Virus record (IMG/VR): IMGVR_UViG_3300033485_000001
Span: 114,540 to 178,539 of that record
Length of the DNA stretch: 64,000 nucleotides
DNA from: a virus
Reading direction: 5' to 3' (one strand)
Below the pieces are notes generated by a model. That model worked only from the letters and a program-made list of their open reading frames with translations. It made no database searches and was not told the origin of the DNA. Made by a program: the position numbers and the translations under genes. Shown here in pieces: positions 1 to 64,000 of the stretch. How positions within the stretch are numbered: the stretch's first letter is position 1; each line of letters starts with the position of its first letter.

Positions 1-1050
1 ATGGTCGTGATCGGTGACGGCTACCAGATGCGGAAGTACGCCTGCATCGATCCGGCGCACGTCACGGTCAACGTGATGTACTTCCTCGAGCACGCCGACG
101 AGCTGCCGGAGGCGGCGAAGGAGAAGGTCGCGCACAACCTCCTCCGGGCCTGCAACCACTTCGGCATCACGCCTCCGGCTCCGCTGACCAAGATGGCCGC
201 CGGCAGGAAGGTCCTCATCAAGACCGACGGCACCAACATCACGGTGAAGAGGGAGAAGACCGGCGAGCTCAGCGGCTCTCCGGTGATGCCGCTCTCGGCC
301 AGGCCGTCCCTCGCCAAGCTGTCGTCCGTGATCAGTGACCCCTACGTCGAGCCAGGTCCCCCGAGCCGGCGGCAGTTCGACCCCGGCCCGAGCGTCCTGG
401 ACGACGAGCTTCCGCTGGCCAGCTACGGCCAGGTGAAGGAGGCCATGACCTTCTTCCACGCCTTCAACGGCGACATGCACCCGCGACAGCGTCACGAGAT
501 GTGCGTCAAGATCGCGTCGAGGGCTGACGCTCTCGGCATCCCAGTGGACGACGTCATCAGGAAGTACGGGTCCCGCACCTTCGAGACCAGCGTCTTCCTG
601 AAGGCGGCGGCGCTCACCAGGAAGCAGATCTGGGCGGAGATGCAGAACGGCGAGGCTCCGCACCTGCTCGAGCAGATCATGGAGAAGCAGGCGAGCGCGC
701 AGCTCTCTCCGGACGTGTTCGCCGAGGCCCTGGCAGAGCTGGACATCATGACCGGGATCGACAGGTACTGGGACTCCACGGTTCCCGATCCGTGGTTCTC
801 CACCTACGGTCAGCAGAAGCTGGCCGAGGACAAGCAGTGGCGCTGGGCCAACGGGACGGAGTACCTCACCGAGACGCAGCTCATGAAGATGGTGGGCAGC
901 CAGCGCGGACGGGATGCGGTGACCAGCACCTTCGACGAGAAGCTGGCCGATGGCCTGAAGAAGAACCCGACCGTGGTCTTCGACTCCCTCCCCATGGACA
1001 CGAAGAGGACCATCGCCAGGATCGCACAACAACTCGAAGCAGGGCTATAA
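1..1050 (+). CDS. Hypothetical protein, probably virion/head-associated (may extend 5' of the window)
   Basis: Long ORF with phage-like codon usage. Several K-x-A motifs (TKMAA, VKIAS, QKLAE) of the type seen in the head proteins of this window. Confidence 0.7.
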   Translation: MVVIGDGYQMRKYACIDPAHVTVNVMYFLEHADELPEAAKEKVAHNLLRACNHFGITPPAPLTKMAAGRKVLIKTDGTNITVKREKTGELSGSPVMPLSARPSLAKLSSVISDPYVEPGPPSRRQFDPGPSVLDDELPLASYGQVKEAMTFFHAFNGDMHPRQRHEMCVKIASRADALGIPVDDVIRKYGSRTFETSVFLKAAALTRKQIWAEMQNGEAPHLLEQIMEKQASAQLSPDVFAEALAELDIMTGIDRYWDSTVPDPWFSTYGQQKLAEDKQWRWANGTEYLTETQLMKMVGSQRGRDAVTSTFDEKLADGLKKNPTVVFDSLPMDTKRTIARIAQQLEAGL

Positions 1051-1091
1051 TAGCCCGCCCCCTAGAGGAAAGGGGATAGGAGGAGACGGTT

Positions 1092-1826
1092 ATGAGCAAG
1101 GCACTTTCCGGCATGAACCCCAAGAAGCCCCATCTTCTGAACGCGGGCGGGCTCGCAGGCGAGATCAGGGATCTCCGTTCCGATGTCGACTCGGCACTCG
1201 AGAACCTCGAGGAGCGCGACTCGTCCCTGAACTTCCCGGAGCTGGACTGGGTGGACGGCGCCGTGACGGCGGCGGCGGGAGACGTGATCCTGATGGGTCG
1301 CAACTTCCTCCAGGGCCAGACCTTCGCGTCGCTGACCAAGTTCACCGGCGTGGATCAGCTCGTCTTCACGGCGCTCAAGCCCGGCCTGGACGGCAACGCC
1401 CTGACCATCGCGCTCGTGCACAGCCTCGGACTCCCCGCCGTGACCGTGGGCAAGGTGGGCAACGCGATCACCATCACCGCCGACCTCGGAACTCACACGG
1501 GGACCGAGATCGCGACGGCTGTCAACGCCAACGCGGCGGCCACGGATGGCTACCTGCGCTGCGTCGGCGGTGCCGGCACGGCGCAGACCGCCTTCACCGC
1601 AACCCCGCTTGCGGGCGGCACGGGCAGCGGCGACTTCAAGGTCTACGTGGGCGGACAGCTCTGCCTCCCCGGCAACGATCCGGCTGCGGGCACAGCAGCG
1701 ATCACCGCCACGTCAGCCAGGATGACGCACCCGACGGTCACTGGCGCGGCGGCCGGCGACATGGCGCAGATCACGCTGAGGTCGGACAACGTCCTCGCCC
1801 AGCCGATCAGCGCGGTGCTGTCGTAG
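1092..1826 (+). CDS. Beta-rich virion structural protein (tail/collar decoration-like)
   Basis: AGGAGGAG RBS. Ala/Gly/Thr-rich. Segments FTALKPGLDGNALTI, EIATAVNA and PLAGGTG resemble the inserted domains of the sheath at 40247. Confidence 0.65.
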   Translation: MSKALSGMNPKKPHLLNAGGLAGEIRDLRSDVDSALENLEERDSSLNFPELDWVDGAVTAAAGDVILMGRNFLQGQTFASLTKFTGVDQLVFTALKPGLDGNALTIALVHSLGLPAVTVGKVGNAITITADLGTHTGTEIATAVNANAAATDGYLRCVGGAGTAQTAFTATPLAGGTGSGDFKVYVGGQLCLPGNDPAAGTAAITATSARMTHPTVTGAAAGDMAQITLRSDNVLAQPISAVLS

Positions 1827-1838
1827 CGGTGAAGCTCG

Positions 1839-2759
1839 GTGAACGGTCATGAGGACAGGTTCATCGAGAGGTTGCAGAAGGTAGCGGCACCTCCGGAGCC
1901 GCCGCCGCCACAAGAGGAGGACGACCAGTCCCCTGCCTCCGTGGAAGCGGTGCCGGCTCCGGAGGAAGCTGCTCCTCCTGCTGAGAAGCCGAGCTTCGTC
2001 CCGATCGGACCGAAGAACGTCTTCGGTCATCACGACGCTCACCCTCTACTTCTCGATGCCCTGCTGCTCCAGAAGTACGGCCCGCTGTGGCTGGACTGGG
2101 AGCCAGAGACGATCTGGTCGGAGATCGACGACGACTTCGGCCAGGCAGTCAGCGTTCACAACAGGAACAAGATCCAGGCCGTGAGGCTTTGCCATCTGGT
2201 GGACACCCCGTGGACCAGCTGGGAGGTGTTCGTAGTTGTGGCCCAGGCGTTCAACAACAACGTCCCCAACTTCCGAACCCTCCAGCGTCCGACGGTTGCG
2301 CAGATCCTGAATGCGGTAAGCATCATGGACAAGATCAAGTCGGAGGACGAGGTCAAGTTCTCCGAGGAGGTCATGAAGTTCATCGCTGCTTGCTTCCTCG
2401 ATGAGGGGGTGGTGTACCTGCCCCCTCCAGTGGATGAAGCCCAGCATTGGGCATCTCGACCGAGGTATCGCTGTTCCAAGTGTGGTAAGATCGACAGCGA
2501 CGACGACAACGACATCTGCGACAACTGCGGGGTGTCGGACGAGTATCTCGTCAGGGAGATGGAAAGGGACTACAGATCCATCAAGAAGAGGTACGATGAG
2601 TGCGTGGCCGCCGGTCCGAAGCGAGACGAGCTCGGGGACGATACACCCGAGGACGTTCAGACGGCCAAGCTCCTGGTCGCTGACGAGTACGTCAAGGAGC
2701 GTCGCCGGCAGCTCGAGGAGCAGACGAGGATACTGAGGGATGTCCGATCACACCTATGA
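1839..2759 (+). CDS. Hypothetical protein with Pro/acidic N-terminus and internal Zn ribbon
   Basis: CSKC...CDNC pair; QKVAA motif near N-terminus. Confidence 0.7.
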   Translation: MNGHEDRFIERLQKVAAPPEPPPPQEEDDQSPASVEAVPAPEEAAPPAEKPSFVPIGPKNVFGHHDAHPLLLDALLLQKYGPLWLDWEPETIWSEIDDDFGQAVSVHNRNKIQAVRLCHLVDTPWTSWEVFVVVAQAFNNNVPNFRTLQRPTVAQILNAVSIMDKIKSEDEVKFSEEVMKFIAACFLDEGVVYLPPPVDEAQHWASRPRYRCSKCGKIDSDDDNDICDNCGVSDEYLVREMERDYRSIKKRYDECVAAGPKRDELGDDTPEDVQTAKLLVADEYVKERRRQLEEQTRILRDVRSHL

Positions 2760-3684
2760 CATGATCCTGTCCGACGCGATGCTCCGCGAGTTCTACATGC
2801 TCGAGAAGCAGGCAGCCACTGCGTGGACCGGACGACTTGTGGGAGCTGGTATCGGCGCCCTTGGCGGTGGTCTGGCTGGTCGCTACACAGCCCCGGAGGA
2901 ACAGAAGAACCTCGGCACCGTCCGTGGTGCGATCCTCGGCGGCATAGGCGGACTTGGCGCCGGGCAGTTCGCGACCAAGGCAGGGCGCACGGAGGCACTC
3001 CAGTTCGGGCAGCGTCAGCTCCACGGAGCGACCGGCTACATGCCTGGTCGGGGTCTCTTCGGTCGTGGGGCTGAGGGGAAGCAGCTCACCGGATCCGATC
3101 GTATCAAGGCCCTTGAGGACATGGGCTTCAAGTTCGGCAAGGGCAAGGACATGAAGTCGGCCCTGAAGGAGTCCGAGAAGGAAGTCGCCGAGGGTGTGAT
3201 CAGCGGGATCATGCCGAAGGGGGTCCAGAAGTTCTGGGCCAAGCGGCATGCGGCAGCGGAGCTGGCGAGGAGACAGGTAGCCGAGGCTGGGATGACCTCG
3301 CTGCCTGGCCTCGCCAAGGGCTACGTGGGTCGGGGACTACCCGTGGCGGGCAAGGTCATGACGCCATGGCAGGCCGCGAAGACCAACCTGAAAGCTCCCG
3401 GTATCGCGATGGGTGTAGGCGTCCCCGCGCTCATGTCGGCGCAGTCCCTCGCCGAGTACGGACAGACGGGTGACACGGGACAGCTTGCGGGATCACTCGC
3501 TGGAAACGTCGCATTGGGAGCGGGAGGGGCGTTGCCCATAACCGCCGCGATGGGACTGGGATCAGCCGTTGGACGTGCTGGGACGCTGGTTGCTCGAGGG
3601 GCAACACGAGCGCGAGACGCGCTGGTGAACCGCCCCGTTGCGCAGCCTGTCGAACAGCCGGTTGGGCAAGTGGCTCCGCGTTGA
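2740..3684 (+). CDS. Glycine-zipper membrane-type protein with EKQA leader motif (putative ejected/cargo protein)
   Basis: N-terminal MLREFYMLEKQAA followed by GAGIGALGGGLAG and GAILGGIGGLGAG helices. Confidence 0.7.
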   Translation: MSDHTYDMILSDAMLREFYMLEKQAATAWTGRLVGAGIGALGGGLAGRYTAPEEQKNLGTVRGAILGGIGGLGAGQFATKAGRTEALQFGQRQLHGATGYMPGRGLFGRGAEGKQLTGSDRIKALEDMGFKFGKGKDMKSALKESEKEVAEGVISGIMPKGVQKFWAKRHAAAELARRQVAEAGMTSLPGLAKGYVGRGLPVAGKVMTPWQAAKTNLKAPGIAMGVGVPALMSAQSLAEYGQTGDTGQLAGSLAGNVALGAGGALPITAAMGLGSAVGRAGTLVARGATRARDALVNRPVAQPVEQPVGQVAPR

Positions 3685-3692
3685 GGTGATCC

Positions 3693-5597
3693 ATGTTCGA
3701 TTTCGGCTACGGCGGCACCAGTCACTTCCAACCCACGCACACCTACGGTCGCGTGAGAGGGCAGGCGGTCACGCAGGGCGTGGCCTACCCGTCCCCGTTC
3801 TTCGATCTGGCGCACACCTACCTCCCGCCGACGGTCAAGCAGATGTTCAAGTGGTGCAGGTACTACTACCTCACCCAGCCGCTCATCGCTGCCGTCGTGA
3901 ACAAGATGGCGGAGTATCCGATCACGGACCTCGTGATCGACACGGACAACAAGGGTCTCCGCAACTTGTGGGAGAGGTTCTTCGAGGCGGACATCCAGCT
4001 CCGTCCGAGGTTGATCGACATCGGCCTGTACTACATGTGCTACGGCAACGCGCTCGCGTCGCTCATGCACCCGTTCGTGAAGTGGCTGAAGTGCAAGTAC
4101 TGCGGCCACTCGGTCATGGCGAAGAAGGCCATGTACAGGTTCCGCACCTACGAGTTCCACATGACCTGCGACAAGTGCAACCAGACAGGTCACGCTCTTG
4201 TGGAGGATCAGTACCTCCAGACCTCGGGAGGCACCCGCATCATCCTGTGGAACCCCGAAGACATCGACATCGTCTTCAACCCGATCACGCAAGAAACGAT
4301 GTACTTCTACAGCCTCCCCATCCAGACGCTCAACGACATGGCGGTGGGACGGCGGGAGGTCATCGAGCAGCTGCCGCAGGTCTTCATCGACGCTGCGAAG
4401 AAGCGCAAGTCGATCACGCTCAACAAGGACAACCTCTTCCACATCAAGAGGCCATCCGTCCTCTCGGGTCCAAGGGACACCGGCTGGGGTACCCCGCTGG
4501 TGCTCCCCGTCCTGAAGGACGTCTTCTACCTCCAGATCATGAAGAAGGCACAGGAGGCCATCCTCCTCGAGAGGATCGTGCCCCTGACCGTCATCTTCCC
4601 GCAGCAGGCGAGCGGGACCGCAGATCCGTACACGAGCGTCAACCTGATCGACTGGAAGGATCACATCGCGCAGGAGATTCAGAGGTGGAGGCTGGACAGG
4701 AACTACATCCCCATCCTGCCTCTCCCGATCGGGAATCAGGTCATCGGCGGCGACGGACGAGCTCTGCTCATGTCGCAGGAGATCAAGCTCTGGAGCGACC
4801 AGATCGTAGCTGGCATGGGGGTCCCCAACGAGTTCATCTACGGCGGCCTCCAGTGGTCCGGCTCGAACGTGTCGTTGAGGATGCTCGAGAACCAGTTCAT
4901 GAGGTATCTGTCCGGACTCCTCCTCTTCATCAAGGACTTCTTGATCAAGGGTATGGCCGCCCACATGGGGTGGCCCACCGTAGGAGTCAGGTTCAAGCCA
5001 TTCAAGATGGCTGATGATCTCCAGAGGAAGGCGTTCCTCTTCCAGCTCAACCAGGCCGGCAAGGTCAGCGACACGACGCTGATCAACGATGCCGACCTGA
5101 ACCCGGATGAGGAGAACGATCTCCTGCGGAAGGAGACGAAGGCCCGACTCGAATCGGTGAAGGCACAGCAGATCGCGGAAGCTGAGATCGCCGGCGAGGC
5201 TGGTATCGTCCAAGCCAAGTATCAGGCGAAGGCTCAGACGATCATGTCGCAGGAACAGCAACAGGCGGCTGCCGGATCTCAGGGCACTGCCCCTGGAGAA
5301 CCCAGCGAAGAGGTGGGGTCTCAGGCAACGCCACCTCCGGCTGGTGCTCAGCAGGGTCCGATGGGACAGCCTCAGCAGGATCCCATGCAGCAGATCGTTC
5401 AGCGCCTCCGGGCTCTGAGTCCGGAGGCCCAGCGTACCGTGCTAATGAGGATCGAGCAGAGCAACCCGGAGCTGGCGAACCAGCTTCGGGCGCAGTTCAA
5501 GGAGGGTGGTGGTGTCGATGCCTCGCCGAACTCGGCAGGCAAGCCGCTCCCAACCCAGCTACCCCCTCGTAGGGGAACCGAATCAGCGATGATCTAA
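3693..5597 (+). CDS. Portal protein with Zn-ribbon insertion and Q/P-rich C-terminal tail
   Basis: YYLTQPLIAAVVNKMAEYP, GWGTPLVLPVLKD...AQEAI and IVAGMGVPNEFIYGG segments resemble large-phage portals; CKYC...CDKC insert. Confidence 0.75.
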   Translation: MFDFGYGGTSHFQPTHTYGRVRGQAVTQGVAYPSPFFDLAHTYLPPTVKQMFKWCRYYYLTQPLIAAVVNKMAEYPITDLVIDTDNKGLRNLWERFFEADIQLRPRLIDIGLYYMCYGNALASLMHPFVKWLKCKYCGHSVMAKKAMYRFRTYEFHMTCDKCNQTGHALVEDQYLQTSGGTRIILWNPEDIDIVFNPITQETMYFYSLPIQTLNDMAVGRREVIEQLPQVFIDAAKKRKSITLNKDNLFHIKRPSVLSGPRDTGWGTPLVLPVLKDVFYLQIMKKAQEAILLERIVPLTVIFPQQASGTADPYTSVNLIDWKDHIAQEIQRWRLDRNYIPILPLPIGNQVIGGDGRALLMSQEIKLWSDQIVAGMGVPNEFIYGGLQWSGSNVSLRMLENQFMRYLSGLLLFIKDFLIKGMAAHMGWPTVGVRFKPFKMADDLQRKAFLFQLNQAGKVSDTTLINDADLNPDEENDLLRKETKARLESVKAQQIAEAEIAGEAGIVQAKYQAKAQTIMSQEQQQAAAGSQGTAPGEPSEEVGSQATPPPAGAQQGPMGQPQQDPMQQIVQRLRALSPEAQRTVLMRIEQSNPELANQLRAQFKEGGGVDASPNSAGKPLPTQLPPRRGTESAMI

Positions 5598-5640
5598 AAA
5601 GGGGAGGCGTCTCAGATGTTGAGACGCCTCCCTTCACTTT
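5596..5640. terminator. Probable bidirectional intrinsic terminator
   Basis: 13-bp perfect stem GGGAGGCGTCTCA (5602-5614)/TGAGACGCCTCCC (5620-5632). A-run on the left, T-rich on the right, between convergent genes. Confidence 0.8.
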
Positions 5641-5662
5641 CCACAGCCATCGACTCCGGACG

Positions 5663-5758
5663 CTACTCGTCGTCGTCGGAATCGATCAGCCACTCCTCCG
5701 TGCTTCCTGTGACCACTGCGACGTACGCAGACAGGAACGCCAGGAGGAAAAGTCTCAT
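5663..5758 (-). CDS. 31-aa peptide, hydrophobic N-half and acidic tail (MRLFLLAFLSAYVAVVTGSTEEWLIDSDDDE)
   Basis: Translated by hand; AAAGGAGG RBS just upstream; not in the ORF track because of its size. Confidence 0.65.
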   Translation of the reverse strand: MRLFLLAFLSAYVAVVTGSTEEWLIDSDDDE

Positions 5759-5792
5759 CCAACCTCCTTTCCGTCAGACGACACGGTACCCA

Positions 5793-5888
5793 TCAGTCGG
5801 CCTCGTAGTCGCCGAGGAGATCGTCCTCGACCTCCGACTCGAAGTCCGCGAGCTCGCTGTCCTCCACCACGTCTTCCGGATCCACCAT
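5793..5888 (-). CDS. 31-aa highly acidic peptide (MVDPEDVVEDSELADFESEVEDDLLGDYEAD)
   Basis: Translated by hand; AGGAGGT RBS; downstream of a TATAAGATCATTGA promoter. Confidence 0.7.
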   Translation of the reverse strand: MVDPEDVVEDSELADFESEVEDDLLGDYEAD

Positions 5889-5922
5889 GCACCTCCTGAG
5901 CTAGGGTAAGAGTTTTCCCTAC

Positions 5923-5960
5923 TCAATGATCTTATATCTGGGATCTTGTCGTCCTTGCAC
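5923..5960 (-). promoter_or_regulatory. TATAAGATCATTGA-type promoter
   Basis: The minus strand reads GATATAAGATCATTGA; the same core occurs at 48545 and 54319, with a variant at 24042. Confidence 0.65.
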
Positions 5961-5974
5961 GCGATTGGTAGAGT
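5946..5974 (+). promoter_or_regulatory. Sigma70-like promoter for the RNAP gene
   Basis: TTGTCG-17 nt-TAGAGT with an extended -10 TG at 5966-5967. Confidence 0.5.
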
Positions 5975-6042
5975 GAATGAAGCTCATGTTGACCCCCTAG
6001 AGGACTGTGATCCTCGATGATCGGGGGTTGCGGAGGCAGCAA

Positions 6043-9000
6043 GTGGCGAGACTTGACCCGGCCGAGGGGTTCGAGATCCTCAAGAGTCATGTGAAGGACG
6101 CGATCTCCAGCTCGTTCCCACAGGAAGGAGCCAAGAACGTCCTCAAGCTCGAGAGCCTGGACATCCCCGACAAGCTGAGCGTCAGCAACGTCGGAGAGCA
6201 GAAGGCCGCCAAGATGAACGGGCGCACCTGGGGCGTTCCCGTTCACGCGACGCTGGTGCTCGAAGACAAGAAGACAGGCAAGGTCCTTGACCGAAGCAAG
6301 ATCAAGATCGCCACGCTGCCCAAGGTGACCAACCGCTACTCCTACATCGTGGAGGGGTCGGAGTACCAGGTCGACAACCAGTGGCGGCTCAAGCCGGGCG
6401 TCTACACGAAGGTCCAGCAGAACGGTGAGCTGGATTCCTTCTTCAACATTCAGGGGCAGCCGCTGCATCTCGGCTTCGACCCGAAGGAGCGGTCCTTCGT
6501 GATGAAGCACGGAGGAGCGCAGCCCCCGCTGTACCCGATCATGCGGGCTCTTGGTCACAGCGACGGTGACCTCGAGAAGGCGTGGGGCAAGGACATCCTC
6601 AACGCCAACATGACCGACAGCCGGGGGAAGGTGCTGAAGGTCGACAAGCACGCCATCGCCTTCGCGAAGCGCCTGGTGCCAGAGGAGGAGATCACAACCC
6701 TCGAGAAGGCGTCGGAGGTCATCAAGCAGAAGTTCGCCGAGTCGCGTCTGCACCCTGACGTAACGAGCCGCACGCTGGGCAAGGCCATCGACAAGATCAC
6801 ACCAGAGGCGATGCTGCGCTCGTCTCAGCGCCTTCTCGGCGTGGCTCGTGGGACCGAGAAGCCTGACGTCCGGGACTCACTCATGTTCAAGGAGTTCCTC
6901 AGCACCGAGGACTTCATTGGGGAGCGGATCAAGCAGAGCAGCCCGGTCATCCAGCGTCGCATCGGGAACAACATCGACAGGCGGGACAAGATCCGTGACA
7001 TCGTGGGCATGGATGTCTTCCAGCGACCCGTCAAGGAGTTCTTCTCCAAGGTGTCCCTGGCCTCGACCCCAGAGCAGACCAACCCCCTCAAGATGATCTC
7101 GGGTCAGCTTCGTACAACGATCGCTGGGGAGGGTGGCGTCAAGGACGCGAACAGGATCACAGAGGATGCGAAGCTGGTGGACCCAAGCCACTTCGGCGTT
7201 CTCGATCCACTGCACACACCGGAGAGCGTGAAGACCGGCGTGAACCTCCAGCTCGCCCTGGGGACCAGGAAGGTGGGGACTCGCGTAGAGATCCCGCTCA
7301 TCCACGCCAGGACCGGGAAGGTGACCTACCTGGATCCTGGGAAGATCAACGACGCCATGGTGGCGCTTCCCGATTCGGTGAAACGGGTGAACGGGAAGTT
7401 CTCTCCGAAGGAAGGATCCACGGTCCTGGTGAGCGGTCCTGGAAACGAGCTGATGCGCGTTCCCATGAAGGATGTCGAGTACGTCGTGCCGCGCTCGAGC
7501 CAGATGTTCTCGATCGCCACGAACATGGTCCCCTTCATCTCCAGCGATTCGCCGAACCGAGCAACCATGGCCGGCAGGCACATGGAGCAGGCCATCCCGC
7601 TCGTGAACCCAGAGGCCCCGCTGGTGCAGTCTGTCCTCGGCAAGAAGAGCTTCGACGAGCTCGTTGGTTCCTACGCCTCCCATGCGGCGCCGGCGGACGG
7701 GACCGTCCTGCGTGTCGAGAAGGACGCCATCCACATCAAGGGCTCCGACAAGAAGACCCACATCGTCCACACCTACGATCACTACCCGACCAACGACAAG
7801 AAGGGGATGATCCACAGCAACTCACTCGTGAAGGCCGGCGACAAGGTCACGAAGGGTCAGGTCGTAGCCGACACCAACTTCACCAAGAACGGCGTCTACG
7901 CCCCAGGCAAGAACCTCCAGGTCGCCTACATGCCGTGGCGGGGGTACAACTTCGAGGACGGCGTGGTGATCAGTGAGACTGCTGCGCAGAAGCTCACGAG
8001 CGAGCACCTCCACAAGAAGGGCCTGTCCACGAAGGAGGCGCAGCTTCTGGGGACGAAGAAGTACCAGGCGTACTACCAGGACCGTCTCAACAAGGAGCAG
8101 GCCGCCAAGCTGGATCCTGACGGAGTGGTCAAGCCTGGGATGAGGGTGAAGCCAGGAGACACGCTGATCGCAGCTCTGGCGGAGCAGCAGCTCACCACCG
8201 AGGAGCAGAAGCTGAAGCTCTTGCACAAGAGCTTGGTGAGGCCGTTCAAGGACAAGGCAATCACATGGGACGAGGACGTGGAGGGGGAGGTCATCGAGGT
8301 CAACAAGAGGGGGACCAGGGTCGACGTCCACGTCAAGACGGCGGAGCCGATGGACGTGGGGGACAAGCTGGTGGGTCGTCACGGAAACAAAGGAATCGTG
8401 ACGATGATCCTACCAGACCACGAGATGCCGAAGACGAAGGACGGGAAACCGATCGAGGTGATCATGAACCCCATCGGGACCCCCGGCCGTATGAACATTG
8501 GACAGGTCCTCGAGACGGCTGCCGCAAAGATCGCGCAGAAGACTGGTCAGCCCTTCAAGGTCACCAACTTCGAGGTGGAGAACAACCTCGAGTTCGTCGA
8601 GAACGAGCTCAAGAAGCACGGGCTGACCGACAAGGAATCGATCATCGATCCGAAGACGGGCAGGGAGATCCCGAACATCCAGGTTGGCCCGCAGTACATC
8701 CTGAAGATGGAACACCAGGTCGGGAAGAAGATGGCTGCCCGATCACGGGATTCTTACGACCGCAACCTGGTGCCGAAGGGTGGCGGTCCACACGGAGCTC
8801 AGGCCCTCGGCTCGCTCGGCATCTACTCCATGCTGGCCCACGGTGCCAAGGCCAACATCCGGGAGATGCAGACCTACAAGAGCGACAAGTCGCAGGGTGG
8901 TGACAACGACGAGCTCTGGAGTGCGCTCCAGGCTGGTGAGATGCTGCCCCCGCCCAGGACCACCTTCGCCTACAACAAGTTCAACTCCTACCTGAAGGCG

Positions 9001-12000
9001 CTCGGAGTGAACACTGAGAAGGACGGCAACAGCCTGAACCTCGTGCCGCTCACGGACAAGGACGTCCTCTCGATGTCCAACGGCGAGCTCAAGGACGCGG
9101 GCCGCGTCGTGAAGATGAGGACGCTCCAGCCGGAGAAGAACGGCCTCTTCGATCCGAAGATCACAGGCGGGCATGACGGGACCAACTGGTCCCACATCAA
9201 GCTCACCTCACCCATGCCGAACCCCCTGTTCGAGAAAGCCATCATGAGCGTGGCTGGGATCCGTGGTCCGCAGTTCGACAAGATCATAGGTGGCACGGCG
9301 GGTGTGACGAAGGACGGCGCCATCGTCGAGCAGACGGGTGTGAAGGGGGCGACCTACGGACCCGCAGCGATCGATCACTTGCTGGCGAAGGTGGACATCA
9401 AGAAGGACCTCGCGGTGGAGGAGGCACGGATCCAAGGGCTCAAGGGCCAGCTTCAGAACGAGTCGAGGCGCAAGATCAAGTACCTCCGTGCGTTGGACAA
9501 GCTGGGCATGAAGCCGACTGACGCCTACATGATGAAGCACGTTCCGATCCTGCCTCCGAACATGCGGCCCATCGCCGTGCTCGATGACGGGAGCCTCCAG
9601 ACCGATGACCTGAACGAGATCTACAAGCAGCTCGCGATCGTCAACAAGAAGCACGGCGAGTTTCCGGCCAACGCGCCGCAGTCGCTCAAGGCCCCGCTCC
9701 AGGAGGACATCTACGATCACCTGAAGTCCCTCACTGGGCTCGGTGGCACCCTCAACAGGAAGCACCCTGGCATCCTCGACGTCCTCTCAGGACGTGAGGG
9801 ACCGAAGACCAGCTTCGCACAGGACGTTCTGATCAAGCGCAAGCAGGACCTCACCATGAGGTCCACCATCGTCCCGGAGCCGTCCCTCTCGCTGGACGAG
9901 GCGGAGATCCCGAGGAAGGCTGCGAAGGAGATGTACAAGCCCTTCCTGGTCCGGGAGCTGCGCCGCACAGCCGGAGTCACCCCGCTTGCCGCCAAGAAGA
10001 TGATCGACGAGGACGACCCGCTCGCGAACAAGGCGCTGGATCGTGTGGTTCAGGAGCGCCCTGTGCTGCTGAAGCGCGACCCGGTCCTCCACAAGTACGG
10101 CATCCAGGCGTTCAAGCCACGGCTCGTCGAGGGGAAGGCCATCAAGATCCACCCCCTCGTGTGCTCCGGCTTCAACGCCGACTTCGATGGCGACACCATG
10201 AGCGCCTACGTTCCGATCACGGCGGAGGCCGTGAAGGAGGCGGAGCAGATGTTCCCCTCGCGGAACCTCTTCTCCCCGGCCACTGGATCCGTCATGTACA
10301 CCCCCGGCCACGAAGCGCAGGTCGGCCTGTTCATGATGGCCGACGCTGGGAAGTGGACTGGTCAGCGGTTCAAGAGTCAGGCCGAGCTCGAGAGCGCGGT
10401 GAGAGCCGGGAAGGCGACTCAGAACGACGTGGTCATGGTGGGGAACGTCAAGACCACGCTCGGGAGATTGCAGATCAACAGCCACCTCCCAAAGGATCTC
10501 CAGGGAGGGAAACTCCTCACCGATCTGAACTACAGGTTCACGAAGAAGGAACAGGAGAAGCTCTTCAACGGCATGGTCAAGGTCGACCGCGCCGCGTATC
10601 CGTCTTCGATCAACAAGCTGAAGGACCTCGGGAACGAGGCAGCCACGATGGGCAGCTTCAGCTTCGGCCTCGGAGACTTCAAGGTCCACAAGGACATCCG
10701 TGATCCAATCCTGCGAAGCGCGGAGGCAAAGGCGGCCAAGCTGGACCTGTCCAAGAAGGATCAGCTCAACAAGTTCATCGACATCTACGAGGGCGCGACC
10801 AACGAGATCGATGAGAAGCTGAAGCAGCGCATCGCCGACCCCAAGTTCCAGACCAACCTCGTCAAGCTCGAGGTGGCAGCTGGGATCAAGGGAAGGGGTC
10901 TGCGGCAGCTCACGGCAGCCCCAGTTCTCTTCGTAGACGGCAAGGGCGAGGTGGTCACCAGCCCCGTGAAGAAGTCCTACGCAGAGGGCCTCTCGTCAGG
11001 GGACTACTGGGCGGCGACCAGCGGCGGCAGGAAGGGTGCGATCCAGAAGGTCCAGTCGGTCAGTGAGCCGGGCTACCTGACGAAGCAGATGGCCAACAGC
11101 ACCCTCGACATGCTCGTGGCCGCCAACGACTGCGGCACCAGCCGAGGCGTGAACCTGCACGTGGACGAGCCTGATGTGATCGGCAGGTACACCGTCGCGG
11201 ACCTGAAGCTCCAGAAGGGAATCATCCCGGCGAACACCCTCGTCACGCCGGAGATCCTGAGCCGTATCAAGAACGCCAAGATCGACAAGGTCGTGGTCCG
11301 ATCTCCGATGCGCTGTGTCCACGGTAAGGGTGTCTGTGCGAAGTGCATGGGGCTCAACGAGAACGGGAAGCTCAACGATCTGGGAACCAACGTGGGCATC
11401 CTGGCCACCCAGTCCATCGGCGAGCGCGGCACGCAGCTTGCCATGAAGGCGTTCCACTCAGGCGGCGTCTACGAGGGCAGGGAAGCAGCCACGAAGTCCA
11501 TTGCAGCGGGTGGCCTCGACCGAGCCGGCAACATCCTGAACCTCCCGCAGAAGCTCAAGGGATCAGCGATCCTCTCGACCACTGTCGGTCGGGTGAACAA
11601 GATCGAGAAGGATCCCGCCGGCGGTGTTCGAGTCTCCATCGGGGACAAGGAGCACTACGTCCCCGCCGACCGAGCGATGCTCGACAAGGTTCGCGTGGGG
11701 TACCAGGTCAAGAAGGGCGATCCGATTACCAACGGCCCCGTCAACCCACACGAGCTGCTCCCGCTCACCAACATGAGCAAGGTGCAGGGTCACCTGGCGG
11801 GGGAACTCCATTCCATCTACGGGCAGTACGGCATCAAGCGGAGGCACTCCGAGCTCATGGTGCGGGCGCTCTCGAACGTGACCAAGGTCGAGAACCCCGG
11901 CGGCAACCCAGACCTCCTGCCCGGAGACTTCACGAGCACGAGTCAGGTCTACGAGTGGAACAAGCAGAACCCGAAGACCAAGCCCGTGGTTCACACCCCA

Positions 12001-12204
12001 GTTCTGCGCGGTGTGAAGACGATCCCCCTCGACATCCAAGAGGACTGGATGGCTCGATTGAACCACGAGCACTTGAAGAGTACGCTTGTGGAGGCGGCAC
12101 AGCAGGGATGGCAAAGCAACCTCCACGGCATGCACCCGATCCCGCCCCTCATGCATGGGGCCGAGTTCGGAAAGGGTACCAAGGACAAGCCCTGGGCCTA
12201 CTGA
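6043..12204 (+). CDS. rpoBC: Fused beta/beta-prime multisubunit (two-barrel) DNA-directed RNA polymerase
   Basis: Colinear beta motifs (EQTNPL, DPSHFG, YMPWRGYNFEDG, GDKLVGRHGNKG, NPIGTPGRMNIGQ) then beta-prime motifs (LPPNMRP, FNADFDGD at 10171-10194, GGRKG...GYLTK, QSIGERGTQL). Likely start is GTG 6043 (GGAGG at 6032); the ORF is open from 6007. Confidence 0.95.
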   Translation: MARLDPAEGFEILKSHVKDAISSSFPQEGAKNVLKLESLDIPDKLSVSNVGEQKAAKMNGRTWGVPVHATLVLEDKKTGKVLDRSKIKIATLPKVTNRYSYIVEGSEYQVDNQWRLKPGVYTKVQQNGELDSFFNIQGQPLHLGFDPKERSFVMKHGGAQPPLYPIMRALGHSDGDLEKAWGKDILNANMTDSRGKVLKVDKHAIAFAKRLVPEEEITTLEKASEVIKQKFAESRLHPDVTSRTLGKAIDKITPEAMLRSSQRLLGVARGTEKPDVRDSLMFKEFLSTEDFIGERIKQSSPVIQRRIGNNIDRRDKIRDIVGMDVFQRPVKEFFSKVSLASTPEQTNPLKMISGQLRTTIAGEGGVKDANRITEDAKLVDPSHFGVLDPLHTPESVKTGVNLQLALGTRKVGTRVEIPLIHARTGKVTYLDPGKINDAMVALPDSVKRVNGKFSPKEGSTVLVSGPGNELMRVPMKDVEYVVPRSSQMFSIATNMVPFISSDSPNRATMAGRHMEQAIPLVNPEAPLVQSVLGKKSFDELVGSYASHAAPADGTVLRVEKDAIHIKGSDKKTHIVHTYDHYPTNDKKGMIHSNSLVKAGDKVTKGQVVADTNFTKNGVYAPGKNLQVAYMPWRGYNFEDGVVISETAAQKLTSEHLHKKGLSTKEAQLLGTKKYQAYYQDRLNKEQAAKLDPDGVVKPGMRVKPGDTLIAALAEQQLTTEEQKLKLLHKSLVRPFKDKAITWDEDVEGEVIEVNKRGTRVDVHVKTAEPMDVGDKLVGRHGNKGIVTMILPDHEMPKTKDGKPIEVIMNPIGTPGRMNIGQVLETAAAKIAQKTGQPFKVTNFEVENNLEFVENELKKHGLTDKESIIDPKTGREIPNIQVGPQYILKMEHQVGKKMAARSRDSYDRNLVPKGGGPHGAQALGSLGIYSMLAHGAKANIREMQTYKSDKSQGGDNDELWSALQAGEMLPPPRTTFAYNKFNSYLKALGVNTEKDGNSLNLVPLTDKDVLSMSNGELKDAGRVVKMRTLQPEKNGLFDPKITGGHDGTNWSHIKLTSPMPNPLFEKAIMSVAGIRGPQFDKIIGGTAGVTKDGAIVEQTGVKGATYGPAAIDHLLAKVDIKKDLAVEEARIQGLKGQLQNESRRKIKYLRALDKLGMKPTDAYMMKHVPILPPNMRPIAVLDDGSLQTDDLNEIYKQLAIVNKKHGEFPANAPQSLKAPLQEDIYDHLKSLTGLGGTLNRKHPGILDVLSGREGPKTSFAQDVLIKRKQDLTMRSTIVPEPSLSLDEAEIPRKAAKEMYKPFLVRELRRTAGVTPLAAKKMIDEDDPLANKALDRVVQERPVLLKRDPVLHKYGIQAFKPRLVEGKAIKIHPLVCSGFNADFDGDTMSAYVPITAEAVKEAEQMFPSRNLFSPATGSVMYTPGHEAQVGLFMMADAGKWTGQRFKSQAELESAVRAGKATQNDVVMVGNVKTTLGRLQINSHLPKDLQGGKLLTDLNYRFTKKEQEKLFNGMVKVDRAAYPSSINKLKDLGNEAATMGSFSFGLGDFKVHKDIRDPILRSAEAKAAKLDLSKKDQLNKFIDIYEGATNEIDEKLKQRIADPKFQTNLVKLEVAAGIKGRGLRQLTAAPVLFVDGKGEVVTSPVKKSYAEGLSSGDYWAATSGGRKGAIQKVQSVSEPGYLTKQMANSTLDMLVAANDCGTSRGVNLHVDEPDVIGRYTVADLKLQKGIIPANTLVTPEILSRIKNAKIDKVVVRSPMRCVHGKGVCAKCMGLNENGKLNDLGTNVGILATQSIGERGTQLAMKAFHSGGVYEGREAATKSIAAGGLDRAGNILNLPQKLKGSAILSTTVGRVNKIEKDPAGGVRVSIGDKEHYVPADRAMLDKVRVGYQVKKGDPITNGPVNPHELLPLTNMSKVQGHLAGELHSIYGQYGIKRRHSELMVRALSNVTKVENPGGNPDLLPGDFTSTSQVYEWNKQNPKTKPVVHTPVLRGVKTIPLDIQEDWMARLNHEHLKSTLVEAAQQGWQSNLHGMHPIPPLMHGAEFGKGTKDKPWAY

Positions 12205-12213
12205 GGTAAGATC

Positions 12214-12600
12214 ATGATGAGCGAGATCGACGAGGTCAGGTACGGTGCCTTCTTTGACGAGCTGGGTCAGATCGAGAAGGCGGGCATCCTCACGAAGTTC
12301 GCGGCTGGGCCTGGGTTCTTCGGCCAGCTCTGGCGGGGCGGAAAGCAGCTGCTCACCCAACCGACCCACGCCATCAAGGGGATTCAGAAGGCATACGGTC
12401 GGGGCTCGCTGCTCCAGGAAGCTACTGGAGGGGGCAGGCTTCGGCAGTTCGGCGGTGGCCTCAAGGAGGTGTGGAAGACACCGCAGGGCAAGGCCGCCAT
12501 CGTCGGAGGTCTCGGAGTCGCCGGCGGTCTGACTGGGGCCGGGTACATGGCCGGCAGAGGCGGCGGTGGCCAGCAGAGCCAGAACGTCTACGTGAGGTAG
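12214..12600 (+). CDS. Small protein with FFDELGQIEKAG tag and C-terminal glycine-zipper helix
   Basis: Tag motif at residues 11-24; AAIVGGLGVAGGLTGAGYMAG. Confidence 0.75.
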   Translation: MMSEIDEVRYGAFFDELGQIEKAGILTKFAAGPGFFGQLWRGGKQLLTQPTHAIKGIQKAYGRGSLLQEATGGGRLRQFGGGLKEVWKTPQGKAAIVGGLGVAGGLTGAGYMAGRGGGGQQSQNVYVR

Positions 12601-12603
12601 CGC

Positions 12604-13797
12604 GTGGCGCGATCACATCGCAACTCGATGGTCCAGCGGGGCGTGAACCCCGTACTGATCGAAGATGGCCGGATCATCAACGTCGACATGGCCCACTGGA
12701 CCGTCGACGTCAGAACCATGCACTCGCAACGGCAGCTCCTCGACATGCAGGTCGGAGCGCCCTACCTGCACTTCACGGCAGGCGAGGGCATCTACGCGAT
12801 GCCCGAGGTTGGCGCCAAGGTCAAGACGTGCAGCCCCAGCGACGGATCACCGTTCATCCTCTGCTTCATCACAGCCTTCGAGCGCGAGGGACAGCCTGCG
12901 TCCGACGAGGGACAGACCACGACACGTCCCACGACGGAGACCTCGAGCGAGGAGGGCGACGCCCCGTCCGAGGTGACGTTCCGTGCTGGCCGCCCGAAGC
13001 TCCAGCAGGGCGACATCATGATGCGCTGCCGAGACGGGAACCAGATCTGGCTCCATCGTGGCGGCGTCGTCGAGATCGGAGCTACCTGGATCGCCAAGCG
13101 TTACTACATCCCGCTCCTCAACACGGTCCGGGACATCGCCGAGAATTGGGAGGCGCTGACCATCGCTGGAGACATGATGTGGCACGTCGAGCGCGCCGAC
13201 TCGAGTCAGTCCAGCGAGTCACGTCAGGACGAGGCGACCTTCACCCTCATGGCGAAGAACTTCGCCCAGGATCAGTACGCCACCATCCTCGTCCGCGCTG
13301 GTCACGTCGATGACACAGGGCGGTTCAGAATGATCGTGGCCCCCAACCTCATCGACACCAGGACCGGGGAGGTTCGCGGTGAGGCGGTCTACACGATGGA
13401 CATCGATGAGGAGGGCAACGTCGACATCACCGTGAAGAAGGATGTCACGATCACCATCGAGGGCGAGCTGTCCCAGACCGTCAACGGAGACGCCGACTAC
13501 GTTTACGGGTCGAATCGGACGATAAGCGTGGCTGGCAACTCCGAGGAGACCGTCACCGGCAGCCACAGGTTCGAGGCAGCCAGCAGCGAGGAGAGGGTCG
13601 ACGGAACCAAGACGATCGCGTCTCCGTCGATCAAGCTGGGCAGCTCGGGTGCTCCGTACAAGGTTCTCCTTGGGACCCCGGCGGCGCTCGCGTTCTTCGC
13701 TGGCCACAAGCACACCGTGATCGGCAGCGAGACTTCCATCCCGGTGACTCCGGTGTTTCCCAATCAGGTCTCTGCTCGAAAGGTGTTTGGTGAGTGA
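12604..13797 (+). CDS. Baseplate central spike (gp5/gpV/VgrG-like)
   Basis: N-terminal OB-fold-like GRIINVD...TVDV; C-terminal beta-helix-like repeats (DVTITIEGELSQTVNG...); terminal HKH motif. Confidence 0.75.
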   Translation: MARSHRNSMVQRGVNPVLIEDGRIINVDMAHWTVDVRTMHSQRQLLDMQVGAPYLHFTAGEGIYAMPEVGAKVKTCSPSDGSPFILCFITAFEREGQPASDEGQTTTRPTTETSSEEGDAPSEVTFRAGRPKLQQGDIMMRCRDGNQIWLHRGGVVEIGATWIAKRYYIPLLNTVRDIAENWEALTIAGDMMWHVERADSSQSSESRQDEATFTLMAKNFAQDQYATILVRAGHVDDTGRFRMIVAPNLIDTRTGEVRGEAVYTMDIDEEGNVDITVKKDVTITIEGELSQTVNGDADYVYGSNRTISVAGNSEETVTGSHRFEAASSEERVDGTKTIASPSIKLGSSGAPYKVLLGTPAALAFFAGHKHTVIGSETSIPVTPVFPNQVSARKVFGE

Positions 13798-14084
13798 TCG
13801 TGTCGCTGAGTGCTACCAGATTGGAGCAGCGCATCATCAGCATCTTCCGGGTGACCGCCCGTTCGCTGTATCCTGATGTAGTGAAGAGCGTGTCCGTCCG
13901 CCAGGTCCCGAAGAGCGACGGGACCGTCGATGTGGAGCTGACGGAACACCGAGGTCCGCTCGAGGTGGATGAGAGGTACATGATTCCACTGGCTAGGGCG
14001 ATTGCTCAGGCCGTGGTAGAAGAGATCAAGTCAGGGGCCGAGGTGGAGGACACCGTGGCACTCCAGACCTGGAGGATCAAATGA
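13794..14084 (+). CDS. Hypothetical protein
   Basis: ORF overlaps both neighbours by 4 nt (translational coupling). Confidence 0.6.
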   Translation: MIVSLSATRLEQRIISIFRVTARSLYPDVVKSVSVRQVPKSDGTVDVELTEHRGPLEVDERYMIPLARAIAQAVVEEIKSGAEVEDTVALQTWRIK

Positions 14085-16150
14085 GCGACGTTCCGCTGTT
14101 CTTCGAGGTGAAGACGCCGACCATCGAGAAGACTGCCTTCGAGGCCAAGCTCTCCGAGAACGCCGACACCTGGCCGAGGGAGGTGCTCGACGAGCTGCTG
14201 AAGCAGCATCCCTACATGGGCATCTACGACGTCAGCCCGATCATGACCGAGGTGAACGGCGATCGGGGGATCGGCATCGGCTTCTTCCAGGTGAGCAACA
14301 CCTCTGCCACCGCCGCCCTCGGTCCGGGCGGTGAGGCGCTGCGTGCCATGCAGGGCGTCAAGACCGTCCGCATCCCGATCATCATCAAGGACACCAAGCT
14401 GTCCCCCCTCGACGTGATGATGCAGTCGGACGGCAAGGCGTTTCCGCTCAACGAGCGGAGGATGCGTGAGGCCCTGCATCGCCCGCAGCTCTTCGACGCG
14501 GTGAAGAAGTCCCCCGGCGATCAGTCGCTGGTGGAGAGCCTCTACCCACCGACCGCCCGTCAGCGCGGCATCCAGGCTGGTCAGGTCGTGGATGCTCCGC
14601 AGATGAAGATCGGCTCGGCCAAGTCGGAGCTGCTCCTTCAGGCCATCGCCCCCTCGGTGCTTCAGGGCGACCTCGACAAGGTGGCCTCCGCGCTGGAGAG
14701 CGACGAGGACCTCACGAGGGCGCTGGTCCACAACCCCTACACCAGGGAGGCCCTTCGGTTCATCGGCACCCTCGAGGCCACGACCGCAGAGGACGTCGCC
14801 AAGGTGGCATCCAAGATCTCCAGGCCCGACATCATCCAGGTCAGCCGGGACGGCGAGGTCTACCACCTGAAGATGGCGAACAGCCAGGACTTCAGCCCGG
14901 AGGTCGTCGAGGCGGATCGTCCCACCATGGTGGACCTCGCCGGCGAGGACCTCGTGCGGAAGGCGGACAAGGACGGCGCCGTCACCGTCAGCACCGACCC
15001 CGTCGTCCGGGACACGCTGGAGGACGAGGTGGCCGAGGTGGTGACCCGCTTCGGCGAGTACCGCGTCAAGACCTCGGACGGCAAGGAGCTCATGGGCTGG
15101 GTCTTCCCGACTGTGCTGGACTTCGATGGGACCGCGCTCCCCATGCAGCTCTTCACGAACGGGAGCAACTCCGCCGTTCAGCCGCAGATCGCAGGCAGCC
15201 TGGTCGGCAAGAGCTCGAACATCATCCGGGGCAAGCCCGAGGGCTACGGCTTCTTCTACCGGGTCACGGCGAGCGGCAGCGTCCTCGCCTTCCTGCCGGT
15301 GGAGGTCAAGTCGAAGTTCGCGGAGTCGGGTGGCGAGGGCTACCTGGTCCGGACCATGATGGGTGGGGCCGCGCGAATCATGTTCGCGCCCGGAAGCCGG
15401 GAGATCATCAAGACCGGACCCGAGGAGTTCACGCTGCCTGCCGACGTGCGGTGGGCTCCGCTCGGCGATGCGGTCCCGCTCATGGAGGATCCAGGCCAGT
15501 TCGCCAAGGTGGCCTACCTGAAGGACATCCACAACGTGGTCAAGATCGTCTCGGACAGGTCCACCTGGTCCTTCAAGAGCGGCCCCGGTCTCAACAAGGT
15601 GGCCTACCAGTGGCGCGAGGGACTGAGCGGCGAGAACGCCATGTTCATGGCCTGCACCTTCGGCATGGATCCGGGGACGGCCGCCAGGGCGCTCGTGAAG
15701 GCGGCCAAGGCCGGCTACTCCGAGGTGAAGGGCTGCCGCGAGATCCACATCCACCAGGAGAAGCTGGCCTCCGCTCGGCAGGAAGCAGCGCAGCTGATGC
15801 GCGAGGTGCCGAAGAAGCACCTGCTCCTCAAGGAGGCGGCCGGGCTCGACGACATGACCACCGTGGATCACATCCTCTCCCTGGGCTTCCTCAACCCAGA
15901 GAACCTCCGCACCTTCGTCAACTACCTCCCCGACCTGGACGAGACGGTGAGCAAGCTCGCCGAGCTGCTCGTGGCGGCGAGGACGGGCATGAAGGACGTG
16001 CCGGAGGACAGCATCAAGAGCGCGATGGAGCGCCTGGATGAGGTGATCATCGGTCTGAAGGAGCTGCTGCATCGGGAGTCCATCAGCAAGACCAGTGCGG
16101 CCAGGCGTGACGCCTTGACCGAGAAGCTCCTCGGTATGGCCGGGGGATGA
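14081..16150 (+). CDS. Large hypothetical head-associated protein with many K-x-A motifs
   Basis: EKTAF, DKVAS, AKVAS, AKVAY, EKLAS, LKEAA; strong GC3 bias. Confidence 0.75.
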   Translation: MSDVPLFFEVKTPTIEKTAFEAKLSENADTWPREVLDELLKQHPYMGIYDVSPIMTEVNGDRGIGIGFFQVSNTSATAALGPGGEALRAMQGVKTVRIPIIIKDTKLSPLDVMMQSDGKAFPLNERRMREALHRPQLFDAVKKSPGDQSLVESLYPPTARQRGIQAGQVVDAPQMKIGSAKSELLLQAIAPSVLQGDLDKVASALESDEDLTRALVHNPYTREALRFIGTLEATTAEDVAKVASKISRPDIIQVSRDGEVYHLKMANSQDFSPEVVEADRPTMVDLAGEDLVRKADKDGAVTVSTDPVVRDTLEDEVAEVVTRFGEYRVKTSDGKELMGWVFPTVLDFDGTALPMQLFTNGSNSAVQPQIAGSLVGKSSNIIRGKPEGYGFFYRVTASGSVLAFLPVEVKSKFAESGGEGYLVRTMMGGAARIMFAPGSREIIKTGPEEFTLPADVRWAPLGDAVPLMEDPGQFAKVAYLKDIHNVVKIVSDRSTWSFKSGPGLNKVAYQWREGLSGENAMFMACTFGMDPGTAARALVKAAKAGYSEVKGCREIHIHQEKLASARQEAAQLMREVPKKHLLLKEAAGLDDMTTVDHILSLGFLNPENLRTFVNYLPDLDETVSKLAELLVAARTGMKDVPEDSIKSAMERLDEVIIGLKELLHRESISKTSAARRDALTEKLLGMAGG

Positions 16151-16153
16151 TGC

Positions 16154-17032
16154 GTGATCTCCCACCCAGCCATCTTCTGGGCCAAGTTCTACCTCTCTCG
16201 TAGATCGCACACATACGACGGGGTGGCCCAGCTTCTCTCCGTCATCGGGCTGGCAGGGCTCAACACCCCCGAGCTCGAGCAGATCGACAAGGCGATGAAC
16301 TACCCGACGCCGTTCACGCCGAAGAACCTTCGGGATCGCCCAAGCCAGACCTTCTTGAGGTACGAGCGGATCTATGATGCCTGGCATCAGGGTGAGGACA
16401 TGCGCAAGGCGTTGGCCGTCCTGAACACGGCCAAGCTGCGAGATCTGGTGGAGACCTACATCCTGTCACCGATCAAGCCGGAGCAGGCTGTTAGGAAGAT
16501 CAATCGACTGTTCCCCGAAGCCAACCTCACGGTGAGGGCCTACGACCTCTTCCAGCACTTCTTCTGGAATCGTGAGGGGATGGGCGGCTCGGAGTGGGGC
16601 AAGTTCGTAGGTGATCGTGATGCGTCGAACAAGGAATGGCTTCAGCTTGCGGTAGATGTGCGGGGGCCTGGTGGAGTCCAGGCCCTCTTGTGGAAGACGA
16701 ACACGGGACCCCTGAAAGGCATCGAGGCGAACAAGGCGTTCACGGACGTCCGCAACATCGCGTACATGTGCATCCAACAGATCGGGATGCAGACCCCGTC
16801 CAAGTACCACTCGGAGATGATGCTCAACTACGCCAGGGCGATGAAGCTGGCACAGGAAGGGATCGACGCGAGCTCCGATGCGGTGCGGGATGTGGTGCAG
16901 GCATTCGGCTCCTTCAAGATGCGACACGCCGAGTTGACCACACCGTCGGTGCAGCAGTTGACGGGCGGCAACTTCTCCGAGGCCGAGGGAGGTTCCGATA
17001 CGGAAGGAGTGCTGGACTATGGGGATGTTTGA
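16154..17032 (+). CDS. Hypothetical alpha-helical protein
   Basis: 292-aa ORF in the operon; no recognised motif. Confidence 0.7.
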   Translation: MISHPAIFWAKFYLSRRSHTYDGVAQLLSVIGLAGLNTPELEQIDKAMNYPTPFTPKNLRDRPSQTFLRYERIYDAWHQGEDMRKALAVLNTAKLRDLVETYILSPIKPEQAVRKINRLFPEANLTVRAYDLFQHFFWNREGMGGSEWGKFVGDRDASNKEWLQLAVDVRGPGGVQALLWKTNTGPLKGIEANKAFTDVRNIAYMCIQQIGMQTPSKYHSEMMLNYARAMKLAQEGIDASSDAVRDVVQAFGSFKMRHAELTTPSVQQLTGGNFSEAEGGSDTEGVLDYGDV

Positions 17033-17426
17033 CCAGAGGGGGAACCCCACTGATCTCGTCAAGGAGCACGGTGGTGAAGCTCGTGAGATGTTCCAGAAGA
17101 ACTACTTCGGCCAGGGTGCCCCGAACATCCGGCCTGTGGACATGAAGCACGTCGAGCTCCCGAACTTCATCGCCGAGTTCGTCGTGAAGGGTGAGGATCT
17201 GATCCTCCACTTCTACAAGAACGACGACAAGGGCTGGCCGTCGGACTTCAGGAGCCGGATGTGGAACGCGCTCATGGAGACCTTCAAGCTCCAGGACCAC
17301 CAGGACCGCATCGTGATCGAGTGGATCCCGGAGCTGTTCAGCTGGTGCGTCACCGTCAAGAAGATGGCGATCGTCTCGGCTCCGCCCGATGACGTTGTCC
17401 TCACCGCCCTCCAGCGCGTAGGATAG
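17019..17426 (+). CDS. Hypothetical protein
   Basis: ORF with typical codon usage, overlapping the upstream gene. Confidence 0.65.
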   Translation: MGMFDQRGNPTDLVKEHGGEAREMFQKNYFGQGAPNIRPVDMKHVELPNFIAEFVVKGEDLILHFYKNDDKGWPSDFRSRMWNALMETFKLQDHQDRIVIEWIPELFSWCVTVKKMAIVSAPPDDVVLTALQRVG

Positions 17427-17431
17427 ATCCG

Positions 17432-17707
17432 ATGGGAGAGACGTCACCTACGACAGATGCACGGGCGTTCGCGCAGGCGAACGACGAGATCACCCGTCAG
17501 CAGCGGCGGTCTCGTCAACCACAGGAGAAGCAGTCCCAGATCGGAGGCTCGCCGTTCTCGGCTGTGAGCGGGAACACGCCTACCGTACAGGCGACTCCTC
17601 CATCGAACGCACCCTCGGTCCCCAACGCCTCCGCGACCGTCACGAAGGTGGGGCAGGTGATGTTCTCCGCGTTTGCTGATGAGCTCAAGCAGATCATCAG
17701 GAGGTAG
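17432..17707 (+). CDS. Small protein with a C-terminal FSAFADELKQII tag
   Basis: The shared FxDELxK helix lies at the extreme C-terminus. Confidence 0.65.
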   Translation: MGETSPTTDARAFAQANDEITRQQRRSRQPQEKQSQIGGSPFSAVSGNTPTVQATPPSNAPSVPNASATVTKVGQVMFSAFADELKQIIRR

Positions 17708-17710
17708 ATC

Positions 17711-18373
17711 ATGCCAGCGTGGATCCACGACCGTGCGATGTCGATGAAGAAGAGCATGGAGAAGACCTACGGCCCCGAGAAGGCCAAGCAGGTCGCCTTC
17801 GCCGTCGCCACGCAGCAGGCGCACAAGGTGGGCAAGAGTCCCAAGACGCACGTCTCCAAGGAGACGGGGGAGCGAGAACGATTCGGCACCCCTGAAGGTC
17901 GGGCAGAGGCCAAGGCCAAGTTCGACAAGCCCAAGAGCGAGTACAAGAAGACTGCCTCTGCGATCATGTTCGACGGCTTCGCCGATGAGCTGTCGAAGAT
18001 TGCGGCTGCGAAGTGGCGAGAGGTTCTGAGAGCTGGCGGTGAGGCAGCCCAGAGGCTCAGGAGGGCGGGGGCTGTCTCCTCCAAATCCAGAGTTGTTCAC
18101 GGTGCCTTGTTCGACGATGCCGCTGCCATCAACCCGCAGCTTCACATGCCGGGGGCTGTCCCGTCCAAGGTTCCGGGCATGATGTCCCTGTTGCAGAAGC
18201 TGCCTGCCGCTGAGCGCGCGAGGGGTGTGCGGATGATGCGGTCGATGGCGACCAGTTCTCCGACAGCGTCCCACTCTCTACCCTGGCCCAGCGGCACGCC
18301 GGCTCAACTTGCCCAGAGCATGGTCCCTGAGTCGAGTGTCGTTGCTCGGCGTGTGGTGAATGTCGGCGGCTGA
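17711..18373 (+). CDS. Basic protein with internal FDGFADELSKIAAAKWR tag
   Basis: Motif at 17966-18019; also KTAS. Confidence 0.7.
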   Translation: MPAWIHDRAMSMKKSMEKTYGPEKAKQVAFAVATQQAHKVGKSPKTHVSKETGERERFGTPEGRAEAKAKFDKPKSEYKKTASAIMFDGFADELSKIAAAKWREVLRAGGEAAQRLRRAGAVSSKSRVVHGALFDDAAAINPQLHMPGAVPSKVPGMMSLLQKLPAAERARGVRMMRSMATSSPTASHSLPWPSGTPAQLAQSMVPESSVVARRVVNVGG

Positions 18374-18390
18374 TCAGAAAGGTACTTGAA

Positions 18391-19488
18391 ATGCCAACCG
18401 AACAGACGATCCTGTTTCTCGGATTCTCCGACGAGCTCGAGAAGATCGCTCGTGCCAAGTGGCGCATCATCGCTGAGAAGGGCGGCAAGCTCCTGAAGAA
18501 GTTGGAGCAGGCTGGACTGAAAATGGAGGAGACACCTCTCGGCAAGTCGATGTCCATGCCGCAGGCTCGCGGCGAGGTCTTCAATCCAGTGACTCGCCGT
18601 TCCGTGAAGCAAATTCGGAATAATCAGATGGCCACCATGCGAGGTGGAGAGATCCGCGTGGGTAACTACGCGCTCCCGAAAGGTCCTACGCTGACCCCAA
18701 TGGGGGAGGAGCCCGTGGGATACTACGGCAAGTTGCAGAAGAAGCTGCGCGGCACCCCGGCGGAGAAAAGCTCAACGCGCGCTCACATCAGTCGGCTCAG
18801 AAAGGAGTTCAAGGCGCGACCGCAGGAGGCGTTCGTGGCGAACGAATTGCCCTACGGACCAGAAGGGGCCTCGAGGACTCGGGAGGTTGCCCGTTCAGTT
18901 CTGGGAGCGCACAAGGACTTCCTGCGCGGGCAGACGGATGTCCGGATCCCAGCAGCGTTGCAGAAGAAGCTCAACATCAAGGCGCCCACCGAGAAGGAGG
19001 TCCCGCAGACCGCCCTCGCGAGAGCTCTCAGCATCAAGAACGAGACCGACGCCAGCCGGGTCGCGAAGGAGATGAAGTCAGCGCGGGAGGAGTTCAAGGC
19101 TCAGGGGAGGCCCGCGCCCGGATCCGCGCCGAAGCCCAAGGCCATGCCGCCTGCCGTTCCGGAGCTCAGCAAGAAGGATCGGGCGGCGGTCGATCGCGTC
19201 AAGAAGATGAACGACGAGGAGCAGGCGAGGGCGTCTCTCGCTCGTGCCAAGAAGGTGTTGAAGGAGGAGAAGACGAAGAGTTCGCCTCCTGCCCCCAAGC
19301 TGAAGGCGCCAAAAGAGCGCGGCGCATCCAAGGAGCGGTACGAGGATCTGAAGCGGGAGATGCGAGACGAGAAGGGGAAGGCGACTCCCTACCTGATCGC
19401 TGGTGGTCTCGCTGCGGGTGCTACGGGCGGCGCCTACCTGCTTCACAGGCGTCGGCAGAAGCAACGGGAGCTGGATCAGAATAGGTAG
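18391..19488 (+). CDS. Basic protein with N-terminal FLGFSDELEKIARAKWR tag and C-terminal glycine-rich TM helix
   Basis: Tag at 18415-18465; YLIAGGLAAGATGGAYLL near the C-terminus. Confidence 0.75.
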   Translation: MPTEQTILFLGFSDELEKIARAKWRIIAEKGGKLLKKLEQAGLKMEETPLGKSMSMPQARGEVFNPVTRRSVKQIRNNQMATMRGGEIRVGNYALPKGPTLTPMGEEPVGYYGKLQKKLRGTPAEKSSTRAHISRLRKEFKARPQEAFVANELPYGPEGASRTREVARSVLGAHKDFLRGQTDVRIPAALQKKLNIKAPTEKEVPQTALARALSIKNETDASRVAKEMKSAREEFKAQGRPAPGSAPKPKAMPPAVPELSKKDRAAVDRVKKMNDEEQARASLARAKKVLKEEKTKSSPPAPKLKAPKERGASKERYEDLKREMRDEKGKATPYLIAGGLAAGATGGAYLLHRRRQKQRELDQNR

Positions 19489-19489
19489 C

Positions 19490-19515
19490 TAAGAGAACGC
19501 CGCAGAGGTGCGGCG
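19490..19515 (-). terminator. Intrinsic terminator
   Basis: The minus strand reads CGCCGCA-CCTC-TGCGGCG followed by TTCTCTTA. Confidence 0.7.
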
Positions 19516-19519
19516 AGAG

Positions 19520-20200
19520 CTACTTGGGGGGAGCCTCCAAGTAGATTCTGATCTCACCATGTCCGTCGGGCATGATGTGCCAGTCGCAGAAGTCCCGCTT
19601 CCCCCTCTTCTTGGTCTGCACCAATCCAGGGTACGCTCCTTCTGCGGCGGTCTCGATCAGCTTCATCAGGGCGGGGCCTTCCTCATAGGGAAGTCGTCGG
19701 TTGCGGGGGTTGTCTTCCTCGGTGGGAAACATCATGCGGTAGCACACCTGGAGTACACGGCCATGTACTTGTACATCCGCGATCTCTCGGTGAGCATTCC
19801 ACAACCCTCCAGGCACAAGCTGGAACTGATCCTGATACAGCATGTTGATCTGTTTCACGAGGACATCCATCCAGTGGAAGTCCCCCTCCACGGCTTCGAG
19901 TGTCACGGCGAACCTCCCGTTGGGGCAGTACTTGCACCACTCACGGTACCTCTCGGGGGTCTTCTTGGTCCACACACAGGAGGTTCTCTGAACCATCTGG
20001 ATGTGGCCGGAGCGGATGCGCTCCTTGGGTTCGCTGACGCTCTTCGGCGGGCGGCCGGTATCTCGAGGACAGGCGACCCACAGCCCCTTCTGATCCAGGA
20101 ACCACTGACTGAGACCGGAGGACGCCTTCCTCTTGGGCTTCTTCTCTTCGACCCCCGAAGACTCGGGATCAGTCGTCCCAGATGTCTCCTCCTTCGTCAT
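19520..20200 (-). CDS. Hypothetical protein
   Basis: GAGGAGG RBS; coupled to the upstream antisense gene. Confidence 0.7.
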   Translation of the reverse strand: MTKEETSGTTDPESSGVEEKKPKRKASSGLSQWFLDQKGLWVACPRDTGRPPKSVSEPKERIRSGHIQMVQRTSCVWTKKTPERYREWCKYCPNGRFAVTLEAVEGDFHWMDVLVKQINMLYQDQFQLVPGGLWNAHREIADVQVHGRVLQVCYRMMFPTEEDNPRNRRLPYEEGPALMKLIETAAEGAYPGLVQTKKRGKRDFCDWHIMPDGHGEIRIYLEAPPK

Positions 20201-21050
20201 CGTCCTCCTCGCTGTCCTCGTCCTTGTCGGAGAGCCAGAACCGCTCGAGCAGCGTTCGGGCGCGATCGTCCGACACCAGAGCGATCGCCTTCTCGGGGTG
20301 CTCCCCGTCCCGCAGGTCGATGCCGTCCTGCCAGCCGGGCTTGCCCTCGAAGCCGGACAGCTTGATGGTGTCGTTGGCTGCCCTCTTCAGGAGCGCGATG
20401 GGAAGACCAGTTGGCCCTCTCCGGACCGGGGCCATCTTGTAGTTCCCAGGAAGCTCCTCGATGAGCGTGCGCTGCTCCTTGGTCGTGTCGCACCCGTCCG
20501 CCACTCCCTTGAGCGGGGTGTGGCTCTTCTTGCCGCTCGGGTCGCCGGCGAAGAAGCACGGCTCCCACTCGGACCACTCTCGCCCGTTGGGCGGCAGCAG
20601 ACCGAACATGGCCAGGTCGCGCCTCGTGTTGAGGATCATACCGTAGCCGACGGTCTCCACCACGATCTCCTTCTGCGAGCGAGTCCTGATCTTCACCTTC
20701 GGCCCCTTGAGGAGGCCGTTGTAGACCATGAGGAGGTCGAGCCGCAGCTTGACCTTGACGCCCTCGACGATCTTCATCCAGGACACACCTTGGGTCTTGA
20801 TCATCTCCTTGAACATGTTGTCCGCCATGGCCACGTGCGTCATGCGGGTCATGGCCAGCTTGGATCCCAGGGCACCACCCTCGGTCCTGGCCCGCTTGAG
20901 GATCTCGTGGAGACGCTTCCCGCCGTACATCCGCAGCATGCGATGCGCCTCCTTGTCGGAGAAGCCCATGTCGACCGCTTTCGCGATCAGCTTCTCCTCC
21001 TTCTTGTCCTCCTTCTTGGGGGCGACCGATCCCTCTTCCACCGATGCCAT
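20169..21050 (-). CDS. Hypothetical protein with acidic C-terminal tail
   Basis: AGGAGGT RBS; upstream TATAAG promoter core. Confidence 0.75.
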   Translation of the reverse strand: MASVEEGSVAPKKEDKKEEKLIAKAVDMGFSDKEAHRMLRMYGGKRLHEILKRARTEGGALGSKLAMTRMTHVAMADNMFKEMIKTQGVSWMKIVEGVKVKLRLDLLMVYNGLLKGPKVKIRTRSQKEIVVETVGYGMILNTRRDLAMFGLLPPNGREWSEWEPCFFAGDPSGKKSHTPLKGVADGCDTTKEQRTLIEELPGNYKMAPVRRGPTGLPIALLKRAANDTIKLSGFEGKPGWQDGIDLRDGEHPEKAIALVSDDRARTLLERFWLSDKDEDSEEDDDEGGDIWDD

Positions 21051-21089
21051 CTTGCACCTCCTCCCTAACTAGGGAAACAGATCACTGCC

Positions 21090-21105
21090 ACATGAACCTT
21101 ATAGC
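21090..21105 (-). promoter_or_regulatory. TATAAG-core promoter
   Basis: The minus strand reads GCTATAAGGTTCATG, about 45 nt upstream of the 21050 start. Confidence 0.5.
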
Positions 21106-21107
21106 GG

Positions 21108-21136
21108 TTGGCTTGATCGATTTGTGGTGGTACTTT
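21108..21136 (+). promoter_or_regulatory. Sigma70-like promoter upstream of terminase
   Basis: TTGGCT-17 nt-TACTTT with an extended -10 TG. Confidence 0.4.
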
Positions 21137-21145
21137 CAGAGGCAG

Positions 21146-22966
21146 ATGCAAGCCGAACCTGTCAGTGACTACAGGGACTTCTACGTTGACGCCAAGCGAG
21201 CCGTAGATGCGGGAGTCTTCGATCAGAGCGTCGAGGATGGCATCGATGACTGGATGGCAAGGCTCAACGAGGAGGACGAGGAGATCGAGGCGATCCTTGC
21301 TGAAGAGGATGTGACGGACGGGACGTTCAAGCGCCCGCAGATGGAGATCCTCCCCTCCGAGTTCACCGAGTTCGCGATCAGAATTCCGGTGGCTGGAGAC
21401 CTCGAGCCCTTCAGCTTCGCGACCAGGCGCTACCTCAAGCCGGTCTACGACACGCCGGCGAGGAGGACGCTGCTCAAGTGCGCCCGGCAGACCGAGAAGA
21501 GCACATCGCTGGGCAACAAGAGCTTGGCGTACTGCGGGATCAACTACGGCTTCAAGGTCCTCTACGTCAGCGCCACGGCGACTCAGGCCCAGGTCTTCAG
21601 CGTCGACCGCATCAAGGAGCCGCTCGACATCTCCCCCGAGATGCGGTTCCTCATCGACACCCGGCTCAACCAGAACGTCCTCTTCAAGCAGTTCAAGAAC
21701 CGCTCGCAGATCAGAATCAGGTACGCCTTCCTGAACGCCGACCGGACGCGCGGCATCCCGGCGGACATGATCCTGATCGATGAGTTCCAGGACATCCTCT
21801 TCGCCAACGTCCCAGTCATCGAGCAGTGCGCCTCCCACTCCTACTGGAAGCTCTACTGCTACTCGGGCACGCCCAAGAGCTTGGACAACTCGATCGAGGT
21901 CTACTGGTCGAACTACTCCACCCAGAACGAGTGGATGGTCCCATGCGAGAGGCACGGTCACCCCGGCAAGCCGCACTCCTGGTTCTGGAACAACCTCGGC
22001 ATCAAGAACATCGGGAAGAAGGGATTGATCTGCGCCAAGTGTGGACAGTCCATCGATCCAACGCATCCCAGCGCGAGCTGGGCCTCACGACAACCAGTCA
22101 CCGAGGACAACGCCCACCGTGTCACCTTCGAGGGCTACCGCATCTCCCAGCTGATGGTCCCGTGGATCAGCTGGCAAGACGACGTCATCATGGCGCTCGA
22201 GCGGTACGGCACCGCCAAGTTCTACAACGAGGTGCTCGGCCTCTCCTACGACTCCGGTGTTCGCCCGCTCACCAGGACCCAGGTTCAGTCCTGTTGCCAG
22301 AACAGGATCAGGTTCGGTGATGTGATCGAGAACGCGCAGAAGTGCCACGGAGGTGTCTTCGTCGGCATCGACTGGGGCACTGGAGAGCAGGCGTCCTACA
22401 CCGTCGTCGCCCTCGGCGGGTACATGGGCAACGAGTTCCAGATCTTCTACGTTCACAGGTTCACGGGTGAGGACCTCGAGCCGCAGCGGCAGCTTCAGAT
22501 GATCGCGAAACTCCTGGTCGCCGTGAACTTCAAGATCATCGGAGCAGACTACGGCGGCGGCTTCGACAGGAACGACTTCCTCCAGAGGAACTTCGGAACC
22601 CTGCGCCTGGCCAAGTACCAGTACGCTGGATCTCCCAAGGCGAAGGTGAAGTGGCAGCCCAAGCTCGGCCGCTTCATCCTCCACCGCACCGAGATCATGA
22701 GCGACATCTTCAACGCGCTCAAGTACAAGAAGATCTACCTCCCCAACTGGGAGGAGTTCGCAACCCCGCACGGGGACGACATGCTCAACATCTTCAGCGA
22801 GTACAACGATCAGCTCAACATGATCCAGTACAAGCTGAGTCCTGGGAAGAGCGACGACACCTTCCACGCCGTCCTCTATTGCTTCCTGGTCTCCATGCTC
22901 ATGAAGCCCAGGCCCGACATCATCATCCCGCTTCACGCCGGACACGTGGACTTCAACCGGCGCTGA
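21146..22966 (+). CDS. terL: Terminase large subunit (lambda gpA-like)
   Basis: Walker A-like KCARQTEKST, Walker B RGIPADMILIDEFQD, nuclease VGIDWG and DDTFH, Zn ribbon CERH...CAKC. Likely start is ATG 21146; the ORF is open from 21044. Confidence 0.88.
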   Translation: MQAEPVSDYRDFYVDAKRAVDAGVFDQSVEDGIDDWMARLNEEDEEIEAILAEEDVTDGTFKRPQMEILPSEFTEFAIRIPVAGDLEPFSFATRRYLKPVYDTPARRTLLKCARQTEKSTSLGNKSLAYCGINYGFKVLYVSATATQAQVFSVDRIKEPLDISPEMRFLIDTRLNQNVLFKQFKNRSQIRIRYAFLNADRTRGIPADMILIDEFQDILFANVPVIEQCASHSYWKLYCYSGTPKSLDNSIEVYWSNYSTQNEWMVPCERHGHPGKPHSWFWNNLGIKNIGKKGLICAKCGQSIDPTHPSASWASRQPVTEDNAHRVTFEGYRISQLMVPWISWQDDVIMALERYGTAKFYNEVLGLSYDSGVRPLTRTQVQSCCQNRIRFGDVIENAQKCHGGVFVGIDWGTGEQASYTVVALGGYMGNEFQIFYVHRFTGEDLEPQRQLQMIAKLLVAVNFKIIGADYGGGFDRNDFLQRNFGTLRLAKYQYAGSPKAKVKWQPKLGRFILHRTEIMSDIFNALKYKKIYLPNWEEFATPHGDDMLNIFSEYNDQLNMIQYKLSPGKSDDTFHAVLYCFLVSMLMKPRPDIIIPLHAGHVDFNRR

Positions 22967-22995
22967 GAAAAACGACATGGCCTGAAGATTTTCTG

Positions 22996-23024
22996 TTGAC
23001 AGGTCAGGTAGGCGGACCTATAAC
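22996..23024 (+). promoter_or_regulatory. Near-consensus sigma70 promoter
   Basis: TTGACA (22996-23001)-17 nt-TATAAC (23019-23024). Confidence 0.85.
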
Positions 23025-23030
23025 AGACAC

Positions 23031-23424
23031 TGCCTCGCGAGATCGAGGAGGCTCCGAAAGGATCCGAATCGCTCTCCGAACCGGGGAGGCCCCCGGAACT
23101 GCTGGAGGAGGATCATCCCCAACGATCCCAGCAGTCGGCCCTGGAGCGGAAGGGAAACCTTCCAGGGATGGTCGGCTCCAGGGAAGCTCGAGATGGGGCA
23201 GCGTGCGGGTAACACCGTTTCGTGCGTCCCATCGAAGAGTGCGGTGACGGATCGGATGTCCGGGCTGGACTCGAAAGAGGAAGGCGGCTCTGATCAGGGG
23301 AGGCGGCGTCGAGCTCGAACCCGTAGGCGCCAGGCCGGTGGGTAACACCATCGGTGGGGAAACCCGGATCGAGACGCGATGCGACGAAGGCCCGGTGGCG
23401 AAAGCTGTCGGGCCTTTCGTCTAT
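23031..23424 (+). ncRNA. Putative structured ncRNA of about 390 nt, unknown class
   Basis: Own promoter, 5'/3' closing helix, at least eight stems, five GAAA tetraloops, two GUAACA loops, terminal 17-bp hairpin, no credible ORF. Confidence 0.7.
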
Positions 23425-23440
23425 CTGGACCATGACCATG

Positions 23441-23488
23441 TAAGAAGATCACCCAAGGGGTGACCATCCCGACCGGCGGCGGGGTTGG
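23441..23488 (-). terminator. Twin-hairpin terminator (CCGCCG-loop hairpin, then GGTCACCC/GGGTGATC and TTCTTA)
   Basis: Nearly the same arrangement as 48068-48110. Confidence 0.7.
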
Positions 23489-23504
23489 TAGGTGCCGGTT
23501 GCGG

Positions 23505-23999
23505 CTAGCGGCGGGCGCTCTCGCGGTCGCCCTTGCGGTCGCCCTTGCGGGGCTTCTCGTCGTCCTCGTCCTCGTCGTCCTTCTTGGACTTGGACTTCTT
23601 CTTGCGCTCGGGGGTTCCGGCGATCTCCTCGCGGATCGCCTGGACCAGCTCTCGCGCGTCGAGCTGTCCGGCGTCCTTGATGGCGTCGCCGACTTCCTCG
23701 AGCGCCTCGCCGAACTCCTCGACGAGCTCCTCGGCGCCGTTCGCGATCGCGCACTCGAGGTCGTGCGCGTCCTCGGCGGCGTCGGCGGCCCCGAGGATCG
23801 TCCCGGTGATGCCGCCGACGACGAGCGCGGTGGTCTGGTCGACGGCGAAGAGCTGGCTCGCGACGAACCCGCCGCCGACCCCCACGCCGCCTCCCTTGAT
23901 CCCTCCCCGAATGACCTTCTCGGAGTGTCGCTTGACGCTGCCCCACCGGGTCGGCTTCTCGATCTGGATCCCGAGTCTCTTCTTCTTCCCCTTGGACAT
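23505..23999 (-). CDS. Protein with basic N-terminus, glycine-zipper helices and acidic C-terminal domain
   Basis: AGGAGGT RBS; own promoter and terminator; very high GC3. Confidence 0.75.
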   Translation of the reverse strand: MSKGKKKRLGIQIEKPTRWGSVKRHSEKVIRGGIKGGGVGVGGGFVASQLFAVDQTTALVVGGITGTILGAADAAEDAHDLECAIANGAEELVEEFGEALEEVGDAIKDAGQLDARELVQAIREEIAGTPERKKKSKSKKDDEDEDDEKPRKGDRKGDRESARR

Positions 24000-24041
24000 G
24001 TGCACCTCCTTGCTTGCAAGCAAATGTAGGGGTTTCCAGTA

Positions 24042-24083
24042 CATTGATCTTATATACTGGGAGGTGCTGGGATTTTCACTTTT
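24042..24083 (-). promoter_or_regulatory. Bipartite promoter AAGTGAAA-N17-TATATAAGATCAATG
   Basis: Same spacing as at 48545-48587 and 54319-54359. Confidence 0.75.
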
Positions 24084-24822
24084 AGCTGATCTGAAGGTGT
24101 CCGGGACGGCCTGTGACCTTCAACTGCTTGGCGAGATGATCGAAAAGCTCGATGTCGGACGCAGCGAGCTTGGCGAGGAGCTTGCGGGAGGGTCCTAGTT
24201 GAGCAGCCTTCTCCACGAAGAGCACGGCGATGGTGGCGAGGTTCTTCCTGCCGAAGTGGAGGAGGTCTCGAAGGCGTTGGAGATCGAGGTTGGTCTGGAG
24301 ATCCTTGTGCTGCCCAACGAAGCGGGTCATGTCCAGGCAGAGCCGGTAGAAGGTCTGCCAACTGTGATCCACGTTCATCATCTCGTTGAGCCTGTCGATC
24401 TCCACCTCAGTGATCTTCATGAAGACCTCGGCGTACTTCAGCATCTCGTCCACCGGCCACGCCTCTCGGCCCATCGACAGCATGGCGTTCTCGTGGAGGT
24501 TCTGGAGAGCTGCATCCTCCAGGTGTAGGAACCTGGAGGCAGACTGGCTGTTCACCTCCAGCAGCAGGTTGATCGCGTTCTCCAACCGCTGAACCTTCTG
24601 CTCCACGAAGAGGAGCCGCCTGATCAGCTCTCCCGGCTTCATCTCCCCGGCGATGTTCAGCCGGTGGATGTCGGCCAGGTCTTCCTGGCGGACGAAGATG
24701 TTGTCGCCCTCCGCCTTCCAGCGCATGAGGCCCTGGTCGAGGAGATCGTGGACTCGCTTCGAGCTGAACCCCAAGATCTTTGCTGCCTCGGACACCAGTA
24801 GGTACTTGACATCGCTTCCCAT
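24082..24822 (-). CDS. Excisionase/MerR-like (HTH_17-type) DNA-binding protein with coiled coil
   Basis: YLLVSEAAKILGFSSKRVHDLLDQGLM; heptad segment LIRRLLFVEQKVQRLENAINLL. Confidence 0.7.
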   Translation of the reverse strand: MGSDVKYLLVSEAAKILGFSSKRVHDLLDQGLMRWKAEGDNIFVRQEDLADIHRLNIAGEMKPGELIRRLLFVEQKVQRLENAINLLLEVNSQSASRFLHLEDAALQNLHENAMLSMGREAWPVDEMLKYAEVFMKITEVEIDRLNEMMNVDHSWQTFYRLCLDMTRFVGQHKDLQTNLDLQRLRDLLHFGRKNLATIAVLFVEKAAQLGPSRKLLAKLAASDIELFDHLAKQLKVTGRPGHLQIS

Positions 24823-24895
24823 TAGATCTCTCGTGTGTTACGTTGATGTTAGCAGAGACACGGCCGGGCGTGTACGCGAAACAAGGAGACCGGCC

Positions 24896-25804
24896 ATGAC
24901 GAGGGATCGGCACATGATGGGAGCACAGGCAGCGCACTTCACGACGGCAGCAGGATCGCATCGTGAGGTACAGCCCGAGCGGCTCCAGATGCTCGGGAAG
25001 AGGGCCAGCGCCCTGTTCGTCGAGCAGGGGATCCCGCTGACCGATGCAGTGGTGCGTGTCCTCTCGGAGGAGAACGGGCTGAATCGCAACCACGTCCAGC
25101 GGGTGACGGAGTTCGCGAACAACTACGCCTTCGAGGACATGTTCAACAAGGAAGCCAGTGATCACAGGGTCATCGACTTCGGCGAGAGCGGACCGGCGGA
25201 CACCGCCGCAGTCCTGAAGGAGCTCAACTCCGTGGGACGTGGTCAGATCAAGACGGCCGCCAGGCAGCCCGTTCCCAGTCGGCGCTTCGTCCCCGGTCAG
25301 GACAGCGCGCAGGAGAACCACGCCCTCACCAAGACCGCTGCGGCTGCGCCCTCGTACCCGTTCGTCGATCCGTATCGGGAGCTGGGTGATCTGCGCGATG
25401 ACGTCGGCAGGGCGAAGGGCGAGATGCTCCAGAAGGTCGCAGACGCCGGTCTGGAGTACGACGCTGCGTGCAACCTGCTCTACGCCCTGACCAAGCAGGC
25501 CGTGCTCCATGGGACCTCGCCGGCGGACGTGACCGTGGCCTTCATGCAGCGGGCGCCCGACAAGGTCATGGTGAAGCTCGCGCTGAAGGAGATCGCGCAG
25601 CGCATGGATCACGACCAGATCCCTGCGGTGCCCATGGCGAAGCACGCCTCGGCGCGCGTGGTCAACCCGGACCACCCCCTCATGAAGGCGTTCGACGACT
25701 TCACGAAGACGGCGGTGGACTACTTCGGGAAGATCAAGGCGGCGGAGGATCTGACCGCGCAGTACACCCGAGTCGATCGGAAGCTGCGAGGGATGATCCA
25801 ATGA
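24896..25804 (+). CDS. Head morphogenesis-associated hypothetical protein
   Basis: AAGGAGA RBS; K-x-A motifs (IKTAA, TKTAA, QKVAD, AKHAS). Confidence 0.75.
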   Translation: MTRDRHMMGAQAAHFTTAAGSHREVQPERLQMLGKRASALFVEQGIPLTDAVVRVLSEENGLNRNHVQRVTEFANNYAFEDMFNKEASDHRVIDFGESGPADTAAVLKELNSVGRGQIKTAARQPVPSRRFVPGQDSAQENHALTKTAAAAPSYPFVDPYRELGDLRDDVGRAKGEMLQKVADAGLEYDAACNLLYALTKQAVLHGTSPADVTVAFMQRAPDKVMVKLALKEIAQRMDHDQIPAVPMAKHASARVVNPDHPLMKAFDDFTKTAVDYFGKIKAAEDLTAQYTRVDRKLRGMIQ

Positions 25805-26154
25805 TCGAGAAGTCAGCACAGCTCATGAGCGCAGACCTCCTGGTCCGCATGGAGAAGCTCGCCGACGTCGCTGGTGCTGTCGGCAAGGGCATCTCCGGAA
25901 CAGCCAAGGGGATCTGGGACGTAGTTGGCGCCGGGACTGGCGCAGCCGCGAAGGAGCTCGGGCGACACGGTCTCGCCGGCAAGGCGCTCGGGCTCGGCGT
26001 CCGCGCAGCTCCTCTGACAGGGGTTGTGGTGGGCGGCAACTACCTCGTGGGCGATCCAGCAGGGAAGCATCTCCGCAGGAAGATCGACGAGTTCCGCGCT
26101 CGTCGGGCCATGCAACAGGCTGTGTACGATCCACAGTCAGGGATGATGTACTGA
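25801..26154 (+). CDS. Small glycine-rich protein with EKSA/EKLA leader
   Basis: MIEKSAQL...MEKLADVAG followed by an amphipathic Gly-rich helix. Confidence 0.7.
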   Translation: MIEKSAQLMSADLLVRMEKLADVAGAVGKGISGTAKGIWDVVGAGTGAAAKELGRHGLAGKALGLGVRAAPLTGVVVGGNYLVGDPAGKHLRRKIDEFRARRAMQQAVYDPQSGMMY

Positions 26155-26633
26155 TGAGCGATCCAGTAACAGAGTTCCTCGAGCTCGAGAAGCGTGGCGG
26201 TGCACTGGGCCAATTCGGCGGTCAGCTCGCGCTGGCCACTGGGACCATCGCGGCTGGTGCCCTCGCGAATGAGGTCTATCGCGGGATCAAGAACGCGGTC
26301 GGACGTTCGCGGGGCTTCAGGCAGATGATGGAGTACAACCCGGAGCTGGCGAAGGAAGACCGCGCCAAGGTCCAGATGATCTTCAACACGCTTCACAACG
26401 TCAGCCCGGACCTGGCCAAGGATCCACTCGTCGCCAACTCCTGGGTCAAGCGGATGATGTACCAGGACGAGTACATCGACCCCAAGACGATGAGCGACCT
26501 GGCGACCGCGCAGCAGCGCATGGGGCAGTCGCGGGGGTACGGCCTGGACTTCGCCAACATCGCGATGGAGGGAGTCCGGGGTTCGGCCACGCCCGGAGGG
26601 ATCAGCCCCTTCGCCCCTCACGGTAGGGGATAG
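26154..26633 (+). CDS. Small protein with EFLELEKRG leader and hydrophobic helix
   Basis: Leader variant followed by LALATGTIAAGALA. Confidence 0.7.
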   Translation: MSDPVTEFLELEKRGGALGQFGGQLALATGTIAAGALANEVYRGIKNAVGRSRGFRQMMEYNPELAKEDRAKVQMIFNTLHNVSPDLAKDPLVANSWVKRMMYQDEYIDPKTMSDLATAQQRMGQSRGYGLDFANIAMEGVRGSATPGGISPFAPHGRG

Positions 26634-26643
26634 CTGCTGAGTC

Positions 26644-28584
26644 ATGATCGTCAAGCAGTGCCAGTTCTCCGGACGGGATGACCACGGGGTCTACGTTCAC
26701 CTCGTACACCCCGGCTACAGCAACGACCAACTGATCAAGAACGCCGCCGCATCCCCACCCCAGCTCGAGCAGATCCAGAGGTTCCTCAAGAGCATGAGCC
26801 GCGCGGACGGGATGCTCTACACCTTGGTCAGCGCGCTCGGTGCCGGGGAGTTCTGGGGATCGAACTCCAACGCCGACTGGTTCGGTATGGACGCCCTGCT
26901 GCACGTCCCTCCCGACTGGGACATGATGCCAGCGGATCAGCAGAAGCTGATGGGGCAGAGGTGGCAGTGGGGCTACCCGACCTTCTACAACGCCTACGCC
27001 TACCAGCACCACGTCAACAAGGATCCGGCGAGAGCCTTCGGGACTGTCGAGTACGTCCTGTGGGACCCCCGCATGAAGAGGGTGCTGCTGATCGTAGGCA
27101 TCAGCCGGCAGAAGGCGCAGCAGCTCGGAGCCCAGGGTGTAGTGGACCGGATCGAGAACGGTGAGTACCCGGACGTCAGCATGGGCTGCAAGGTGCCCTT
27201 CGACGTCTGCTCGATCTGTGGTGAGATGGACTTCATTCGTCCATTCCTCGGCAAGCCCAACGAGATCGTGAGGCTTCACAAGCAGCGTCCCATCCGAGGG
27301 ATCAGCACCACCACCAACGAGTACTGCCAGCACCTCAAGTTCGAGCTGAACAAGATCTACCCGGATGGGCAGCGGGTGATGATGCTCAACATCCACCCCC
27401 GCTTCTTCGACATCAGCTTCGTCTTCATAGGGGCGGACAAGACGAGCAAGATGCTGGCGAAGCTGGCCGCAGGCCAGTGCCCGATCCGGTTGAACGCCCC
27501 AATCTGCAAACACGGCTGCACCCAGTGCAACCCTCAAGGAGTCGTTCCCTCGGCGCACGTCTACAACGTGTGGTCCAGGGAGAAGGTGGCCTCCGATCCA
27601 GTGGAGGAGATCCTCATGGGAACGCCAATCGAGAAGATGACCTACGAGGATCGCTTCGTGACGACGCTCGAAGCTCCAGCAGTGACGAAGACCGCCGCCA
27701 TGAGCGATGAGCTGATCAAGGAAGCCTACGGCCTCGAGGAGTTCGAGGAGGATCCGGCGGAGACAGCTCGCATCTCGGACTACTTCCGACGCAAGGTTGG
27801 TGGCGGCAGGCTGGTCAAGAAGTCGGAGATCGCCAAGCGCGTCTCCTCCCACTTCGGGAAGCACGCCCCGGCCATCGAGCGCAGCGAGCCCGACATCCCG
27901 CACGAGGTCCAGGATGAGATGGCGGAGGATCTGCCTCACGCTCTGAGCTCAGCAGGTGGAATGGGCATCGTCGTGAAGCCCCGAGAGTTCCAGCGCATGA
28001 TGCTGATCTCCTCGGGAAACGGCAGGCTGGCCGACGACCTGGACCATCGGGGAATGATGTTCCGTCCTGGGGCTCCGATGGACCGTAGCTTCGGGATCGC
28101 GGACAGCGTCGTACCGAGGATCCTGGCGGCGCTCATGCCGATGCTCCACCAGCGCAGCTCCTTCGGACCGGCGCTTCACAAGCGGATCACCATCGTCATC
28201 CAGAGCCCCGGTGAGGGGCACGGATGTGACATGGGTCACATGCGTCACATGGGTGGCGATCTCATGGATAAGATCAGCAGTGCGTACACCTCCTACCGGC
28301 GAGGGCTGATCTACAAGACGGCGAGCCTCATTCCGCAGGCTCTGCACGAGAAGCCGGAGATCCTGAACCATCTCTTTGGCGGAGATCTCATTCGATCCTT
28401 CGGAGGGGGTCTTGTCAAAGAGGGGGGCGATGTGATGGAATCGTTGATTGGAGGCATGCTTCCTGTGATCTATTTGAACCAAGCTCACTTCGGAGGGCCT
28501 GTGTCCAAATACGTCCAGGAGCATCTCGATCTCAGAGGGCTCACCAATGCAGGTGGGCTCGCAGCCTTTGGCGGGTTGGCGTAG
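26644..28584 (+). CDS. Prohead maturation protease (assemblin/clan SH-like) with C-terminal extension
   Basis: QHHVNKDP (His), DVSMGCKV (Ser), CSICG Zn knuckle; lies upstream of the scaffold-like and capsid genes. Confidence 0.75.
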   Translation: MIVKQCQFSGRDDHGVYVHLVHPGYSNDQLIKNAAASPPQLEQIQRFLKSMSRADGMLYTLVSALGAGEFWGSNSNADWFGMDALLHVPPDWDMMPADQQKLMGQRWQWGYPTFYNAYAYQHHVNKDPARAFGTVEYVLWDPRMKRVLLIVGISRQKAQQLGAQGVVDRIENGEYPDVSMGCKVPFDVCSICGEMDFIRPFLGKPNEIVRLHKQRPIRGISTTTNEYCQHLKFELNKIYPDGQRVMMLNIHPRFFDISFVFIGADKTSKMLAKLAAGQCPIRLNAPICKHGCTQCNPQGVVPSAHVYNVWSREKVASDPVEEILMGTPIEKMTYEDRFVTTLEAPAVTKTAAMSDELIKEAYGLEEFEEDPAETARISDYFRRKVGGGRLVKKSEIAKRVSSHFGKHAPAIERSEPDIPHEVQDEMAEDLPHALSSAGGMGIVVKPREFQRMMLISSGNGRLADDLDHRGMMFRPGAPMDRSFGIADSVVPRILAALMPMLHQRSSFGPALHKRITIVIQSPGEGHGCDMGHMRHMGGDLMDKISSAYTSYRRGLIYKTASLIPQALHEKPEILNHLFGGDLIRSFGGGLVKEGGDVMESLIGGMLPVIYLNQAHFGGPVSKYVQEHLDLRGLTNAGGLAAFGGLA

Positions 28585-28643
28585 GGCCTTGATGGGGCCG
28601 AAGAATCGTCCTCGCCTGTGGTTGAGGGAACTGGAACGAACAC

Positions 28644-28665
28644 AACCAAGGGAGAATGATCAATG
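28644..28665 (+). repeat. 22-nt leader AACCAAGGGAGARTGATCAATG, copy 1
   Basis: 21/22 identical to 31361-31382. Confidence 0.75.
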
Positions 28666-29517
28666 AACGAGTTCCTGAAGGACTACTACAACACCGCCAG
28701 CGGCGGCAACGACGACGCGGACGCCCTCGAGAAGATGGCGCAGCTCACCCTCCTCACCAAGGAGGCAGAGGAGGAGGGGATCGACCTCTCCGGGCTCTCG
28801 GACGACGAGGTCATGCAGCTCGCGGACGAGCTGTACGGCAACGAGGCGGAGACGGGCGGCGACGATCTCGAGAAGGAGGCGCAGGCCAAGTTCGAGGAGG
28901 CCGACTTCCTGGGTCGCGTCATGGCCCACTCGATGTGGCAGGAGCTGGACTCGATCCAGAAGGAGGCCGCCGGCGGCAAGGAGGGCCTCGCCCGCCGTGC
29001 CTGGGGCGCGACCATGGGCCGCCTCGGCGGCGCCGCCGAGGGCAAGGCGCGGGACGTCGCGTCCAACCTCATGCTGAAGACCAAGGAGGTCGAGGGCAAG
29101 AAGGTCCCGTCGGGCGTGGCTCGCGCCCTGATGCGGCTCGGCGGCAAGGGCGGCGAGGGCGTCTCGGACGTCAAGCGCATGAACAAGGCCCTCGCGCGGA
29201 TCGGCGGGGCGGCGCGGGTCGGCTCGCAGGTCGGTGCGGGCGCTGCCGGCGCGGCGGCTCTCGGCGGAGCCGGCTACGGCGGCTACCGTGGCGTGAAGGC
29301 GCTGCGTGAGCGCGGCAAGGAGAAGGAGGGCTCGGCCCTCAACGCGCTGATCGAGCAGCGGGCGATCGAGCACCTGGCGGCGGCGGGCTACGTCGACCAG
29401 CAGGGCAACGTCTACGGCCCCGAGAAGACGGCGTCGGACAACGACTTCAACACCGTCGTCGACAGGGCCGCCCTCGAGCTCCTCGAGCAGAACGGCTACC
29501 CGGTGCAGTGGCGGTAG
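28663..29517 (+). CDS. Scaffold-like head protein with an inserted glycine-zipper segment
   Basis: Acidic helices with LEKMA, TKEA, LEKEA, WQELDSIQKEAA; extreme GC3. Confidence 0.75.
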   Translation: MNEFLKDYYNTASGGNDDADALEKMAQLTLLTKEAEEEGIDLSGLSDDEVMQLADELYGNEAETGGDDLEKEAQAKFEEADFLGRVMAHSMWQELDSIQKEAAGGKEGLARRAWGATMGRLGGAAEGKARDVASNLMLKTKEVEGKKVPSGVARALMRLGGKGGEGVSDVKRMNKALARIGGAARVGSQVGAGAAGAAALGGAGYGGYRGVKALRERGKEKEGSALNALIEQRAIEHLAAAGYVDQQGNVYGPEKTASDNDFNTVVDRAALELLEQNGYPVQWR

Positions 29518-29533
29518 TTGGACAAGTCGGGAA

Positions 29534-29815
29534 ATGGAGCTGACGATGCTACGCGCTATGGTGGATGAGATGAGGAAGATCGCAGCGGTCTCCTCTCCAT
29601 CCATCACAGCGCCCCCGACCCCCGGTGGTGTGAACGGCAATCTCCACGCGGAGCCGCCGTCTCCCGTCTCTGTGGGCAAGATCACGGGCAAAGCACTCGG
29701 AGGCACCAACCTGATGAGGACCAACTACACCGCTGTGAATACAAGAGCGCAGGCACCAGACATCACTCTGACCTCTGAGCAGAAGTCGCTTACGCCGCCA
29801 GTGGTCAGGTCGTAG
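29534..29815 (+). CDS. Small protein with AMVDEMRKIAA tag
   Basis: Tag variant at residues 8-18. Confidence 0.65.
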   Translation: MELTMLRAMVDEMRKIAAVSSPSITAPPTPGGVNGNLHAEPPSPVSVGKITGKALGGTNLMRTNYTAVNTRAQAPDITLTSEQKSLTPPVVRS

Positions 29816-29826
29816 GGAGGTCCGAA

Positions 29827-30942
29827 ATGGGACAGTCTCTGAACAAGCTGATCGAAGCCGCGCTCCTTGACGGCAATGCCGGAGTGATGACGAAGATCGC
29901 TCAGGAAGCCGAGGCCGAGGACGACGACGACGAAGGGAAGTGCGAAGAGTGCGGCAAGGCCGCCGTCGCCGGATCGAAGTTCTGCAAGGAGTGCGCGGAG
30001 AACAAGGCTCGCTCGGAAGAGCGGGCCAGCGGAGTCACTTCGGGAGAGGGAAGCGAGAAGACCTCTTCCGCCCGGATCGAGAAGCTCGCCGCAGCGGTGG
30101 AGTACATCCGGGACAACTTCCTCGAGATCCAGATGCCGGTCGGCAGGGTCAAGATGGCGGAGGGCTCCTCTGCCGATTCGGGACCCGGCGTCGGCGCGAA
30201 CTCGCTCGACACGAACCTGAACAAGGTCACGCCGGGTGAGGCACCCGAGGGGTTCGGTGAGGCCAAGGCCAAGAAGCCGGCCATGACCATCCCCCTCGAG
30301 GCCGGGGCGTCGCCCAACGCGGCGTCCACCGCGATCCAGACCGATGCCGCAACCCCGCCCGGCGGATCCGGGGAGCAGCCCCAGATGATCCAGCCCAGCG
30401 GGACCGGCGGGGCCACTCCCCAGGCGAAGACCGCCAGCGTGAAGCGCATCATGGCCGCCATGATGAAGTCTGCCGCTGACGACTTCGAGGGGAGTTCGTC
30501 GATCAAGGCCCCTCAGTCGATGACGACCACCACGCCGGAAGACAAGCCCTCTGGCGTGGAGCGCCCTGCGGAGGTCACCTCCCAAGAGAAGCTGATCGCC
30601 TCGTCGGATGCAGCGATCGATGCGACGAAGCGTGACGCGAAGGAGGTTCCGAAGAAGCGAATGGGCGACGTCCTGACCGAACCGGCGCTGGCCAAGTCCA
30701 CGGACTCGGCTCTCGACAAGGCGCTGGGGACGCAGGTGGTGACAGAGGCCGGTGCCAAGGTCGCTGCGGCACAGGCCCGCGTCCTGTTGCAGAAGACCGC
30801 GTCGGGCAAGTGCACCTGTGGTGGCAAGCACGAATGCGGGTTCTGCAAGATCGCTTCGCGAATCGGTCAGAAGAGCACGCGGCAGGCTGGAGCCGTGTGG
30901 GACTCTGGCCACAAGCCGGGCACCCCCGCCCGGTCGGTGTAG
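29827..30942 (+). CDS. Scaffold/internal head protein with Zn knuckles and many K-x-A sites
   Basis: CEEC...CKEC, CTC...CGFC; TKIAQ, EKLAA, AKTAS, QKTAS, CKIAS. Confidence 0.7.
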   Translation: MGQSLNKLIEAALLDGNAGVMTKIAQEAEAEDDDDEGKCEECGKAAVAGSKFCKECAENKARSEERASGVTSGEGSEKTSSARIEKLAAAVEYIRDNFLEIQMPVGRVKMAEGSSADSGPGVGANSLDTNLNKVTPGEAPEGFGEAKAKKPAMTIPLEAGASPNAASTAIQTDAATPPGGSGEQPQMIQPSGTGGATPQAKTASVKRIMAAMMKSAADDFEGSSSIKAPQSMTTTTPEDKPSGVERPAEVTSQEKLIASSDAAIDATKRDAKEVPKKRMGDVLTEPALAKSTDSALDKALGTQVVTEAGAKVAAAQARVLLQKTASGKCTCGGKHECGFCKIASRIGQKSTRQAGAVWDSGHKPGTPARSV

Positions 30943-30953
30943 GAGGAGGCGCC

Positions 30954-31331
30954 ATGAAGAAGCTCAGTGCACAGAACGTGGTGGCCATCCTCACCGAGGT
31001 CCCCAGCACCCTCCGGAAGCTCGCTTCGGAGCGAGACAGCTACAAGGCACGGGCTCTCCGCGCCGAGGGGCGTGTCGCCGAGTACGAGCGGAAGGAGCAG
31101 GTCGAGAAGGTCGCGGCGATGATCATGGAGAAGAACCTGAACAAGGGTCAGACCATGGACGAGCTGCGATCAACCCTCATGCAGAAGGCTGCCGAGGGCA
31201 AGCTCGGGGTGGTGGCCGAGGCCGTCAACATGACGGCACGGTCCAACCCGCTCGGGTACCTGGGCGAGGACCGCACGACCGGAAGCGGTGGCCAGGCTGA
31301 GGCGGCGTTCGAGAACGCCATCATCGGCTGA
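30954..31331 (+). CDS. Coiled-coil scaffold-like protein
   Basis: AGGAGGAGG RBS; heptad pattern; RKLAS, EKVAA. Confidence 0.75.
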   Translation: MKKLSAQNVVAILTEVPSTLRKLASERDSYKARALRAEGRVAEYERKEQVEKVAAMIMEKNLNKGQTMDELRSTLMQKAAEGKLGVVAEAVNMTARSNPLGYLGEDRTTGSGGQAEAAFENAIIG

Positions 31332-31360
31332 AGCCAAGGGTGTACGAACAAGGAACCTGA

Positions 31361-31382
31361 AACCAAGGGAGAGTGATCAATG
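31361..31382 (+). repeat. 22-nt leader AACCAAGGGAGARTGATCAATG, copy 2
   Basis: See 28644-28665. Confidence 0.75.
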
Positions 31383-31856
31383 GCATACGAGGCCACATTC
31401 AGACTGCTCACTCCCGTCGCCATGGTGGAGAGGCACGACTTCGTCGTGTCCGACCGGAAGCTGCTCGAGTTCGACAGCCTCGCCCCGGTCCCCCTGCTGA
31501 TGGGTGAGTGGTGCACGCTCGATTCGTCCTACAAGCTCGCCAGGGCCGCGAACCCCGGCGTGCCGCCCGGTCCCTGGGCTCTGTTCACGGAGCTCGGGAG
31601 GTCCGACACCCAGGGCATCGCGGAGGGCAAGGCCCCCGTGCTGTTCCAGGGTTCGTACTGGGCCGAAACCAAGCTCTTCGCGGGTGCGCCGGCCCTCGGT
31701 GCTGCCCTGGAGGTCGCGCAGGTAACGTACCCGGTCGGTGTCTTCCGGTCGGGTCTTCAGACCAAGGGCGTGGGCACGAACCCGGTCATCGGGTACGTGA
31801 CCAAGCTCGCGGCGGACAACGGCGGCTGGCTCCAGTTCCAGCAGACGCTGTACTAG
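31380..31856 (+). CDS. Capsid decoration/cement protein (probable)
   Basis: 158-aa beta-rich protein directly upstream of the MCP, the usual position of lambda gpD-like decoration genes. Confidence 0.6.
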   Translation: MAYEATFRLLTPVAMVERHDFVVSDRKLLEFDSLAPVPLLMGEWCTLDSSYKLARAANPGVPPGPWALFTELGRSDTQGIAEGKAPVLFQGSYWAETKLFAGAPALGAALEVAQVTYPVGVFRSGLQTKGVGTNPVIGYVTKLAADNGGWLQFQQTLY

Positions 31857-31874
31857 GGAAAGGAGGAACAGAAC

Positions 31875-33005
31875 ATGACCACGAGAGCATCAGTCCTGAA
31901 CGATCTGTTCGTCCAGAACCTGGACAGCTGGGAGGGCAAGGAGAAGGTCGCCCAGGCAGGCGGGACCTTCATCCGCGACCGTCTCCGTGAGGTCGCGTTC
32001 TCCAGGCAGGTCATCCCGCCGGAGAACGTTACCAAGGCGGACTGCCAGCGCAGCACCCGGCACGACACCCTCGTCAAGATCATCGACGTGGAGCCCCAGA
32101 GCCGCGCCATGGCGATCACCTTCCGTGGTCAGCCGACGGCCAGGTTCATCCGGGGCGCTCGTGCGGAGATCCCCTTCTTCACCATCTCGTCCGAGAAGTT
32201 CGAGAAGGTGGAGCAGGAGCTGCTCGCCTACGAGATGCCGATCACCCGGATCATCGAGGACAACTCGGTGAAGGACATCCAGGAGATCGAGGACCGCGAG
32301 TTCCTCCTCCACATCGAGGCGGCGGTCCAGGCGATGCAGGCCGAGGCGAACGGCGTCGCCGCCGCGCCGGCCCTCAACAACGCCGCGCTCAACGGCGCCA
32401 CCCCGCCGAAGGAGTTCTCCGTCCGCAAGGGCGAGCTCTGCCGGCAGATCGGCATCACCGACAACTCCTACATCTGGCCGCTCCAGAGGCCGGACCTGGT
32501 CAACCTCCACAAGCTCCTCGACGGCAACCGTCTGCGGGCCGAGAAGGTCCTCATGACGGAGTACGACTTCGACGACCTCAACCAGTGGACCATCGAGGAC
32601 TTCGGCTCGAAGATCGAGAGCGAGACCGCCGTGGACGGGTACAAGTACTCCACGCTGCTCGGCAGGGCGTTCGTCCGCACGATCAAGACGGACATCCTGC
32701 GGCCGGGGAACCTGTACGTGTTCACCTCGCCCGAGTTCCTGGGGAAGTTCTACGTCCTCAACAACACCAAGTTCTACATCGACAAGATCGCGAACCTCAT
32801 CACGTGGCAGTCGTGGGAGGACATCGCGATGTCGATCGTGAACGTGGCCTCGGTCCGGAAGCTCGAGCTCTACTCGGGTGACGCGACGGCCCACAACACG
32901 GACTCGATCCGCGTGGACGTCACGCCGAAGGACGAGGCCGACCTCGGCGCCGTGAACAACCGGGTCGACAGCGGCCTGGTGTTCCCGCAGGTGAAGGTCT
33001 ACTAG
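31875..33005 (+). CDS. Major capsid protein (HK97 fold)
   Basis: 376 aa, strongest RBS and codon bias. AEIPFFTISSEKF...IQEIEDREFL resembles, from memory, capsids of Bxz1-like large myoviruses. EKVA near the N-terminus. Confidence 0.8.
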   Translation: MTTRASVLNDLFVQNLDSWEGKEKVAQAGGTFIRDRLREVAFSRQVIPPENVTKADCQRSTRHDTLVKIIDVEPQSRAMAITFRGQPTARFIRGARAEIPFFTISSEKFEKVEQELLAYEMPITRIIEDNSVKDIQEIEDREFLLHIEAAVQAMQAEANGVAAAPALNNAALNGATPPKEFSVRKGELCRQIGITDNSYIWPLQRPDLVNLHKLLDGNRLRAEKVLMTEYDFDDLNQWTIEDFGSKIESETAVDGYKYSTLLGRAFVRTIKTDILRPGNLYVFTSPEFLGKFYVLNNTKFYIDKIANLITWQSWEDIAMSIVNVASVRKLELYSGDATAHNTDSIRVDVTPKDEADLGAVNNRVDSGLVFPQVKVY

Positions 33006-33008
33006 AGA

Positions 33009-33082
33009 CCGCGCCCTGCGCCGAGCTTTAGTGCGCGCTGAAAGGGCGCGGCGTCCCAACCGGCGCCGCGCCCTTCGCTTCT
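33009..33082 (+). terminator. Terminator-like hairpin with a competing upstream arm
   Basis: AAGGGCGCGGCG (33042-33053)/CGCCGCGCCCTT (33064-33075); CCGCGCCCT at 33009-33017 can pair with the same 5' arm. Confidence 0.6.
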
Positions 33083-33089
33083 GAGGAGG

Positions 33090-33644
33090 ATGATCGTGAG
33101 CGGAACATACGTCATCAGGAACACGAGCAAGAAGGTCCACACCAGGACCACCAGGGCGATGACCCCCGGTCGCAAGTCGGCTGTGCAGAGGGTGTGCGGC
33201 GGCAAGGTCCGGCTCAGTCGTGGGGACAGCGTCGTCATCACTGAGGATCAGTTCAGGACCCACTACGTCGAGCTGGCCCAAGCCTGTGCCAGGGGTCTGA
33301 TCGAGGTTCACGAGGGCGCGTTCAACGGCCCGGTCGTCAAGTTCAACGGCGCCCCTCCGGCGGGTACCCCACAGGAGGAGCCGGAGGAGGTGGTGATCGA
33401 TGTCCAGCCCGAGCCTTCGACTCAAGAAGTTCAGGATCCGGCAAGCGCAGCAGAGCCAGTCGAGGATGACGAGGTCAGCGTCGAGCTGGAAGCCGAGCCC
33501 CAGCTGGCCAGGCCAGAGCCCGACAAGCCCCTCGACAAGATGAACAAGGCCGAGCTGATCGAGTACGCCTCCGAGGTGCTGGGTGAGCGCCAGGAGGACC
33601 TGGAGCTGCTCACCAAGAGGCAGATCCTGGAGAAGATCTCATGA
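33090..33644 (+). CDS. Hypothetical virion protein with C-terminal HeH/Rho-N-like helical motif
   Basis: LDKMNKAELIEYA...LTKRQILEKI. Confidence 0.7.
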   Translation: MIVSGTYVIRNTSKKVHTRTTRAMTPGRKSAVQRVCGGKVRLSRGDSVVITEDQFRTHYVELAQACARGLIEVHEGAFNGPVVKFNGAPPAGTPQEEPEEVVIDVQPEPSTQEVQDPASAAEPVEDDEVSVELEAEPQLARPEPDKPLDKMNKAELIEYASEVLGERQEDLELLTKRQILEKIS

Positions 33645-33949
33645 TCATCTACAACCTCACGGACAGGACCCCTCCCTGGGAGAAGGTGGCCCGGACGGCG
33701 CAGTCCGTGAAGCTGTTCGGCAAGCTCATTCCAGCAGGCGGTCGAGGGGAGTTCCCGAACTTCCCGCTTCGCTCTGTCACTGGGCTCATCAGCTCACACA
33801 CGATCAGCGTGGACAGCCTTCCGGACTGGTACCAGAAGGTGGGCGATGATCTCCGACAGAAGGAGCAGGAGAAGCTGATCAAGTCGAAGTCGGAGCCGCC
33901 GGGAGAGGACGAGAAGCCGAAGAGGCGACCTCGTAGGGAGAGCCGATGA
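33641..33949 (+). CDS. Small hypothetical virion protein
   Basis: Coupled ORF; its N-terminal beta pattern resembles that of the 33090 protein. Confidence 0.65.
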   Translation: MIIYNLTDRTPPWEKVARTAQSVKLFGKLIPAGGRGEFPNFPLRSVTGLISSHTISVDSLPDWYQKVGDDLRQKEQEKLIKSKSEPPGEDEKPKRRPRRESR

Positions 33950-34467
33950 CGACGCTTCAAGGCATGGACAGCGCGCTCATCCCAGGAGCTTCGCAGACGT
34001 TCAACGTCTTCGTGGCTCAGACGCGCTTGTTCATGCGCGACTTCCCGGAGCTGAACCGACTGGTGGCCGGGGAGGAGTCCAGCGACCGCATGATCGCCTT
34101 TGCGGCTTTCGAGGCGCTCTCCGACTTCAACTCCGAGCCACCGAACCTCGGCGTCTACACCTTCGAGATGTTCGTGCAGAAGGGCTGGGTCCACCCCCTG
34201 CGGACAGGGACCATCTGTCAGCTCCTCCACATGGTCGGGCTGCTCCAGACCAGGAACCACCTGCCCTTCTCGGACGGCGGGCTCAATGTGGCCGTGAGCG
34301 ACAAGACTCCGCTGATCCAGGCGTGGATCCAGATCTTCTGCTCGAAGTGGGAGAACTGGAAGCAGAAGACGAAGGTCGCGCAGAACATCGCAGGCATCCT
34401 CACCGGAGCCGGTGGCGTCTCGAGCGAGCTCTTCGCCGTCAACGGGTACTTCGGTACCTACTACTAG
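33946..34467 (+). CDS. Head-tail adaptor/connector (probable)
   Basis: Helical 173-aa ORF after the MCP; position and size typical of adaptors. Confidence 0.55.
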   Translation: MTTLQGMDSALIPGASQTFNVFVAQTRLFMRDFPELNRLVAGEESSDRMIAFAAFEALSDFNSEPPNLGVYTFEMFVQKGWVHPLRTGTICQLLHMVGLLQTRNHLPFSDGGLNVAVSDKTPLIQAWIQIFCSKWENWKQKTKVAQNIAGILTGAGGVSSELFAVNGYFGTYY

Positions 34468-34476
34468 GAGGCCGAG

Positions 34477-34938
34477 ATGGCGACTTGGAGGATTTTCAGG
34501 TTCCGTGAGGACAGGGACCTCTACGACACGCTGAACGGAGCGATCAACTGCCCGCAGGACATCCAGGCTGGAGTCAACGTCGACGGCCTCACCCTCGTCA
34601 TCGATGCGGGGGCGGGTTCCGTCACCGTCACGTTCGCGCCGGCGAAGGGCAGGCCGTGGACCGCAGAGGAGATCGTGGACGCCATCGAGACCACCGCTGG
34701 TCTGGCTGGAGTCGCCTCGTTCTGGAGATCGACGACGGCGCACCAGGGCGGTCAGCAGACGTACCTCCGCCTCGGGATGGACACCGGAACCCTCGTGACG
34801 TTGAAGGGCACTGGGACCGCGAACGCCCTCTTCGGGTGGCCCGCCGTCGACGTGCCGGGGGTTCCCTACCTCCTCGCCGAAGTGAAGTCCGTCTACATGG
34901 TCGACAACAAGACCTGGTACGCCGTGACGTACAAGTAG
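34477..34938 (+). CDS. Stand-alone copy of the sheath insertion domain
   Basis: VDGLTLVID...VTVTF...TAEEIVDAIE...ANALFGW matches the repeated module in the sheath. Confidence 0.6.
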   Translation: MATWRIFRFREDRDLYDTLNGAINCPQDIQAGVNVDGLTLVIDAGAGSVTVTFAPAKGRPWTAEEIVDAIETTAGLAGVASFWRSTTAHQGGQQTYLRLGMDTGTLVTLKGTGTANALFGWPAVDVPGVPYLLAEVKSVYMVDNKTWYAVTYK

Positions 34939-34948
34939 GAGCAAGATC

Positions 34949-37087
34949 ATGTCTCACACATTCGACAGCATGCTCAAGGAAGCCACCGCGCTGCCCTGGA
35001 CGATGGGCGCGCGTCTCATGGTCGAGCTCCGCAGCACGGTGAGGGTTCCCGAGCAGCCGGTGATGACCAAGGAGGCTGCCCTCGGTCTCGTGAAGATCGC
35101 CAGGATCGTCAAGCAGGCCAAGGACCCGGACAAGGCGCAGCTGGCCCTCCAGCAGGCGGCCATGACCGACCCGAGCATCGTGCAGGCCATGGACTACCAG
35201 CAGGCCGAGAACGAGCGGCAGATGCTGATGGCGAAGGTCCAGGAGCTCCAGATGGTCGCCGAGACCGCCCAGGCGCAAGCTGCACAAGCGGATCAGCAGG
35301 CCCAAGCTGCGATGCAGCAGCAGGAGCAGCTGACGGCGGCGGCGCAGCAGGCCAAGCAGGAGCAGGTCAACGCCGTCATGGAGTCGATGCAGGCGAAGGA
35401 CCAGACCCTCCAGACCCAGGTCTCGGCCCAGCAGCATCGGCAGCAGATTGCCGGGTACGCCCAGCAGATGGCGGACCAGCTGAAGCAGATCGCTTCCACC
35501 AGTCCCGAGGAGCAGCAGATGCAGCAGGAGCAGGCTGCCGCCGAGCAGCAGGCTCAGCAGCAGGCTGCGATGCAGCAGCAAGGCGCGGATCAGCAGGCCC
35601 AGGGTCAGCCTGCGCAGCAGGGTCAGCCTCCGGCGAAGTCGAAGACCAAGAAGGAGACCGACGAGGCGCAGAAGGCGCAGCAGAAGGCGCAGGAGCAGAC
35701 TGCACAGGCGCAGCAGGCGCAGCAGGAGGAGGCGCAGCAGCCGCAGCCGCCCCAGGCAGCGATGCCCCCGAAGATGGGATCGGCCAAGCTCCAGAAGGTG
35801 GCCAACGCCTTCTACCAGGCTCGCCTCCAGAAGCAGGCCGCCATCGGTGTCGGAAAAGCCTACAAGCTGGGCAAGGCCGTTCGCGAGATGGGCAAGGCCA
35901 AGCGGATTCGCTACATGGGCGAGTCGACTCCTGCGAAGGAGTTCGTCGGCGACATCAACGAGGCGGTGAAGGAGGTCGCGTCCATCCCAGAGAGGATGGC
36001 GTACCACGTCGGCAAGCATCACGTCGCGTACAAGGGTGGTCTCATCGGTGGCGCGGTCGGTACCGCAGCGATCCCGATCGCCAAGCGGCTCCGAGAGAAG
36101 AGGGAGAAGACCTCGCAGTTCTCCGGGTCCAACGAGGGCGCTGGCGAGAGCCAGGGTGGCATCGGACAGCAGGGCGGCTTCGCGCAGTACGCCTCCATGG
36201 GCAAGACCGGCGCGTGCGGCGGCTGCGGCAAGATGTCCAAGATCTCCAACATGGGGAAGTGCGCGAAGTGCAGCGGCGGTCACTCCAAGCTCGCCGCCCT
36301 CATGCAGAAGCTCGGATCCGAACAAGAGGCCGCTCGCATCGGAGTGGACCTGGGCGTGAAGTGGGGCAGGGTCGACTTCACCCCCGCCGACCTGGCGAAG
36401 GGGATGGAGGTCGAGAAGGAACACCACCAGCCCGGCGTCGACGTCATGCCGGGTGAGGAAGCGCCCACGGTGACGGCCAAGATCGCGCTGGCTCACCTCA
36501 AGGAGAGGGGCGACTACTACGACCTGCTCGAGCCGAAGGTGGAGAAGGCACCCGGCGACAAGGTCTCCGAGGACAGGGAGAAGGTGGGCTTCTCGAAGGA
36601 GCAGGCGATGATGATCGCCCAACGGGTGCGGCTGATCAAGGAAGGTCAGCTAAAAAAAGCATCCAGGGGCTCCGCTGACGTTGCGGAGTCCCGCCACATC
36701 ACGAAGGAAGGTGGAGCTGAGGAAGCTGCGCGCGGTGGTCTCGGTCACACCCTCGGGTACGCCGCGCTCGGAGCGGCCATCGGCGGTGGCATCTCGAAGG
36801 CCAGGATGAAAGCGCACGAGCAGAAGTTCGGCCTCGATCAGCCAACCGGGAAGGAGCTGAAGCTCCACGGTGAGCTCGCGGCAGCCGAGGACATGGCGAA
36901 GAGGGATCCGTCCTACTCCAACAAGCTCCGGATCTCGAACCTCCAGTACAAGATCGACATGGAGAAGTTGGATAGGGAACATCCGAACCGTGCCAGCGTC
37001 CGGGGTGCCACGAGGGGTGCGCTGATCGGCGCAGTGGCTGGGCCGCTCGCCCATCGTCTCCTCGGCAAGGTTCTCAGGAAGGGGTAA
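34949..37087 (+). CDS. Mosaic virion protein: Gln-rich coiled coil, glycine zippers, Zn knuckle, DUF5661-like domain
   Basis: Q-rich at about 35140-35770; LAKGMEVEKEH...AKIALAHLKERGDYY; many K-x-A/G sites. Confidence 0.75.
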   Translation: MSHTFDSMLKEATALPWTMGARLMVELRSTVRVPEQPVMTKEAALGLVKIARIVKQAKDPDKAQLALQQAAMTDPSIVQAMDYQQAENERQMLMAKVQELQMVAETAQAQAAQADQQAQAAMQQQEQLTAAAQQAKQEQVNAVMESMQAKDQTLQTQVSAQQHRQQIAGYAQQMADQLKQIASTSPEEQQMQQEQAAAEQQAQQQAAMQQQGADQQAQGQPAQQGQPPAKSKTKKETDEAQKAQQKAQEQTAQAQQAQQEEAQQPQPPQAAMPPKMGSAKLQKVANAFYQARLQKQAAIGVGKAYKLGKAVREMGKAKRIRYMGESTPAKEFVGDINEAVKEVASIPERMAYHVGKHHVAYKGGLIGGAVGTAAIPIAKRLREKREKTSQFSGSNEGAGESQGGIGQQGGFAQYASMGKTGACGGCGKMSKISNMGKCAKCSGGHSKLAALMQKLGSEQEAARIGVDLGVKWGRVDFTPADLAKGMEVEKEHHQPGVDVMPGEEAPTVTAKIALAHLKERGDYYDLLEPKVEKAPGDKVSEDREKVGFSKEQAMMIAQRVRLIKEGQLKKASRGSADVAESRHITKEGGAEEAARGGLGHTLGYAALGAAIGGGISKARMKAHEQKFGLDQPTGKELKLHGELAAAEDMAKRDPSYSNKLRISNLQYKIDMEKLDREHPNRASVRGATRGALIGAVAGPLAHRLLGKVLRKG

Positions 37088-37095
37088 AGGACACC

Positions 37096-37635
37096 ATGCT
37101 GAACACCATGTTGGAGAAGCAGGCTTCTCAGATCAAGACAGCAGCGGATCAGTTCCGCATGCTTTCACGTGAGCTGGACAAGCTGGCGTTCACCCCAGAC
37201 CCCACCCGCAAGGTGGAGGGGATGGACGCGCTCCTGGCCGTGAGAGACTACAACTCGCCGGTCTACAAGCGCCACCGCGACAAGCCCGGTGCCGTGGACG
37301 AGCTCCTCGGAGAGGACGCGCTGCACACCGTTGCGAGGGTGGCCAACCTCCCGAGCGAGGTGCAGGAGCCCCCGATGGCTGCGGAGCACGGGGACGACAG
37401 CCGCAAGTCGGCGGTCGAGAACAAGGCCCTCGGCACCGTCGGCATGACGTGGGATCCGAAGGCGCCCGTCAAGACCGTGCCGAGGCTCGTCGCCGATGCG
37501 CTCCCAGGAACAGGAGGGGCGGCGAAGCCGCAGCCCAACATCCCCAAGTCGGCCAGCAGGAGGACTTCGATTCAGCAGGCCATCGCCAAGTTGGCAGCGC
37601 AGGGGAGGATCAGAACCCTGGAGAACTGGCGGTAG
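37096..37635 (+). CDS. Hypothetical head-associated protein
   Basis: MLEKQAS, IKTAA, RELDKLAF motifs. Confidence 0.7.
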   Translation: MLNTMLEKQASQIKTAADQFRMLSRELDKLAFTPDPTRKVEGMDALLAVRDYNSPVYKRHRDKPGAVDELLGEDALHTVARVANLPSEVQEPPMAAEHGDDSRKSAVENKALGTVGMTWDPKAPVKTVPRLVADALPGTGGAAKPQPNIPKSASRRTSIQQAIAKLAAQGRIRTLENWR

Positions 37636-37639
37636 CGCG

Positions 37640-38524
37640 GTGCTGAAGGTCACCAAACTCCAGGTGAAGTCCCTCGAGCTTGATCACCTCGACGTGTACT
37701 GGGAGATCGAGGACTCGTCCGAGGATGCGTGGGACTACACCTTCACGATCGAGCGCAGCGAGTCCCCGATGGGACCGTTCGATCAAGTGAGCGAGCCGTT
37801 CTCGGACAAGTACAACTTCCGAGACTCGATCGTGAACCTCTACAGCCGGTGGAGGCAGCTCTGGTACCGGATCAAGGTCACGAAGAAGTCGGACGGGGTG
37901 TACGACTACACCGAGGCCGTGACCCAAGAGGCCAGGCCGCCGTTGGACGCCCTCGAGGTCCGCAGGCTCGAGCTGATCGCGTTCCGAGAGCACATCGGTC
38001 GGCTCGTGTGGATCTTCCCAGTGCGTACCTTCGGCCAGCGGTGCCCGGACTGCTACGACAAGAGGAGCGGCAACCGTCGCAGATCGAACTGCCCCACCTG
38101 CTTCTGCACAACCTACGTGCGTGGCTACCTGGACCCCATCGCCACGTACATCCAGATCGACCCGAGCCCCAAGCACGCGGAACCTCTCCAGCTCGGGAAG
38201 ACGGAGCAGTCGAACACGTCGGCCAGGACCCCCTACTTCCCGCCCCTCAAGCCGAAAGATATAATCGTAGAAGCTGAGAACAGGCGATGGAGGATCGAAA
38301 GGGTAAGTACAACGCAGCGGCTCCGAGCGGTGTTGCACCATGAAATCGTGATGCACGAGATCCCGAAGGCGGACATCGAGTACACGATCCCGATCAACAT
38401 CGATGACCTCATGGCACACGAGCCGAGTCCGCAGCGTGAGTTTACGAACCCCCACAACCTCGAGAGCTTGGACGGGGCCGAGTTCATCAACAACCTCCTC
38501 ATGGGGTATGGGTACAGGCCGTGA
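37640..38524 (+). CDS. Neck/head-closure protein with FN3-like N-terminus and Zn finger
   Basis: LDVYWE...FTIERSESPMGPF (FN3-like); CPDC...CPTC; probable GTG start at 37640. Confidence 0.65.
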   Translation: MLKVTKLQVKSLELDHLDVYWEIEDSSEDAWDYTFTIERSESPMGPFDQVSEPFSDKYNFRDSIVNLYSRWRQLWYRIKVTKKSDGVYDYTEAVTQEARPPLDALEVRRLELIAFREHIGRLVWIFPVRTFGQRCPDCYDKRSGNRRRSNCPTCFCTTYVRGYLDPIATYIQIDPSPKHAEPLQLGKTEQSNTSARTPYFPPLKPKDIIVEAENRRWRIERVSTTQRLRAVLHHEIVMHEIPKADIEYTIPINIDDLMAHEPSPQREFTNPHNLESLDGAEFINNLLMGYGYRP

Positions 38525-38718
38525 TCGACTTCCGGGCATTCAGTGATGAGCTGGTGAAGATCGCCGGGGGTCTCATACTGCCGAGGCCGGCTCAGGTCTC
38601 AGAGGGAGTCTCGAACCTGAAGAGGATGCAGCGGTTCTCGAGCGTGATAGGTAGGCCCGACGTCAAAGCTGGGAAGAACATCCTTGGTGGGAACCTCGTC
38701 GGATCCGGAGTTCGGTGA
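38521..38718 (+). CDS. Small protein with RAFSDELVKIAGG tag
   Basis: First of three tandem tagged ORFs. Confidence 0.7.
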   Translation: MIDFRAFSDELVKIAGGLILPRPAQVSEGVSNLKRMQRFSSVIGRPDVKAGKNILGGNLVGSGVR

Positions 38719-38987
38719 TGTACGACCTGATCACAATGGCCGCGTTCAGTGACGAGCTACAGAAGATCGCTGGCGGGGAAGCCCTGCTGAGGACCGCAGA
38801 GCCTGCTGCGCTGGGGTTGTTCGGCAAGGGGAGGCTCGCAGAGCCCCTCATGCAGTATGTCGGACGCAGCGGGGAGTTTCTGAGCAGCAAGGCGGTCCCG
38901 GCGAGTCGGAAGGGCAGCATCCGGCGCCTGGCGAAGGGGTTCTACGAGAAGCACAAGCGGAGCGCGCCACAGGGCATGTTCCCGTGA
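38718..38987 (+). CDS. Small protein with AAFSDELQKIAGG tag
   Basis: 5' end nearly identical in DNA to that of the 38995 gene. Confidence 0.7.
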   Translation: MYDLITMAAFSDELQKIAGGEALLRTAEPAALGLFGKGRLAEPLMQYVGRSGEFLSSKAVPASRKGSIRRLAKGFYEKHKRSAPQGMFP

Positions 38988-38994
38988 GGACGTG

Positions 38995-39399
38995 ATGTAC
39001 GACTTGATCTCCATGGCCGCGTTCCGGGACGAGATGACGAAGCTGGCGCAGTACTCTGCGCAGCGCGTCGACCCGCAGGCCATCGAGCTACAGCAGGCGC
39101 TCGACCAGGACCAGAGCCGCAAGGACCTGAACCGTCAGGCTCTCGGACAGTTCTTGAAGGACACGGCCATCGTTGCAGGAGGCGTGGGTGCCGGCTACGG
39201 TCTGGGTCGCCTGACCGTGGATGCGCTCAAGAAGTTCCGTGGACCGTCTTCCTCTCCGTGGAGGACTGCCATCGCTGCGACGCTCCCAGTGGTCGGTGGT
39301 GGAGCAGCACTCGTCCTGCGCGGGAAGATGCGTGAGGAGCAGGATCGCAGGCTTCAGGAAGCGTACCAGCGCGGCCTGCAAGCACGGGGTATGCAGTGA
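38995..39399 (+). CDS. Small two-helix membrane-type protein with AAFRDEMTKLAQ tag
   Basis: Tag plus AIVAGGVGAGYGLG and IAATLPVVGGGAALVL helices. Confidence 0.72.
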   Translation: MYDLISMAAFRDEMTKLAQYSAQRVDPQAIELQQALDQDQSRKDLNRQALGQFLKDTAIVAGGVGAGYGLGRLTVDALKKFRGPSSSPWRTAIAATLPVVGGGAALVLRGKMREEQDRRLQEAYQRGLQARGMQ

Positions 39400-40241
39400 G
39401 CGTGTCGGTCCCCACCGTCGCCCCCGCTCCGAGGGGTAGCAGCTGGGCGGAGAACCCGCTCGAGCACCTGGTACGTCTGTGCCTGATCTTCCTCCAGGAG
39501 CTGTGGAAGGAGGCGCCGCCAGGGAACTTCAAGTGGGACCCCGACGAGACCATGACGGAGCTGCTCATCACGGACGACGCGCCGATCGAGCCCGAGGTCA
39601 TCGAGAAGCGACCGGCCATCGTGTCCGTCCTCTCGCAGTGCGGGTGGGCCGGCATCGGCTTGGACCAGCTCCAGAGCTTGAGCATCAGGACTGGAGAGCG
39701 CGTCCACACGGACATGATCTCCGGGAACATCACGATGAACTGTCTCTCCAGGGTGAAGACCGAGGCGCAGCTCATCGCTTGGGTGACGGCGAACCACTTC
39801 TGGGTCTTGAAGTACATCCTCATGAAGCTCGGCTTCCACAAGATCGGTGAGCAGACCCAGATCCTGGCTGCGTCTCCACCGGGCGCTCTCATCTCCGGTG
39901 ACACCGAAGCTGAGATCGTCAACGTGGCGGTTGTGATCCCCTACCACTTCCAGCACTCCGTGACGGTGAGTGAGGAAGGGCTGCGGGTTCTGAATAGGAT
40001 CGAGCAGACGATCACTGTGATGATGGCGAATCCGTCGAAGCCGACCAACCAACTCGCGGAAGGCGGCTGGGGAACCGGGCTCTACCAGTCAGATGGGAAG
40101 AGGGCCGAGTTCCAGAACATGAAGGGCAGAAACATCCGGCCACCGACGTTCAGGGGCCGGCCGTTGGCGCCGAGAAACTACATCGGTGGTGGGAAGGCGG
40201 ATCCGCCTCTCCAAGTAACGGTTGAGATCAACGAGGAGTAG
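39396..40241 (+). CDS. Tail terminator/completion protein (probable)
   Basis: Immediately upstream of the sheath; alpha/beta pattern KRPAIV...GNITMNCLS. Confidence 0.55.
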   Translation: MSVSVPTVAPAPRGSSWAENPLEHLVRLCLIFLQELWKEAPPGNFKWDPDETMTELLITDDAPIEPEVIEKRPAIVSVLSQCGWAGIGLDQLQSLSIRTGERVHTDMISGNITMNCLSRVKTEAQLIAWVTANHFWVLKYILMKLGFHKIGEQTQILAASPPGALISGDTEAEIVNVAVVIPYHFQHSVTVSEEGLRVLNRIEQTITVMMANPSKPTNQLAEGGWGTGLYQSDGKRAEFQNMKGRNIRPPTFRGRPLAPRNYIGGGKADPPLQVTVEINEE

Positions 40242-40246
40242 AGAAC

Positions 40247-43200
40247 ATGGCAGCTGCAATCCCCGAACTTCCGCAGCCTGGTGTACAGGTCGTCCAGGAG
40301 TACACGGATCAGACCCCTGTCATCGTGATCCCGACGCTGGTTCCGTGCGTGGTCGGGGTTGCGAAGGAGATCCGTGAGCTCTACGACGCGGACGGCACGC
40401 TCAACTCGGACATCATCGTGGATGGCCCGGCCATCGCGGTGGCGCCCAACGATCAGACGAGCTACACGGCGATGGACGCGCTCACGCTCCAGGTCCGTGT
40501 CAACGGCGGGGTCCTCCAGACCTTCACGATGCCCACCGGGGCGTCTCCGCCCACGACCATGACGGCGCAGGAGGTGGCCATCGCCATCAACAGCGCCGCG
40601 CCTCCGCCCGTCAACTTCGCGGCCTACGTGCTGCCGGAGGACTCGGACGGCGATGGCGTGGACGACAAGTGGTACCTCGAGCTGCGCTCGACGGCCACGG
40701 GTGAGGACACCTCCATCCAGGTCGTCGGCGGCACGCTGCTCACGGGCGGCGGCGGCAACAAGTTCGGGTGGGGCGTCGGGCAGACCTTCTACGGTCTGGG
40801 CGCCTACATCCAGGACGCGGTCTACCTGAAGCAGTCCAGCTTCCCGGATCCGCGTGGCAACCTGGACGAGCTCGACATCGACGAGGACTCGATCAGGGTC
40901 TTCGTGGACCTGGGCACGGCGCCAAGGGAGTTCCTGCGGGACGAGTCGTTCCTGCGCCGGGGCTCCTACTACAACGCCGTCGGCCCGGTCTACGGCGTGA
41001 CCCCGGTGGACGATGGCGACGGCGACACCATGTCGCCCTACGTCGACTTCAAGGACCTCCTGGCCGTGGTCCCCAACTTCCTGGCCCTGGCCGGCGCCGC
41101 GTCGCTGACCGGCATCGTGGACCTCTCCACCTTCCAGCCGCTCCACGGCAAGGAGCTGATCCTCCAGGTCGATGGTGGCGGGAAGCAGACGATCAAGTTC
41201 TACGGCCAGCCCATCATCTCGACCGACTCGGCAGGTGGCGGTGGGTGGGCCTTCGGCGGCTTCGGCGGGACCACGCTCAAGCTGCTCGTGAACGGCGTGG
41301 CGCTGGACGTGCTGTTCCCGGTGGTGGCGAACATCACTCAGGTAATCGCTGCCATCAACGCCGCGTCGGTGGCGGCCTTCGGTGTCAACGTCGCCTACGA
41401 ATGCGACTCCGTCGGAGTGGCTGGGGCGGGCGGCTACATCGGATTCTTCTACGGGGCGCAGCCGGCAACGAACATCGTCTCCAACACCGAGGTTCAGGTG
41501 GTGGCGTGGGCTGGCCCGTCGGCATCCCAGAGCGCCATCATGGGTGACCTCCTCGCCCACTACCAGCTCCTCGGCAAGAACGCCGGCGCGGAGCCCGTGA
41601 ACGACGTGGTGGAGCAGATCAACGCCGTCTACCCGTCGGGCATCGCCTCGTGGGTGGGCGGCACGCTGAAGCTCCTGAGCACGACCTCGGGGTACGAGTC
41701 GAAGATCGAGATCGACGTGAACAGCACGGCGTGTGGCACCCCACCCCCACCCATCACTGATCTCCTGGGTCTCGACGTGTGGACCAACGGCTACGTCTAC
41801 TACGGCACCCCGTTCCCGGTGCGGATCGGCGACGCCGTGTACGGCGACGGGACCTTCCTCGGCAACGTGAGCGAGATCCACCCCATGGCGACCCAGGGGC
41901 GAATCAAGCTGGATCGGGAGGTTTCGCTGACCGGCCGGTGGCAGTACTGGTACTTCCTGGCGAAGAACCTGGACACGGTCCTCAGCAGCCAGTGGGGCGT
42001 CACGGTCCCGACCCCGGACCTGTACCTGGACACCCAGGGCAACGTCCACCTCAAGCAGGACTTCCTGCGGGACATCTACGGCATCCCGGTGTCGACGGCG
42101 AGGGTCTCCCTCTACGTGGCCTACACCGCCGTGCGTCTGGACGTCACGTCCGAGGCGGATCAGCCTGCGCTCCTGACCTTCAACAACGTGACCGAGCTCG
42201 AGGCAGCACTGAGCCCGGTCACCCCGGAGAACCCGCTGGCCTACGGCGTGTTCTGCGCGCTGGGCAACTCGAACGGCGTGGCCGTCTCCTGCATCGGCGT
42301 CTCCGAGACGACGGCGGACAAGCCCTACGGCACGCTGGCGGGCTTCATGAAGGCGTTCGACTTCCTCGAGGCGTGCGAGGTCTACGGTGTCGGCGTCCTC
42401 ACGCAGGACCTCGACGTCGCCCTGGCCGCACAGCAGCACGTCGACGCGATGAGCGAGCCCGAGATGAAGGGCGAGCGGATCGCCTGCATCTACCTCGGCA
42501 GGCCGACGCGGAAGGTGGACACCATCATCTGCTCCGGGAACGACGGCGACACCGTCACGGGCACGCCGACCTACCTGGACACGGCGATCCCGAACCTCTC
42601 CCAGCTGCTCCTGGACGCCGGCCTCAACCCGGCCTCCTTCACCATCGCGGACGGGGTCTTCATCGACCTGTCGGCGGACGGCTACAACTGGAACGTGATC
42701 GGTCCGGTGGTGGGCGGCACCCAGCTGCGGGTCAACACGACCTTCGCCCCCGGCCAGAACGACGACGGCTTCTACCACGACGTCATCGGGGACTTCCCGA
42801 CCATCATCAGCGGGGCCTTCTCGGTGAAGATCCGTGGGGCGGCCATCACGGACAAGGACGAGGAGGTCGAGACCGTCTACTACCGTGGCCAGGGCTTCTC
42901 GGACCGGCGCGTGTGGATGGTGCAGCTCGACCAGCTCAAGGCGACGGTCAGCGGCATCGATCAGCTGGTGCCCGGCTTCTACATGACGGCCGCCAAGGTC
43001 GGCCAGATCGGCGGGCTCAACCCGTCGCAGCCGCTCACCAACTTCCCGATCGCCGTCTTCACGGGCGTCACCGGGACGACCGACAGGTACAACACCACCC
43101 AGCTCAACAAGATGGCGGCGGGTGGCGCGGACCTGATCATCCAGGAGAACGCCAACGTCCCGCTCACCTCGCGGATGCAGGTCACCACCAGGATGACCAG

Positions 43201-43495
43201 CATCGAGGAGCGCGAGCAGTCGATCGTGAAGGCGGTCGACTACTGCGCGAAGTTCTACCGCATGAGCCTGAAGGTCTACATCGGGCGGTACAACATCACG
43301 CAGGCGTTCCTCGACACGCTCTCGACCGTGGCCCAGGGCCTCGGCCGCTGGCTGGAGGAAGAGGGCAAGGTCGTCGCGGGCGCGGAGCTGAACAACCTGA
43401 TCCAGGACGAGGACAACCCGGACACGGTCCTCGTCAACGTGACCATCGATCCGCTGTACCCGTGCAACTACATCGTCATCACGCTCGTCGTATGA
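40247..43495 (+). CDS. Contractile tail sheath protein with inserted beta-sandwich domains
   Basis: N-terminal PGVQVVQE; C-terminal DEDNPDTVLVNVTIDPLYPCNYIVITL; extreme codon bias. Confidence 0.88.
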   Translation: MAAAIPELPQPGVQVVQEYTDQTPVIVIPTLVPCVVGVAKEIRELYDADGTLNSDIIVDGPAIAVAPNDQTSYTAMDALTLQVRVNGGVLQTFTMPTGASPPTTMTAQEVAIAINSAAPPPVNFAAYVLPEDSDGDGVDDKWYLELRSTATGEDTSIQVVGGTLLTGGGGNKFGWGVGQTFYGLGAYIQDAVYLKQSSFPDPRGNLDELDIDEDSIRVFVDLGTAPREFLRDESFLRRGSYYNAVGPVYGVTPVDDGDGDTMSPYVDFKDLLAVVPNFLALAGAASLTGIVDLSTFQPLHGKELILQVDGGGKQTIKFYGQPIISTDSAGGGGWAFGGFGGTTLKLLVNGVALDVLFPVVANITQVIAAINAASVAAFGVNVAYECDSVGVAGAGGYIGFFYGAQPATNIVSNTEVQVVAWAGPSASQSAIMGDLLAHYQLLGKNAGAEPVNDVVEQINAVYPSGIASWVGGTLKLLSTTSGYESKIEIDVNSTACGTPPPPITDLLGLDVWTNGYVYYGTPFPVRIGDAVYGDGTFLGNVSEIHPMATQGRIKLDREVSLTGRWQYWYFLAKNLDTVLSSQWGVTVPTPDLYLDTQGNVHLKQDFLRDIYGIPVSTARVSLYVAYTAVRLDVTSEADQPALLTFNNVTELEAALSPVTPENPLAYGVFCALGNSNGVAVSCIGVSETTADKPYGTLAGFMKAFDFLEACEVYGVGVLTQDLDVALAAQQHVDAMSEPEMKGERIACIYLGRPTRKVDTIICSGNDGDTVTGTPTYLDTAIPNLSQLLLDAGLNPASFTIADGVFIDLSADGYNWNVIGPVVGGTQLRVNTTFAPGQNDDGFYHDVIGDFPTIISGAFSVKIRGAAITDKDEEVETVYYRGQGFSDRRVWMVQLDQLKATVSGIDQLVPGFYMTAAKVGQIGGLNPSQPLTNFPIAVFTGVTGTTDRYNTTQLNKMAAGGADLIIQENANVPLTSRMQVTTRMTSIEEREQSIVKAVDYCAKFYRMSLKVYIGRYNITQAFLDTLSTVAQGLGRWLEEEGKVVAGAELNNLIQDEDNPDTVLVNVTIDPLYPCNYIVITLVV

Positions 43496-43503
43496 GGTAG
43501 CCG

Positions 43504-44382
43504 ATGCTGGCGCTCGCGGAGAGGAGGGCCATCCTCCAGAAGATCGCTGCCGAGCAGGCTGCTGCGAAGAAGCCGTCTCGGAACGACCCGATCTACTCTC
43601 CAGGCGTGGTTGCTCACGAGGCAGGCCACGCCTGGATGCACAGGCAGCCCGAGAAACCTGGGGAGGAGAAGTTCGACATCACCGGAACGGCTGAGATGGT
43701 TGGAGGACTTCTCCCCCTTGGGGTCTTGGCCGGCAAGCTCTTGACTGGCAAGGGTCCGCCGTCTGCACGAGAGATGTACGGAGCGATGGCCCTCGGGTTC
43801 ACCCCCAGGCTCGTGGACGAGTACTCGTCTTCCTTCAAGGGTCACGGCGCCCTAAAGGGGTCGAAGGCGTTCAAGAAGCCCTTGACCGACGAGGAGGTCA
43901 GGCAGGAGCGCAACAAGCTGATCGCTGCCGGATCAACCTACGCAGCAGTCCCCCTAGCTTTCCTCAGCCAGGGAGAGATGCAGCAGCGAAAAGATCCTCG
44001 TTGGATGCTGGGAGCACTCGGAGCCATCGGAATTCAGCTCGGGGGTCTCGCCTACGCTGCCAAGGCCAAGGGTCCGAAGGTCAACGCTCAGGAGGCGAAG
44101 GCTCTGGCGCAAGAGATCGCCCCCGGAGTTCCTGTCTATGCAACGACAGGGACCTTCGCTGGTGGGTCGGCGTACCTACCTCCCGTGAAGAACAGGGTGA
44201 TGCGGGCGCTGATGAACCACCAGCTGAAGCCGTACTTCGACGAGAAGGAACGAACGAAGATCATCAACGAGGGCGGTATCATGATCGCCCCGATGAGCGG
44301 CAAGAATCTAAGCGAAGCCCTCATGTCGTCTATTGGCGGCGGAGGGGGCGGATTGGATGACAGGTTCAAGGAAGTCAAGTAG
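43504..44382 (+). CDS. Membrane zinc metallopeptidase (HExxH, YugP/Zn_peptidase_2-like) with QKIAA leader
   Basis: VAHEAGHA, downstream RLVDEY..S, KLIAAGSTYA, hydrophobic helices. Confidence 0.7.
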   Translation: MLALAERRAILQKIAAEQAAAKKPSRNDPIYSPGVVAHEAGHAWMHRQPEKPGEEKFDITGTAEMVGGLLPLGVLAGKLLTGKGPPSAREMYGAMALGFTPRLVDEYSSSFKGHGALKGSKAFKKPLTDEEVRQERNKLIAAGSTYAAVPLAFLSQGEMQQRKDPRWMLGALGAIGIQLGGLAYAAKAKGPKVNAQEAKALAQEIAPGVPVYATTGTFAGGSAYLPPVKNRVMRALMNHQLKPYFDEKERTKIINEGGIMIAPMSGKNLSEALMSSIGGGGGGLDDRFKEVK

Positions 44383-44403
44383 ACTTCCTTGTAGGAGGAC
44401 ATC

Positions 44404-45150
44404 ATGTCGGGACCCTTCTCAGGCTGGAACCCCCTCAACCACTACGTGCAGTCGGGCATGGTTGACGGTCGGTTCGTTTCGGGTGGGCTCACCCTCATCG
44501 CAGCAGGTCCTCCCCGGCTCTCGCAGCTTGGGACGGGATCATCGGGAGCCGCGCTGGCCGCTGCCGCCCAGTCGGGCGGGAACAGCGACATCGTGTACCC
44601 GATCGGGGTGACGCAGAACATCAACCACTCCCAGAACAAGACCTTCATGCGGATCTGGGAGCTCGGATCGGAGCGCAGCTACTTCATCGGCGGCAGGACC
44701 GTCGGACAGCTCGCGCTCTCCCGTGTGTACTACCACGGGGCGTCGCTCCTGCGCGTGCTGTACGCCTACTACCAGGACCTCATCGGCGCGGTCCAGGTCC
44801 CGTGGGTGTACCCCAACGTGGGCGCGGCGAACATGCCCAACCCGCACGACGTGATCGTGCCTCCGGGCTACGAGAACCTGTTCCTCAACCTGGCGTCTGA
44901 CCTGTTCAACCAGCCGATCGGTCTGCTGGTCTACATGCGCGACTCGAACCTCGACACCATCGGTGCCGTGTACCTCGAGGCGTGCTACATCCCGAACCAC
45001 ACGTGGGCGACCGACGCTCAGGGCACCATCGTGCAGGAGACGGCTGCCATCCAGTACGAGCGCGTGATCCCCGTCAACGTCTCCGCCGTGTCGCTCATCA
45101 GCGGGCTGGCCGAGGCCGTGAGCGGCATCATGGGAGCCGCAGCGGCGTAG
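44404..45150 (+). CDS. Tail tube protein
   Basis: Follows the sheath; IGVTQNINHSQN, IWELGSERSYFIGG and ETAAIQYER are tube-like beta strands. Confidence 0.75.
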   Translation: MSGPFSGWNPLNHYVQSGMVDGRFVSGGLTLIAAGPPRLSQLGTGSSGAALAAAAQSGGNSDIVYPIGVTQNINHSQNKTFMRIWELGSERSYFIGGRTVGQLALSRVYYHGASLLRVLYAYYQDLIGAVQVPWVYPNVGAANMPNPHDVIVPPGYENLFLNLASDLFNQPIGLLVYMRDSNLDTIGAVYLEACYIPNHTWATDAQGTIVQETAAIQYERVIPVNVSAVSLISGLAEAVSGIMGAAAA

Positions 45151-45151
45151 C

Positions 45152-48064
45152 ATGGCCGTCTACTCCTCCAGAGCTGAGTGGCTCGAGGCCCAGTCCCGGA
45201 GCCACTTCCACAAGCTGGGCTCCCTCACGGTGAAGACCGCCGACGTCTACTTCATGGGCAAGTTCGCAGCTCGTGCCCAGATGGAGAAGGTGGGCATCAA
45301 CGCCGTCAGCACGGCCAAGGCGGTCGGGGCGGCGGGCAAGTCCGAAGGTACGATCAGTCGAATCTTCGGTGCGATCAGACGGAAGACGCCAGCTCCAACT
45401 GGCGCGATTCCTCCTGCTCCGAAGCCGGGTCCTGGGACGCAGTTCATCCCAGGTCCGAAGAACACTCCGATGCCCAATCGGGGGTCGCAGTCGTTCGTCA
45501 CGAATCCGACTCATCTCTCCGATCCCGGAGTGAGTGGTGTCAGGACTGGCGCTGATCTTCCTGGAAGAGTGACTCCACGCCCAGACGCCACACCCACCGT
45601 AGGCTTCGTACCCGAAGGCGTTCAGGCGAACATCGCCCGAACACCAGGCGGCCTCTATACTCCTGGTTCCATCAAGTCGATGCCCCTGGAGAGGGTGCGA
45701 GAGGTTCACAACCAAGCGGTCTACGACGCGATGAAGGCCGAGAGCCGCGCGAATCCGATGAGTACTTACATCGGATCAAATCGTCCTGTATCGAGGACGA
45801 TGTCCTACGAGCGGGAGATGGGAGAAGCTCTTCCCATGTCCCAGACCGTCAACGTGGAACGGGCTGGGATTCCGTCGGCGGGCGCGTTGCCCACTGGGGC
45901 TGGAAGGCCCCTCGCAGCCCCCGCTCGATCAGCAGGAGCACAGGCGCCTGCTGCTACAGCTCCGAGATCGCAGGGTATGAAGCCGGTGGGCGAAGCCTCG
46001 GCGGCGGACATGGCAGCCCTGGAAGATCTCAGACGCGCTGGTGCGTCCGAAGAGCATCTGAATCAGTTGCGCCAGACATGGGGAGGACTCGGCCGCCTGT
46101 CCCCTACGAGTGCTCTCGCTCGTCACACCCCTGTGGTCGAGAACGTGGGTGGTACCGTCATGCGTTCACACCTCGCGGCTCACAAGTTCAACATGGTGCT
46201 GCTCGACATCATCGAGCGCAGCAAGCCGAGTGACATGATCAAGGCTGCGTCGCTCCGTGCCACGCTCGACGACGAGGGGATCCTCAAGGTGGCGTCCGAG
46301 GACAGCTACTGGCTCTCGGCCAGGGGCGAGTGCCACCTCGACTTCCTCGCCGGCGTCTACGACGTGAACCCGGACATGGCCTGGACCTTCGCCAAGAACG
46401 CCGGCCTGGACAAGGAAGCCGGGATCATCGGCGGCATCGGCAAGGTGCTCGGGTGGGGCGCTCGGACAGCTCAGCGTGGAGCACAGGCCGCAGGGCAAGC
46501 CGCCGGCTGGGTGGCAGGCAAGGGGCAGCAGGCGGTGTCTGCGTGGAAGGCGCCGCTCCAGAGCTCCATGGGATCCAAGTTCCCGATGCCGAGCAACCCG
46601 CTCGCTCGAGCCAAGGAGAGCATTCAGTCGTGGCGGAGCGGAGCCCTCGCCCCCGGAGTCGAGGGTCCGACGATCAGCCCCATGAGGCAGGCTGGTCGCG
46701 CTGTCGCATCGAAGGTCGAGCAGGCGGGTCAGGGTCTCAAGCGGGAGTTCCAGTCCGGGTACTTCCAGGGCAGGCACCCCGTTGCCCGTCCGCAGCCCGG
46801 CCCCAACGCCCCGCCCGCTCCTCCGAGATCTCAGCCGCTCCCTGGCGGTGGGACCGGAGAGGTTGATCTGGCTGCGCTGGCAGGTCGTGGTCCGACACCC
46901 GGTGCAGCAGCGGGCAGCGAGCTCGGCGGGGTCGCTCCGAGAGCGGCTGCTGCGGCTCCGGCTCCCGCTGCGGCGGCCACGGCTGCTCCCGCAACAACTC
47001 CTGGTGTGGTGCCTCGAGCGGCGCCGCCCGCTGCGCCACCTCCTGGCGCGGCGGTTGGGAGTGAGCTCGGTGGCGTCGCTCCTCGTCCCAGCGGACTGCT
47101 CGATGCGCAGGGCCGTCCGATGGGTGGGGCTCCGGCAGCGCCTCCGGGTGGTGGTCTGCTCGATGCCAGCGGCAGACCGATGGGTGGAGCACCTCCCCCT
47201 GCTGGTGGTCTGGTTGACGCTGGCGGTCGCCCGATCGGATCAGTGGCCACACCGACAGGTGGGCCAGGACAGCTCGCTCCTGGTCCCGTGGCAGCCGCAG
47301 CTCCGGCTCCAGCGACGGCAGCTCCGGCTCCAGCAGCCGCGAAGCCGAAGGGACGCGGCGGCAGGAAGAAGGCTGGCCCAGCAGCTGAGGCTCAAGCAGC
47401 GGGTCCTGGTGCAGCTGGCGGCGTGACTCCTCCAGCCGCAGCCCCCGCCCCCGCCGCAGCGCCCGCCAAGGGGGGACGAGGCAGGAAGAAGGCACAGCCC
47501 GCAGAGGCAGCGCCGCCCGCAGCAGCCCCGGCTGGTGAAGGCAGCGTGGTACCTCGGACCGAAGCCCCACCGGCAGGTCCCGCCGCTCCTCCCGGTCAGC
47601 CCGCATTCAAGCCAGACGAGGATGCTGCGGGGTGGGCTCAGCTCATGGAAGAGAGCCCGATGATGAAGAAGTTCCATAAGCAGGGCATCACCCCAGCAGA
47701 GCTCAGGCACATGGGCATCAACCCAGAGCAGTTCGGCCGGCTCGAGGCCGAGATGTCCAATCGAAGTGCCGCAGAAGGTCTCCAGGGGTTCCTCAAGGAG
47801 CGGAACGTCTCGCCCGAGATGTTGGAGCGGGCGGGCATCAGCCCTGATCTCGCGAAGCAGCTCGGTGGCAACAAGAGGGACTGGGGTACGCTGGGTGGAT
47901 TCGGTCGTGGGGTCCGCAACCTCGGGTACGGAACCCTCGCTGCCGGCACCATCCTCGGCGGCCTCGGACTCTCCACAGCCGGCAAGGTTCTCGACCGTGG
48001 ATCCGCTCCCTACCAGTACGGCATGGGCGCTCCTCAGACCTGGATGACCCCGCAGCAGATGTAG
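45152..48064 (+). CDS. Large Pro/Ala/Gly-rich low-complexity virion protein with internal repeats and a C-terminal glycine zipper
   Basis: K-x-A/G motifs; repeated peptides; GTLAAGTILGGLGLSTAG. Confidence 0.72.
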   Translation: MAVYSSRAEWLEAQSRSHFHKLGSLTVKTADVYFMGKFAARAQMEKVGINAVSTAKAVGAAGKSEGTISRIFGAIRRKTPAPTGAIPPAPKPGPGTQFIPGPKNTPMPNRGSQSFVTNPTHLSDPGVSGVRTGADLPGRVTPRPDATPTVGFVPEGVQANIARTPGGLYTPGSIKSMPLERVREVHNQAVYDAMKAESRANPMSTYIGSNRPVSRTMSYEREMGEALPMSQTVNVERAGIPSAGALPTGAGRPLAAPARSAGAQAPAATAPRSQGMKPVGEASAADMAALEDLRRAGASEEHLNQLRQTWGGLGRLSPTSALARHTPVVENVGGTVMRSHLAAHKFNMVLLDIIERSKPSDMIKAASLRATLDDEGILKVASEDSYWLSARGECHLDFLAGVYDVNPDMAWTFAKNAGLDKEAGIIGGIGKVLGWGARTAQRGAQAAGQAAGWVAGKGQQAVSAWKAPLQSSMGSKFPMPSNPLARAKESIQSWRSGALAPGVEGPTISPMRQAGRAVASKVEQAGQGLKREFQSGYFQGRHPVARPQPGPNAPPAPPRSQPLPGGGTGEVDLAALAGRGPTPGAAAGSELGGVAPRAAAAAPAPAAAATAAPATTPGVVPRAAPPAAPPPGAAVGSELGGVAPRPSGLLDAQGRPMGGAPAAPPGGGLLDASGRPMGGAPPPAGGLVDAGGRPIGSVATPTGGPGQLAPGPVAAAAPAPATAAPAPAAAKPKGRGGRKKAGPAAEAQAAGPGAAGGVTPPAAAPAPAAAPAKGGRGRKKAQPAEAAPPAAAPAGEGSVVPRTEAPPAGPAAPPGQPAFKPDEDAAGWAQLMEESPMMKKFHKQGITPAELRHMGINPEQFGRLEAEMSNRSAAEGLQGFLKERNVSPEMLERAGISPDLAKQLGGNKRDWGTLGGFGRGVRNLGYGTLAAGTILGGLGLSTAGKVLDRGSAPYQYGMGAPQTWMTPQQM
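46900..47500 (+). repeat. Degenerate coding repeats
   Basis: GSELGGVAPR x2; GL(L/V)DAxGRP(M/I)G x3; AAPAPA..K...GRKKA x2. Confidence 0.8.
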
Positions 48065-48067
48065 AGC

Positions 48068-48110
48068 TAAGAAGATCACCCGAAGGTGATCGTACCCGTC
48101 GGCGGCGGGT
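48068..48110 (-). terminator. Twin-hairpin terminator (CCGCCG-loop hairpin, then GATCACC-UUCG-GGTGATC and TTCTTA)
   Basis: C(UUCG)G tetraloop on the minus strand; parallels 23441-23488. Confidence 0.8.
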
Positions 48111-48134
48111 GTTCTTCAATGGTGGGAGCCGAGG

Positions 48135-48506
48135 CTAGTCGATCCGGCCGGCCGTCTTCGCGTAGGCGACCTTCCCCGCCCTCTTCGGTTCGCGCCGTCG
48201 GATCGTCTCCTGGACGTCCGTCGGCAGGTCCTCGTAGGCCACGGTCTCCTCGACGATCTTCGACTTCTTGGCCGGCTTGTTGACGGCGGACAAGATCTCG
48301 TCGAGCCTCCTGTCGGTGCGGCTGGTCACCACCTTGTCGGCGATGGCCAACGCCACCTGGCTGAGGGACCCGGCGATGCTGGCGGCCGTCTCCGAGGCGA
48401 GGTCCTCGGAGGCCCGCCGTGCGTCGAGGATCCGCCCAACGATCCCCTTCGCCGTCTCGGCCAGCGCATCGATCTCCTGGGGCTCCAACTTCAGCACGAT
48501 CTCCAT
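48135..48506 (-). CDS. Hypothetical helical protein
   Basis: AAAGGAGA RBS; own promoter and terminator. Confidence 0.72.
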   Translation of the reverse strand: MEIVLKLEPQEIDALAETAKGIVGRILDARRASEDLASETAASIAGSLSQVALAIADKVVTSRTDRRLDEILSAVNKPAKKSKIVEETVAYEDLPTDVQETIRRREPKRAGKVAYAKTAGRID

Positions 48507-48544
48507 GGGTCTCCTTTCAAGAGAGGGCGTAGTTGCCCTACCCA

Positions 48545-48587
48545 TCAATGATCTTATATACAGGCCCGAGATCAGACTTTCACTTTT
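48545..48587 (-). promoter_or_regulatory. Bipartite promoter AAGTGAAA-N17-TATATAAGATCATTG
   Basis: Conserved sequence and spacing. Confidence 0.78.
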
Positions 48588-48593
48588 GGAGCT

Positions 48594-48616
48594 AATGAAG
48601 CCGCCCGAAGGCGGCT
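48594..48616 (-). terminator. Intrinsic terminator
   Basis: AGCCGCC-UUCG-GGCGGCT followed by TCATT on the minus strand. Confidence 0.7.
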
Positions 48617-48644
48617 GTGGACGCCGACCTGACCGCCTTCGGGG

Positions 48645-48878
48645 TCAGTTGACGTCCTGGCGGGCCTCCACGCAGCGGCCGGTCTCCCGCTCGAAGGAGG
48701 CCGCCGCCTCGATCAAAGGAACTGCAATGGACACGAAGTCTATGCAGGCTCGCTTCGCTACTTCCCAGTCCGTGTCGCTGGGGTCGACATGGACCAGGAG
48801 CTTCTTGATGATCTCGCCCTGAGCGACGATCACCAGCATCCCCGCCCTCGCCAGCTCGAGGGCCAAGCACTTCTGCAT
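48645..48878 (-). CDS. Small hypothetical protein
   Basis: AAAGGAGG RBS; TATAAG promoter upstream. Confidence 0.7.
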   Translation of the reverse strand: MQKCLALELARAGMLVIVAQGEIIKKLLVHVDPSDTDWEVAKRACIDFVSIAVPLIEAAASFERETGRCVEARQDVN

Positions 48879-48917
48879 GACGATCCTCCTTTCATAAGGG
48901 AGTTGACTCCCTGATCG

Positions 48918-48933
48918 TCAAAGTTCTTATACC
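48918..48933 (-). promoter_or_regulatory. TATAAG-core promoter variant
   Basis: The minus strand reads GGTATAAGAACTTTGA. Confidence 0.6.
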
Positions 48934-49016
48934 CCTGCGGTGATCTAAAATGCGGGGGTCAGAGTCCGCCTGCGCTGTCGCACTTTGACCCTCAAACTAC
49001 CTATACCATCCTGGGA

Positions 49017-49562
49017 TCAGGACTTGCGGCTCTCCCACCAGTTGCCCACATCGATGGTGCCGGGCACCTCCAGCTCAGGTCCAGGCATGGGCTGGGGGGG
49101 CACCTCGAGGTGGTCTGAGCCCAGGTCCTCGAGGTCGAAGTCCTCCCCCGATGTAGGTGGCTGTGCGGCAGGTTGTTGGATCCGCCGTGAGCCTCCGGTC
49201 CTCATGTGCTCGCGGACGATGTCCGAGATGGCTTGTGGAGCGAGATCACCGTTCAGGACTGCGTGGAGGCGTTCCAGCTCCTCATCCTCCCACAGCTCCG
49301 GCTCGTTGACCGCAGAGAGCGCGAACTCCTCTGGTGTGATGCCGTACATCTCCAGGAGCTCGTCCTGAACTGGGTCTGGGGAGGGGGCGAGCTGCTGGGG
49401 CTCCTCGGGCTCCGCCGAAGGGGGTAGCGGAGGTGGGGTCACGAAGAACCCCAGCAGCTCAGTCGGGTCACGAGGCTTCAGATACTCCTGGATCTTGGCC
49501 AGGTCGTCAAGGGGTGCCTGACTCATCCAGAAGCTGTTGATCGGTTCCTTCTTCGTCTTCAT
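49017..49562 (-). CDS. Hypothetical acidic/Pro-rich protein
   Basis: ORF followed by a 10-bp hairpin at about 48956-48995. Confidence 0.65.
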   Translation of the reverse strand: MKTKKEPINSFWMSQAPLDDLAKIQEYLKPRDPTELLGFFVTPPPLPPSAEPEEPQQLAPSPDPVQDELLEMYGITPEEFALSAVNEPELWEDEELERLHAVLNGDLAPQAISDIVREHMRTGGSRRIQQPAAQPPTSGEDFDLEDLGSDHLEVPPQPMPGPELEVPGTIDVGNWWESRKS

Positions 49563-49791
49563 CTTGATCTGCCAACATCTGGTGCATCCACCAGCGTGCG
49601 TCGCTCTCTTCTGATGCTACCACTTGCAGCCGCAAGCGGTGCATCTCGATGAGCACCTGAATGATCTCGTTACCGGAGAGCTTTACGCCGTACTCCTGGC
49701 GGAGGCGCAGCCTTTCTTGGTCGATCATCTGCGCCTGCTCTCTTGTCAGGTAGACGGTGAACTTCCGTGTCTGTGTCTCCGGCTGTCCCAT
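49507..49791 (-). CDS. Ribbon-helix-helix-like DNA-binding protein
   Basis: RKFTVYLT strand, then helices QAQMIDQERLRL and SGNEIIQVLIE. Confidence 0.55.
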   Translation of the reverse strand: MGQPETQTRKFTVYLTREQAQMIDQERLRLRQEYGVKLSGNEIIQVLIEMHRLRLQVVASEESDARWWMHQMLADQDEDEEGTDQQLLDESGTP

Positions 49792-49909
49792 CCTCGAACC
49801 CGACGTAGAGCTTCAGCTTGGGCTGCTCTCCCAGCAGCCGGCGCTTGGCGTACTCCATCGCCAGCTCGGCGATGGTGGTGAAGAGGTCCTCACCGAAGTC
49901 CCCGCTCAC
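49670..49909 (-). CDS. Small hypothetical protein (overlaps the RHH-like ORF)
   Basis: Coding-like first 40 codons; 122-nt overlap with the next ORF. Confidence 0.45.
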   Translation of the reverse strand: MSGDFGEDLFTTIAELAMEYAKRRLLGEQPKLKLYVGFEDGTAGDTDTEVHRLPDKRAGADDRPRKAAPPPGVRRKALR

Positions 49910-50426
49910 TCTCCCACTCCTCGTGATGCTTCAGCATCATCAGCGCCTCCTTCCTTGGTATTCCGTCGTCGATCTCCTTGCCGCGCTCCTTGAGCATCTT
50001 GAACGCGACGTCGAGCCCGATGCCGTAGCCGACCAGTGAGGTGGCTCTGGTTGCCAGCCTGTCCGGTGTCCTGTTGTCGGGGAAGATCAGCCACTCGGAC
50101 TGGATGCAGACCGTTTCGTAGAAAGCTCGCCAGTACGCGCTGAAGAGGTACCTCACCACGTAGACGAAGCACCACTCCAGGACATGCGTGAGCTCGTGGA
50201 TCTTGTGCGGGGTCACTGGCCCGTTCCAGTCCCACTTCGGGTGGTCGTAGATGGTGTGCCCGATGGTGGTGCCGTAGTCGGTCATGAAGTCCTTGATGTG
50301 CGTGATCCGCAGGAAGTTGGTGATCCTCAGACCGAAGTTGGCGAGCTTCATGAGGGGCGAGTGAGTCTTGTCCACCAGTCTGATCCTCGTCACCTCTTCG
50401 TTGAAGTAGGTCAGGAAGCTACGCAT
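49890..50426 (-). CDS. HExxH zincin-like metallopeptidase
   Basis: TTIGHTIY...KIHELTHV...YETV; GGAGG RBS. Confidence 0.65.
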   Translation of the reverse strand: MRSFLTYFNEEVTRIRLVDKTHSPLMKLANFGLRITNFLRITHIKDFMTDYGTTIGHTIYDHPKWDWNGPVTPHKIHELTHVLEWCFVYVVRYLFSAYWRAFYETVCIQSEWLIFPDNRTPDRLATRATSLVGYGIGLDVAFKMLKERGKEIDDGIPRKEALMMLKHHEEWESERGLR

Positions 50427-50528
50427 GTTGCCCTCCAATATGATCGTAAAATGAACGGCCTTTCCGCCTCAACCGCGTCTGTCAGACCCATCGGTTTACT
50501 CAGCCTTCGGTTCACCGCACTACCCTTA

Positions 50529-50747
50529 TCACAATTTCCGATCATAATTTTTACGGGCACGGACGTCCTCGAAGGACAGGTTCTTCTCGTTCCGTTGGAT
50601 GGCTTCACCGGCTTCGATGAGCGCCTCGGCCAACGAGAAGCACTGATCGGCTCCGTGGAGGATGAGCCCCGTGTCCGCGTCCCCAGGTCTTCCGCTGATC
50701 ACCTTGAGAAGGGCGATGTTGCCCATCACCTTGATGCGATCCTTCAT
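50529..50747 (-). CDS. Small hypothetical protein
   Basis: MKDRIKVMG... start overlaps the upstream peptide stop (ATGA). Confidence 0.6.
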   Translation of the reverse strand: MKDRIKVMGNIALLKVISGRPGDADTGLILHGADQCFSLAEALIEAGEAIQRNEKNLSFEDVRARKNYDRKL

Positions 50748-50806
50748 CCCAGAACCCCCACCCGTAGGAGGACGACCAGGATCGAGCTGACTGCTTGCGT
50801 GTCCAC
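50744..50806 (-). CDS. 20-aa hydrophobic peptide (MDTQAVSSILVVLLRVGVLG)
   Basis: GGAGGTG 7 nt before the GTG; its TGA overlaps the next ATG; TATAAC at 50830-50835 upstream. Confidence 0.45.
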   Translation of the reverse strand: MDTQAVSSILVVLLRVGVLG

Positions 50807-50837
50807 CTAACATCACCTCCTCCGAGATCGTTATACC

Positions 50838-51161
50838 ATGGCAATCGATCGAAGGTCATGGTATAAGAGGCCCGGCCACGGAGTTGTTCTAGTACAGAAG
50901 ATCATGGCAAATCAAGTACCACCTGTCGTGTGCATCGCCTGCGAGGGGACGATCTACTTCTGCAAGGCAGTCGGACGAGACTTCATGGGTGCGCCGCTGC
51001 GAGCCGAGGACTTCGTCCCGATGGGCGACTACCCGCAGCCGAAGGACGGTGACGAGGGGCTGTGCCCGATCTGTGGCAAGCCTTTCGCCCTTCCCAACGG
51101 CAAGGGCGGTGTTATCTTACGGCTCGAAGGCGGAGCGTGGTGGCCGCACCCACCGATTTGA
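50838..51161 (+). CDS. Zn-ribbon protein
   Basis: CIAC...CPIC. Confidence 0.6.
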   Translation: MAIDRRSWYKRPGHGVVLVQKIMANQVPPVVCIACEGTIYFCKAVGRDFMGAPLRAEDFVPMGDYPQPKDGDEGLCPICGKPFALPNGKGGVILRLEGGAWWPHPPI

Positions 51162-51181
51162 ATCAGCGAACGAGAAAGATC

Positions 51182-51210
51182 TTGACACAAGTGATCTCGA
51201 TCTGTAAGAG
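51182..51210 (+). promoter_or_regulatory. Sigma70-like promoter (perfect -35, weak -10)
   Basis: TTGACA at 51182-51187; TAAGAG 17 nt downstream. Confidence 0.5.
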
Positions 51211-51269
51211 TGGTCAGTGATCAGTGTGGATGTGGTTCACACCGAAAGGTTTGCAGGAGGAAGAGAACG

Positions 51270-51992
51270 ATGAGTCACCCGGCAGAAGGGACGGAGGGGG
51301 TCAGCAAGGCTGACGCTCTCAAGGAGAAGCTGGCTGGAATCAAGGGCGCAGGCGGCAACGGCCAGTCGGCTCCCGCAGTCCCGGCCAACGGAAGCGGCGC
51401 CAAGGCCGCTCCGGCACCCGCGAAGAAGCGGAGCGCCGAGAAGACCCCGGCCAAGACCCCGGTGAAGGCCGAGGCCAAGTCGCCGGCCAAGAAGGAGCCG
51501 GCGCGCAAGGCGGCGAAGGCCCCCGCGAAGGAGCCCGCGCCCCGCAAGGCGGCGAAGGCTCAGACCGGCCTCCGGACGATGGACCGTGACAAGGAAGGGG
51601 ACGGACTGCGCCCCCTCGAGCGGGACATCATGAAGGTCGTGAAGGCCAAGCGCGGCAAGCCGATCTCGATCCGTGACATCGCCATCGCCATCCACGGCGA
51701 GGCGAAGGTCAAGTCGGCCGACGAGGGCGAGACCAAGGACAACGTGCTCGTCCGCACGGTCCGCAACGGCATCCGCAAGCCGCGCGAGTACGGCATGCTG
51801 AAGCTGTGGACCGAGACCGGCGACTCCAGCGCCAAGAACGGCTTCGTGGTCCTCGGCGACGGGACCCCGCCTGCCGGTGCGGCCAAGAAGGCGTCCAAGG
51901 CGGCCAAGGACAAGGCCGCCAACAAGACGCCGAAGACGCCGGCGAAGAAGGCCGAGTCCAAGGGCGGGAAGAAGCCCGCCAAGAAGTCCTAG
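51270..51992 (+). CDS. Linker-histone-like protein: K/A/P-rich tails flanking a winged-helix-like core
   Basis: PAKK/KAAK repeats at both ends; core LRPLERDIMKVV...ISIRDIA...VRNGIRKPREYGML. Confidence 0.75.
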   Translation: MSHPAEGTEGVSKADALKEKLAGIKGAGGNGQSAPAVPANGSGAKAAPAPAKKRSAEKTPAKTPVKAEAKSPAKKEPARKAAKAPAKEPAPRKAAKAQTGLRTMDRDKEGDGLRPLERDIMKVVKAKRGKPISIRDIAIAIHGEAKVKSADEGETKDNVLVRTVRNGIRKPREYGMLKLWTETGDSSAKNGFVVLGDGTPPAGAAKKASKAAKDKAANKTPKTPAKKAESKGGKKPAKKS

Positions 51993-52020
51993 TCCACCGG
52001 ATCAGCGTTCCGAAGCTCGT

Positions 52021-52068
52021 GAAGAGGACAAGGTGGGTCTCAGGAACCTGGGACCCACCCGTGTCTTC
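52021..52068 (+). terminator. Long hairpin, probable terminator
   Basis: GGTGGGTCTCAG-GAAC-CTGGGACCCACC plus outer pairing. Confidence 0.6.
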
Positions 52069-52083
52069 TAAGGCGGTGATCCA

Positions 52084-52620
52084 ATGGAAGACGATGAGGA
52101 CCAGTTCGCTACGGTAGAGGAGGCTCTCCTTCACCGCCACACCGACAAGGTCCGGTGGTATCCTACTCCTACGCCGAAGTGTCCAGCGACGGAGGAGCCT
52201 GTGAAGGAGAAGAGACTGCCCCCACTCGACCACATCATGAGGATCCAGAACCCGCCCGCAGGATGGCGCGGAAACGTCAGGAGGGAGCACGACCCCAAGG
52301 CCGAGCTCTGCTACTGCCAGCAGTGCTACCTGGCGGAGTACCCCTATCTCGTTGTCGGAGATCCAGTGCAGGTCAGCCCCCAGTACCCGGTCGACACTCC
52401 GCAGATGCGGGAGATGGTGGGGCTCTACGATCCCAAGCTCATCAAGCCAACGGTTCGTTGCTCGGTGTGCAATGAGATCATCGAGGTCGATACCAAGCTC
52501 AGGGTCCAAGAGGAGGCGGTACACGTGAGGTGCCTGCAAGAAGATCAGCGAGACGCTCTCCTGCGCATAGGGATCCAGGTCACGTACATCACCCGTGTGA
52601 GACGTGAGCCCCATGAATGA
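52084..52620 (+). CDS. Cys/His-rich hypothetical protein
   Basis: CYCQQC; CSVC...HVRC. Confidence 0.6.
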   Translation: MEDDEDQFATVEEALLHRHTDKVRWYPTPTPKCPATEEPVKEKRLPPLDHIMRIQNPPAGWRGNVRREHDPKAELCYCQQCYLAEYPYLVVGDPVQVSPQYPVDTPQMREMVGLYDPKLIKPTVRCSVCNEIIEVDTKLRVQEEAVHVRCLQEDQRDALLRIGIQVTYITRVRREPHE

Positions 52621-52924
52621 CCGCTGCTGCCGAAAGCGGCAGGCTGTGGTCACGGTTCTTGAGGTGAACCTCGAGGGCCTGATGGGAGAGATCAACAAGC
52701 TCGTGATCGTGTTGTCGAACGGCATCATCATGACCTACGACCAGCAGTCCCATGTCTCGAGGACGCTGGGCGATGCGTGCTCGAGGCTTGGGCGTGCGGA
52801 TCGGGCAGAGCTGCTCGAGGAGGTCGAGCGTGAGATGGGCTACGTGGAGGAGAAGCTGAAGATGCTGCGTCGTGTGCGGGTGATGCTGCTACCCGCTGAG
52901 GAGATCAGCGATGGCACCCGTTGA
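52604..52924 (+). CDS. Hypothetical coiled-coil protein
   Basis: ORF in the coupled plus-strand array. Confidence 0.55.
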   Translation: MSPMNDRCCRKRQAVVTVLEVNLEGLMGEINKLVIVLSNGIIMTYDQQSHVSRTLGDACSRLGRADRAELLEEVEREMGYVEEKLKMLRRVRVMLLPAEEISDGTR

Positions 52925-53240
52925 CCTGAAGTACGCCCGCTTCATCAAGGAGGGCCAGGACATCGGGGCCGAGCTGATCGAGCAGGCGAAGAAGCTGATG
53001 GAGGGTGAGCCCAGGGAGGCGGCGAAGATTCTGGTCTCGGCCTGGGTCATCCTGAACGGCGTCGCAGCTGTCTGCCACAACAAGGAGATGTTCACGCAGG
53101 CTGCGAAGGTGGAAACGCTGCGACAGAAGATCAGGTTCATGGGTGGTGAGCTGGCGATGGCGGGTTACTCTCTGATCACGGATGTGCCGGACAGCCAGGT
53201 AGCTCTCGTCGTCACCCCGAAGGAGCCAACGAAGAGGTGA
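52911..53240 (+). CDS. Hypothetical protein
   Basis: GAGGAG RBS; typical codon usage. Confidence 0.65.
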   Translation: MAPVDLKYARFIKEGQDIGAELIEQAKKLMEGEPREAAKILVSAWVILNGVAAVCHNKEMFTQAAKVETLRQKIRFMGGELAMAGYSLITDVPDSQVALVVTPKEPTKR

Positions 53241-53245
53241 GGGAG

Positions 53246-53932
53246 ATGGCAAGCAGCGAAGAGAAGAAGAAGGCGTTGGGAGCGTGGGCGGAGGCAGTCC
53301 AGGAGGGAGCGAACGAGTTCCTCGAGCTCGCCCTGGAGATGAAGGAAGGAGGGAAGGACGGCTACGAGTGGCCGTACCTGCTCGGGCTGTTCATCGATCA
53401 GCTGGCCAAGCACATCAGGACCGGGAGCTGCGCGCCCGACATGACCAAGGCGCAGAAGACGCACATGGCCGTGGCAGTGTCGGCCACCCACGATGGCTAC
53501 ACCAAGCAGCGCAACGTGGTCGACGCGAAGCTGTTCGACCAGGCCGAGAGCATGTTCGTGGTGTTCTCGGAGCTCCTCGACATCTGCCCCGTCAAGCTCC
53601 CAGAGATCAAGAAGCAGAAGGAACAGCCCAAGGAGGAGCAGCTCGAGCTCCCCGTGGAGCACGATGTGGTGATCGTGCTGCCCAAGGGCACGCCCGAGGA
53701 GAAGGTGAAGCGCATCATGGACAAGGCCACCGAGCTGATGGCCTCCGAGGGCAGCGGCCTTCTCCTCCACGTCAGCGTCGGCAACGACGAGTCGACCCAG
53801 GTTCGGGTCCGTGCCGGCAACGAGGAGAAGTACTCCGCCGTCATCGACGAGGTCCTGCGCGGGCACATCCCCGTGCCCGAGAAGTCCACCTCCCCCATCG
53901 ATGTCCAAGACGTCCCGCCGCAGAACAACTGA
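53246..53932 (+). CDS. Hypothetical protein
   Basis: GAGGTGAGGG RBS; typical codon usage. Confidence 0.7.
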   Translation: MASSEEKKKALGAWAEAVQEGANEFLELALEMKEGGKDGYEWPYLLGLFIDQLAKHIRTGSCAPDMTKAQKTHMAVAVSATHDGYTKQRNVVDAKLFDQAESMFVVFSELLDICPVKLPEIKKQKEQPKEEQLELPVEHDVVIVLPKGTPEEKVKRIMDKATELMASEGSGLLLHVSVGNDESTQVRVRAGNEEKYSAVIDEVLRGHIPVPEKSTSPIDVQDVPPQNN

Positions 53933-53946
53933 TCATTACCAGCTAA

Positions 53947-54320
53947 CATGAATCTCCGAGTTGACCAGTCCTTTCGGCTGTGGCCTGGTCCACAGCGTAC
54001 TGGGTCTGATCAACTCGGAGATTCGACCTTCTTCCTGTGGTGCCGGCATCGACCTTCGTTTTTCCTGGTGTCGATCGTCTCCCGTCCAGGTCGGGAGAAC
54101 GCACCAGTCCACCAGTTCTTTACCCCTCTGGTGGGAGGGGGCGGGGTATTCACTCCTGGCCAAGGAGCGCCCCAGCCCTCGATCTGTCCCATCGCCATCC
54201 ACGAGGTCGAGGACGCCTCGTGAAAGCCTGGGATGCGTATTGCGTGATCGCCCTCCCAGTAGGCGATCCCAAGCTGATCGACGGAGCCATTGATGAGGAT
54301 AGCTTGGTCTCCCCTGGCTC
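53947..54320 (-). ncRNA. Putative structured ncRNA of about 375 nt, unknown class
   Basis: Starts at the predicted +1 of a conserved promoter; 5' pseudoknot, at least nine perfect 5-7 bp stems, 15-bp terminal stem (53950-53964/54010-54024); no credible ORF. Confidence 0.7.
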
Positions 54321-54359
54321 AATGATCTTATATACAGGGCCTCCTGTGCTTTTTCGCTT
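54319..54359 (-). promoter_or_regulatory. Bipartite promoter AAGCGAAA-N17-TATATAAGATCATTG
   Basis: Conserved sequence and spacing. Confidence 0.78.
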
Positions 54360-54364
54360 ATCTG

Positions 54365-54373
54365 GGTATAAGA
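54365..54373 (+). promoter_or_regulatory. TATAAG-core promoter, divergent
   Basis: GGTATAAGA about 45 nt upstream of GGAGGT-ATG 54418. Confidence 0.55.
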
Positions 54374-54417
54374 CAGGCAGAAGGCCAGGTCCGTTTGATC
54401 TGGTTATGGAGGTGCAG

Positions 54418-54837
54418 ATGAGAGGGTGTCCGTGTTGCGAGGGGCGGGAGCCTGACAAGCAGCCCGACATGACGATCGAGGAGATCGAGGAGGGCCTGGG
54501 GTACCAGACCAGCGAGGAGTACCAGGAGACCCAGAAGAAGTGGCTGGAGTCGAGGCCCCCGACGGTGAGGGCGGTGGCCGAGAAGTTCCTGGCCCCGCTT
54601 TACAGGGTCAAGGAGGGGAACCCCTACAACTACACGCCGGCGGGATCCATTGTGACCCTCTACAAGATCGTGGAGAAGGGGTGCAAGAACGGCCACATCG
54701 AGGCGGAGCCTTGGTTCCACGTGCTTCGCAACCCGGCCGGCTACGCGCACCTCGTCACGCCCTTCGACGAGGAGTGGCTCGAGCCGATCACGCTGGATGA
54801 GCTCAAGGAGATCGTGAGGAAGGAGGAGACGAACTGA
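54418..54837 (+). CDS. Hypothetical protein
   Basis: GGAGGT RBS; the upstream in-frame extension to 54037 looks spurious. Confidence 0.7.
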   Translation: MRGCPCCEGREPDKQPDMTIEEIEEGLGYQTSEEYQETQKKWLESRPPTVRAVAEKFLAPLYRVKEGNPYNYTPAGSIVTLYKIVEKGCKNGHIEAEPWFHVLRNPAGYAHLVTPFDEEWLEPITLDELKEIVRKEETN

Positions 54838-55226
54838 TGACGGAGACGCGGTTCTTCAGGGATGGGCCGGACTACGTGAACCAGATCATCATGCCGGTCT
54901 GCGACTCGAGCATCAAGCCCGAGTACCTGCTCCAGACCTTCGTGAGCGCGTGCCTGAACGCAGCTCAGTGGTGGCTGGACAAGGCGGCCGACACTCCCAT
55001 CGTGGACGAGAACGGCATCGTCAACGATCTGATCGAAGAGCTGGCCAACGCCGAGAGGTACATGGCGTTCGTCACCAGCTTGCTCTACTACCTGCCGCTG
55101 GATCCCGATGCCCCCAACGCCAGGACCAGCGTGATCCGTGAGCTGGCGGACTGCATGATCGCAGCCGATGAGCTCTACGCCATGATGGAAGAGGCCAAGG
55201 AGGCAATCGAGAAGGAGAAGCTCTGA
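54837..55226 (+). CDS. Hypothetical helical protein
   Basis: Coupled start/stop; AGGAGG RBS. Confidence 0.7.
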   Translation: MTETRFFRDGPDYVNQIIMPVCDSSIKPEYLLQTFVSACLNAAQWWLDKAADTPIVDENGIVNDLIEELANAERYMAFVTSLLYYLPLDPDAPNARTSVIRELADCMIAADELYAMMEEAKEAIEKEKL

Positions 55227-55438
55227 TGCAGCCTAGGGAGTACAGCTTCTACACGCCCGAGGAGGCCCAGGCGTTCATCGAGGGCGTCAACGCCGTGAAC
55301 GATCCAACCTTCAGGGTGAAGACGGTGGTCCGCGACACAAGCAGCAAGAGCCCTCTTGTCACCTTCGATCTCGGCGAGGAGAAGCGTGAGCTGCCGAGGG
55401 TGCTCTACACCGTCCTCTGCGAGGATGACGACGAATGA
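55226..55438 (+). CDS. Small hypothetical protein
   Basis: Coupled TGATG junction. Confidence 0.65.
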   Translation: MQPREYSFYTPEEAQAFIEGVNAVNDPTFRVKTVVRDTSSKSPLVTFDLGEEKRELPRVLYTVLCEDDDE

Positions 55439-55656
55439 TCTGGATTGGACATGCCATGGGGGGTTTCCACTGGCACGGCAAGGCCATCGTGGACGGCATG
55501 TGCTACTGCGCCGACTGCATCGTGGAGAGGAGCGGGGGGCTCCTCGCAGTCGGGGATCTGAACGAGAAGCACAAGAGGGAGTTGCGTGATCTGCAACGAA
55601 AGGGCTACGTTGGGCTGTACCGGGTGATGAGGAAGCCCTGGAAGGAGCGTGGGTGA
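55435..55656 (+). CDS. Small Cys-containing hypothetical protein
   Basis: ATGA overlap; CYCADC. Confidence 0.6.
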   Translation: MIWIGHAMGGFHWHGKAIVDGMCYCADCIVERSGGLLAVGDLNEKHKRELRDLQRKGYVGLYRVMRKPWKERG

Positions 55657-55976
55657 TGGCTGACGAGGATGAGAAGGAGATCAATAAGATCACGGAAGAG
55701 GTCACCGAGGAGCACATGAAGTTCGCCGCCTTGCTCGAGTCGACGGCGTTCATCGTGCAGCAGATGGGGCAGAAGCTCGCAGAGCGTGTGAACGCCATCG
55801 CCGCTGGGCAGGCGAAGCTCCCAGCGCCCCAGAACTTCGTCTTCAACGTGGGCACGCTGGTCGGAGAGCTCGACCAGGTGGTCCACTCGACACAGGGGTA
55901 CCTCCAGAGCTACACCAAGTTCAGGCAGGCGTACCTCGTCAAGATCGAGCACGGCAAGAAGGAGGAGTTGCACTGA
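55656..55976 (+). CDS. Hypothetical coiled-coil protein
   Basis: TGATG coupling; AAGGAG RBS. Confidence 0.68.
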   Translation: MADEDEKEINKITEEVTEEHMKFAALLESTAFIVQQMGQKLAERVNAIAAGQAKLPAPQNFVFNVGTLVGELDQVVHSTQGYLQSYTKFRQAYLVKIEHGKKEELH

Positions 55977-56203
55977 TGACGGACAGGATCAACTCGCTCA
56001 CCGTGGTCCTCCGCCCCAACATGCGGGAGGACGACGCTAAGACCATCATGGACGCCATCAGGCTGCTCAAGGGTGTGATCGATGTGAAGAAGGGCGAGGT
56101 GAACAACATCACGAGCCACATCGCCCACGCACGGGTCCGAGCCGAGCTGGGCGTCAAGATCAACGAGCTACTGGACCAGGATACCTGGCTCAAGGAGGAG
56201 TGA
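55976..56203 (+). CDS. Small hypothetical protein
   Basis: TGATG coupling; AGGAGGAG RBS. Confidence 0.68.
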   Translation: MTDRINSLTVVLRPNMREDDAKTIMDAIRLLKGVIDVKKGEVNNITSHIAHARVRAELGVKINELLDQDTWLKEE

Positions 56204-56204
56204 G

Positions 56205-56906
56205 ATGGGTGAGAAGAACGAGGAGCTGAAGCCGATGGAGGATCCCTACAGGACCGGGGGCGAGCCCCAGAAGCCCGAGTACCCCACGAGGGACGAGGGT
56301 GACGAGAAGCTGGTCGGCGGGATCAGGCTGCCTGGGCACCCCAGGCGTCCGGCCTTGAAAGCGGAGGAAGTCGTCAACGAGTGGGACGATGACGGGCACT
56401 ACGCCGGCGTCAGGCGTGTCCGCAGGGAGGGCGTGGAGCAGCAGATCGAGCCCATCGGCATGGCGCTCAAGGAGCAGCAGCTCGCAGGGCGCCAGATGGC
56501 GGCCATGGCCAGGACCACCTACGAGGGGCCGGGTGGGGTCCGCAAGACGATCATCGGTCCCCAGAGCATGGTCACCTTCGGCGAGGGCGTGAACTTCGTC
56601 CTCGGCGAGGCGCACCAGGTGCTCGAGCAGCTCAGGAAGGAGTTCAAGGCGTACACGATGTCCGTCGAGGAGCAGTTCCTGGAGCTCGGGAGAACCCTCT
56701 CCAACATGTACAACGAGATCCAGGAGCTCGGGGCTTGTCGCGACGAGGAGCGTCGGGCCAAGGAGATCTGGATGGTCGCCTTCGAGGCGGCGATCAAGGA
56801 CGCCAAGAAGCCGGGCAGGAAGAACATGAAGACGGCCCATCAGTACGTGCTCCAGTCCACCGAGTCGTGGAACAAGCGCCACCCCGACGAGGTCAAGGAG
56901 GAGTAG
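56205..56906 (+). CDS. Hypothetical protein
   Basis: AGGAGGAG RBS; typical codon usage. Confidence 0.72.
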   Translation: MGEKNEELKPMEDPYRTGGEPQKPEYPTRDEGDEKLVGGIRLPGHPRRPALKAEEVVNEWDDDGHYAGVRRVRREGVEQQIEPIGMALKEQQLAGRQMAAMARTTYEGPGGVRKTIIGPQSMVTFGEGVNFVLGEAHQVLEQLRKEFKAYTMSVEEQFLELGRTLSNMYNEIQELGACRDEERRAKEIWMVAFEAAIKDAKKPGRKNMKTAHQYVLQSTESWNKRHPDEVKEE

Positions 56907-56908
56907 GG

Positions 56909-57259
56909 ATGGAGCCCTTCTTCAAGCTCGACAGGAGCGAGAAGCGCAAGCGCCAGATCAGGAGGATGCAGTGGGACCTCCGTGAGATGCAGGCCGGTGG
57001 TCCCTGCATCGGGTGCGGCTACTGCTGCAACAAGAGCCCGTGCGGCATCTTCATGATCCATCGCACGCACACCTTCACCAAGTGGCGAGGCTGCCCAGAG
57101 CTCCAGTGGGATGGCACACGCCACTGGTGCGGCCTCATGCTCTCGAAGGAGGGCGAGGAGCGGCAGAAGCTGATGGACCTGGAGCACGTGGGCAAGGGCT
57201 GCTGTTCCTCCCTCAACAGCTGGCGCAAGGAACCATTGCAAGATCGGCGTGCGAAATGA
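56909..57259 (+). CDS. YkgJ/CxxCxxCC family Fe-S or Zn-binding protein
   Basis: CIGCGYCC...C...CPEL...C...GKGCC. Confidence 0.7.
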   Translation: MEPFFKLDRSEKRKRQIRRMQWDLREMQAGGPCIGCGYCCNKSPCGIFMIHRTHTFTKWRGCPELQWDGTRHWCGLMLSKEGEERQKLMDLEHVGKGCCSSLNSWRKEPLQDRRAK

Positions 57260-57459
57260 GGAAGCATCTCAAGGACGTGATCGAGGAGACCGTCGCCTAC
57301 GCCAAGGGCCTGAGCCTGTACGAGCTCAGCGAGTTCATCGACGTGGGCAAGAGGACTCTCGAGAAGGAGGACCTCGAGGAGGCCAGGGAGGCGATGACGG
57401 AGGCCATCGAGCGCCTCGAGGCCATCTACAAGCAGCGGTGTCGAGAGGAGGTGTCATGA
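57256..57459 (+). CDS. Small helical hypothetical protein
   Basis: ATGA overlap. Confidence 0.62.
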   Translation: MRKHLKDVIEETVAYAKGLSLYELSEFIDVGKRTLEKEDLEEAREAMTEAIERLEAIYKQRCREEVS

Positions 57460-57845
57460 TCGTGGGATGGAAGGAAGCGATCAAGGGGCTGCTGCTGTGC
57501 CTGCTCCTCGACTCGCTGAACGACCGGATGTTTCTCGGTCGGATCGTCACGTTCAATGGGCTCGTCATGCACGACGCCAAGGATCGCAACGGCGACAGCG
57601 ACTTCGTGTGGAAGGTCGACCGCCCGGAGTTCTCCTTCAACATGAACGCTGGGGACGTCGTGCAGGTCTTCAACATCACCATCCCCTTCACGCCCAGGAG
57701 GGTGTTCGTCGTCAGGCCCACGGCGAAGTGGGTCGAGGCATACAACCGCGAGCACAAGAGGTTCGGCCCCGATGCGCTGACAGCAGATCAGTTCTACAGG
57801 ACGCTGCTTCACCCCGGCGAGTACGAGCTCAAGGAGATCTCATGA
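57456..57845 (+). CDS. Hypothetical protein
   Basis: GAGGAGGT RBS; ATGA overlap. Confidence 0.65.
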   Translation: MIVGWKEAIKGLLLCLLLDSLNDRMFLGRIVTFNGLVMHDAKDRNGDSDFVWKVDRPEFSFNMNAGDVVQVFNITIPFTPRRVFVVRPTAKWVEAYNREHKRFGPDALTADQFYRTLLHPGEYELKEIS

Positions 57846-58030
57846 GCGTCACCAGGCAGGTCACGATCTGGTGCGATGAGTGCGGCAACTGGGAGCAGGA
57901 GAGCGCAACCAGCACCGTGCCTCTTCGTAAGCAGCTCAAGAAGAAGGGCTGGGTCTGGGTTCGTGGTCGGTGTGGGATGCAGGACTTCTGCCCGAAGTGC
58001 TGGGCGAAGCGCGAGGGGAAAGAGACATGA
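57842..58030 (+). CDS. Zn-ribbon protein (paralogue of 58439)
   Basis: VTIWCDEC...LKKKGW...DFCPKC. Confidence 0.7.
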   Translation: MSVTRQVTIWCDECGNWEQESATSTVPLRKQLKKKGWVWVRGRCGMQDFCPKCWAKREGKET

Positions 58031-58203
58031 AGATCTGGGTGGTCGTGTCCGTTCGCCACGATGACGTCGAGGCGCACGGGGCCTTCGAGAGCAAGGAGGC
58101 GGCCGATGCGTACCGTGGCAAGCTGTTCGTGGATCACATGTTCGACGTGCTCGTGAGGAACTTCAGGGTCGTCGAGTGCGACATGATGAAGATGGTGAAG
58201 TAG
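58027..58203 (+). CDS. Small hypothetical protein
   Basis: ATGA overlap; MKIWVV...HGAFESKEAA pattern. Confidence 0.62.
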   Translation: MKIWVVVSVRHDDVEAHGAFESKEAADAYRGKLFVDHMFDVLVRNFRVVECDMMKMVK

Positions 58204-58205
58204 CC

Positions 58206-58442
58206 ATGCTGATGCAAGGGGACATCATCCGCCTGGTCCAGGAGCTCTCGGCCAAGGTCATAGTGAGCGGCACCCCAACGAACAAGGAGTTGTGGCCCCT
58301 GCTCTGCAAGGCTGGGATCCATGACTACGAGTTCGTGGTGATCAACCAGAAGGGTGCGCTGCTCCGCTGCTTCTACTGCGAGCACGAGAAGATCTCCACC
58401 CAGTCGTGGATGAAGCACCTAGACAAGCCGAGGGAGCCATGA
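58206..58442 (+). CDS. Small hypothetical protein with CxxC
   Basis: CFYCEH. Confidence 0.6.
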   Translation: MLMQGDIIRLVQELSAKVIVSGTPTNKELWPLLCKAGIHDYEFVVINQKGALLRCFYCEHEKISTQSWMKHLDKPREP

Positions 58443-58660
58443 GCGCAACGAAGACGAGGAAGCGTTCCTGGAAGAGCATCACGATCAAGTGTGAGAACTG
58501 CGAGTCGTGTGACCAGGTCATCGGTGGAGACGTGCGTGTGGCCAGGCGCGAGCTGAAGGAGCGTGGTTGGTCGTCGAAACATGTGGACGGCAAGGTCCTG
58601 GACTACTGCCCCCAGTGCACGTCGATCACCCAGATGTACCACCGCAGGAGGAAACCATGA
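58439..58660 (+). CDS. Zn-ribbon protein (paralogue of 57842)
   Basis: ITIKCENC...LKERGW...DYCPQC. Confidence 0.7.
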   Translation: MSATKTRKRSWKSITIKCENCESCDQVIGGDVRVARRELKERGWSSKHVDGKVLDYCPQCTSITQMYHRRRKP

Positions 58661-59022
58661 GCGTCTACGATCACATCAAGTGCGAGGTCCCACTCCCTGT
58701 GCACCCCGAGTTCCAGGACCGGACCTTCCAGACCAAGTTCCAGACCCCGCCAGACATGGACTACTTCAAGATCAAGAGCGACGGCCAGCTCGTCCTCATG
58801 CAGAGGGACTACGACTACGGCGCCCAGGACCCAGAGCTGCGGTACAGGATGAAGGAGATCGGACCCCACGACTACACCGGCGAGATCTACTTCTACGACT
58901 TCGCCGACCCACATGGGAGGGCCAAGGGCTGGATCGAGTTCGTGGCCATGTTCGACAGGGGCAAGCTGGTCACGTTGGACTGCTTCAACTTCGTGGCCCC
59001 GACCAAGGAGGCGCAGCCATGA
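58657..59022 (+). CDS. Conserved-looking hypothetical protein
   Basis: AGGAGG RBS; YDHIKCEVPLP...FQTK...GEIYFY...WIEFVAMFDRGKL. Confidence 0.7.
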   Translation: MSVYDHIKCEVPLPVHPEFQDRTFQTKFQTPPDMDYFKIKSDGQLVLMQRDYDYGAQDPELRYRMKEIGPHDYTGEIYFYDFADPHGRAKGWIEFVAMFDRGKLVTLDCFNFVAPTKEAQP

Positions 59023-59171
59023 GCGAGTTCTGGTTCTGGGCGAAGACGGTGGGGATCGTCCTGCTCTTCATCGTCCTCTTGGTCGTCGGCCTGAGCATGA
59101 AGTTCAACTGCTGTAGGGACGCCGGGTTCACCGAGGAGCAATGCACCTACAGCCTGTTCTGCAACGGATGA
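59019..59171 (+). CDS. Small membrane protein
   Basis: One TM helix VGIVLLFIVLLVVGL; CC motif. Confidence 0.65.
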   Translation: MSEFWFWAKTVGIVLLFIVLLVVGLSMKFNCCRDAGFTEEQCTYSLFCNG

Positions 59172-59180
59172 GGAGGAGAA

Positions 59181-59393
59181 ATGATCGGAATGAGAGTGAT
59201 ACTCATCGTCAGGAAGGATCAGGACGATGGCAGGAGAAGGGAAGCGGAGGCGGAGCGGAACTACGCCGGGAACCTCTTCGAGGTGCTTGGGAACACCGCT
59301 CTGCTCCGCGACCTCATCGAGGATGCGAGCGCCAAGCTCAAGTCCGACGAGCGGGCCGAGAGGAAGATCGTCCACGCATGGGAGATCCAATGA
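59181..59393 (+). CDS. Small hypothetical protein
   Basis: GAGGAGGAG RBS. Confidence 0.6.
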   Translation: MIGMRVILIVRKDQDDGRRREAEAERNYAGNLFEVLGNTALLRDLIEDASAKLKSDERAERKIVHAWEIQ

Positions 59394-59611
59394 CGGAGAG
59401 CGAGACCTTCATCTATTTGAACAACTGCCTCATGCTCAAGGGATCCGACTACGAGATGGACGAGAACGAAGAGCCACGTCTCATGCCCGATCTCAAGGCG
59501 AAGGCTGGGTACATGGTCGAGGCCGTTACGTGGTTCGAGAACAGGCTCCCTCGCCGGCGGCTGTGGGTCGTGCAGGAGGATGGGTCGTTGAGAGAAGAGG
59601 AGACGTCATGA
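59390..59611 (+). CDS. Small hypothetical protein
   Basis: ATGA-type coupling. Confidence 0.6.
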   Translation: MTESETFIYLNNCLMLKGSDYEMDENEEPRLMPDLKAKAGYMVEAVTWFENRLPRRRLWVVQEDGSLREEETS

Positions 59612-60549
59612 TCGTCAAGTGCCACTTCTGCATGGAGCGTGAGCCGGTCAAGCGCATCGCAGGACCCATCACCAAGAACGGACCCGTCGTCTTCGAGCTC
59701 TGCGAGGAGTGCGCGGCTGAAAAGGAGGTGTGTGACAAGCGCGGTGACAAGATCCTCGAGCTCCAGCACAAGAACGCTTCAGAGCTCTGCGTGGGCTGCG
59801 GCATCTGCTGCTTCATCCTCAACGCGCGCATCACCCATGCGGAGGCAGCCAACATGGTGGAGGCCCACGGCATCAAGATGGAGGACTTCGCCATCGAGAC
59901 GGAGATCGGCAAGGCGCTATATCCGGGCGACCTCACCATCAAGATGCCGTGTGCCTTCCTGATGGGGAAGCCCCTCGGGAAGTGGACCGCCTGTCAGATC
60001 CACGGTAAGATCAGACCAGAAGTTTGTGGATCATACCTCTGTAAAATGGCGATTCGATATCAGCTCGGTACGATCAGTCTCAACGAGGCCCGTTACTGGC
60101 TCAGAACGGCGATCTTGACCAAGGACTTTTCCATCTTCAACTGGATCAAGGATGAGTCCGATGCCAAGATTCTGATCTCTGCTGCGATCGAGGGGCAGGT
60201 CAGCAGGATGAAGCGGGAGGGGCTGACCGAGGATCAAATACAGCTCAACCTGGCTTCTGTGATCACACCGAGGTACCACGTCAAGTCCGCTCTGGACGAG
60301 CTGACCCTCGACATGCACTTCGCAACCCATGATCGAGGAGACGATGATCCGAAGGTGTTCTTCACCGAGGAGGAGCTCATGGACTTTCAGTGTCGGCAGG
60401 CGACGAAGGACACCGTGGAGTTGATCGTCAACCGAGTGGTCGCCACCTTCCGCAAGTACTTCGACCGAGTGGACCGTGAGCTGATGAAGCCGACGGAGAT
60501 CGACGAAGAGAAGGCGGACGAGCTGCGAGAGGAGATCGATGTTCGGTGA
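59608..60549 (+). CDS. YkgJ/CxxCxxCC family protein with an extra N-terminal Zn ribbon and helical C-domain
   Basis: CHFC...CEEC; CVGCGICC...CAFL...CQIH...RPEVCGSYLC. Confidence 0.75.
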   Translation: MIVKCHFCMEREPVKRIAGPITKNGPVVFELCEECAAEKEVCDKRGDKILELQHKNASELCVGCGICCFILNARITHAEAANMVEAHGIKMEDFAIETEIGKALYPGDLTIKMPCAFLMGKPLGKWTACQIHGKIRPEVCGSYLCKMAIRYQLGTISLNEARYWLRTAILTKDFSIFNWIKDESDAKILISAAIEGQVSRMKREGLTEDQIQLNLASVITPRYHVKSALDELTLDMHFATHDRGDDDPKVFFTEEELMDFQCRQATKDTVELIVNRVVATFRKYFDRVDRELMKPTEIDEEKADELREEIDVR

Positions 60550-60748
60550 TCGGTTTCCGCCGCACTGCCACTCACAGAACAGTCGATCCTTCACCTGCGC
60601 CTGTGGTGAGGTCCATCATTGGCGCAGGGGTAGGACGCAGATGATCGAGTGCGGGTGTGGTCGGTGGCACTGGCGCAATCGCGGGGGTCACGAAGATCGA
60701 AGGGACAGGCGGGGAAGGTGTGAGGGGTTCGGAGGCGGAGATGGGTGA
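60539..60748 (+). CDS. Small Cys/His-rich hypothetical protein
   Basis: CACG, CGCG; GAGGAG RBS. Confidence 0.5.
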   Translation: MFGDRFPPHCHSQNSRSFTCACGEVHHWRRGRTQMIECGCGRWHWRNRGGHEDRRDRRGRCEGFGGGDG

Positions 60749-60839
60749 CTGGTGGGACTGGGTCATGGTGATCATGGTTGTCGTCTGCGTCGGCGCGCTG
60801 ACTCTGGCCGACATCAAGGAAGGAGGGTGGAAGAGGTGA
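60741..60839 (+). CDS. 32-aa membrane peptide
   Basis: GGAGG RBS; WVMVIMVVVCVGALTLA. Confidence 0.5.
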   Translation: MGDWWDWVMVIMVVVCVGALTLADIKEGGWKR

Positions 60840-61207
60840 GAGAGCTCAAGCCACACCAGATCGAGTGCAGCATCATCGAGGGCGGCTCGGACTTTTCCTA
60901 CCGAGAGCTCGTTCGGTTCGACGACGTCGTGTTCCGCATCTGGATCAGGGTCTACTCGTTCGGCGTCCACGAACTGGGTCCTGGGGAGGCGACCATCGAG
61001 GTGTGGTCGCATCGGGGCATGAAGTGGAACACGATCTACGGCCTGCACCCGGAGGAGATGAAGAGCGAGCCACCCGAGAAGCATCTCGAGGACCTGAGCC
61101 CCGAGGATAGGTTCGAGATCTTCAGGGAGGATCGGGATGAGCTGCTCAGGCTCGGTGCTGCGGTTGTGTTCCCTGGTTCGAGGATCGGAACGGGAAAGGG
61201 CAACTGA
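60836..61207 (+). CDS. Hypothetical protein
   Basis: GTGA coupling; typical codon usage. Confidence 0.62.
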   Translation: MRELKPHQIECSIIEGGSDFSYRELVRFDDVVFRIWIRVYSFGVHELGPGEATIEVWSHRGMKWNTIYGLHPEEMKSEPPEKHLEDLSPEDRFEIFREDRDELLRLGAAVVFPGSRIGTGKGN

Positions 61208-61210
61208 GGC

Positions 61211-61696
61211 ATGAAGAGGAAGTACCGCAACTGGATCAGGAAGTACGTCGGGGACAAGTCAGTGGCGGGCCTCTGCGGCGAGTACTCGGTCCTGATGCAC
61301 GCCACGTTCCCAGAGCTGATCATGATCGAGGGCGAGTACCACGAACCCGACGAGCAGTGGCCGGAGGGGCACTGCTGGCTCGAGGATCCCAAGGCAGGCG
61401 AGATCATCGATCCTACGGTCTCCCAGTTCGAGGAGGGTGGCGAGTACGCAGACGGCAGCCACAGGTTCCACGGCGAGGTCAGCGAGGAGATGTTCCAGCA
61501 CGCCGTGAGGGTCGCCGAGCTCATCTGCGGCGAGCCGCTGCTCCCGGACAACACCTGGGTGGCCTGGGAGGTCCAAGACCTGCTCGATGCCTGGGTGGAG
61601 AGGATCGAGGAGCGGCGCAGGGACAAGAAGATCCTCCAAGATCACCCACTGGCTAGCCTCGGGGGAGAGATCGACGACGAAGAAGAGGCAGCCTGA
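61211..61696 (+). CDS. Papain/transglutaminase-like fold protein (Cys-His-Asp triad)
   Basis: AGLCGEYS; GHCWL; EIIDPTVSQF. Confidence 0.62.
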   Translation: MKRKYRNWIRKYVGDKSVAGLCGEYSVLMHATFPELIMIEGEYHEPDEQWPEGHCWLEDPKAGEIIDPTVSQFEEGGEYADGSHRFHGEVSEEMFQHAVRVAELICGEPLLPDNTWVAWEVQDLLDAWVERIEERRRDKKILQDHPLASLGGEIDDEEEAA

Positions 61697-61699
61697 AGT

Positions 61700-61710
61700 G
61701 CTATAAGATC
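61700..61710 (+). promoter_or_regulatory. TATAAG-core promoter
   Basis: GCTATAAGATC in the intergenic gap. Confidence 0.6.
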
Positions 61711-61780
61711 GGCAGACGGGATCGTCCACTCTACGTGGGCGGTCCCGCCTGTTCTTTTAGGCGGGCAAGGAGGTGAGGGA

Positions 61781-62272
61781 ATGCCCAGGAGAAAGACATC
61801 GATCCTCGATAGGTCCAGGAAGCTGATCTTGAAGACCGTGAGGAACAACATCTTCAGGACACTGAACACCTACGCCGATGCTCTCTATTGGCATGTGGGT
61901 AGCACCTTCACCCTCTCCAAGGGTGAGAGGTACGGCGATCTATACGAAGACGGTGAGCCGAAGGTGGCATGGGTGGAGTGCTACCTGTGGATCTGGACCC
62001 ATGACGAGGGAAACGGATTGGCTGAGGACATGGGCTTGGAGGAGATCAGCAACGAAGCCCTCTTGAAGGAGATGCTTCCGGAGATGGAGACCGGAAAGCT
62101 AGTGATCAAAACGATGTCAGAGATGGTGGGGGAGAAGGGCACCGTCTTCGTCGACTTTCGCAGCAACTCCGACATGAAGGCATTCGTCAAAGAGCTACGG
62201 GGTATGAAGTACATCACCAGGGAGGAGATCAGAGAAGCAGTAGTCTCTGCGACTCGATCGAAAGGGAAGTGA
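61781..62272 (+). CDS. Hypothetical protein
   Basis: AAGGAGGTGAGG RBS after a structured leader. Confidence 0.68.
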   Translation: MPRRKTSILDRSRKLILKTVRNNIFRTLNTYADALYWHVGSTFTLSKGERYGDLYEDGEPKVAWVECYLWIWTHDEGNGLAEDMGLEEISNEALLKEMLPEMETGKLVIKTMSEMVGEKGTVFVDFRSNSDMKAFVKELRGMKYITREEIREAVVSATRSKGK

Positions 62273-62475
62273 AGATGGACAAGTACATCCTGGTCAAGGT
62301 GGCAAGGGCCTGTAGCGCGTGCAAGACCGAGCTGTTCCAGGTGTTCGTGGTCGACAAGGACTGGACGGTTCCGTTTTACGTGCCCGCCATCGGCATCGAG
62401 AACGACCCAGTGGTCTTGAGCAGGGCGAGGGATCGCATGGCCTACCTGATGGAGAAGGAGAAGGAGAAGGAGTGA
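62269..62475 (+). CDS. Small hypothetical protein
   Basis: GTGA coupling; CSAC. Confidence 0.55.
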   Translation: MKMDKYILVKVARACSACKTELFQVFVVDKDWTVPFYVPAIGIENDPVVLSRARDRMAYLMEKEKEKE

Positions 62476-62909
62476 TGGGAGCCGATTTCATCTCGAGGTG
62501 CATGGTCCACAAGGAAGGTGGCATCTCGAAGCAGCAGTACAGGAAGGCGGTGTCCTACCTGAAGAAGCTGCACAAGGCCGCGTACAGGTCTCAGAGGAGT
62601 GGCGTCAAGGAGGGCACGGACCTCTACAACGCCGTCCAGAACATCATCTCGTGCGAGGACCTCGAAGACGACTGCGACAGCACCGCCGAGGAGTACGCGG
62701 TGAAGCTGGTCTTCGAGAAGACCGAGGAGCCCGGAGAGCTCCTGGCTGCGCTCAACGATGCGAGGGACATGGGCAGCCGGGTGTGGAACGGGCACATGAT
62801 CTACTACGCCGGCGGCATGAGCTGGGGCGACGAGCCCGATGGCTGGGGCTATCAGTCCCTGAAGTGGATCGAACTGCTCAACGCCGACAAGGTGTTGGGC
62901 CTGGAGTAG
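62475..62909 (+). CDS. Hypothetical protein
   Basis: AAGGAG RBS; YAGGMSWGDEP motif. Confidence 0.68.
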   Translation: MGADFISRCMVHKEGGISKQQYRKAVSYLKKLHKAAYRSQRSGVKEGTDLYNAVQNIISCEDLEDDCDSTAEEYAVKLVFEKTEEPGELLAALNDARDMGSRVWNGHMIYYAGGMSWGDEPDGWGYQSLKWIELLNADKVLGLE

Positions 62910-62917
62910 GAGGAGTG

Positions 62918-63292
62918 ATGACTGACTGGTACGTCGTTCTGAATGCGGTTGCGGACTACTTGAACAGGCAGCTCAAGCTGCTCAAGGTCGCCAGCCAGCA
63001 CATGTCGATTGACCCCAAGATCTGTGGAGGTGTGGTCAAGATCGAGATGAACCTCACCCCGGCTGACGGGAAGATCTGGGAGGAGATCCTCGAGCCCCTC
63101 GGGGCCAGGAAGCAGAACTACGAGTTCGCGATCCTGTTCCCGAGTGGCACGTGGAGGATGTCCGAGGGGATGATCCGGGCGTACAGCGAGAAGGAGGCCG
63201 AGGAGCGGCTGAGGTCGGAGCTTGAGGCGGCTGGGTTCCCGGATGTCTCCGGGATCCTCCTCATGCGCGAGTGGAAGGATGAGGAGGAATGA
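62918..63292 (+). CDS. Hypothetical protein
   Basis: AGGAGGAG RBS. Confidence 0.65.
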   Translation: MTDWYVVLNAVADYLNRQLKLLKVASQHMSIDPKICGGVVKIEMNLTPADGKIWEEILEPLGARKQNYEFAILFPSGTWRMSEGMIRAYSEKEAEERLRSELEAAGFPDVSGILLMREWKDEEE

Positions 63293-63657
63293 AGAAGCCG
63301 AAGGTGAAGATCGGCAAGATGCTCAAGAACGAGGGCCACCAGTACCACTGCCTGGCGCCGTGCGGGAAGTGCTGCAACGGTGGACTGGAGATCCCGATCC
63401 ACTCCTACGAGAAGCGCAGGTACAAGCTCAAGAAGTACGCTGGCAAGCCCAGGGTGATCCGGCTCGATGGTCACGGCAGAGAGTCCTCGACGGGTGAGCT
63501 GTTCTACCAGCTCGAGACGAAGGAGGACGGATCCTGCTGGTACCTCAAGAACAGGCGGTGCTCGATCTACAACAAGCGCCCCGAGGTCTGCCGAGGCTAC
63601 CTCTGCCACCGTCGATACGACGAGGCGCAGGCGCTGCTAGAGAAGGAGGTGAAGTGA
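63289..63657 (+). CDS. YkgJ/CxxCxxCC family protein
   Basis: CLAPCGKCC...CWYL...CSIYNKRPEVCRGYLC. Confidence 0.78.
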   Translation: MKKPKVKIGKMLKNEGHQYHCLAPCGKCCNGGLEIPIHSYEKRRYKLKKYAGKPRVIRLDGHGRESSTGELFYQLETKEDGSCWYLKNRRCSIYNKRPEVCRGYLCHRRYDEAQALLEKEVK

Positions 63658-63658
63658 G

Positions 63659-64000
63659 ATGGAAGAGGGGACGCTGGAGAGCTGCACCTGCTCGTTCTGT
63701 GTGGCGTGCTGCCGCCACAAGCCGGGCTGGATGAAGCCCAAGCAGTTCAGGGAGATCGCCGCGTACCTGAACATGGACCTCAAGGAGGCGTTCGAGAAGT
63801 ACTTCATGATCGACTGGTGGGAGAACTACAAGGAGCCGGGTCGTAGGGGCTACATGATCCAGCCGGCCATCGTGGGCCACGAGGGCAAGTACGCCCCCGG
63901 CGTGCCGACGGGTACCTGCATCTTCCTCGACAAGGACGAGCGGTGCATGATCCACCCCGTCAAGCCCATCGAGTGCGCGATGGCGCTCCACGACGAGCAT
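63659..64000 (+). CDS. YkgJ/CxxCxxCC family protein (runs off the window end)
   Basis: Translated by hand: MEEGTLESCTCSFCVACC...CIFLDKDERCMIHPVKPIEC; AAGGAGGT RBS. Confidence 0.75.
   Translation, partial: MEEGTLESCTCSFCVACCRHKPGWMKPKQFREIAAYLNMDLKEAFEKYFMIDWWENYKEPGRRGYMIQPAIVGHEGKYAPGVPTGTCIFLDKDERCMIHPVKPIECAMALHDEH

Follow-up and report, generated by a model that had tools for sequence, protein, structure and literature searches.

A single-chain, size-reduced cellular-type RNA polymerase encoded among the virion genes of an uncultured phage

In the 178-kb genome of an uncultured phage, both large subunits of RNA polymerase (RNAP) are encoded as one open reading frame (ORF) among the genes for the particle. 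The locus raises the question of whether this frame specifies a genuine bacterial-type enzyme and, if so, with which partners and at which stage of infection such an enzyme would work. We addressed this question in a 64,000-nucleotide stretch of the genome (the window; positions 114,540 to 178,539 of IMG/VR record IMGVR_UViG_3300033485_000001) and, where stated, in the remaining genome and in related phages. Coordinates are window positions on the plus strand unless noted otherwise. A single uninterrupted frame spans 6007-12204. We placed the start at the GTG at 6043, which lies 6 nt downstream of a GGAGG ribosome site and agrees both with the database gene call and with the N-termini of the protein family, giving a product of 2,053 aa plus stop (6043..12204).

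Pfam domains follow one another along the chain in the order Rpb2_3, Rpb2_6, Rpb1_1, Rpb1_2 and Rpb1_5, and alignment to E. coli beta plus beta' placed 2,012 of the 2,053 residues at 28.6% identity. The beta-like half (residues 1-996; 6043..9030) passes without a linker into the beta'-like half (residues 997-2053; 9031..12201), the junction lying between residues 996 and 997 at about nucleotide 9030. The chain has no added domain and is 696 aa shorter than the two E. coli subunits combined. Missing from the beta-like half are E. coli beta residues 1-37, beta-i4 (220-357), beta-i9 (945-1049) and parts of beta-i11; the beta'-like half lacks beta' residues 12-29, the Zn finger (68-99), residues 951-1195 (SI3 and some of the jaw) and the C-tail (1363-1406). 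Judged by alignment, the polymerase is E. coli beta plus beta' after removal of both tails and the lineage-specific inserts, with the Zn finger and some of the jaw also missing from beta'.

Both double-psi barrels were found, in the beta and then in the beta' domains, together with the bridge helix and trigger loop of a bacterial-type core. The GDK..GNKG lysines and the NFED motif of beta are conserved, the catalytic NADFDGD motif (10174..10194) is invariant in the family, and the second beta' Zn site (11119..11358) retains 4 of 4 cysteines. In place of the N-terminal Zn-binding domain of beta', every family member examined has a short TGGxDG loop (9157..9204 in our phage). Two elements that bind sigma in bacteria are also present, namely the beta flap-tip helix region (8170..8253), which contacts sigma region 4, and the beta' clamp helices (9580..9738), which contact region 2 and are 8 residues shorter than in E. 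coli. An earlier note on this DNA had described RpoB followed by RpoC in one frame, some 700 aa short of the E. coli pair, with the Zn finger swapped for a short loop, the sigma-binding elements retained and all catalytic landmarks in place. The alignment bears out each of these points except the word "all", because HGAQALGSL takes the place of the near-universal beta motif GGQRFGEME throughout the family (region 8764..8898). We counted the loss of this motif against the reading, developed below, of an active core packaged in the particle. The rifampicin pocket is remodelled, which we counted in favour of that reading.

Upstream of the polymerase gene lies a portal-like gene (3693..5597) homologous to gp204 of the cultured Salmonella phage Arash; of 69 related loci, at least 28 have it in front of the RNAP. 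The two are separated by a minus-strand cassette (5602..5937) comprising a promoter-like TATAAGATC element, a strong terminator hairpin and two micro-ORFs of ~31 aa that have ribosome sites. A 97-aa ORF on the plus strand of this interval (5616-5909) was rejected as a gene: its ATG falls within the hairpin, GC3 filtering excludes it, and none of the 69 loci contains a homologue. Beginning 10 nt past the RNAP stop, a 128-aa ORF (12214..12600) conserved in close relatives only, in which a strict search for the leader motif of virion-block proteins gave no match, is followed by a T4 gp5-type central tail spike with beta-helix repeats (12604..13797), which comes after the RNAP in 58 of the 69 loci. 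The large terminase gene is at 21044..22966; when 20 neighbouring proteins were compared with PHROGs, only TerL and a spike found matches. With the portal on one side and the gp5-like spike on the other, as in most relatives, the virion gene module first proposed as the setting of the gene is upheld, and these data support a real, conserved, size-reduced, single-chain RNAP of the cellular type encoded within it.

The window itself holds no recognizable alpha, omega or sigma gene, as had been claimed. The search of the remaining genome that the note had proposed revealed, however, a sigma70-family factor of 257 aa at genome positions 65529-66302, outside the window and 55 kb upstream of the RNAP. 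Regions sigma2, sigma3 and sigma4 were all found in this protein. Its Sigma70_r3 domain scored above the Pfam cut-off, its profile matched PDB entries at E 1e-14, among them compact sigmas over the full length, and the best 50 Foldseek matches listed for its AF2 model were all sigma factors. The gene occurs in 19 of 21 related records (12 of 13 among those at least 90% complete), and within the phage collection we found it only in the four phages that have this RNAP, apart from two weak, partial matches to non-phage records. An own sigma factor would account for the retention of the sigma-binding elements in the polymerase. The protein also bears a leader motif common to proteins of the virion block (9 copies versus 0 in controls). 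Weak sigma region-4 matches at genome position 7798 and window position ~24750 were below the cut-off and dismissed as generic helix-turn-helix. Neither the alpha N-terminal domain, RNA_pol_L nor omega (PF01000, PF01193, PF01192) gave a Pfam match in the genome or 21 relatives. Although the controls of these scans were positive in 14 of 14 genomes, the negatives call for caution, as such scans have limited sensitivity for divergent subunits and the one for Sigma70_r2 failed to recognize the true sigma. The genome contains one beta/beta' set only; a scan for T7-type RNAP gave no match but is uninformative, its control being positive in no genome.

From these data we infer a catalytically active, pared-down bacterial-type core in which beta is joined head-to-tail with beta'. 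Its partner would be the phage's own sigma70-family factor, making a holoenzyme of two polypeptides without phage-encoded alpha or omega. The RNAP gene is probably expressed late, together with the portal and tail-spike genes, and the core and sigma would most likely be packed in the capsid, ejected with the DNA and start phage transcription, probably from the extended -10-type promoters of the genome (TGGTATAAGATC class) and independently of the host polymerase and host alpha. The reading we favour, and regard as reasonably probable, is a sigma-dependent single-chain RNAP that is synthesized late, enters the particle and reaches the next cell together with the DNA. Because a folded 230-kDa protein cannot pass the tail channel, ejection would need unfolding, as is assumed for N4. 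A capsid leader on the polymerase was considered and rejected; its N-terminus is the ordinary N-terminal helix of beta, with no strict match to the leader motif. A single RNAP with a single sigma leaves late-gene transcription unaccounted for, which counts against a packaged enzyme.

As to the promoters, TGGTATA occurs in 11 copies, 10 of them between genes, against 1.3 expected. Weak TGGTAnnnT elements precede the RNAP and sigma operons; with 5 in gaps versus 2.6 expected, they are not statistically enriched and were set aside. The exact promoter form is common to some relatives (six perfect copies in G001) but absent from Arash and the Vibrio phages, a distribution that makes its conservation uninformative on which sigma, that of the host or that of the phage, recognizes it. 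The class is near the generic extended -10 of sigma70 promoters, and the host holoenzyme could read it.

Evidence on packaging comes from phage Arash (Gp206 and Gp216, sigma Gp10; PMC10585845). Arash and the Vibrio phages D69, D148 and D181 belong to the same clade as the fused RNAP (support 100, 31-34% identity) and share with our phage the portal-then-RNAP order, an orthologous sigma and the fused beta/beta' junction. They differ in that beta' is split again near residue 1480, the second gene lying 0.6-5 kb away, and in that their sigma lacks the N-terminal leader. The Arash RNAP and sigma were detected in particle preparations: Gp206 was the most-detected protein with 3,516 spectra, above the major capsid protein, while Gp216 gave 1,210 and Gp10 467 spectra (PMC10585845). 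The preparation was purified by sucrose only, contained 116 proteins including ribonucleotide reductases and helicases, and its authors allow for carry-over (PMC10585845). They name the proteins beta, beta' and sigma subunits and leave the fusion, the trimming and the absence of alpha unremarked (PMC10585845).

An alternative that we consider quite possible, if less than an even bet, is that the fused chain, rather than being a minimal alpha-free polymerase, depends on a host alpha dimer, perhaps with omega, which it would recruit after its synthesis or ejection. Beta-beta' fusions in bacteria, whether engineered or natural, still use alpha. Within the 98% of our chain that aligns to bacterial beta plus beta' there is no new domain to replace that subunit, and recruitment of host alpha is conceivable. 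Host alpha would have been invisible in the Arash proteome, because the database searched was phage-only (PMC10585845). Against such a hybrid, the RNAPs of the phiKZ and AR9 type are active without alpha and bind no host subunits (PMC13282480), covalent fusion takes away the main assembly role of alpha, and the beta' C-tail wrapped by omega is deleted. An interface with host alpha would also be harder to keep at 28% identity and in hosts of several phyla. The opposite extreme, a self-sufficient two-polypeptide holoenzyme free of phage and host alpha and omega, loaded into the capsid via a predicted cleavable capsid-targeting leader on sigma and, once ejected, running a rifampicin-insensitive early programme independent of the host polymerase, is in our judgement rather doubtful.

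It is also possible, though we think it unlikely, that the core and phage sigma act only in the infected cell, for instance on middle or late genes, once host RNAP has expressed the core, and that the Arash detection reflects carry-over. That preparation was indeed permissive, with metabolic enzymes among its 116 proteins, and the polymerase lacks the leader motif borne by the proteins presumed to be cargo, sigma included. Immediately 5' of the RNAP gene is a weak sigma70-like element, preceded by a hairpin at which portal transcripts may end, so the gene may be a unit of its own; in Cobetia phage Carin-5, a sigma-beta-beta' operon stands in a replication context. The position between portal and tail spike is, however, deeply conserved, the RNAP tops the Arash spectra above even the major capsid protein, and sigma lies among structural genes in Arash and bears in our phage the leader of virion-block proteins.

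All of this presupposes that the fusion is real, and its distribution leaves little doubt. The fused form was present in all of the clusters listed (at least 120, at 46-100% identity). End-to-end matches across residues ~10-2060 were obtained for 58 of 67 IMG/VR loci, the remainder ending early, several of them at a contig end. At E<=1e-30, 884 representatives of 50%-identity clusters matched, and nearly all of the best 150 of these cross the beta/beta' junction in one stretch; Arash, Vibrio D69 and contig L114, in which the protein is partly split, are still fused there. In the tree, the family forms its own clade (support 100), with Arash Gp206/Gp216 inside it, outside the sampled bacteria (five, of four phyla), at a distance of ~2.3 substitutions per site that argues against recent host contamination. 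The earlier note had looked for trouble in a stop or frameshift at the junction and in nesting within a bacterial clade; we found relatives reading through in one frame and a separate clade. The phylogeny it proposed was carried out with bacterial and phage sequences. An assembly error or hidden frameshift in an rpoB-rpoC pair, like the capture of host DNA on the contig, is thus refuted by hundreds of independent fused relatives and by the tree position; the codon-position GC of the ORF, which matches that of the other genes of the phage, counts against it too, and we found nothing in its favour.

How does this enzyme compare with known ones? The note had pointed to RNAPs of uncultured Caudoviricetes as prior work. 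One such set, mReC (Weinheimer and Aylward 2020, PMC7481178), likewise comprises beta/beta' homologues of tailed phages found with cellular profiles and placed outside cellular clades. In the supplement entries compared here, however, beta and beta' are encoded apart, at about 900-1,560 aa, with two sets in some genomes and no fused form among them, and the paper is silent on fusion, sigma and virions (PMC7481178). A comparison of our phage with the published list by contig name likewise met two-gene forms only among these entries. Carin-5, likely a cultured mReC-type example, sits on a very long branch separate from the fused clade. Arash, with its particle-detected RNAP and sigma, is the nearest published precedent.

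The phiKZ and AR9 enzymes resemble ours in being phage-encoded, two-barrel, beta/beta'-related and devoid of alpha and omega, and one of their RNAP sets is packaged and injected for early transcription; yet they consist of 4-5 polypeptides in two sets and use gp68 or gp226 rather than a sigma70-family factor, where our phage has one chain, one set and a sigma. Natural in-frame, head-to-tail rpoB-rpoC fusions occur in Helicobacter and Wolbachia, such joining being possible because the beta C-terminus lies near the beta' N-terminus. The bacterial fusions belong to cellular enzymes of full size, accompanied by alpha and omega and nested in bacterial clades, unlike the trimmed phage protein outside the sampled bacteria. 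The virion RNAPs of N4 (T7-like) and crAss-like phages (gp66, a single-chain two-barrel enzyme) are also large single chains that have their genes in the structural region and enter the cell along with the DNA, but are unrelated to cellular beta/beta' or barely recognizable as such, and have no sigma.

Reviews distinguish large phages with fragmented, sigma-less RNAPs from phages that bring a sigma for the host enzyme (including PMC13282480). The lineage described here does both, combining a genuine sigma with a trimmed one-chain bacterial core. If the core works without alpha and omega, it would offer structural and synthetic biology a minimal two-protein model of sigma-dependent transcription and a natural test of the need for alpha, omega and the beta' Zn finger. 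A self-sufficient holoenzyme would be the smallest known sigma-dependent RNAP of the cellular type, present in hundreds of phage lineages. The phage lineage carrying the fused RNAP is very large and almost unstudied; with 884 clusters at 50% identity and cultured members in Arash and the Vibrio phages, bench tests are feasible now. Binning with metagenome-assembled genomes gave two host hints, both weak: Desulfatibacillum and Myxococcota.

The polymerase gene starts at window position 6043 within a single open frame (6007-12204) in the window, which forms the final 64 kb of a single 178,539-bp IMG/VR virus record whose completeness is given as 100% by CheckV. We take the GTG at 6043 as the real start because a GGAGG ribosome site placed 6 nt before it, the database call of 2,053 aa and the N-termini of the fused family all agree. 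Codon-position GC is like that of other genes of the phage. Pfam domains follow in the order Rpb2_3, Rpb2_6, Rpb1_1, Rpb1_2 and Rpb1_5, and 58 of 67 IMG/VR loci matched end to end (residues ~10-2060), the other nine being partial matches, several of which stop at a contig end. Together, frame, domain order and loci confirm the one-frame beta-beta' polymerase proposed in the earlier note. A stop or frameshift at the junction had been named there as a refutation; the fusion holds across 884 50%-identity representatives recovered at E<=1e-30 with a 401-aa query laid over the joint, and among the best 150 almost every match crosses it without a break. Likewise, the best 120 clusters (46-100% identity, on contigs reaching 200 kb) are all fused, at ~2,030-2,080 aa or longer with inteins.

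Some relatives are secondarily split, near residue 1480 in the cultured Salmonella phage Arash and in Vibrio phage D69, and into at least three pieces on phage contig L114, and in all of these the beta/beta' junction stays fused. Inteins or homing-endonuclease inserts occur in 43 of 119 related RNAPs (P0008-P0118) at no fewer than 10 sites, concentrated on the catalytic motifs beta GNKG, beta' NADFDGD and the trigger loop; the window copy carries none. Contig L114 also bears an IS605 OrfB/Cas12f-like TnpB gene (13921-16370) beside a Gp3-like gene. Contig L080 (CAZNAX010000001.1; 174 kb), whose RNAP is 86% identical, falls in a MAG bearing the label Desulfatibacillum; this may point to the host or be an artefact of binning.

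When the window protein was aligned with 15 relatives and E. coli beta+beta', 2,012 of its 2,053 residues were alignable to the latter (28.6% identity), no insertion specific to the phage was as long as 12 aa, and the beta C-terminus joined the beta' N-terminus directly at residues 996/997 (nt ~9030). Deleted relative to E. coli are beta 1-37, beta-i4 (220-357), beta-i9 (945-1049), pieces of beta-i11, beta' 12-29, the Zn-binding domain (beta' 68-99; its loss was already seen in the earlier note), SI3 with part of the jaw (beta' 951-1195) and the beta' C-tail (1363-1406), the part that bacterial omega wraps. Three relatives carry an insert of 240-460 aa exactly at the Zn-finger deletion point. 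The claim that all catalytic landmarks are present stands for NADFDGD, the beta GDK..GNKG lysines, the NFED motif, the bridge helix and the trigger loop, but fails for the universal GGQRFGEME motif, substituted across the whole family. The second Zn site keeps its four Cys, and of the sigma-binding elements said to be kept the flap-tip helix is retained, as are the clamp helices, but these are 8 residues shorter. The rifampicin pocket is remodelled (E. coli H526 to G, S531 to T, Q513 to S/N, I572 to N/T), and insensitivity to rifampicin is therefore predicted from the sequence.

Pfam models detected no Sigma70_r2, alpha NTD, omega or second beta/beta' set in the whole genome; T7-type RNAP also gave no match, an uninformative result since its control matched in no genome. 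A sigma is nevertheless present, outside the window. The earlier note, which had recognised no alpha, omega or sigma gene within the window, is partly supported in its reading. This 257-aa ORF (genome 65529-66302) scores 37.9 bits with Sigma70_r3 (cut-off 25.3) and matches RpoS and RpoD in PDB. A 17-sequence profile retrieves sigma factors at E 1e-14, compact sigmas aligning full length, and the AF2 model (pLDDT 79.7) has only sigma factors among the top 50 Foldseek matches listed. Orthologues occur in 19 of 21 related records (12 of 13 among those at least 90% complete) and, in the phage collection, in only the four phages with Arash-like RNAP, if two weak, partial hits on records that are not phages are set aside. 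Two alpha models and omega found nothing in 21 relatives, with controls positive in 14/14 cellular genomes; as the Sigma70_r2 model missed a real sigma, a divergent alpha or omega could be missed likewise. Dependence on host alpha, a question separate from packaging, we regard as possible but rather doubtful.

We favour, with moderate confidence, a single-chain polymerase that would be made late, work with this sigma and probably be delivered by the virion. Immediately upstream lies a homologue of the Arash portal; a gp5-type (T4) central spike (Gp5_C above cut-off, gp5 beta-helix matches in PDB) is the second gene downstream, past one small ORF, and such a spike lies downstream in 58 of 69 loci. 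TerL follows 9 kb downstream. The window RNAP is Arash-like, and the Arash paper provides the only bench datum on such an enzyme: among 116 proteins of sucrose-purified particles, identified by a phage-only protein search, RNAP protein Gp206 was the most detected (3,516 spectra), Gp216 gave 1,210 and sigma Gp10 467 (PMC10585845). The Arash sigma gene also sits among structural genes. A non-packaged intracellular polymerase would agree with the carry-over that the Arash authors admit to be possible (PMC10585845), and the spectra and gene neighbourhood tell against it; we consider it unlikely. The sigma N-terminus is a short leader (F-x-D/E-E-L..K-x-A/G) common to several small virion-block proteins (window ~17978, 18424, 38539, 38745 and 39022), with nine copies in the genome against none in the reversed sequence and 10 codon-shuffled controls. 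A similar leader is found on most orthologues of sigma in the fused clade; the RNAP lacks it.

Recent host capture is excluded by the tree (IQ-TREE quick, 22 rows, none archaeal or from the RNAP-encoding Caudovirales set, mReC), in which the fused family with Arash and D69 forms its own clade (support 100), ~2.3 substitutions per site from the group of five bacteria of four phyla (support 100), and the suspicion of host contamination falls with it. With this sampling the tree does not fix how deep the clade lies. Within it, Arash and D69 branch as the sister group of the whole fully fused set. Cobetia phage Carin-5 (L104, PV155638) has a very long branch whose position these 22 rows do not resolve; its sigma, beta (1,083 aa) and beta' (927 aa) are separate genes of one operon adjoining topoisomerase and dCMP deaminase genes, a split, sigma-linked arrangement in a replication context. 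The mReC entries examined have two-gene RNAPs only, and the mReC paper mentions neither fusion, sigma nor virions (PMC7481178). According to Iyer et al. 2021 and to a review from 2026 (PMC13282480), RNAP-encoding large phages are without sigma and sigma-encoding ones without RNAP. No account of a fused phage RNAP that depends on sigma came up in full-text literature searches; nor is there a published description of the alpha-less design with one core chain plus sigma.

The genome holds 11 copies of TGGTATA, 10 of them intergenic against 1.3 expected between genes, as part of an extended -10-like promoter, TGGTATAAGATC. These promoters often directly follow GC-rich hairpins that end in TCTTAG, not in a long T run. 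The hairpin-TCTTAG may be a phage-specific terminator form. The beta' Zn finger modulates termination in E. coli, and this form could be related to its absence here. The virion block contains no strong plus-strand promoter copy; weak TGGTAnnnT copies, statistically unsupported, precede the sigma operon and the RNAP frame by 35-41 nt. Since the exact promoter is shared with some relatives and absent from Arash and the Vibrio phages, it does not decide which polymerase reads it. A second promoter-like class, sharing the TATAAGATC core with the first, appears to drive minus-strand units. Examples of these signals, the two classes and the hairpins taken together, are at genome 17708, 33069, 35899, 38306, 45333 and 53798 and at window ~5928 and ~24046. 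One such cassette lies on the minus strand between the portal and RNAP genes (window 5602-5937), where a called plus-strand 97-aa ORF is probably spurious. It combines a TATAAGATC-type promoter, a 13-bp hairpin terminator (-31 kcal/mol, z -5.6) and two ~31-aa micro-ORFs with good ribosome sites, one acidic and the other hydrophobic at its N-terminus, with an acidic tail.

Follow-up and report, generated by a model that had tools for sequence, protein, structure and literature searches.

What occupies the space behind the large terminase gene of this phage, and is it an RNA gene? The genome is a 178.5-kb IMG/VR virus record with 62% GC that CheckV judges complete, of which we analysed bases 114540-178539; this 64,000-nucleotide stretch is referred to as the window, and coordinates are those of the window unless noted. 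The phage is uncultivated and has only distant kin among cultured phages, the large terminase subunit (TerL) being ~26% identical to Bacillus-phage terminases. The terL gene (21044-22966, plus strand) is identified by matches to Pfam GpA_ATPase (2e-07) and PHROG 675, terminase large subunit (9e-50). It is separated by a 538-bp gap (22967-23504) from a converging gene for a 179-aa Gly-rich protein (23505-24044, minus strand), and the next gene beyond encodes an HTH protein (24082-24822, minus strand). From the letters alone, an earlier sequence-only reading had proposed that the gap holds a large, ornate non-coding RNA. Overall, we consider this a credible and well-delimited, as yet unvalidated, candidate for an orphan phage non-coding RNA.

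The gap carries no coding signal. Across 22980-23460, GC content is flat over the three codon phases, and both flanking genes show the phase signal; the lack of such a signal between two clearly coding genes is one argument for an RNA gene. ORFs of 41-115 aa do exist mechanically on both strands, and one or more of them might encode small proteins. Their GC3 is 0.56-0.73 compared with 0.84-0.92 for genuine genes here (0.88 for terL and 0.92 for the Gly-rich protein gene), and searches of the gap ORFs against Pfam and PHROG returned no match. The earlier statement that the region contains no plausible ORF therefore agrees with the phase signal, the GC3 values and the protein searches, and we regard a protein-coding role as extremely improbable.

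The slot after terL varies among related phages. The ~460 bases at 22967-23427 share no similarity with the corresponding slot of L002/L049, L003 or L004, and similarity to L002 resumes at ~23428, which identifies a lineage-specific insert. In the closest relative (L002, the same DNA as L049; TerL 84% identical), the terL stop is followed by ~0.9 kb of unrelated, lower-GC DNA (L002:2572-3467) that has small minus-strand ORFs behind phage-type promoters, in cassettes bounded by repeated promoter-like sequences. The slot of L003 and L004 (TerL 65-68% identical) is occupied by a 91-aa minus-strand gene, and other relatives have a different insert or none, with 35 to ~900 bp of other sequence after terL. 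In the distant relative L061, the slot (L061:1367-1940) contains a small-ORF cassette between direct repeats of ~38 bp; this gap folds strongly on both strands (z about -4.5), and we rejected it as a related RNA. The 179-aa Gly-rich gene itself is syntenic, with homologues at the same position in L002, L003 and L004. Because the slots of relatives hold unrelated, self-contained cassettes, the place after terL appears to be a hot spot of cargo and cassette exchange, and an RNA gene would be one more self-contained cassette of this kind. A separate difference concerns the terminase gene: in some TerL relatives (34-48% identical; L005:2513-5524, L008:3887-6877 and L059:2755-5796) the ORF is ~1000 aa, extending ~400 aa further at the N-terminus than here.

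Given the position beside a packaging gene, the candidate had been likened to the phi29 packaging RNA (pRNA), which is also a phage-encoded structured RNA. The phi29 pRNA, ~120-174 nt in length, assembles into a connector-bound ring by loop-loop pairing between molecules and is conserved together with the packaging motor. Searches with nhmmer and blastn found the candidate RNA absent from 42 loci that encode TerL relatives (19 from IMG/VR and 23 from metagenomes), including those with 84%, 68% and 65% identical TerL. Since it is missing from phages with an 84% identical TerL, the RNA cannot be an obligatory motor part, unlike pRNA. The presence of different, protein-coding cargo in that close relative, and of other cargo or none in distant ones, points to a lineage-specific cargo rather than a conserved packaging component, which argues against the packaging proposal.

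The predicted RNA is ~390 nt long (23031-23424, plus strand) and has a minimum free energy of -200.5 kcal/mol. This corresponds to z -4.45, with none of 100 shuffles folding as well, and to z -4.55 in a repeat with 20 shuffles, whereas the minus strand reaches ~-165 kcal/mol (z -2.04 and -1.78). G-U pairs make up 15 of the 137 predicted pairs on the plus strand. The early suggestion that the plus strand is favoured is thus upheld, and the strand-biased fold with its G-U pairs argues for an RNA gene. The original observation thus stands with two caveats, namely that GC-rich phage DNA generally folds well and that this genome has other structured gaps. In a stricter control, 446 real 397-nt segments of the same genome were folded and energy was regressed on composition. 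Here the plus strand has a residual z of -2.4 and ranks ~6th (top 1-2%), and the minus strand is unremarkable (-0.5). As predicted by folding, the candidate RNA is clearly structured, though not unique within its own genome, and a rank only in the top 1-2% of real segments counts against the RNA-gene reading.

Most of the helices originally drawn for the RNA recur in the predicted ensemble: the stems 23081-86/91-96, 23098-105/128-35, 23139-47/175-83, 23148-53/58-63 and 23192-97/228-33 have pairing probabilities mostly of 0.9-1.0. The closing helix drawn at 23032-39/23375-82 does not hold up, as it contains a C-U mismatch, has a pairing probability of ~0, and forcing it costs +5.8 kcal/mol. Closure is instead predicted at 23031-36/23300-05, which splits the RNA into domain 1, domain 2 and a terminal hairpin. 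Domain 1 (23031-23305, plus strand) is multi-branched and closed by 23031-36/23300-05 and 23041-44/23292-95 (P 0.94-0.97), and its inner junction helices are uncertain (P 0.3-0.5). It is predicted to contain a 6-bp hairpin (23081-23096; P 0.98-1.0), a hairpin with an 8-bp base (23098-23135; P 0.63-1.0), a 15-bp hairpin with a GAAA tetraloop at 23154-57 and an 11-nt asymmetric bulge at 23164-74 (23139-23183; P ~1.0), and a hairpin capped by the first copy of the 10-mer GGGTAACACC (23186-23240; GUAACA loop at 23209-14), all on the plus strand. Domain 2 (23306-23382, plus strand) would consist of an irregular stem, 23306-18/23369-82 (P 0.97-0.99 in its basal part), with two apical hairpins.

All five GAAA words in the RNA, at 23056, 23154, 23273, 23359 and 23400, are flanked by at least three complementary pairs and cap stems, as had been noted by eye, compared with 9 of 156 (~6%) elsewhere on the strand (binomial p ~8e-7). 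This non-random capping is further evidence for an RNA gene. The repeated 10-mer was also described correctly: GGGTAACACC has two copies in the entire genome, both inside the candidate RNA, and each caps a hairpin with a GUAACA loop.

Such features bear on whether the sequence acts at the level of DNA, as a pac or cos site, a recombination hot spot or an origin beside the terminase gene. The insert adjoins terL, and the slot has repeatedly gained and lost cassettes, some of them between direct repeats in relatives, as such an element might. Yet the fold is much better on one strand, the many G-U pairs would be mismatches in DNA, GNRA-type loops have no meaning in duplex DNA, and close relatives that lack the sequence must nonetheless package their genomes. 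A DNA-level element is, in our estimation, very improbable.

If the insert is an RNA gene, where would transcription begin? A putative sigma70-type promoter is present just as first described, with TTGACA at 22996-23001, a 17-nt spacer and TATAAC at 23019-23024 (22996-23024 in all, plus strand). An A/T-rich stretch lies immediately upstream, and the predicted start is ~23031. This is the only match to at least 11 of 12 sigma70-consensus positions on either strand of the 178.5-kb genome, and its placement exactly 5' of the first helix supports an RNA gene. In a genome-wide scan for hexamer pairs matching at least 5/6 + 5/6 positions (357 kb, counting both strands), there are two sites, and block shuffles yield 1-6; the genome is, if anything, depleted in sigma70-like sites. 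A consensus scanner was silent on the promoter because the last -10 base is C and not the highly conserved T, and the missing final T weighs against the RNA-gene reading.

The phage has transcription machinery of its own. A single 2065-aa ORF (6007-12204, plus strand) encodes a fused beta-beta' RNA polymerase, with Pfam Rpb2_6 matched at 4e-65 and with Rpb2 domains 3 and 6 and Rpb1 domains 1, 2 and 5. A promoter-like motif containing TATAAGATC has at least 13 copies in the genome, located in the window at 24054, 48560, 54334 and 5936 (all minus strand) and 61702 (plus strand), with the others outside it. The copy at ~24054 is the phage-type promoter of the Gly-rich protein gene. The motif comes in two flavours with different upstream elements and is also found in the relative L002, and several copies are located 6-7 nt before an ATG, which suggests leaderless mRNAs. 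The candidate promoter of the RNA lacks the TATAAGATC motif, and no other site in the genome comes as close to the canonical consensus. The simplest reading of this promoter is transcription by the host holoenzyme; the phage RNA polymerase could also act here, as the -10 elements of both promoter types share TATAA.

At the other end, the terminal 17-bp hairpin that had been pointed out at 23383-23421 (plus strand) is there, with 17 pairs (6+11, one bulged base) and a GAAA loop. It is terminator-like in form, has no U tract and is absent from the terminator-scan list; we infer that it terminates the candidate RNA, and its missing U tract counts against the RNA-gene reading. The converging operon probably has its own terminator, a hairpin with a U-rich tail that can be read at 23449-23470 on the minus strand, before the RNA gene is reached, and an equivalent hairpin occurs at the matching place in L002. 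The strong 3' hairpin and the separate terminator of the converging operon both favour an RNA gene. No same-strand gene follows the candidate RNA, so it is not a 5' leader or riboswitch, both of which were also rejected for want of an Rfam match.

The same stretch might instead be a cis-acting 3' region, that is, a structured 3' UTR, a stabiliser or processing platform of the terL mRNA, or a bidirectional insulator between the converging units. There is no terminator between the terL stop (22966) and the element, so terL transcripts could run into it, and this possible read-through is a point against an independent gene. The strong hairpins at 23383-23421 and 23449-23470 between converging genes would also suit a 3' region. 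Relatives, however, manage with 35 to ~900 bp of other sequence or no insert at all, and an ornate structure of ~350 nt with its own promoter exceeds the needs of termination. We consider a purely cis-acting role distinctly unlikely.

Does the RNA belong to a known family? Rfam 15 gave no match over the window at gathering score, and ARAGORN found nothing there. On the gap (22900-23550) at E<=10, Rfam returned just two noise matches to eukaryotic families, at 16.3 and 15 bits, far below gathering. Families without a match include ROOL, GOLLD, OLE, raiA, HEARO, tmRNA, 6S, group I and II introns, pRNA and the self-cleaving ribozymes. Group II intron domain V, hammerhead, retron and bridge or omega RNA were rejected for lack of an Rfam match and because no RT, recombinase or TnpB gene is adjacent. 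The description as an unclassified phage RNA, non-coding in appearance and running from promoter to hairpin on the plus strand, is consistent with these Rfam results.

No homologue was found either. The collection of homologues proposed at the outset was run over IMG/VR, metagenome contigs, GenBank phages and 401 Actinomycetota genomes, and came back empty. Comparison of the gap with GenBank phages by blastn gave no homologue, and the RNA is absent from the whole records of seven related viruses (G001-G007). In IMG/VR, an exact 29-mer recovered no homologue, a double 10-mer pattern gave 20 matches, all to collagen-like repeats, tRNAs and other unrelated DNA, and a pattern combining the 10-mer with a GAAA hairpin gave one match, within coding sequence. 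A three-motif pattern had no match in metagenome and genome contigs, and BLAST of the RNA against the 401 evenly sampled Actinomycetota genomes found no homologue; a 27-nt match among them was dismissed (~0.03 such matches expected over the search, with no extension). With no relatives in any database searched, the reality and role of the RNA rest on one sequence, and the failure to find a homologue in any search is a further count against the RNA-gene reading.

An orphan in a variable slot invites the view that the insert is a non-functional relic, either a decaying mobile cassette or captured host DNA, perhaps with part of the host rnpB in it, and with its structure a by-product of GC-rich, partly palindromic sequence. 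It would fit a sequence without conservation in the databases searched, a slot that serves as a dumping ground for unrelated cassettes, and a genome whose GC-rich segments often fold strongly, the candidate being ~6th of 446. A decaying sequence would not readily account for all five GAAA words capping stems (p ~8e-7), for a strand-asymmetric structure with 15 G-U pairs, for a unique near-consensus promoter exactly at the 5' helix, or for a 10-mer present twice in equivalent hairpin loops. Given the tetraloop statistics, the position of the promoter and the loop duplication, a relic is the less likely reading, and we assign it a minor, if appreciable, share of the probability.

RNase P features had been reported as absent, which is correct in one respect and not in another. 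The candidate is not an RNase P RNA: RF00010 and the other Rfam RNase P models find nothing on 22900-23550 at E<=10, and RF00010 finds nothing in the whole phage genome at the same threshold. However, GGGTAACACC with its adjoining GAAA hairpin matches the pair of hairpins, P8 and P9, of class A RNase P RNA. This P7/P8/P9-like module (23331-23366, plus strand) joins the second GGGTAACACC hairpin (23334-55) directly to a GGG/GAAA/CCC hairpin (23356-65). Over 35 nt it is ~83% identical to the rnpB genes of Kocuria, Nocardioides and Solirubrobacterales genomes, and this P7-P9-like arm is the best match of the RNA in each of these three actinobacterial genomes. A scan of 185,579 species genomes for GGGTAACACC, 3-14 nt and GGGGAAACCC returned 110 matches, 106 of them with a 5-nt gap; ~104 of the 110 are rnpB by their flanks, mostly in Actinomycetota and Chloroflexota. 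Six of eight pattern loci submitted to Rfam are class A RNase P RNA (217-326 bits) and thereby serve as positive controls for RF00010, and an rnpB alignment places the two motifs in P8, a hairpin with a UAAC loop, and in P9, a hairpin with a GNRA cap. The candidate has a second P8-like loop at 23205-18. By comparison with rnpB, a 9-mer at 23258-23266 (plus strand) is a candidate counterpart of RNase P conserved region I (the P4 5' strand), with whose core it is identical, in a non-canonical position.

How far does this resemblance extend? Two unbiased models were built from evenly sampled actinobacterial rnpB genes: an HMM on 28 genes, of which just one has the exact pattern, and a covariance model on 20 of the 5' regions, spanning conserved region I to J11/12; the loci of two of the sampled genomes (G013 and G030) were excluded from both and support no claim made here. 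The HMM recovers the P7-P9 piece alone, at a marginal E of 0.015 on 538 nt, and the covariance model has no match at 23250-23400 among its 32 matches at E<=10 in the window. Further RNase P-like segments (upstream of copy 1, E 0.032; P18/J18-2-like at 23139-23183, E 0.44) appeared only with an HMM of pattern-selected sequences, are gone with the unbiased HMM and were rejected. A P4-like pairing of 3+5 bp, drawn by hand, would join 23256-65 to 23363-70 in competition with the P9-like hairpin and the stem of domain 2; it comes with no recognisable conserved region V. The register of the P8-like stem is one base off that of RNase P, and its loop has 6 nt.

Might the RNA nonetheless derive from RNase P? 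The insert could comprise captured and remodelled parts of an actinobacterial host's rnpB, namely the P7-P9 arm, the core of conserved region I and a second P8-like loop, acting as a decoy of a host RNase P partner or as a reduced ribozyme for a phage tmRNA-tRNA-Met precursor. The phage tmRNA (L214:1435-1804, equivalent to genome positions 21235-21604, outside the window; RF00023, 128.5 bits; ARAGORN tag ANTDNYAPLAQAA) is directly abutted by a tRNA-Met (CAT) with no spacer, so the pair needs RNase P cleavage. The P8-P9-like module, the upstream 9-mer, the second P8-like loop and a 20-nt defining pattern that is RNase P in ~104 of 110 genomic matches all favour such an origin. On the other side stand the lack of any Rfam RNase P match at E<=10, the failure of the unbiased covariance model and the marginal score of the unbiased HMM, the non-canonical order of the modules, and the failure to recognise J18/2, P15 or a bona fide conserved region V. 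The phage also lacks rnpA (Pfam PF00825, none in the genome at E<=1), though a host RnpA could still serve. To our knowledge, and in the literature searched, no phage-encoded RNase P-like RNA has been described. We find derivation from RNase P quite improbable.

We read the RNase P-like module as the possible reuse or capture of one folding module, or as convergence on it. In RNase P, published structures show L8 and L9 to be helix-docking loops, which is in keeping with a compact fold held by the loops of the candidate RNA. A contig of Streptomyces turgidiscabies has an intergenic three-way junction outside rnpB (L095:5838-5888) with the same P8-/P9-like pair, a 6-bp closing stem and no Rfam match; this suggests that the P8-P9-like module may recur beyond RNase P. 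The actinobacterial rnpB genes that give the best matches, together with the GC content and the apparently leaderless phage genes, suggest an actinobacterial host.

Set against known systems, the candidate resembles class A RNase P RNA (RF00010) in the succession of a P8-like hairpin with a UAACA-type loop and a P9-like GGG/GAAA/CCC hairpin at 23331-23366, in its overall size (~390 nt) and in its use of GNRA loops. It differs in that no P4 pseudoknot of canonical form was recognised, nor conserved region IV/V, J18/2, P15 or an S-domain T-loop module, and in that its similar pieces are out of canonical order; it is not a family member. ROOL, GOLLD, OLE and raiA are likewise stand-alone, GNRA-rich, multi-branched RNAs of several hundred nucleotides, and ROOL and GOLLD are often borne by phages or prophages. 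Unlike these, the phage RNA matches no Rfam sequence or structure, is smaller than ROOL, GOLLD and OLE, and is a single sequence, whereas those families are defined by wide conservation and covariation. Abundant GGA words had suggested a protein sponge, and with many such words in a non-coding RNA there is a likeness to CsrB and RsmZ. The 19 GGA words are not an enrichment (16.1 +/- 2.8 in shuffles; p 0.19), and 2 of the 19 are unpaired in the predicted fold, with none presented in a hairpin loop as in the CsrB/RsmZ sponges, so we set this proposal aside.

The genome has other structured non-coding regions. A second unclassified structured RNA candidate of ~380 nt is located at 53947-54325 on the minus strand (-173.8 kcal/mol, z -5.28), with a long GAAA-capped 3' hairpin and a phage-type promoter. 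It has no sequence homology to the 23031-23424 RNA, and a paralogous relationship was rejected; in the 95%-complete relative G002, where it was searched for, it is absent. The region 45151-46781 is 1.6 kb without coding signal, has a GC content of 0.65 and, among the genome's gaps, holds the 397-nt segment that folds most strongly (45601-45997, minus strand; residual z -3.98). That segment folds well on both strands, so it may consist of repeats or palindromes. For the RNA behind terL, the company of other stable RNAs in the same genome (tmRNA, tRNA-Met and the second structured candidate) adds to the case for an RNA gene.

So, what might the insert do? We give an even chance to its being a self-contained gene for a compact, trans-acting non-coding RNA of ~390 nt, an 'RNA moron' that this lineage carries as its specific cargo in a hypervariable slot. 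From the sequence and predicted fold we infer its transcription, ends, tertiary contacts and function. Transcription would start ~7 nt past the sigma70-type promoter, which resembles the canonical bacterial consensus, and expression by the host RNA polymerase, early or independent of the phage programme, is plausible. It would stop at the 17-bp GAAA-capped hairpin. The RNA would fold into the multi-branch domain 1 and into domain 2, and helix docking by its five GAAA tetraloops, and by two identical loops of the UAACA type that RNase P uses in L8, would be expected to give a globular fold. Such an RNA would be globular rather than an extended antisense regulator, and would most likely serve as a scaffold or decoy that binds a protein factor of host or phage. 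It could also be a ribozyme, which the first reading had suggested alongside a scaffold.

At present, the value of the candidate RNA is that of a lead rather than a discovery. If real, it would found a new, so far single-member family among the few large, intricately folded RNAs borne by phages. It would also be a non-coding 'moron' under a host-type promoter, in a phage that for the rest relies on promoters of its own and on its own fused beta-beta' RNA polymerase. The RNase P-like P8-P9 module offers a concrete, testable handle on this RNA and points to an actinobacterial host.

Follow-up and report, generated by a model that had tools for sequence, protein, structure and literature searches.

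What occupies the 485-bp gap between two plus-strand genes in the last third of this phage genome? The gap lies in the window, the 64,000-nucleotide stretch of DNA analysed here, which is the final 64 kb of a 178,539-bp IMG/VR virus genome (62% G+C, judged complete). An earlier note on this DNA had proposed that the gap holds an unclassified minus-strand phage RNA of about 375 nt, the second structured RNA candidate of the window. That proposal is now supported by searches for known RNA families that came back empty, by indels that separate close relatives, by a break in conservation at the predicted transcription start, by lone contigs in two metatranscriptomic libraries and by compensatory base changes. 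As to what kind of element it is, the reading that we favour, with somewhat better than even confidence, is an accessory, stand-alone gene for a non-coding RNA of about 375 nt that folds compactly and acts in trans as a binding RNA.

The source phage is uncultured and derives from a wetland. One of its genes codes for a fused beta-beta' RNA polymerase of 2065 aa (with Rpb1 domains and Rpb2_6, the latter at 4e-65), through which the phage resembles a metagenomic Caudovirales lineage with a multisubunit RNA polymerase (PMC7481178); a Sigma70_r2 search of the genome for a phage sigma factor gave no match. The upstream gene (53237–53932, plus strand, 231 aa) is convergent with the RNA and the downstream gene (54418–54837, plus strand, 139 aa, ribosome-binding site GGAGG) is divergent from it. 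Neither has a family match, and Pfam and PHROGs searches with nine proteins around the locus returned no informative family. The transcribed region, about 375–380 nt (53940–54320, minus strand), runs from 54320 to ~53940 and so overlaps neither neighbouring coding sequence (one ends at 53932, the other starts at 54418), nor the translation start of an opposite-strand gene. No minus-strand gene follows it for ~3 kb.

The putative promoter (54321–54357, minus strand) consists of GCGAAA (54357–54352), a 17-nt spacer and TATATAAGATCATT (54334–54321), and the base immediately after it, G54320, is the predicted +1, just as the earlier note had placed it. The 178.5-kb genome has six copies of the 14-mer TATATAAGATCATT, every one of them on the minus strand, where none would be expected; four of these fall inside the window, against 0.00 expected from shuffles. 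Its shorter core, TATAAGATC, occurs 14 times genome-wide, on both strands and in intergenic positions. Five of the six strict copies have a ribosome-binding site and a start codon 15–40 nt beyond them. Among these sister promoters, two real minus-strand genes lie behind those in the first half of the genome, a 160-aa gene behind the one at 24 kb, a 123-aa gene behind the one at 48.5 kb, and two 31-codon ORFs plus a canonical terminator behind the one at 5.9 kb. The copy at 54334–54321 is the exception, and the earlier observation that no ORF with a ribosome-binding site follows this promoter therefore stands. In three relatives that carry versions of the RNA (L061, L060 and L044) the promoter is conserved as far as the nucleotide preceding +1, after which the sequences diverge. 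The motif, this conservation break and a contig edge 11–13 nt inside +1 (see below) together point to a promoter of the gene's own and a defined start, and we infer that transcription begins at G54320 on the minus strand from a recurrent TATATAAGATCATT promoter of the TATAAG type. A divergent promoter-like site carrying the core motif, GGGTATAAGAC (54364–54374, plus strand), would serve the 139-aa gene (start 54418); L051, a relative that lacks the RNA, retains this plus-strand site as the consensus CTGGGTATAAGATCG.

A look-up of sequencing runs placed the stretch in wetland and freshwater metagenomes, with a small share in two metatranscriptomic libraries (X5 and X6) from the same study as the source metagenome. 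Over 53200–54900 each of the two libraries gives a single contig, spanning 54021–54309 in X5 and 54027–54307 in X6; both match the window at 100% identity and stay within the bounds of the predicted RNA, with depths of 5.4 and 10.5, and both flanking genes have zero depth in these libraries. An independent DNA run (X2) covers the whole of 53200–54900. The look-up labels X5 and X6 ‘RNA? (probably DNA)’, none of the listed runs that contain the stretch is firmly on record as RNA, and the contigs carry no strand; we read them as RNA accumulation because DNA carry-over would not pick the same 285 nt twice. Detection of the locus as RNA thus comes from lone, strandless contigs of one study, according to which the RNA apparently accumulates in nature well above the neighbouring genes. 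The contig edge at 54307–54309 is the one close to +1. The other (54021–54027) coincides with the base of the terminal hairpin described below and leaves ~75 nt uncovered, possibly owing to poor priming or reverse transcription at a 3'-terminal hairpin, or possibly reflecting a mature RNA without the hairpin.

Variants of the locus were sought through the promoter pattern, the neighbouring proteins and an exact-protein look-up, and four distinct versions were found: that of this phage (also present on JGI contig L059), that of L061/L062 (the type of sequencing run X4), that of L060 and that of a more distant phage represented by L044, L049 and L063, whose flanking proteins are 45% and 38% identical to those of the window. 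A weak hint at the host comes from the binning of one assembly of a relative with a Desulfatibacillum MAG. In at least seven other relatives with the 139-aa gene the gap at this site is small or missing altogether (L051, L053, L054, L057, L072, L073 and L075), and some of these RNA-less relatives are nearer to this phage (60–63% identity) than L044 is. In L051 both the -10 element and the entire RNA are missing, with the sequence on either side retained; the comparison reveals no target duplication or terminal repeats, and an origin of the RNA as a mobile element was set aside. A profile search with the 139-aa neighbour found 77 relatives, the three nearest new ones of which have no gap and so no RNA. 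Because it is absent at this site from most relatives, the gene is accessory, patchily distributed and dispensable. Wider searches left the set of variants unchanged: blastn against the phage GenBank collection gave no match to the stretch; pattern and tblastn searches for the flanking proteins in IMG/VR gave nothing; a scan of IMG/VR with a promoter 17-mer gave 40 loci, just two of them related and covering another part of the genome; and scans with the hairpin core and with a 20-mer from the 3' module brought no lineage beyond the known variants. Three scan matches were discarded, L058 as a chance match in a coding region, L050 as chance, and L063 as a duplicate assembly of the L044 phage.

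The minus strand of the region (54325–53940) folds at -176.1 kcal/mol (z -5.8), an energy that none of 100 dinucleotide shuffles (-141.9 +/- 5.9) attains, and the 440-nt version of L044 reaches the same z of -5.8. The ten stems listed in the earlier note (6, 7, 7, 7, 5, 7, 6, 6, 7 and 15 bp, the last a terminal stem) all proved, by script, to be perfect Watson–Crick helices at their coordinates, and its statement that the RNA is unlike the other candidate, the 23031 RNA, agrees with a best blastn-short match of 9 nt. Comparison of the variants divides the RNA in two. The 3' module (53940–54173, minus strand) is 89% identical to that of L060 and 97% to that of L061, while no alignment is possible across the 5' half; run X4 shows the boundary at 54173 as well.

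The first element of the 3' module is a conserved H-type pseudoknot (54109–54140, minus strand). Its stem S1 pairs CCCCU (54140–54136) with AGGGG (54127–54123), its stem S2 pairs CCACCAG (54134–54128) with CUGGUGG (54115–54109), and its loops comprise L1 (C54135), no L2 and an A-rich L3, UAAAGAA (54122–54116). In L044 the same geometry recurs with S1 as CUCCG/CGGAG (two compensatory pairs) and S2 as CCACCAU/AUGGUGG (one), and in L060 S2 reads CCGCCAG/CUGGCGG (one compensatory pair), making four compensated pairs, two in each stem. On each strand of this genome the generic pattern is met with roughly every 15 kb. RNAalifold offered an alternative pairing, CUGGUG with CACCAG, which is broken in L060, whereas S2 of the pseudoknot is compensated there.

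Next come a stem, P-b (54107–54102 with 54070–54065), and the hairpin that it encloses, P-c (the whole spanning 54065–54107, minus strand); both are invariant in the window, L061 and L060. P-c pairs UCCCG with CGGGA (54096–54092 with 54084–54080) around a 7-nt loop, ACCUGGA (54091–54085), and L044 has a hairpin with the loop ACCUGAG ~53–55 nt upstream of its terminal hairpin, a similar distance. The linker between P-b and the terminal hairpin contains a GC-rich palindrome, UGCCGGCA (54041–54048, minus strand), and every variant has one in this place: UGCCGGCA in two, GCCGGC in another and CUGGCGCCAG in L044. A pairing of GAAGGUCGA repeats was also considered and dropped, as the first repeat is not conserved in L060.

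The module ends in a long terminal hairpin (53950–54024, minus strand) with a 19-bp outer stem, a CC/GG step, an internal loop, an inner stem (GCUGUGG/CCACAGC) and the loop ACCAGG (53989–53984). The CCAGG of this loop complements the CCUGG of the P-c loop; in L044 the corresponding letters are CUCAGG and CCUGAG, changed with the match kept. The internal loop sets CAGUAC (54002–53997) opposite CGAAA (53976–53972), and its AGUA and GAA are invariant in five of five copies. Loop-E or bulged-G (sarcin–ricin-type) motifs are recognized by AGUA facing GAA between two helices, and the likeness of this internal loop to the loop-E/bulged-G modules of rRNA is one of sequence signature; beyond the AGUA/GAA letters the RNA has no similarity to rRNA. 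Across five copies of the hairpin in the four variants, 93% of cells pair and 14 of 24 pairs are changed on both sides, a level reached by none of 500 shuffles. A covariance model of the hairpin finds only this locus in the 178-kb genome and two copies in tandem in the relative; since no other copy exists in the genome, the hairpin is not the phage's general terminator. The second terminal hairpin of L044 carries CCUGG in its loop instead.

The structure is thus kept by compensatory change, and the covariation among homologues that the earlier note had called for is found in the terminal hairpin, the inner pseudoknot and, as set out below, one type of 5' module. Among the three close variants taken alone the signal in the 3' module is weak and not significant (one compensatory pair, with 168 of 500 shuffles as good), and the strong covariation signals depend on homology with one distant lineage, L044.

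In the variable 5' half, the module of this phage (type A, 54174–54320, minus strand) is replaced by unrelated structured sequence in L060 and L061 (type B) and in L044 (type C). The earlier note had placed an H-type pseudoknot at +1. Both of its stems are present and topologically compatible, and the first of them closes a 5'-terminal hairpin running from +1 (54284–54320, minus strand; closing stem GAGCCA/UGGCUC); the second stem occurs in this phage's variant only, so that the pseudoknot has no counterpart in the other three. Each of the four variants opens with a +1 hairpin whose stem sequence is its own (the first 45 nt fold at -11 to -16 kcal/mol), and the conserved 5' feature is a plain terminal hairpin, not a pseudoknot. 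Within type B, L060 and L061 share all 43 predicted pairs, with two compensatory changes, five wobble-compatible ones and none broken. As judged from these alignments, the 5' half is a swappable module attached to a conserved 3' half.

Is this RNA a member of a known family? The covariance-model search that the earlier note had suggested, with Rfam 15 (4227 models, including GOLLD, ROOL, OLE, raiA, 6S, pRNA, tmRNA, riboswitches and self-cleaving ribozymes), found no family at or above its gathering threshold anywhere in the window. With E relaxed to 10 on 53800–54500 it gave four chance-level matches of 15–18 bits, against thresholds of 40–70 (three miRNA or cis-element models on the plus strand and one miRNA on the minus strand), and nothing relevant in relatives L060 and L044; ARAGORN found 0 tRNA or tmRNA genes in the window. 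As a large, multi-domain, phage-carried orphan RNA this one recalls GOLLD (RF02032), ROOL (RF03087), OLE and raiA, and with GOLLD- and ROOL-type RNAs it shares a pseudoknot, loop–loop elements and strong accumulation. It differs from all four in matching none of their models even with E up to 10. From GOLLD and ROOL, which are larger than ~375 nt, it further differs in its smaller size (~375 nt), its own phage-type promoter, its very narrow distribution and its position outside any tRNA island, the window being without tRNAs. The pRNA of phi29 is likewise a phage-encoded, promoter-driven, stable structured RNA, and here as there function would rest on loop–loop pairing; pRNA is ~120–174 nt long and essential, and it is confined to phi29-like phages, whose genomes are protein-primed, whereas this RNA is dispensable, sits in a large terminase-packaging phage and has no Rfam pRNA match. 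On these comparisons the RNA is a new family within the loosely defined orphan ‘ornate’ phage RNAs, smaller than the others and with a distinct core. Two ideas on binding motifs were set aside: a GGA-based CsrA sponge (14 GGA observed versus 8.9 +/- 2.5 expected, too weak) and a cluster of CCWGG (six sites in 400 nt, about the 99th percentile, but with the motif common genome-wide at 5.1 per kb).

We propose the following reading. As the variants show when compared, the RNA comprises, in order, a 5'-end hairpin, an exchangeable structured 5' module and the conserved 3' module, the latter made up of the H-type pseudoknot, the hairpin with the ACCUGGA loop, the linker with its GC palindrome and the long terminal hairpin. 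Through the pseudoknot and the loop–loop contact the 3' module would adopt a compact, nuclease-resistant form that presents the loop-E-like motif and the other invariant loops. During infection the RNA would then act in trans, as a stable binding RNA, a partner or decoy for a protein of the phage or of its host; by exchange of its 5' module the RNA may adjust how specific or how stable it is, and no action through pairing with an overlapping gene is envisaged. We favour a trans-acting binding RNA because the conserved features build what looks like a compact tertiary fold and present fixed loops, and a protein-binding (or self-binding) role in trans is our best guess.

The orientation of the gene suggests a different role, in cis. 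The minus-strand promoter might fire against plus-strand read-through, with the RNA pairing to the 3' extension of the upstream operon and thereby separating plus-strand transcription units or destabilizing the upstream mRNA, and with the fold serving mainly for stability. The gene is indeed flanked on both sides by plus-strand genes and is convergent with the upstream one; after the 231-aa gene no T-run terminator occurs on the plus strand before 54333–54348, so that read-through RNA would be fully complementary; and promoters of this class also drive other cassettes of a single gene that lie in antisense orientation within plus-strand blocks. Lambda OOP and P22 sar RNAs are alike in their orientation against the surrounding genes, their own promoter and their terminal hairpin. 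These two RNAs are shorter than 100 nt and overlap their target gene, in contrast to the present RNA of ~375 nt, with its conserved tertiary-type motifs and with no overlap of either coding sequence. A plain antisense RNA needs no conserved pseudoknot, no covarying loop–loop complement and no invariant loop-E-like internal loop, and close relatives do without the RNA at the same junction. A search for antisense targets elsewhere in the phage found, as its best result, one 15-nt match (E 0.054) in a plus-strand gene at 51682–51696, which we treat as chance. Overall, we hold a cis-acting antisense or insulator function to be unlikely, while granting it some weight.

A function of the RNA on its own is suggested by its complementary parts. 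GOLLD, ROOL and OLE have been shown to form homo-oligomers (PMC12286853), and by analogy the linker palindrome and the CCUGG/CCAGG loops could pair between molecules and permit self-association into an RNA-only dimer or larger assembly. That a palindrome stands in the same linker in every variant, that the two loops keep their match through changed letters in L044, and that the second terminal hairpin of L044 carries CCUGG in its loop would all fit. Palindromes of 6–8 nt are nonetheless common in GC-rich sequence (we estimate a chance of ~0.1–0.4 per linker), pairing within and between molecules looks alike in sequence, and the RNA has no similarity to the GOLLD or ROOL models. A homo-oligomer is in our view a decidedly improbable endpoint.

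The loop complement could also be regulatory. The terminal hairpin (54024–53950) has no strong U-tract, for lack of which termination there is not assured, and read-through would yield RNA antisense to the 231-aa gene. In a riboswitch-like leader the 3' module would sense a ligand or protein, and the loop–loop contact would set the choice between stopping and antisense read-through; the complementarity between an internal hairpin loop and the loop of a terminator-positioned hairpin indeed resembles the layout of kissing-loop control in cobalamin riboswitches. Such a leader has no minus-strand gene to control for ~3 kb downstream, however, no riboswitch family is matched even with E up to 10, and the X5 and X6 contigs stop short of passing the terminal hairpin. 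We therefore rate a leader function as very unlikely.

It might further be argued that the recovered RNA derives from the plus strand, as a structured piece left over from the 3' UTR of the upstream operon, with the minus-strand promoter incidental; the contigs are, after all, strandless, and the plus strand folds well too (z -4.6), albeit less well than the minus strand. The contig edge at 54307–54309, only 11–13 nt from the minus-strand +1, and the conservation of the relatives, which breaks exactly at that +1, speak against this. In addition, the supported helices contain several G–U pairs and G–U to A–U or G–C switches; the minus strand is favoured because these would be A–C mismatches on the plus strand. 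A plus-strand fragment accordingly strikes us as scarcely credible.

That the locus encodes a protein, in an open 128-codon minus-strand frame (54322–53936) that opens at the predicted +1 and spans the whole region or in a smaller ORF within it, has virtually nothing in its favour beyond the open frame: the frame has no ribosome-binding site, no Pfam match and no counterpart in L044, it does not pass the GC3 criterion, as the genome's real genes do, and tblastx between this phage's version and the distant one gave nothing significant for a conserved peptide. L061 is 97% identical to the window across 243 nt with three separate 1-nt indels, and L060 has a 4-nt deletion and has lost the AUG of the sole small ORF with a Shine–Dalgarno-like motif; because close relatives differ by three 1-nt indels, and with neither a conserved frame nor a start signal nor a codon signature found, we take the locus to be non-coding.

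To return to the trans-acting binding RNA, it is tempting to go a step further and view it as the founding member of a new phage ‘ornate’ class, with a core of pseudoknot and loop-E-like motif, self-assembly through palindrome and loops into an RNA-only multimer, and the 5' module as a variable outer surface; this is speculative, and we think it improbable that all of it holds. If true, the exchangeable 5' module would be a surface driven by an arms race, perhaps one that lures away a host defence protein or an RNA-binding protein.

Large structured orphan RNAs are among the least understood parts of phage genomes, and few of them come with evidence of expression or are small enough for structural work. 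The RNA described here is small (~375 nt, with a conserved core of ~235 nt), apparently abundant in environmental RNA and served by a defined, if predicted, promoter. It unites three tertiary-type elements, a pseudoknot with an A-rich loop, a covarying loop–loop complement and a loop-E-like module, with a natural swap of the 5' half, and as such lends itself to cryo-EM, chemical probing and pull-downs. The phage lineage to which it belongs is little studied and encodes a fused beta-beta' RNA polymerase of its own. Accessory functions related to conflict are typically spread as patchily among relatives, and this distribution, together with the exchangeable 5' module, hints that this RNA, too, may have a conflict-related role.

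The terminal hairpin at the 3′ end of the predicted structured RNA (54024-53950, minus strand) occurs as two tandem copies in L044, a distant relative with its own version of the RNA (L044 1898-2085, equal to G001 7729-7912), the second copy with CCUGG in its loop instead of the complement CUCAGG/CCAGG. L054, a relative without the RNA, has a plain long hairpin (798-843) at the equivalent intergenic position, upstream of its 141-aa gene; this hairpin matches the terminal-hairpin model weakly (24 bits) and on the opposite strand.

Elsewhere in the window, two one-gene antisense cassettes share their pair of end elements (at 23441-23500 and 48068-48130, minus strand): a small hairpin whose loop reads CCGCCG and, after it, a GGTCACC/GGTGATC hairpin and TTCTTA. 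Together these look like a phage-typical terminator. The tail 3′ of the RNA's terminal hairpin (ATTCATGTTAGCT) resembles these elements only loosely. Downstream of a 160-aa minus-strand gene (23505-23999) lie ~530 nt lacking a gene-like ORF (22967-23504, minus strand); this stretch is the other ncRNA candidate of the earlier note, which saw no obvious similarity between it and the RNA at 54 kb. We found no similarity between the two, the best match being 9 nt.

In a unit at 5598-5940, another copy of the RNA's promoter (5938-5925, minus strand) drives two 31-codon minus-strand ORFs, both equipped with a strong RBS. The product of one is extremely acidic (Asp/Glu-rich); that of the other is hydrophobic in its N-terminal half and has an acidic tail. 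The ORFs are followed by a canonical terminator (GC-hairpin plus T5). The unit is antisense to, and immediately upstream of, the gene for a fused beta-beta′ RNA polymerase (6007-12204), residues 561-628 of which match Peptidase_M23 below threshold (24.6 bits versus a cut-off of 28.7). A six-frame search of the whole genome detected no Sigma70_r2 domain.

Positions 118-132 of the RNA, in its variable 5′ half, are perfectly complementary to 15 nt within a 260-aa gene (51682-51696, plus strand), which probably reflects chance (E 0.054). The phage of L044 also exists as a third assembly (L063; contig CAZNAX010000001.1, 173,992 bp), which is identical over 1866 nt and is filed within a MAG labelled uncultured Desulfatibacillum sp., a placement that is either a binning artefact or else a faint hint of the host.

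Between the back-to-back promoters lies a palindrome, CTTATACCCAGATAAG (54357-54372), composed of two TATAAG-like hexamers in opposed orientation and kept in all relatives, the RNA-less L051 among them. It may serve as an operator, or may merely represent two -10 elements.
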